Made by a program: the position numbers and the translations under genes. The notes below the pieces were generated by a model. The model had not been told where the DNA came from. It saw only the letters and a list, made by a program, of their open reading frames with translations, and ran no database searches. A stretch of 18,186 nucleotides of DNA from Thermoproteota archaeon (lineage in GTDB: Archaea > Asgardarchaeota > Jordiarchaeia > Jordiarchaeales > Freyrarchaeaceae): positions 1-18,186 of the forward strand of contig JAPDJY010000083.1 of the NCBI GenBank assembly GCA_029258835.1, given 5' to 3'. Positions 1 through 18,186 of this stretch are shown piece by piece (the stretch's first letter is position 1; the number at the start of each line of letters is the position of its first letter).

Positions 1-1
1 G

Positions 2-562
2 CCTGTCAGCGAGGGGCACGTCCTCACCCACCGGGTCCACGATCTTCTCTTCCGATCCCGGTTCACCTGTAAGCATCGACTCCTCCACCCGTAGCCTCAC
101 CGCCGTGAGGACGCGCATGTCCGCAGGGACAATGTCCCCCGCGGCTAAAACCACCATGTCCCCTAGAACAAGGCTTTCAGCATCCACAACCCGTGTCCCA
201 CCACCCCTAACCACGGTTGCCCTAGGGGCAGACAGCTGCTTAAGGGCTTCAAGAGCCTTCTCGGAGCGGTACTCCTGAGCGAAGCTCAGGGTGGCGTTCA
301 TGAAAATTATAGTCAATATTACCGCTGCGTCGATATAATGTCCTCCAATGATCGAGATGGCCGCGGCAACAGCCAGTATGTAGTTTAAGGCGTTGCGAAA
401 CTGCTTAAAAAACATTTTAAGGGCGGAGGGCCTCCTTAGACCGCTTATCCTGTTAGGTCCGTAAAGTTTCAGCCTTCTAGAAGCTTCCTCATCGCTCAAC
501 CCATGAGGGCTCGTCTTCAAGAGAGTCATAACTTCCTCCGAAGGCAGAGCATGCCAGCTCAA
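2..562 (-). CDS. P-type cation-transporting ATPase (P2A/Ca2+-ATPase-like), N-terminal part; runs off the left edge of the window
   Basis: Not in the ORF track; translated by hand from TTG at 562 (preceded by GGTGAGG): MSWHALPSEEVMTLLKTSPHGLSDEEASRRLKLYGPNRI...GDMVVLAAGDIVPADMRVL...VEESMLTGEPGSEEKIVDPVGEDVPLADR. This shows the cation ATPase N-terminal motif (GLS..EA..RL..YGPN), two hydrophobic helices and the actuator GD.VPAD and LTGE motifs. Confidence 0.92.
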   Translation of the reverse strand, partial: MSWHALPSEEVMTLLKTSPHGLSDEEASRRLKLYGPNRISGLRRPSALKMFFKQFRNALNYILAVAAAISIIGGHYIDAAVILTIIFMNATLSFAQEYRSEKALEALKQLSAPRATVVRGGGTRVVDAESLVLGDMVVLAAGDIVPADMRVLTAVRLRVEESMLTGEPGSEEKIVDPVGEDVPLADR

Positions 563-638
563 AACCTCACCATCTACCTGAAACCCCTCCTATCCATCAG
601 AAGAGCAGGTGACAGTACAAACAGAGGAAAGAAACCTC

Positions 639-652
639 TTTATAAATTTTTC
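639..652 (-). promoter_or_regulatory. Putative BRE+TATA promoter of the P-type ATPase
   Basis: Minus strand reads GAAAAA-TTTATAAA about 80 nt upstream of the start codon, matching the archaeal BRE/TATA consensus. Confidence 0.5.
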
Positions 653-978
653 AAGCCACATTAAAAGAGCTTTCCCGGGCTGCGGGCCCCAATTGACCGT
701 CTTTCCAGCGTTTTCGATCGCAGGTTGTATTCGTTCTATTCCTTCTCCTCCGGGCTTCCAGCCTGCTGGTGTAATTCCCGGTTCCTCGGGCAAACCTGAA
801 AGCTTGGAGCTGCCTGGAGGACTCCTCCAAGTTTCCGCCAACTGTAGCGTTCAGCACCTCGCAGCCTCGAAGAGTAGCGTCAGGTCGATTACGAACCTGC
901 TGTTTCATCCCTTTCACCCCCCTTTAGGGCGCTCTGCGAGGATGTTCTCCTGACGTTCCACGCCCCCAGGAGGGGTGA

Positions 979-1119
979 CGGGTTCGCCGACTTCGTTGGG
1001 AGCTTGGGGTTGAGAGGGGGGCTTGGGCTTTCAGGAGGCTCTACGACTTGAGGAAGAAAGCTGATTATGGCGGGGAGGGTGCTGGTGGGGGGCAAGGAGA
1101 GCGTTTGAAATCTACATGA
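979..1119 (+). pseudogene. Possible HEPN-domain (UPF0332-like) gene remnant
   Basis: A short open frame without a clear start reads ...ELGVERGAWAFRRLYDLRKKADYGGEG. The LR.KADY segment resembles the R-x3-D-Y motif of small archaeal HEPN proteins. Confidence 0.35.
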
Positions 1120-1205
1120 GGCGAGGATGCTTTGGGGGGCTTCGGAGCGATGATTAGCACTAACGTGGGTGGCTGACGGCGCGTTGGAGCGTTTTTGTGC
1201 TGGCT

Positions 1206-2207
1206 TTAGACGATTTTTAGGCTGAAGTCTATTTTTCCGTATCCTGCCGTTGCTAGTTTTCCTACGTGCATGTATCTTCCAAGCGTTAGGAGGGTTAGGG
1301 CTTCGACGGCGTCCTCGTGCCTCCAGAACCGGCTTGGAATCCTGTAGGTTGCCGTGCCGCTGTGGAACGGGCCGTAGTGCTCCCATCTAAGCCTCTCAAT
1401 GGAGAACTTCGAGGAAAACGTTGGTTGCAGGCTTAGATGGCTGGTTTCAATGAGGGACGCCGCCTCTATTATCGACTTCGCCTTCTCAGGGCTGAGCGGC
1501 TGCCACTCGTCGACATGGTACTCTGCTGTGATGCTGTAGCGCCTCGCAAGGTTCCTGATGAGCACGTGGAAGTCGAAGTCAGCCGCTCTCCCGTTGTGAA
1601 CCAGCCTGGTTGGCGTTTCAAAGTTCACTATTATGAATCTTGGCTCGGCTGCAGCCACCCTCTCAGCGACGCCTCTAATGTCGTCAAGGCTAATCACTGC
1701 ACCCCTCTTCTCCCTGTAAACGTACTCGCGCCCATTGCATATGGTTTCCTCCACACCCCTAATGTCGTTAACCACCCTTACAGTTAAAATCTTGAATCTC
1801 CTCCTCTCGTTCTTGGCTCTATCCCTCCCGATCCCCAGCTTCCCCATCTCGACCAGAGTGAATATGTAGATTGCCTCATGCCTCAAAGCCACGTCGCCTA
1901 TAAGGTTTAAGGCAAACCTGAAACGCCTCCTGTTCAGCATCTCGATGGGGTCCAGGGTGAAGGGGCGGGTTATATCCCTCAACCCCCTCCCAATCCTCGC
2001 GTCCGCCTTAACGTCAGGCCTCGTCTCGAAAGTCAAGTAGTAGAGGCACCCCCCTCTAACGCCGCAACCATCACAGGAACGCCTGGGAAAGCCGCATGAA
2101 ATCCTCCTCAAAACATAGCCGAAAACCCCTCTAAGAGCCGTTCCAGTCCACTCCGGAACCGAGAAGTCATCAACAAACTCGCAGTCAACAACAAGCCTCA
2201 AAATCAC
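1206..2207 (-). CDS. cas6: CRISPR pre-crRNA processing endoribonuclease Cas6 (RAMP)
   Basis: N-terminal GTALRGVFG followed by a Cys cluster (C-x6-C-x2-C-x5-C), FETPTRL, and the C-terminal glycine-rich loop HVGKLATAGYG. Likely start is GTG at 2207 after GGAGGGG (the ORF track starts at 2243). Co-oriented with the array. Confidence 0.93.
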   Translation of the reverse strand: MILRLVVDCEFVDDFSVPEWTGTALRGVFGYVLRRISCGFPRRSCDGCGVRGGCLYYLTFETRPDVKADARIGRGLRDITRPFTLDPIEMLNRRRFRFALNLIGDVALRHEAIYIFTLVEMGKLGIGRDRAKNERRRFKILTVRVVNDIRGVEETICNGREYVYREKRGAVISLDDIRGVAERVAAAEPRFIIVNFETPTRLVHNGRAADFDFHVLIRNLARRYSITAEYHVDEWQPLSPEKAKSIIEAASLIETSHLSLQPTFSSKFSIERLRWEHYGPFHSGTATYRIPSRFWRHEDAVEALTLLTLGRYMHVGKLATAGYGKIDFSLKIV

Positions 2208-2251
2208 GGCAACCCCTCCAGCTAAGGATGATACCTCCCACACTCACCCAC

Positions 2252-3137
2252 TCAACACCCATAAACCAAAGAACACCTCACCCCCAGCCCACCCCCTCCA
2301 CATCCCAAAACTAACCCCTCCAAACCTTCCAACCCCTCCTCATCCCTCCTATAAGACGGCTCCAGCACCAGCATCTCTCCCCTAGAAACAGCACCCTCGT
2401 CTACGCTCACCATGCGTCTTTCCACAAGCCCCGGAATAAAACGCCTGGCAGCCCCCAACCCTCTAAGAGACGCCTCGAGACGGGCAATGTTAACAGGCCC
2501 AAACTCCAGCCCACTCAACCTACTTATAATCTCCCCGATTCGAAGCGAGGAGAAAGGCAGCTCATACCACCTGCTCAAGTCCACCATCACCATGCCCTTA
2601 CCCCCTCCAAGTAGGGTGAAGCACTTGAAGCACCACACCCTCCCGGAAAACGTAACAGTATCTTGTGGGAGCCGCCGTGAAGCAACCCGGGATAGGGAGC
2701 GACCCATTAATCTGGTTGCCCCCCTTAACCATGTCAGCCCACACCTCATGCGACGCAGAGGACACAACGAGCGGATACGCCTTCGAAAAACAGCCCTCAA
2801 AGTCCACGTGATCAACCTCAACAAAGCAAAAATCAGGCCACCTAGAAACCTTCAAGTCCAAGAAAAGCAAGGAAAGATAGGCGGCAATCACCTCAGGAAC
2901 AGGCCGCCTCCTCACCCCACACCTCCCACCCTCATACCTAGCCTCAACACCCCCCGCCACCACCCCACACGTGAAAGCCACCACCTCCAGCCTCCCCCCA
3001 CCATCACCAACACAACCCGAAAACCCGAAGAAACCCATCACAACAGGATCTCCCTCCTCCCCCCTAAGGGCAAGGTAAACGTAACCCAACGGAAACGGCA
3101 ACCAGCCAACCTGAAGCCCACCCACATGATAAACCAT
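2252..3137 (-). pseudogene. Frameshifted CARF-like (Rossmann fold) protein with probable C-terminal helical/wHTH domain
   Basis: ORF 2598-3137 (MVYHVGGL...VEVDHVDFEGCF...EVWADMVKGGNQINGSL...RYCYVF...LHP) has a CARF-like first strand and a motif-II-like D-x-x-x-GG segment followed by a Y.YV strand. It continues in a shifted frame across a G-run near 2601-2605 into 2252-2593 (RWYELPF...VNIARLEASL...). ATG at 3137 has a GGAGGT ribosome-binding site. Confidence 0.55.
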
Positions 3138-3215
3138 CCCTCTACCTCCCTGCACAAAATAGAAAAAATAAGATAAAAAATTTTCTCAACTAGCGCATTT
3201 CACCCCCATCTGCCC

Positions 3216-3438
3216 CTAATCTTTCAGATAACCTACCTCCGCCATCCATACAAGCCCCACTAGAAAAGTACAACACCCCCTGTCGTTTGCACATAAAGGT
3301 ATGAAGCACACGTCAGCCCAGTCCTCACTACCATAACAGCAAACCCCCAGCCACCCCCCTAAACCCAACCCCAGACAGCTCAACACCACTCAACACCCTG
3401 AAAATATTCTGAACCCCAGAACCCCCGGCCACCACACG
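3216..3438 (-). pseudogene. Probable truncated, frameshifted cas2 remnant
   Basis: Hand translation gives GSGVQNIFRVLSGVELSG, then a frameshift, then GSEDWADVCFIPLCANDRG. This resembles the Cas2 G..VQ.SVF and D.V...PLC..C/D segments. The N-terminal YDI motif is absent. Confidence 0.35.
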
Positions 3439-5700
3439 ATAACATTCCCCTTTTCATCGGGATTTGTTTGTTGACAATTCCAGAGAAAGACTTTGCAGAA
3501 TTAAAACAGTCTATGTTGCCGTTCCCTTTTCATCGGGATTTGTTTGTTGACAGGATACTTCTTTCAGGCGAGTTCATCAGTGCTATTGGCCAGTTGCCGT
3601 TCCCTTTTCATCGGGATTTGTTTGTTGACATGTTAAAATCGAGGAATCGAAAACAGGGAAAAGCCTGGTGTTGCCGTTCCCTTTTCATCGGGATTTGTTT
3701 GTTGACTGGCCAAAGCACTAAACAAAGATTTCATGAATCAGGTGAGTTGCCGTTCCCTTTTCATCGGGATTTGTTTGTTGACAAACTTTTTCGTCCCCCG
3801 GAGGCGGGGGCGGAATCCCGGTTGCCGTTCCCTTTTCATCGGGATTTGTTTGTTGACAAAGAGATAAATCAGCAAATAGAAGAACTAAGGAAAAGAAGTT
3901 GCCGTTCCCTTTTCATCGGGATTTGTTTGTTGACGTCTGGAAAAGCGTAGTTCATGCAAACGTTAAATTCTTTGAGTTGCCGTTCCCTTTTCATCGGGAT
4001 TTGTTTGTTGACAAAAAGTAGAGAGGTGGTGGTAAAAATGTGTGGGGTAAGGTTGCCGTTCCCTTTTCATCGGGATTTGTTTGTTGACGGGATAAATGCT
4101 GTTGTATCAAGTTCGAAAGATGGTATATAGTTGCCGTTCCCTTTTCATCGGGATTTGTTTGTTGACTAATGAGAAAGGTAGTGGAGCAGGGTATGAGCAA
4201 AGGTTGCCGTTCCCTTTTCATCGGGATTTGTTTGTTGACTGAGGAGGGTGGGGGAGTCGAGAGTATCCGTGTCCAAAACCTGGTTGCCGTTCCCTTTTCA
4301 TCGGGATTTGTTTGTTGACTCTGGACTGTCAACAGCTCCTCAAGTATGGTTTACAAGTATGTTGCCGTTCCCTTTTCATCGGGATTTGTTTGTTGACGAA
4401 ATTGGAGGGCGGGGCGGTCTTCGAAGTCAATGAAGACGTTGCCGTTCCCTTTTCATCGGGATTTGTTTGTTGACATAAGGCAACAATTGCCAGGGTTACC
4501 AGAGGGCATGTCGATTCAGTTGCCGTTCCCTTTTCATCGGGATTTGTTTGTTGACCGGAAACTACGTGATTGCAGTAAGTCAGATGGTCAGCGACGTTGC
4601 CGTTCCCTTTTCATCGGGATTTGTTTGTTGACACAATAAAATTTTTTCTTTTTGTTTTCTTTTTTTTATTTTTGTTGCCGTTCCCTTTTCATCGGGATTT
4701 GTTTGTTGACCTGAAGAGTTTCATAGGGTTTTATTTTGCGACAGTGACGAGCTGTTGCCGTTCCCTTTTCATCGGGATTTGTTTGTTGACGTGGAAAATC
4801 AGAGCTTACAATTCGGAGACGGGGAGGGTGTTGCCGTTCCCTTTTCATCGGGATTTGTTTGTTGACTTAACCACGGAGCTAATAGAGAACATTAGACAGG
4901 AATGTTGCCGTTCCCTTTTCATCGGGATTTGTTTGTTGACTGCGAAAAGCCTCATCCGCAGAGCCAAGATAGCAGGTACTGTTGCCGTTCCCTTTTCATC
5001 GGGATTTGTTTGTTGACTTTATCTGTGAGGGGTGAAAACATGGGTGTGAGAATCGTTGCCGTTCCCTTTTCATCGGGATTTGTTTGTTGACATCACAGGG
5101 CACAATTGTTACAGGACGCCTTAGAAAAGTTGCCGTTCCCTTTTCATCGGGATTTGTTTGTTGACGGAGAGGGGAGAAAAGGAGACGTGGGTGTTAGCTA
5201 CCGCTAGTTGCCGTTCCCTTTTCATCGGGATTTGTTTGTTGACAGAGTATGGATACAGAGGAACTTAGTGCAACTTAAACGGTTGCCGTTCCCTTTTCAT
5301 CGGGATTTGTTTGTTGACTGAGCATTCACATCACGTTTGATGTTCCATTAAGTCAGTTGCCGTTCCCTTTTCATCGGGATTTGTTTGTTGACATAGTTAC
5401 ACTCTACAGCTCAGCAGCAGAGATCATGATAGGGTTGCCGTTCCCTTTTCATCGGGATTTGTTTGTTGACCTTCCAAGCTCAACCGGGATAGGCACAGGA
5501 AAAACAGTTGCCGTTCCCTTTTCATCGGGATTTGTTTGTTGACAAACTAGGAAATCAAAAACGTCAACATGGCTAACATCAGAATGTTGCCGTTCCCTTT
5601 TCATCGGGATTTGTTTGTTGACCCGTCAGAAAACAAAAGGCGTTACGGGAAACTAGAGAAGGAGTTGCCGTTCCCTTTTCATCGGGATTTGTTTGTTGAC
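3439..5700 (-). CRISPR. CRISPR array: 29 identical 37-bp repeats plus one degenerate terminal repeat, and 29 spacers of 36-44 bp
   Basis: Plus-strand repeat is GTTGCCGTTCCCTTTTCATCGGGATTTGTTTGTTGAC (first perfect copy 3515-3551, last 5664-5700). The transcribed sense is inferred as GTCAACAAACAAATCCCGATGAAAAGGGAACGGCAAC, with a TCCC/GGGA hairpin and 8-nt 3' handle ACGGCAAC. The degenerate copy ending at 3475 marks the trailer and the AT-rich leader lies right of 5700, so the array is read on the minus strand. Confidence 0.99.
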
Positions 5701-6050
5701 TGGGTGTTTTATTTTGTTTTTTTGGTTTTTTAAGGTTTTCTTTTCCTATTTTTCTTTCTAGTTGTTCTGGGGGGTTTCTTCGACTTTTGTCGAATACCGA
5801 AAAGTATATATGTGATTGTTGATCTCGCAAAAGTTTTAAAGCGGTGGGAAAACCCCGTTTTTGTTTTCCGACATTTTTCTTCACGATTCTCTGCAATTGA
5901 ATTTTTTAAATTCTTATTTTTCCTTTTACGCTTATTCTTTGCCTTAACTGCACAAACTGTGCAGCGCGTGATAGGATGTTTGAATGCGGGTGGTTTTCTG
6001 TGTTTTGTTGTGTTTTGTTCGGTTTTTCCTGTTTTTTGTTGTATGTTGTT
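5701..6050 (-). promoter_or_regulatory. CRISPR leader / divergent promoter region
   Basis: AT-rich non-coding stretch abutting the last perfect repeat, with TATA-like elements near 5805, 5835 and 5905. It lies between the array and the divergently transcribed cas10. Confidence 0.75.
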
Positions 6051-6052
6051 CC

Positions 6053-6067
6053 AGTAAGATTTATAAG
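6053..6067 (+). promoter_or_regulatory. Putative BRE/TATA promoter of the cmr operon
   Basis: AGTAAGA-TTTATAAG about 75 nt upstream of the cas10 ATG. Confidence 0.5.
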
Positions 6068-6138
6068 CTTAAAATAGTTAGAGAGATTACCAGTGCTGGC
6101 GGGTTTGTCTTTTGGTATGGGTTTGTTGGAGGGTTGGT

Positions 6139-9100
6139 ATGGGTTATTGGGAGGGTAAGTTGGCGGGTTTTCTTCACGATCCTCTAGATAAGGTTTTGAG
6201 GAAGGATCATGCGGAGGATGCGGGGAAGATTGCTTCGGATTTGCTTAAAGGGGCGAATGTTAGTGAGGATGTTATTAGTGAGGTTAGGTGTCATCATGAG
6301 GAGGGGAGGCTTTTACGTGTTCCTGACATGGCGGCGTCTGCGGCTAATAGGACTTTGGTTCCGAGTAAGGGGGGTGATTTGGTTCTTCAGAACCCGTTTT
6401 CGGGTGTTTTGATTAGGCCTGTTCTTCCTGCTCCTTTTTCGGTTGGGGGTTTGCCTAGTTTTGGCTCTGTTGCGGGGGGGATGGGTGGGAGGGAGGCTTT
6501 GTTGAGTGTTGCTCGTTGTCTTGTTCCTCTTTACCATGGGTTTCACCTGGGTTGTGGGAGGGGTGAGGTTGCTCGGTGTGTTTTGCTTCTTCCTGAGGAT
6601 ACTCGTGTTCCTTCTTCTCCGATGTTTTCGCACCTTCAGATGGTGAGTGCGCTTGCGGGTATGGGTGGGGTGGAGGAGCTTGGCTTTCACCTGGTTTATG
6701 TTGATATTGGGGGTGTTCAGGAGTTTATTTCTGTTTCGAGGAAGACCGCTGATTTTTGGGCTTCGAGCTATGTTTTCTCTCTTCTTAGCCTTTCTGGGAT
6801 AAGGGCTTTGGTGGACTGGCTTGGCCCTCAGCAGCTGATCCTTCCTTGGTGGCTTTACTCTCCTCTCATAGAGTCCTGTGTTTTCGGGGTTGAGAAGGAC
6901 TGGGAGGAGCTTGTCGCTCCGACTGTCCCGAACTCTGCTCTCCTGATAATCCGTGGGTCGCCTGAAGGAGGGGTGGACGAGGAGGCGATTAAGAGGAAGC
7001 TGTACGAGGCCATGGTGGACTTCTGGAACGGTGTTTGTGAAAGGTTTCTGGAGGAGGTTAAGAAGTATGTTGGCGGTGGAAAGGCGTGGGGGGAGGTTGA
7101 GAAGCAGGTTAGGAGGCAGATGGAGTTCTTCTCCCTGTTTAGGAAGGTGAGGGTTGCAGTGCTTAGGTATCCGGGGGACGTTAGGGGTGACGGGCAACTT
7201 AAGGAGGCGTATGAGCGGCTTCGGGAGGAGGGGGGATTTGAGGAGCTGGCTGAGCTTAAAGCCGCTCTTAGCAGGGCAGGTCTGGGTTATGAGAGCTTTA
7301 AGCTTGAGGACTTTGAGGCTGTTAACGGGGCGCTTGGCGCCGTCATGTCGTCGGAGAAGGGGAGGGAGCTGTTCGCCTCCGAGGTGGTTCCAGGGGGAGC
7401 GGAGAAGTGTAGCCTCTGCGGCGTAAGGGACTTCCTCAAGCTTGAAGGCGCTTGGAAAAAGCTGGAGGAGGGACTGGTGGTCGATGCCGACGAGCGGCTC
7501 TGCGCCCCATGCCTCCTCAAACGCCTCTTCAGAGAAATTTGGCCGGACGTGCTAAGAAGCCTTGGCGTGAAGCCGCGCGGCGAAACGTTGAAGTATCCTG
7601 TTCCGTCTCTTGGGGATGTTGCGACGGCTTGGTTTAGGGCATCCCTGCTTGCCCTCATGTTAGCGTCGTTAGAGATGGGAGATGATGAAAAACGCGCTGT
7701 CAGTGAAGCGGTAGGTAAGTTCTCGGATTACCTTGAGATCGCGAGAAAGATTGCCAATGAGTACAAGGTTTCACAGGAAAGCATCCGTCTAGTTTTGAAG
7801 GATAAAGAACTGTTAGTGTATAACAGGTTAATTCACTCTCTTTACATGGAGCTTAGTGGTGTTCTGGGCAGGAGGAAAAATGATAGGGCGAAAAACGATA
7901 GTATTGGAAAGTTTGCTAGGAATATTGTGTATACGAGTTCGGTGCTTGTGATGTTTGACGAGCTTGTTTCCAGCCTGTCACGTGAACTGGGGGATGCGGG
8001 GGAGGCGAGGCGCATTCTGAGGGAGGGGAAGGTTGATGACGCTTACGAGAAGGCTGTGGAAGCCTTGAGGAGGCTGAGGGGGAATGGCGAGCTTGTGAGG
8101 CGTGCTTCTGAGAAGCTGTTTGAGCATGTTTGCCGTATTCTTGGTTTGAGTGAGGGGGAGGCTACTCGCAGGTTGGCGGAGGCTGTCCTTAAGCCTGTCC
8201 AGCGGAGGCTTCCTCTTATCAAGAAGGGGGAGAAGCTGCCGTTGCCGGTTAGCCTTACCCCTCAGAGCCGTTTCGCCCTTTTGAGGATGGATGGGGACGA
8301 CGTGGGTGGCAAGTGGATTAGCGGGAAGCTGCTTCCACCTTGGCATGTTTTGATAGCCCCCAACAACGAGGAGAAAGTCCTCGATGATAGGAGGAAGGTG
8401 GAGGATGGGGAGGGGAGGGTTTATGGGGGTGTTTATGCTAGGTCTAGGCCTGTTGCGCCTTCGACTCTTTCGACGCTTTCGATGGTTATCACGCTGAACA
8501 CTGGGGTTGTTCGTAGTGTGGTTGAGGCTTTTGGGGGCTTTCTCGTTTATAGTGGTGGGGATGACGTGCTGGCTATTCTCCCGGCTGAGGTGTGGCACTA
8601 CGTTTACCTTCTCCTGCGGTTCCTTTACTCGCGTGAGGTGATGGACTCGCTCGACGTTGGGAGGGGGCGCGTGTACGTTTACGGGATGGGTGTGAGGGCT
8701 ACGGCTTCCTTCTCCGTTGTGGTGGCTCACTACAAGGCTTACTTGAAGAGGGTGATAGAGGACTCGTATGAGATGCTGGAGAGGCAGAGTAAGGGGTTGG
8801 AGGAGTCCGGGGTCACCGTGAAGGACGGCTTATCCGTTGTTTTGATGTCCCGGAGCGCGCCGATCCAGCGAGTCTACGCCCTTCCCAACATGCTCGTCAA
8901 GAGCGGTGGGAAACTGGAGTCCCTGAGACTGTACGATGAAAGAAGGGTGAGCGAAGCCAGGGGGCGCATCATGAATGGAGGAAAGGTGGTTGACTGGTGG
9001 ATGGGCGAGTTTGGCTCCCTGCTAAGCGCCGTCTCCGGCTCCAAAGTTGAAAGCTATGTCCCGGGTGGTGGCGACTTCAACTTTATTGGGGTTGCTCCGA

Positions 9101-9558
9101 GCTTGGATGGTTTTCTCTTTGAGGGGGGCTCGCCCTCCGGGGAGGGTCGGGTTTACACCCCTATCTCCGACGCCGCCGCCCTCTGCGACCTTGTTAAGTC
9201 TGGTACGGTGAGTTCGAGGGCTTTCCACGACGTCCACCAGTTCTACGTGGTTCAGCGTGAGGGTAAAGGCGAGTTCTACGGTGTGCGTGTTGAAGAGGGG
9301 GACGTCGGGGAGGCGGGTGAGCTTTTGAAGGTTGTTCTCCGCTCGGCGCTTAGGCACAAGGTTGAGGGGGAGGAAGAGGGTAAGAGAGAGGTCGTCGAGG
9401 CGCTTATGGGGGCTGTGGAGGGGATGATGGAGAGAGCCTATGCCACGGAGGACGAGAAGGGGAGGAAGAGGAGGGTGAGCCTGCTCGAGGTTGTCCCGCT
9501 CTCCCTGATACTTTCAAGGTGCTTGGAGAATGCAGTTTTGAGCGATGGGGGGTGGTGA
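6139..9558 (+). CDS. cas10: Type III-B Cas10 (Cmr2) large subunit with HD motif and intact GGDD palm
   Basis: LHDPLDK, PEDTRVP, DIGGVQEFISVSRKTADFWASSYVFS, zinc finger CSLCG...LCAPCLLKR, MDGDDVG and VYSGGDDVLA. Likely start is ATG 6139 after GGAGGG (the ORF track starts at TTG 6112). Confidence 0.97.
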   Translation: MGYWEGKLAGFLHDPLDKVLRKDHAEDAGKIASDLLKGANVSEDVISEVRCHHEEGRLLRVPDMAASAANRTLVPSKGGDLVLQNPFSGVLIRPVLPAPFSVGGLPSFGSVAGGMGGREALLSVARCLVPLYHGFHLGCGRGEVARCVLLLPEDTRVPSSPMFSHLQMVSALAGMGGVEELGFHLVYVDIGGVQEFISVSRKTADFWASSYVFSLLSLSGIRALVDWLGPQQLILPWWLYSPLIESCVFGVEKDWEELVAPTVPNSALLIIRGSPEGGVDEEAIKRKLYEAMVDFWNGVCERFLEEVKKYVGGGKAWGEVEKQVRRQMEFFSLFRKVRVAVLRYPGDVRGDGQLKEAYERLREEGGFEELAELKAALSRAGLGYESFKLEDFEAVNGALGAVMSSEKGRELFASEVVPGGAEKCSLCGVRDFLKLEGAWKKLEEGLVVDADERLCAPCLLKRLFREIWPDVLRSLGVKPRGETLKYPVPSLGDVATAWFRASLLALMLASLEMGDDEKRAVSEAVGKFSDYLEIARKIANEYKVSQESIRLVLKDKELLVYNRLIHSLYMELSGVLGRRKNDRAKNDSIGKFARNIVYTSSVLVMFDELVSSLSRELGDAGEARRILREGKVDDAYEKAVEALRRLRGNGELVRRASEKLFEHVCRILGLSEGEATRRLAEAVLKPVQRRLPLIKKGEKLPLPVSLTPQSRFALLRMDGDDVGGKWISGKLLPPWHVLIAPNNEEKVLDDRRKVEDGEGRVYGGVYARSRPVAPSTLSTLSMVITLNTGVVRSVVEAFGGFLVYSGGDDVLAILPAEVWHYVYLLLRFLYSREVMDSLDVGRGRVYVYGMGVRATASFSVVVAHYKAYLKRVIEDSYEMLERQSKGLEESGVTVKDGLSVVLMSRSAPIQRVYALPNMLVKSGGKLESLRLYDERRVSEARGRIMNGGKVVDWWMGEFGSLLSAVSGSKVESYVPGGGDFNFIGVAPSLDGFLFEGGSPSGEGRVYTPISDAAALCDLVKSGTVSSRAFHDVHQFYVVQREGKGEFYGVRVEEGDVGEAGELLKVVLRSALRHKVEGEEEGKREVVEALMGAVEGMMERAYATEDEKGRKRRVSLLEVVPLSLILSRCLENAVLSDGGW

Positions 9559-10718
9559 GGTTGAAGCTGCTGGAGGTTGTCATGTGGCCTTTGGGTGAGC
9601 TGTTCTTCAGGACTCCCATCCCATTCGTCCTTGGAGGATACGCTGAAACCCGTACAACCCCCCCGGAGTTCGGCGTGGCGGGGATGCTGCGCTCATCGAT
9701 AATGGACCTGCGGGACGCAGGCCTCCTAGACGTGGAGGACGAACTCCTCTCCAAGGTTCTCGACTTGGGAGGGGGGCATACGACCTACAACTTTTGCTGG
9801 AGGCTCGTTGGACCACACCTTTACAGGGACGGAGAAGTGTTCTACCCCATGCCAATGGACGTCTTCAAGAAGGAGGAAGGAGAGAGCGGCAAACAGGATC
9901 AATCACAGGGTGGGGGGCAGGAGGGAGGGAAGGTGACATTCATGCTTGGCGATTACCTGATTGAACAGTTGACCCCTATTCCTTCTGGTAGGGGGTTTGA
10001 GCTCAGGAGGCTTCTTGGCCCAGCTGTGCTTGACGGTGAGGAGGCTCGGGGGTGGCTTGCAAGTGCAAGCTTCATGAAACGCTACTTGGAGGGGGAGAGA
10101 GAGTTTAGGTGCGTGGAGGGGAGGGACGTGGTGAGGGAGCGGGATGTTGTTGAGAAGAGGATTTTTCCGAGGGTTAAGCTTGACAGGGAGAGGAAAACCG
10201 TCGAGATTAGGGATGGGGAGGGTATGTACTACTCCTTAGAGAAGCTCGTTTTGAGGGAGGGATGGGGGTTCATAGCTGGGGTTTGGCTTGACGAGTGTAG
10301 TGATGCGGCTGACGTCTTCCTAAAGCTTGACGGGTGTACGGTTAGGTTTGGGGGGAGGGGTGGAATGGTTAGGCTTGAGGTTAGGTGGGCTAAATCCCTC
10401 CTAGAGGGGGGTTTGAGCTGGGATGTGCCCGGTGAGGCCAGGCTTCTGCTAACCTCATCAGCCATACTTGGGGATGGAGGGTACACGTCCTTCCTGCCAT
10501 CCCTGAACGTTGAGGGGGGTGTTTGGCGCCAGGTTTGGATCGGGGGCTGGGACTACGCTGCTGGAAGGCCGAAGGCTATGTATGCTGGAGTCGCCCCCGG
10601 CTCCGTTTACTACTTGCGCGACGTCTCAGGCGGCGACGTCCTCGAGAGGAAGTTTGTCCATCCTGATTATCGAAGGGTTTTGGGTTCGTCTCTGATAGCT
10701 AAAGGATGGGGTGTTTGA
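9555..10718 (+). CDS. cmr3: Cmr3 (Cas5-group RAMP)
   Basis: PLGELFFRTPIPF, GPHLY, VRFGGRGG and GGWDYAAGRPKAMYAGVAPGSVYY. Overlaps the cas10 stop (GTGA). Confidence 0.93.
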   Translation: MRLKLLEVVMWPLGELFFRTPIPFVLGGYAETRTTPPEFGVAGMLRSSIMDLRDAGLLDVEDELLSKVLDLGGGHTTYNFCWRLVGPHLYRDGEVFYPMPMDVFKKEEGESGKQDQSQGGGQEGGKVTFMLGDYLIEQLTPIPSGRGFELRRLLGPAVLDGEEARGWLASASFMKRYLEGEREFRCVEGRDVVRERDVVEKRIFPRVKLDRERKTVEIRDGEGMYYSLEKLVLREGWGFIAGVWLDECSDAADVFLKLDGCTVRFGGRGGMVRLEVRWAKSLLEGGLSWDVPGEARLLLTSSAILGDGGYTSFLPSLNVEGGVWRQVWIGGWDYAAGRPKAMYAGVAPGSVYYLRDVSGGDVLERKFVHPDYRRVLGSSLIAKGWGV

Positions 10719-11636
10719 ATGAGTGGGAAGAAAGGGGTTATTCCCTCCGTGTACGAGGTCGCTGGCTTGATGTACTTCTGGTGTGAGAGCGAGTTTTTCC
10801 CTGGCGGCGAAAGGGAGGCTGGCCCGATAGACCTGACCGTTCAGAGGAACTCTAAGGGGATTCCATACGTGAGAGGTAGCAGCGTGAAGGGAGCGATCAG
10901 GTCGTTTTACGAGGTGTTGAAAGGGGAGGATGAGGCTAACGTGGTCTTTGGCTCCACGGACAAGGCTGGATGCGTCGTGATAGGGAACGCCGAGATACTT
11001 GCGTTTCCCGTGAAGGCTGACAGGGATCTCTTCCTGTACGTTACGTCTCCAAGCCAGATTTCAGCATACGCTAGGGAGGCGGACAGGGCGTTAGGGTTGA
11101 GCGTTGAGGAGAACTGGAACGTGAGCGGCGAGGAGGCTGCGTCGGCGAGCCTTGACGGTGAAGTTGAACTGATGGATGGACGCTACACGCTTAAACTGAG
11201 AAGGGAGGAGAAGGCTGAGAGGTTGGCTAAAAACCTGGTTGATACGGCGGTTCCTAAGGTGGATGGTGCTCCTGCCCCCGGCTACGGATACCTTAAGTCT
11301 AAGCTGGAGAAGCTGGTCGTCGTTGAGGACGGGGTTTTCAGGGAGCTTGTGAATAATGGCCTCGTCGTGGTTTTGAGGATAGCTCTAGAACGCTCCACCA
11401 AGACTGCGGCTGGAAAGGCCATGTTCTACCAGGAGCTGATTCCCGAGGGAACCCTCCTCTTCGCCCCCCTAATGAAGGCTATACGCCTCAGGAAGGGGGA
11501 GGAGGGTGAGGCAGGCATCGTGGACGGGTTTGTCGAGGAGCTGAAGAGAGGGTATCTGCTCAACCTTGGAGGGGACGAGACGACGGGGAAGGGTGTGGTC
11601 CGAGTGCTCCTATGCCAGAGGAGGGAGACGGGTTGA
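10719..11636 (+). CDS. cmr4: Cmr4 (Cas7-group RAMP backbone), copy a
   Basis: IDLTVQR..GIPYVRGSSVKGAIR, AEILAFPV, VTSP, FYQELIPEGTL and LGGDETTGKG. Confidence 0.93.
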   Translation: MSGKKGVIPSVYEVAGLMYFWCESEFFPGGEREAGPIDLTVQRNSKGIPYVRGSSVKGAIRSFYEVLKGEDEANVVFGSTDKAGCVVIGNAEILAFPVKADRDLFLYVTSPSQISAYAREADRALGLSVEENWNVSGEEAASASLDGEVELMDGRYTLKLRREEKAERLAKNLVDTAVPKVDGAPAPGYGYLKSKLEKLVVVEDGVFRELVNNGLVVVLRIALERSTKTAAGKAMFYQELIPEGTLLFAPLMKAIRLRKGEEGEAGIVDGFVEELKRGYLLNLGGDETTGKGVVRVLLCQRRETG

Positions 11637-12040
11637 GTGAGGTTAAGGCAGCCCTAGAGTTCGCAAAGTCCTTCGGCCTTAAGGGGGATGAGGCAGACTC
11701 CGTCTCGAAGATAGCTAAGAGAATGTTCTCGATGACGATTGCCGGGGGGGCGATCTCAAGCCTCCTCTTCGCCTACAAGAAGGCTAAAAACAGCAACGTT
11801 AAGCGCCTCCTCGAAAAATACGGCAGCGATGTTTACAGCAGCATCAAGGAAGAGGAGGAGAGGAGGTGGGGGGCTGTAACCGCCTTCATCCTGAAGGAGG
11901 CTATTCCAGACGTGAGCGGGGATGGCGAACTTATAGGGTTAATGGAGAAGCTTCACGACAGAAATATCAGGGGGAAGGTTGAGAGGCGCATCCTACGCTA
12001 CCTGAACGCGCTGAGCAGGGTTTTAGACGCGCTGGCATGA
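11633..12040 (+). CDS. cmr5: Cmr5 (Cas11 small subunit), divergent
   Basis: About 135-aa helical protein following cmr4. SKIAKRMFSMTIAGGAISSLLFAYKK resembles the Cmr5 LP.MI..NGL...LAF..SK segment. TTG start overlaps the cmr4 stop. Confidence 0.75.
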   Translation: MSEVKAALEFAKSFGLKGDEADSVSKIAKRMFSMTIAGGAISSLLFAYKKAKNSNVKRLLEKYGSDVYSSIKEEEERRWGAVTAFILKEAIPDVSGDGELIGLMEKLHDRNIRGKVERRILRYLNALSRVLDALA

Positions 12041-12041
12041 G

Positions 12042-13463
12042 GTGGAAGGGTTGAAGTGTCTTCCATTCACCTTCTTCGCGCTAACCAACGTCCACCCCGG
12101 AGCCCCGGGAGGAGGCATAGAGGTAGCCGACCTTCCAGTCTACAGGGACAGGTTCTCAACGGTCAAGATTAGGGGGGAGTCGCTGAAGGGAGCCTTCAGG
12201 TCAACGGTCAACAGGAACCTGAGAGAGCTTGAGGAGCCACTTTTCGGAGGCAGGGAGCATGCAGGAGTTTTCTCCATCCTCGACGCCGTCCTCGTGTTCG
12301 TGCCGGTAACAATTGCCGAGCACGGCTTAGTGTATCTCACCAGCCCCCACCTGCTCAACCACTTTGCAATGCACCTGGCATTGGGAAACGCCGAGCAGGC
12401 TGTGCACGTAAGCCGCATAGCCTCAAGCCTCTCCGGCATGCCTTCGGCGAAGGCTTTCTCAACCACGGAGGATGAGAAGCTGACCGTTCTCGGGGAGTTC
12501 ACGTTCACCAACACCTACGCCGACTGGCTGGAGCCGCTCAGCACGGCGCTCTTAGACGTTCAGCAGAGGGTGCTTGGCGGCGATCCACCAGTCCCCATAG
12601 AGCACCTGGTCGTGGTGAACGACGTGGTGGCGTCGCTGCTGCTCGAGAAAGCAATGTTTCTCAAGCCCGGAGTTAAGCTGAAAGGGTTTGGAGGGAGTGG
12701 TGACAGGTACCTTAAGAACGTGGAGCATGGACCGTGGTTTGAAGAGGAGATCCCCAAGTTCTCGGTTTTCTCGAGTGCTTTCATCGTATCGCAGAGAAGC
12801 GTTGAGGTAAGCGTGGAAAGGGACGAGGCGACGAGCTTCCTCAAGGAAAGCCTCACGAAGCTGAAGGAGGCAACAGTTACGATGGGAGGAAAGAAGGTTG
12901 AAGCCAGGATAGGCGGAGAAGCTCTTGAAAGAATACTTGAGGAGTACTTCTTTAACAGGCCCTTAATCGTCGGAGGGAGAGAGACCATGGCGAGAGGGGT
13001 GCTGAAGCCGGCCAAACTGAAGTTCAACGGAGGCTGGCCTGAAATAAGGGCTGAGGGGGAAAGCCACGTGGGGGATGTCGCCGTCAGGAGGGGGGACGAG
13101 CTCTTCATAGACCTGCTGCGCGAGCTGGATGATGACATCAGGGAAAAGGCAGATGAAATGAAAAGCAAGTTTTCAAGCCTTCCTGAGAGGATGCGCAGGC
13201 TCCCCCTCACCACGCTACACATGTTTTACACGAAGGTCAAGGCGGAGTCCTCTGGGAAGGGCTACGAAGAAGTCAGGAAAGCACTGGACAAGACCAGGGA
13301 GAAAGAGTACTTTAGCGAGGAGTGGCTGTGTGGAGGAGAGCTTGCCGAGACCGGACAGGAATACATGGAGAAGCTGCTTCAAGGATACAGGGGGGTGGTT
13401 GAAGCATTCACCAAGCTCAAGTATGTCGTTGAAAGCTACTCGAAGAAGGAGGGGGAAGAGTGA
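12042..13463 (+). CDS. cmr4: Second Cmr4 paralog fused to a C-terminal Cmr5-like helical domain (473 aa)
   Basis: Residues 1 to ~325 contain VHPG..ADLPVYRD..IRGESLKGAFR, ILDAVLVFVPV, LTSP, WFEEEIP and VGGRETMARG. The last ~120 aa (KSKFSSLPERMRRLPLTTLHMFYTK...AFTKLKYVVES) look like Cmr5. Confidence 0.85.
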   Translation: MEGLKCLPFTFFALTNVHPGAPGGGIEVADLPVYRDRFSTVKIRGESLKGAFRSTVNRNLRELEEPLFGGREHAGVFSILDAVLVFVPVTIAEHGLVYLTSPHLLNHFAMHLALGNAEQAVHVSRIASSLSGMPSAKAFSTTEDEKLTVLGEFTFTNTYADWLEPLSTALLDVQQRVLGGDPPVPIEHLVVVNDVVASLLLEKAMFLKPGVKLKGFGGSGDRYLKNVEHGPWFEEEIPKFSVFSSAFIVSQRSVEVSVERDEATSFLKESLTKLKEATVTMGGKKVEARIGGEALERILEEYFFNRPLIVGGRETMARGVLKPAKLKFNGGWPEIRAEGESHVGDVAVRRGDELFIDLLRELDDDIREKADEMKSKFSSLPERMRRLPLTTLHMFYTKVKAESSGKGYEEVRKALDKTREKEYFSEEWLCGGELAETGQEYMEKLLQGYRGVVEAFTKLKYVVESYSKKEGEE

Positions 13464-14296
13464 GCGAGAAAGGCAACATATACGAAAAGTATGTGAGAAA
13501 AGCAGCACTCCTCATGAAGAAAATAGACGTGGAGGAAAGGGGAAAGAGGAAATACAACAAGAACGACTACAAGAATGATCTTGCCGGGTGGCTGGTCGAG
13601 GAGGTAGGGAAACATGCGAGGGACATCTGTGAGCGGTGTGGCAGGTATTTGGACGTGTTGAAGGACGCGTACTTGAGCGTGGGGAAGGATGTTTTGGTCT
13701 GCGAGTTCACGTCAACCTCAAGGATTATAGCTGATGTTTCATCTCCCTTCGCCTGGCTGATAGACGAGGTGGGGCTTTCGTGGGATCCGCTGCTGGATGC
13801 GCCAACCATACCTGGGCTGAAAGGCACTGTGAGGGCTGCGGCCCAGTGGGACAACCCGAAATTGGTTGAGCCCCTCTTCGGGAAGGCGGAGAAAGAGGAG
13901 TCGTACTTCTCCCTTCTGACCTTCACCGAGGCGTACCCCGTCGACCTGCCCCGAGACGGGTCACTACTCGTGAGGGACGTGATAACGCCGATATACTCGC
14001 TGGAGAAGAATGCCGTGGAGGAGCATAAAGCGGAGCCCACACCCGTTCAGATGATAGCCCTGAACAAGGGGGTGAAGTTCAGGTTCCTCGTCGTGCTGAA
14101 CTCCGACTACGAGAAGCTACGTGAAAAAGCATGCAAGGCGCTTGATTCGAGCAACTATCCTGAAAACGTCGTGGAAAAACTGAAGGCGTATATTAAATCT
14201 GTGGGGGAGGAATCCGGAGTGGGGGCGAAGACCTCCTCCGGGTACGGCTACTACACGCTAAACAACTTAACCTTGGAAAGGGGAGTGAGAAGATGA
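13460..14296 (+). CDS. cmr6: Cmr6 (Cas7-group RAMP)
   Basis: EVGLSWDPLLDAPTIPGLKG, FTEAYP, DVITPIY, PTPVQMIAL and GVGAKTSSGYG. Confidence 0.92.
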   Translation: MSEKGNIYEKYVRKAALLMKKIDVEERGKRKYNKNDYKNDLAGWLVEEVGKHARDICERCGRYLDVLKDAYLSVGKDVLVCEFTSTSRIIADVSSPFAWLIDEVGLSWDPLLDAPTIPGLKGTVRAAAQWDNPKLVEPLFGKAEKEESYFSLLTFTEAYPVDLPRDGSLLVRDVITPIYSLEKNAVEEHKAEPTPVQMIALNKGVKFRFLVVLNSDYEKLREKACKALDSSNYPENVVEKLKAYIKSVGEESGVGAKTSSGYGYYTLNNLTLERGVRR

Positions 14297-15717
14297 GAAA
14301 GGTAGCCGAAATAGGAATAGAGAGTTTAACTCCGTCGGCTATAGGAGGATACGACCCGAACAAGCACGACGACATACTGAGGGGGACGTCGATAAGGGGG
14401 CTAGCAGCATGGTGGCTGAGAGCAATAGTAAGCGGGAAAGCATATGATAGAGGAGACCCGCAACATAAGGAGAAAGCAAAAAAAGCACAGGAAATGATAC
14501 TAGGTTCAACCGAGAGTAGTTCGCTACTAACTATTAAGGTTAACATTGGAGAAGAGGGTATACGTTCATTAAATGAAAACGATAAACAAGGTTTGGTAAG
14601 AGTGGAGCAACGGAGAGGAAGAAAGCCAGAATTTAGAGTTACAGGTACTGATAATATTCGGTTAAGTCTCTTGCTAATGGGGAAGAAAGCTGAAAGCGAG
14701 AGGAAGTTGCGTGGTAAGTTAAGCCTCTTATTAGGCGAGTTATTTAAAATTTTTAGCGCTACGATATTAGTTTATTCTTCAAGCAAGAAAGTACTCTTGG
14801 AAGAGGCCTTAGGCTTGCATGCTCTAGTGCTCGCCTTACTCCTCGAAGGAATAGGTAAGGGTTCACGTAGGGGATTAGGAGCGTTAAAGATAACAGGAAT
14901 AAAACTTTCGGGGGACATGGAAGCGTTTCTCTCAAAGAACGGTTATAGGGGTTTGCTGGGGCTAACTTCAGGAGTTAAAGGGCATGAAAGCGTCGAAGAA
15001 GTAATCGAGGATGCCTTAAAAATAGCAGAAAAACTAATTGAAAAAATGGAGCAAGCTGAGGAGAAGAGCTATAAAGCACTTGAAAAACCACCTGAAATAC
15101 CTTCCCTAAGTAGGAATGCGGTGGAGATATATGTCAAGAGATTACATCCCAGTTCGAACTATAAAGAACGCCTAGCTAACATAAACACCATCCTAGAGGA
15201 TCTTTTCTTAAGAAGAGCAGGAAAAAACAAACTTGTTGCTTGTCTTCAAGAAGTAAGTGGAAACGATGCAAAAGCTCTCGGCTCCTACATCTTGGGGCTA
15301 CCCAGAGCAGCTAAGTCACCACCAAGAAAGCATCACTACACGGTGCGCTTTAATCCTAATCCTGAAAAAGAAAAAACTAGAACTAGAAAGTGTTTTACAG
15401 ACGAAACAGATGTGCCATCTGATATTAGAGAACAATATAGCGGATTTGTAAAGCTTAAAGTTGAAGTTAAAAAAGATAAGGAAGGTAAGGAGAAAAAGGA
15501 GTACAATTATGAACATTATCGCAGGCCATCACCTCTTATCGTATCATTAATAGACGAGAGAACAATTGTTATGAGCTTTTTCAAGTCATCTGATTGGCCG
15601 GGTGAATTGCAATGGTTTACATCCCATCAGAAAGAAGTTACTGTACGAAGCATAACAGACGCATACAATATTGTCTCAAACTACCTGCAACGTAATTTCA
15701 TTAAGGTGTGGCCTTAA
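14293..15717 (+). CDS. cmr1: Cmr1 (Cas7-group RAMP)
   Basis: LTP..IGG, LRGTSIRGLAAWWLRA, GIGKGSRRGLG, LGLPR and RRPSPL. Confidence 0.93.
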   Translation: MRKVAEIGIESLTPSAIGGYDPNKHDDILRGTSIRGLAAWWLRAIVSGKAYDRGDPQHKEKAKKAQEMILGSTESSSLLTIKVNIGEEGIRSLNENDKQGLVRVEQRRGRKPEFRVTGTDNIRLSLLLMGKKAESERKLRGKLSLLLGELFKIFSATILVYSSSKKVLLEEALGLHALVLALLLEGIGKGSRRGLGALKITGIKLSGDMEAFLSKNGYRGLLGLTSGVKGHESVEEVIEDALKIAEKLIEKMEQAEEKSYKALEKPPEIPSLSRNAVEIYVKRLHPSSNYKERLANINTILEDLFLRRAGKNKLVACLQEVSGNDAKALGSYILGLPRAAKSPPRKHHYTVRFNPNPEKEKTRTRKCFTDETDVPSDIREQYSGFVKLKVEVKKDKEGKEKKEYNYEHYRRPSPLIVSLIDERTIVMSFFKSSDWPGELQWFTSHQKEVTVRSITDAYNIVSNYLQRNFIKVWP

Positions 15718-15778
15718 ACAGCTGCTCGGGAGGCAGCCATCTTCTTGGGGCTCTTCATCCTCTGTTACGGGGGTGTCC

Positions 15779-16084
15779 ATGTTGGAAGTTGAGTTTCGAG
15801 TTAAGGAGTTTGAGAAACATACCCTTGTTCATTTTGAGTTGGATGGGGCTATTACACCCGATGTTTTGAGGGAGCTTGTACCGCCGAAGGTTAACCCAGC
15901 TAAAGGGGTTGTCCTCAGCGGTAGGGGCCCGGTTTGGCTGTACTGCTTTCTCACCCACGTATATCATCCCACCCGGTTCGTTGCAACATATGACCCAAGG
16001 ATAGGAGGTGTTGTGGTCGAGTCACATGACCCTGACTATAAGATAGGTGACGTAGTAAAGGTGGATGTTGAAGAGAGTGTTTAA
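15779..16084 (+). CDS. csx3: Csx3/Crn3 cA4 ring nuclease
   Basis: 101 aa from ATG 15779 (GGGGTG ribosome-binding site): KGVVLSGRGPVWLYCFLTHVYHPTRFVATYDPRIGGVVVESH. The His, His, Asp, Arg and His pattern typical of Csx3 is retained. Confidence 0.95.
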   Translation: MLEVEFRVKEFEKHTLVHFELDGAITPDVLRELVPPKVNPAKGVVLSGRGPVWLYCFLTHVYHPTRFVATYDPRIGGVVVESHDPDYKIGDVVKVDVEESV

Positions 16085-16227
16085 GAGTAAGCTGTTCTTC
16101 TATGGCATTAAATCGGGAACTGCAGGTGAAAGGAGGTTTCGGCGGTCAACCAATAACCAATAATTCCCTTCGCGAGCTGACTGTGGAATTGACTGCGTTG
16201 ATTTTCATTTGCTCCGGGACAGGGTTA

Positions 16228-16272
16228 CTATTTTTCGTTTTTTATTTTATTTTGCTTCTTTTTCTTTTTGGG
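16228..16272 (+). terminator. T-rich archaeal terminator region between the convergent csx3 and wHTH-CARF genes
   Basis: Multiple oligo-T tracts (TTTTTCGTTTTTTATTTTATTTTGCTTCTTTTTCTTTTT). Confidence 0.5.
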
Positions 16273-16273
16273 T

Positions 16274-16945
16274 TTAGGTTTGGAGGAGTTGTTGTTTGAG
16301 GGTGTTTGGTGAGGTTATCCAGTAGAGTTTTCTTTGCTTTTCGTATATGTATATGAGGGGTGTTTTGTGTTTTTCTGCTTGCTTGTATAGGGCTATTGTG
16401 GCTGGTTTTGTGGCTGAGGTGCAGTCTGCGATTACCTTGTAGTTTTTGACGAGTTCTTCCAGTTTTGGCTGGATGCATGCTTCGACTTTCTCGACGTTTG
16501 TGATGTCCTCTTCCGTCATTAGGAGCCATTCCACGTCTAGGTGTATGAGCCCCTCCCAGTCTGTGACCGCCCTGTACGTTGTGGCTACGACTATCTTCTC
16601 AGGGTTGATCCCCTCTTCTCGTAGGAGTTTGATGGCGGTTTCGGTTTCAGCCTCCGCTCTCCCCGTCCTTTCCCCTAGGAGCCCCATGTAGGCGTAGCTG
16701 CAGGGTGCGTCGAAAAGGTAGCATATGGGCGTCTTGAGTACAAGCCTAACCATTCCCTTCGTCTTGGTTATGAAGCCGTTTCTCTCAAGTATTCTAAGGT
16801 TGTACTCTAAGGTTGATTTCGCTATCCCGGTTTCTCTGGCGAGGCGACTTAGGCTGGCTTCCCCTCCGCTCAGGGCTAGCGCCCTCATTAATGCCCTAAC
16901 TTTCCTCCTGCGAAGGAGCCCGTAGTTCACCTCCAACCCGCCCAC
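16274..16945 (-). CDS. Winged-HTH (ArsR/IclR-like) + CARF domain protein, putative cOA-responsive transcription regulator
   Basis: N-terminal LSRLARETGIAKSTLEYNLRILERNGFI (wHTH). C-terminal Rossmann-like domain with YMGLLG, IVVATT and IADCTSATKPATIALY...PLIYI (CARF motif II, D-x-T-x-x-x-K). The start may be TTG 16936 after GGAGGTG. Confidence 0.82.
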   Translation of the reverse strand: MGGLEVNYGLLRRRKVRALMRALALSGGEASLSRLARETGIAKSTLEYNLRILERNGFITKTKGMVRLVLKTPICYLFDAPCSYAYMGLLGERTGRAEAETETAIKLLREEGINPEKIVVATTYRAVTDWEGLIHLDVEWLLMTEEDITNVEKVEACIQPKLEELVKNYKVIADCTSATKPATIALYKQAEKHKTPLIYIYEKQRKLYWITSPNTLKQQLLQT

Positions 16946-16949
16946 CTCC

Positions 16950-17851
16950 CATAGATCTCAAGGTGTTTTGCTGTGCCTGCCAGCTCCCCGTCACGGCGTC
17001 ATTTGCCCGTTCTTTCATCCTGCCATTTTCGCGTGTCCATATTTCTCCTGTTTGCCCCCAGAGCACCATCCCAGCTTCTATTGGACGTACTTCTCCTTCC
17101 TTTTCCTCTGCCCATCCAAGCCTTATGGCGTGGTTCACCGTCCTTTCCCCATACCTCTTTTCGAGTGCTTCTCTCACCGTCAACCCCCCATCCGTTAGTT
17201 GCCCTATTAACTCTGTTAAGCCTATCTCACCTCCTAAACCTGACGGTCACTGCCGGTATGCGTATAACCTTTCTAAAGCGTTCGTGCACGTAGAAAACAG
17301 GAGCCCCCATCCCGGGGGAGTTGGCTGCAAGTATCGCTATAGCCGTCTCAGGCCTCCCTCCCGTCGCATGGACGAACACGGAGCCCCCCTGTACTGCCTT
17401 ACAATGGCTGTTACGGATTTGAAGAGGTTTGCCAGCCCATCCGTAAGCTTCTCCGGGTCGCCAAGCCCGCCCACCTTCAACGTGTCAGCAGAAACCCTCC
17501 TACCATACTCCTCAGCCAAAAGACGATCAATATACCGTTTAAGGACGGTAGCGCATAGCCCGCCGACCCTCATGCCGGAGAAAAGCAGGCAAACCCACTG
17601 TTGCCTCCCTCTCTCATACTCCAACAAAAGGTCAAGGAAGGTGTTAAGCTCAGCGCTGGCATTCCTAGGGCTTCCAGAAACAAACTCCAGCAACCTGCCG
17701 ACTAACTCATCCAACTCCATCTCCCACAGGAAGAACCCCTTTCCAAGTCAGGCAAACTAGCCTGTATGAGGCCAGCCCTCCGCGCATTCGCAACTATTGA
17801 GGCACCCACCAAAACCATGTGAGCAGACCCCCTCGCAAGAAACACCTCCAA
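16950..17851 (-). pseudogene. Disrupted APE2256/Sso1393 (Crn1)-family CARF protein with C-terminal wHTH-like segment
   Basis: Fragments in different frames: HMVLVGASIVAN (~17790-17820); SPRNASAELNTF...LFSG...GGLCATVLKRY (ORF 17337-17720); after a G6-run frameshift at ~17385, VFVHATGGRPETAIAILAAN...PVFYVHERFRKVIRIP; stop at 17227-17229; then LTVREALEKRYGERTVNHAIRLGW. These match the family motifs VG.S, SAELN, ATGG and YVHE.F. Confidence 0.8.
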
Positions 17852-18186
17852 CACCAAAAACTACCTGAAATAAAAGAATTACTCAAGAAACCTTCTCGCA
17901 AACAGTTTCTCAAAAAACCCTCCTAGTAAGCCGGATAAAAGCAAGCACAAATGTTTCCCCATTAGCTACACAAAACCAGCTAAATGCGTAATTCATCAAC
18001 AAGATGACCGGCAAATTTCGGGTGTTGTCAACTTAAGGGTTTTTCACCTCTAGTACCCTTTGCAGTCTCTGGGTGCGGGTTTTTCCCGGGGTTGGGGGTG
18101 GTGGATGACTGTCGAGGGAGTGGTGTGGTGTGGTTGTAGTAGAAGTCGTAGAGCCTGATGAAGGTGTGGGCTCCTCGAGCCCCTCG

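Follow-up and report, generated by a model that had tools for sequence, protein, structure and literature searches.

Does signalling from this type III-B CRISPR-Cas locus end in a transcriptional response, or does it also reach toxic nucleases? A preliminary description had proposed that RNA recognition here was wired to transcription and not to a toxic nuclease. The window analysed, 18,186 nucleotides in length, is the entire 18.2-kb contig C49 of a 2.72-Mb MAG (91 contigs) of a Jordarchaeales (Asgard) archaeon, which was 94.7% complete with 6% contamination.

Cmr module and Csx3

The gene content of the C49 locus was that of a complete and standard type III-B (Cmr) CRISPR-Cas module; the subunits Cmr3, Cmr4, Cmr5, Cmr6 and Cmr1 were encoded in one operon, accompanied by Cas6 and a CRISPR array. 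The gene of Cas6, the crRNA-processing endoribonuclease, was located on the minus strand at 1206-2243 (PF10040 CRISPR_Cas6, 2e-11). The array (3439-5700) contained 30 repeats of 37 nt each (GTTGCCGTTCCCTTTTCATCGGGATTTGTTTGTTGAC) with a degenerate first copy, and repeats near-identical to these were also carried by contigs C48 and C59. It was followed by an AT-rich leader and cas10 promoter region (5701-6138), in which the palindrome CTGCACA-AAC-TGTGCAG (5948-5964) is a candidate operator, occurring only once in the genome. The gene order after the array was cmr2(cas10)-cmr3-cmr4-cmr5-cmr4'-cmr6-cmr1, all on the plus strand. The cmr3 product (9519-10718; PF09700, 4e-25) was under the NCBIfam cut-off, yet passed that of Pfam (89.5 bits versus 21). 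The genes cmr4 (10719-11636; TIGR02580, 155.6 bits), cmr6 (13460-14296; TIGR01898, 75 bits) and cmr1 (14293-15717; TIGR01894, 46 bits) were assigned by profile, and the small-subunit gene cmr5 (11612-12040) by a TIGR01881 match just below the cut-off (6.6e-06) and its operon position. A second, enlarged Cmr4-like RAMP of 473 aa (cmr4', 12042-13463) matched TIGR02580 with 106 bits.

Cas10/Cmr2 (6139-9558) matched PF12469 Cmr2_N (1e-20), PF22335 palm2 (4e-14) and TIGR02577 (133.5 bits, cut-off 79.4), placing it in type III-B. The HD nuclease motif GFLHDPLDK was present in the sequence. Both cyclase motifs, GGDD (SGGDDVLAILP) and the first-palm DxD (MDGDDVGG), were found by comparison with P. furiosus Cmr2 (4w8y), where MDGDDVGGKW and YSGGDDVLAILP aligned to MDGDDMGK and YAGGDDVLAILP. 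Judged by these motifs, Cas10 is predicted to be cyclase-competent.

The csx3/crn3 gene was located on the plus strand at 15779-16084. Its product was a clear family member (PF09620, 103 bits versus 21; TIGR02579, 115.3 bits versus 55.4) and aligned to A. fulgidus AF1864 with 5e-31. When compared with AfCsx3 by alignment to 3wzi, with residue roles taken from PMC7371418, the equivalents of S44, G45, R46, H57, H60, D69, R71 and H80 were all retained, including the catalytic and cA4-contact residues H57, H60, D69, R71 and H80. The protein is thus a predicted cA4 ring nuclease and off-switch. Given the specificity of Csx3 ring nucleases for cA4 (PMC7371418), and with the catalytic residues kept on C49, cA4 is the likely messenger. 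The intact GGDD of Cas10, the catalytic-type residues of Csx3 (all those known from AfCsx3) and cA4 as the likely messenger had all been put forward in the preliminary description; these alignments confirmed the motifs and residues and supported the messenger.

The wHTH-CARF protein and the decayed CARF genes

The wHTH-CARF gene (16274-16945, minus strand; 220-223 aa) had an uninterrupted reading frame, encoding a winged helix at residues 1-71 and a CARF domain at residues 78-213. The N-terminal domain was a canonical DNA-binding winged helix of the ArsR/MarR type, with an HTH_20 match at residues 17-61. The best profile was PADLOC-DB PDLC01987 CARF_m5--CARF (1.5e-17, residues 39-210; next best 1e-07), placing the protein in family CARF_m5. 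In the AF2 model (pLDDT 94.8), residues 78-213 adopted the Rossmann-like CARF fold, with VIA Z scores of 13.9 to VC1899 (1xmx), 13.4 to Can2, 12.8 to Card1, 12.5 to Cdn1 and 10.6 to cA4-bound Csa3 (6wxq); the Csm6 CARF domain was also matched. Foldseek gave 1.5e-05 or better to Cdn1, Csm6, Can2 and Card1, with a probability of 1.00. The CARF signature after strand 4 is [DN]x[ST]xxx[KR]; it was fitted by D171-C-T-S-A-T-K177, invariant in 32/32 sequences. The protein was no Csa3, as TIGR01884 scored 21.4 bits versus 60.2 over the HTH portion only and Pfam Csa3_N gave no match. It is probably a cOA-responsive regulator without a nuclease domain, to judge from its domains and motifs, and probably a homodimer binding cA4 across the CARF dimer. 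On C49 the gene was convergent with the cmr operon, whereas in relatives it was divergent from cas10, and a search for a conserved operator found none.

Two further CARF genes on the minus strand were broken as read from the MAG assembly. The CARF3-family gene (2252-3185; CARF plus a probable winged helix) was interrupted once, by a frame break at a G5 run in the region of 2584-2604, and its two frames were 52% and 43% identical to an intact paralogue at C48:9860-10891 (PADLOC CARF3--CARF, 5e-76). Its Atlas leads were HFX_2341_N/WHD_DUF6293. The gene falls outside positions 6139-16945. The other (17010-17827) was a decayed CARF7 (Cas_APE2256) gene with a C-terminal winged helix. Its frame was broken three times, at about 17720, 17395 (at a G6 run) and 17245; its intact paralogue was found at C59:2749-3600 (CARF7--CARF, 1.7e-49). 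The contig ends 360 nt past this gene. All four breaks were of a plain 1-base type. Nothing was inserted at any of them, which rules out BHB micro-introns; micro-introns of the tRNA type are known in the same genome. The window ORFs scanned included no HEPN, PD-(D/E)xK, NucC, SAVED or membrane effector. The preliminary description therefore held for the window: its account of locus content and motifs was confirmed, with no recognisable nuclease or membrane effector among these ORFs and the wHTH-CARF gene as the sole intact one of three CARF-like genes.

CARF nucleases in the assembly and in related loci

A genome-wide effector search had been set beforehand as the refuting test for transcription-only wiring, and it found an intact Csx1 (CARF9-HEPN) at C18:30735-32000. 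This protein matched TIGR01897 with 246.9 bits (cut-off 110) over residues 1-413 of 417, as well as Csx1_CARF (5e-37) and Csx1_HEPN (7e-15), and it was full-length, with an open frame from M70 and the HEPN motif RNFLAH (R-x4-6-H). It adjoined a Cmr remnant of Cmr1-like, Cmr4, Cmr5 and Cmr6 genes, which had no Cas10 or Cmr3 and an MNT/HepT pair in place. A full-length CARF_m1-PIN protein (C16:20805-22310, 3.7e-144) and a CARF7 protein with a RelE/DUF2103-type tail (C48:14616-15755) were also encoded, whereas no Cas02710 or SAVED gene was found in the assembly. There were three Cas10-like genes, with GGDD in those of C49 and C16 and none in that of C2. Because cOA is diffusible, effectors encoded in trans can respond to it; the Csx1 of C18 lacks a Cas10 partner and must therefore rely on a cyclase like that of C49. 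With intact signal-activated nucleases on other contigs, the locus is not a transcription-only circuit. The proposed interpretation thus stood as far as cA4 as the likely messenger and a plausible CARF regulator on the contig were concerned, but its exclusion of a toxic nuclease failed.

The comparison covered 11 related loci, of which four came from Freyarchaeum-type genomes (G038, G028, G070 and G047) and the other seven from Jordarchaeales, Bathyarchaeia and Nitrososphaerales. In all 11, the wHTH-CARF gene adjoined a type III Cas10 operon, mostly in divergent orientation. Most had Csx1, Cas02710, CARF2-HEPN or CARF-PIN genes within approximately 12 kb, which again ran contrary to transcription-only wiring; the Bathyarchaeia loci combined the wHTH-CARF gene with Csx1 or Csm6-type genes. 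In the closest relatives a CARF-HEPN gene flanked it directly, and this gene was absent from C49. Since CARF nuclease genes sit beside it in relatives, the wHTH-CARF family looks like an accessory regulator and no replacement for nucleases. The clade of the C49 protein comprised 92 clusters at 37-80% identity. Two distant CARF_m5 paralogues of the same architecture occurred in the same genome in housekeeping contexts, one beside coenzyme-M and carbamoyl-phosphate genes and the other beside an MFS transporter and ThrRS; for this reason, a cOA ligand cannot be deduced from the CARF_m5 fold by itself.

Signalling model and alternatives

The reading that we favour, with a probability of about 62%, is that Csx1 is activated in trans by cA4 from the C49 Cmr complex, with Csx3 resetting the signal and the wHTH-CARF protein tuning transcription as Csa3 does. 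Binding of target RNA would switch on the Cas10 cyclase of C49; the resulting cA4 would diffuse and activate the Csx1 encoded on C18, and other CARF effectors may respond too. Degradation of cA4 by Csx3 would then reset the cell. In parallel with this nuclease branch, the wHTH-CARF homodimer, on binding cA4, would alter its DNA binding and tune CRISPR/cas transcription, as a Csa3-like feedback branch. The precedent is Csa3 (CARF-wHTH), a cA4-binding regulator of CRISPR genes (PMC8844856, PMC8699464, PMC9704534); for the C49 locus, we infer the cOA species, the ligand binding and the DNA binding.

An unlikely alternative is that the wHTH-CARF protein cleaves cOA as a further ring nuclease, or soaks it up as a sponge, in the manner of the Crn1-family 'long' ring nucleases Sis0811 and SSO1393, which likewise have a winged helix. 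Its CARF domain matched SSO1393 (3qyf, Z 11.1), Sso2081 (7ygh, Z 10.6) and Sis0455 (7z55), and CARF-wHTH ring nucleases are documented (PMC8643638). However, a fold likeness of Z 10.6-11.1 is common to all CARF domains, and no Crn1 or other ring-nuclease NCBIfam model (NF040581, NF040951) matched at E<=0.01. In catalytic CARF domains the strand-1 loop typically ends in Ser/Thr, whereas here it was G-L-L-G-[ERK]-R, with neither residue. A dedicated Csx3 already adjoins, and the N-terminal ArsR/MarR-type winged helix and the usual place divergent from cas10 fit a regulator. We consider it distinctly unlikely that the Cmr system signals solely to the transcription factor, with Csx3 resetting it and nuclease effectors given up. 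The single intact CARF gene on C49, the missing CARF-HEPN neighbour and the lack of Cas02710 and SAVED would agree with this, but Csx1, CARF-PIN and CARF7-RelE/DUF2103 are intact in the same assembly, cOA works in trans, the C18 Csx1 requires an outside cyclase, and C49 terminates soon after the decayed CARF7 gene.

Sensing of a ligand other than cOA, with the CRISPR locus regulated apart from Cas10 signalling, is very improbable; the two CARF_m5 paralogues away from cas genes speak for it, whereas all inspected loci of the C49 clade had the gene next to a Cas10 operon, and the clade kept the invariant ligand-site motif. Least probable is that assembly or binning artefacts account for the frame breaks of the CARF genes or for the presence of the nucleases in the same assembly. 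Contigs with nucleases could in principle stem from another population, given a MAG with this contamination; two of the four frame breaks lie in G5/G6 runs, and the tetranucleotide profile of C49 correlated with the bin at 0.88 (bin median 0.93). However, three breaks fell within one 0.8-kb gene while approximately 9.9 kb of adjoining cmr genes had none, the composition of C18, C16 and C2 was typical for the bin, and the GC of C49 was inside its continuous range. Were both genes intact, regulator or ring-nuclease types would be added and the verdict would be unchanged.

For the favoured reading, in which nuclease and regulator respond in parallel, the closest model of the regulator is Csa3 of Sulfolobales (PDB 2WTE, 6WXQ; PMC8844856, PMC8699464). 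Both join a CARF sensor of similar fold to a winged helix, lack a nuclease domain and are encoded in CRISPR loci, and by analogy cA4-modulated CRISPR/cas transcription would be the expected role of the C49 protein. Unlike Csa3, it has the wHTH N-terminal and the CARF C-terminal, belongs to PADLOC CARF_m5 and not the Csa3 models, and is tied to type III operons instead of type I-A adaptation genes. In the CalpL-CalpT-CalpS system, a type III cA4 signal is relayed to an ECF sigma factor (PMC12751052 and works cited there), likewise linking cOA to transcription, but there a SAVED-Lon protease cascade releases the sigma factor; such genes are absent here. In the Cmr systems of Pyrococcus/Sulfolobus, Csx1 is a cA4-activated HEPN RNase (PMC9704534). 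These share with our genome a GGDD Cas10, a CARF/R-x4-H HEPN Csx1 and a ring nuclease as the off-switch; the difference is that Csx1 here lies on another contig beside the Cmr remnant, the presumed coupling being in trans. The type III-B locus of Archaeoglobus fulgidus (AF1864; PMC7371418) also has a Cmr module with Csx3/Crn3 adjacent. The C49 locus differs from it in its Asgard host, in the reversed domain order of its partner CARF protein and in the additional enlarged Cmr4-like subunit, the gene of which was retained in the operons of relatives.

Organization of the type III-B module

The window, the whole of contig C49, belongs to a metagenome-assembled genome of 2.72 Mb in 91 contigs (94.7% complete, 6% contamination). 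By the source names of its closest homologues, the genome falls in the Jordarchaeales, an Asgard order. A P-type ATPase fragment (2-562), cas6 (1206-2243) and a frame-broken CARF gene (2252-3185), all on the minus strand, precede a CRISPR array of 30 repeats of 37 nt (3439-5700). The array is separated by an AT-rich leader and promoter region from cas10/cmr2 (6139-9558, plus strand), which is followed on the same strand by cmr3, cmr4, cmr5, an enlarged second cmr4-like gene, cmr6, cmr1 and csx3 (15779-16084). On the minus strand, wHTH-CARF (16274-16945) is intact and the CARF gene next to it (17010-17827) is decayed; the contig ends 360 nt past the latter. Both this module and that of A. fulgidus are ordinary type III-B systems with Csx3. 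The enlarged Cmr4-like RAMP (473 aa; 12042-13463, plus strand, between cmr5 and cmr6) was also kept in Jordarchaeales and Nitrososphaerales relatives (loci L019 and L037).

Three Cas10 motifs, HD (GFLHDPLDK), first-palm acidic (MDGDDVGG) and GGDD (YSGGDDVLAILP), aligned with their counterparts in P. furiosus Cmr2 (4w8y), confirming the intact GGDD reported in the preliminary description. Csx3 matched A. fulgidus AF1864 (5e-31) and kept S44, G45, R46, H57, H60, D69, R71 and H80, the AF1864 residues responsible for cA4 binding and cleavage (Athukoralage et al., PMC7371418); the catalytic-type residues noticed earlier were all present, and cA4 is a plausible messenger. The window ORFs scanned for effectors included no HEPN, PD-(D/E)xK, NucC or SAVED protein and no membrane protein, in line with the first description. 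A perfect palindrome (CTGCACA-AAC-TGTGCAG, 5948-5964) was located in the array-cas10 interval, some 175 nt upstream of where cas10 starts, and occurred as a single copy genome-wide; it is a candidate operator and, as a lone site, no more than a lead. Comparison of promoter regions between the window and two relatives gave no shared inverted repeat and no conserved operator. The window had no match in Rfam and no tRNA gene in a tRNA scan.

Only one of the three CARF genes in the window, wHTH-CARF, was intact, in agreement with the earlier reading. The gene at 17010-17827 was read in four pieces and therefore contains three frame breaks; its intact paralogue on contig C59 encodes a 284-aa protein with CARF7/APE2256 and winged-helix parts. 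The gene at 2252-3185 carried a single frame break, located at a G5 run; its paralogue is an intact 344-aa protein on contig C48 that matched CARF3--CARF (5e-76). BHB (tRNA-type) micro-introns were ruled out as the cause of the four breaks. At each junction the matching protein segments followed directly on one another with zero inserted bases, so the breaks appear to be simple indels.

The wHTH-CARF protein and its family

Residues 17-63 of wHTH-CARF form a winged helix of the ArsR/MarR type. Pfam gave no coverage of the C-terminal 140 residues, and the family profile recovered only HTH proteins and zero CARF proteins from PDB sequences; the CARF assignment therefore took fold comparison and PADLOC. 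The AlphaFold model, with 32 homologues as input, had a pLDDT of 94.8, and the fold of residues 78-213 matched CARF domains only (Z 13.9-10.6; Foldseek probability 1.00). The matches were VC1899, Can2, Card1, Cdn1, Csm6, Cad1, Cam1, SSO1393 and Csa3 with bound cA4. The residues D-C-T-S-A-T-K were invariant across the family, consistent with the CARF signature following strand 4. The top PADLOC profile was CARF_m5 (1.5e-17). This family is catalogued but, within the searchable literature, uncharacterised; no paper under the name CARF_m5 turned up there.

The nearest functional likeness of wHTH-CARF may be Csa3, which joins a CARF domain to a winged helix and is a cA4-binding regulator of CRISPR genes (PMC8844856, PMC8699464, PMC9704534). 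However, the domain order of wHTH-CARF is reversed and the Csa3 profiles were not passed, placing the protein outside the Csa3 family. Ring nucleases built from CARF and winged-helix domains are also on record (PMC8643638), and wHTH-CARF could by that precedent be a ring nuclease or cOA sponge and not a regulator. However, it matched no ring-nuclease model, and it directly neighbours Csx3, itself a ring nuclease. Its strand-1 loop also lacked the Ser/Thr that usually terminates this loop in catalytic CARFs; we consider such a role improbable, and that of a sensor-regulator plausible.

The wHTH-CARF family comprised at least 92 clusters (37-80% identity) from Jordarchaeales/Freyarchaeia, Bathyarchaeia and Nitrososphaerales. 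Of 201 Asgard genomes sampled, 12 had a member. In the closest relatives, a cassette of APE2256-CARF, wHTH-CARF and CARF-HEPN (Cas02710) was divergent from cas10 of a similar Cmr operon. The Bathyarchaeia genes were divergent from Csm-type operons with Csx1 and Csx3, or Csm6/Cas02710, close by, and in one Nitrososphaerales genome the gene adjoined a Cmr operon. Among Freyarchaeum-type genomes, the neighbour was a CARF2-HEPN gene in one (G070), and a CARF-PIN gene lay about 11 kb away in another, closed genome (G038). Every inspected locus was type III and CARF nuclease genes were usually near, a pattern that fits a putative regulator of type III genes acting alongside nucleases and did not fit the substitute role suggested at the outset. 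In the window, the cassette was rearranged and convergent with cmr1-csx3; the CARF-HEPN partner was missing and the APE2256 partner decayed.

Two side observations were made in G038 (3.58 Mb). A CARF_m1-PIN gene (C1:2681376-2682871) was read in two frames, and the Cas10 beside wHTH-CARF (L027:5971-9127) appeared split into ORFs of 546 aa and 518 aa. Both could be intron-split rather than broken genes.

Two distant CARF_m5 paralogues of the same architecture were found on the minus strand of other contigs in the assembly. One (C5:36904-37710; L032:6904-7710; 1.2e-48) was next to comA/comB and carbamoyl-phosphate synthase, and the other (C21:8409-8999; L033:6409-6999; 3.6e-20) was next to an MFS transporter and ThrRS. 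Given these housekeeping neighbourhoods, CARF-type sensors may regulate non-CRISPR genes here, and the fold alone is no proof of a cOA ligand. The case for such a ligand rests on the strict linkage of the clade with type III operons.

CARF effectors elsewhere in the assembly

The preliminary description had proposed that transcription may take the place of a toxic nuclease as the output of the system, and had named an intact Csx1/Csm6-type effector anywhere in the genome as evidence against this. On those terms the proposal was refuted by the whole-genome effector search, which recovered an intact Csx1 of 422 aa (C18:30735-32000, minus strand; Csx1_CARF 5e-37, Csx1_HEPN 7e-15, PADLOC CARF9--CARF_HEPN 5.6e-95). 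It scored 246.9 bits against TIGR01897 (cut-off 110), spanning positions 1-413 of 417, and carried the HEPN motif RNFLAH. Two further CARF effectors were encoded on the minus strand in the same assembly. A full-length CARF_m1-PIN protein (C16:20805-22310; 3.7e-144) lay close to a second type III module; the Cas10 of that module (747 aa) had both HD and GGDD. A CARF7 protein with a RelE/DUF2103-type tail (C48:14616-15755) had Cas2, a CARF5/Csx14-like protein and a split CARF-PIN as neighbours. No Cas02710, CARF_Card1 or SAVED family member scored above the cut-offs in this genome.

Csx1 terminated a Cmr remnant (C18:32009-36738; L015:8009-12738) consisting of a Cmr1-like RAMP, MNT/HepT, Cmr4, Cmr5 and Cmr6. 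The MNT/HepT toxin-antitoxin pair occupied the expected cmr2/cmr3 place, and Cas10 and Cmr3 were absent. Judged by this gene content, Csx1 would be an orphan effector that must depend on a cyclase encoded elsewhere. The remnant is not a conserved arrangement, since in the closest complete relative (G006) Csx1 was only 22% identical to that of C18 and did not adjoin Cmr genes. A third type III-like locus encoded a Cas10-like protein of 1097 aa (C2:150185-153475, minus strand) with an HD motif and no GGDD, and is therefore probably a non-signalling variant; the CRISPR array of this locus, at about C2:155700-161400, had another repeat than the window's. Misbinning of contigs is possible. However, the composition of C18, C16 and C2 was typical for the bin and the GC content of C49 was inside its continuous range, giving no pointer to misbinning.

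Proposed signalling picture

Cyclic oligoadenylate is diffusible and the C18 Csx1 has no cyclase of its own, so the most economical picture is that the Cmr complex of C49, possibly with the C16 system, would supply the cA4 that activates this Csx1, with Csx3 resetting the signal. The arrangement may be one of trans-coupling, in which a full Cmr module that has no cis effector is paired with the orphan Csx1 of the Cas10-less remnant. Replacement of growth-arresting nucleases by a reversible response through transcription alone would have been of importance; Csx1 and other CARF nucleases were kept, and the locus is of value as a well-defined Asgard example of type III-B signalling.

The type III-linked CARF_m5 clade spans Asgard archaea, Bathyarchaeia and Nitrososphaerales and is usually divergent from cas10. 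Tightly linked to type III loci in several archaeal phyla, this catalogued family of putative regulators is a good candidate for the study of cOA feedback on CRISPR expression. Our tentative reading (probability about 0.4) is that the clade forms a second class of transcription factors responsive to cOA, in which the domain order is reversed and which would provide a feedback path from the cA4 level to expression of type III CRISPR genes. In the window it would be the sole output left in cis, the CARF genes around it having decayed and the CARF-HEPN that flanks it in relatives having been lost.

Three further arrays were present in the assembly (C48:17077-18176, C59:69-764 and C59:9626-11476), and their repeat differed from that of the window just near the 3' end (…GGGTTTTGTTTGTTTTC). 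C48 also bears cas2 and several CARF genes, and these short contigs with near-identical repeats are probably pieces of a single large CRISPR island.
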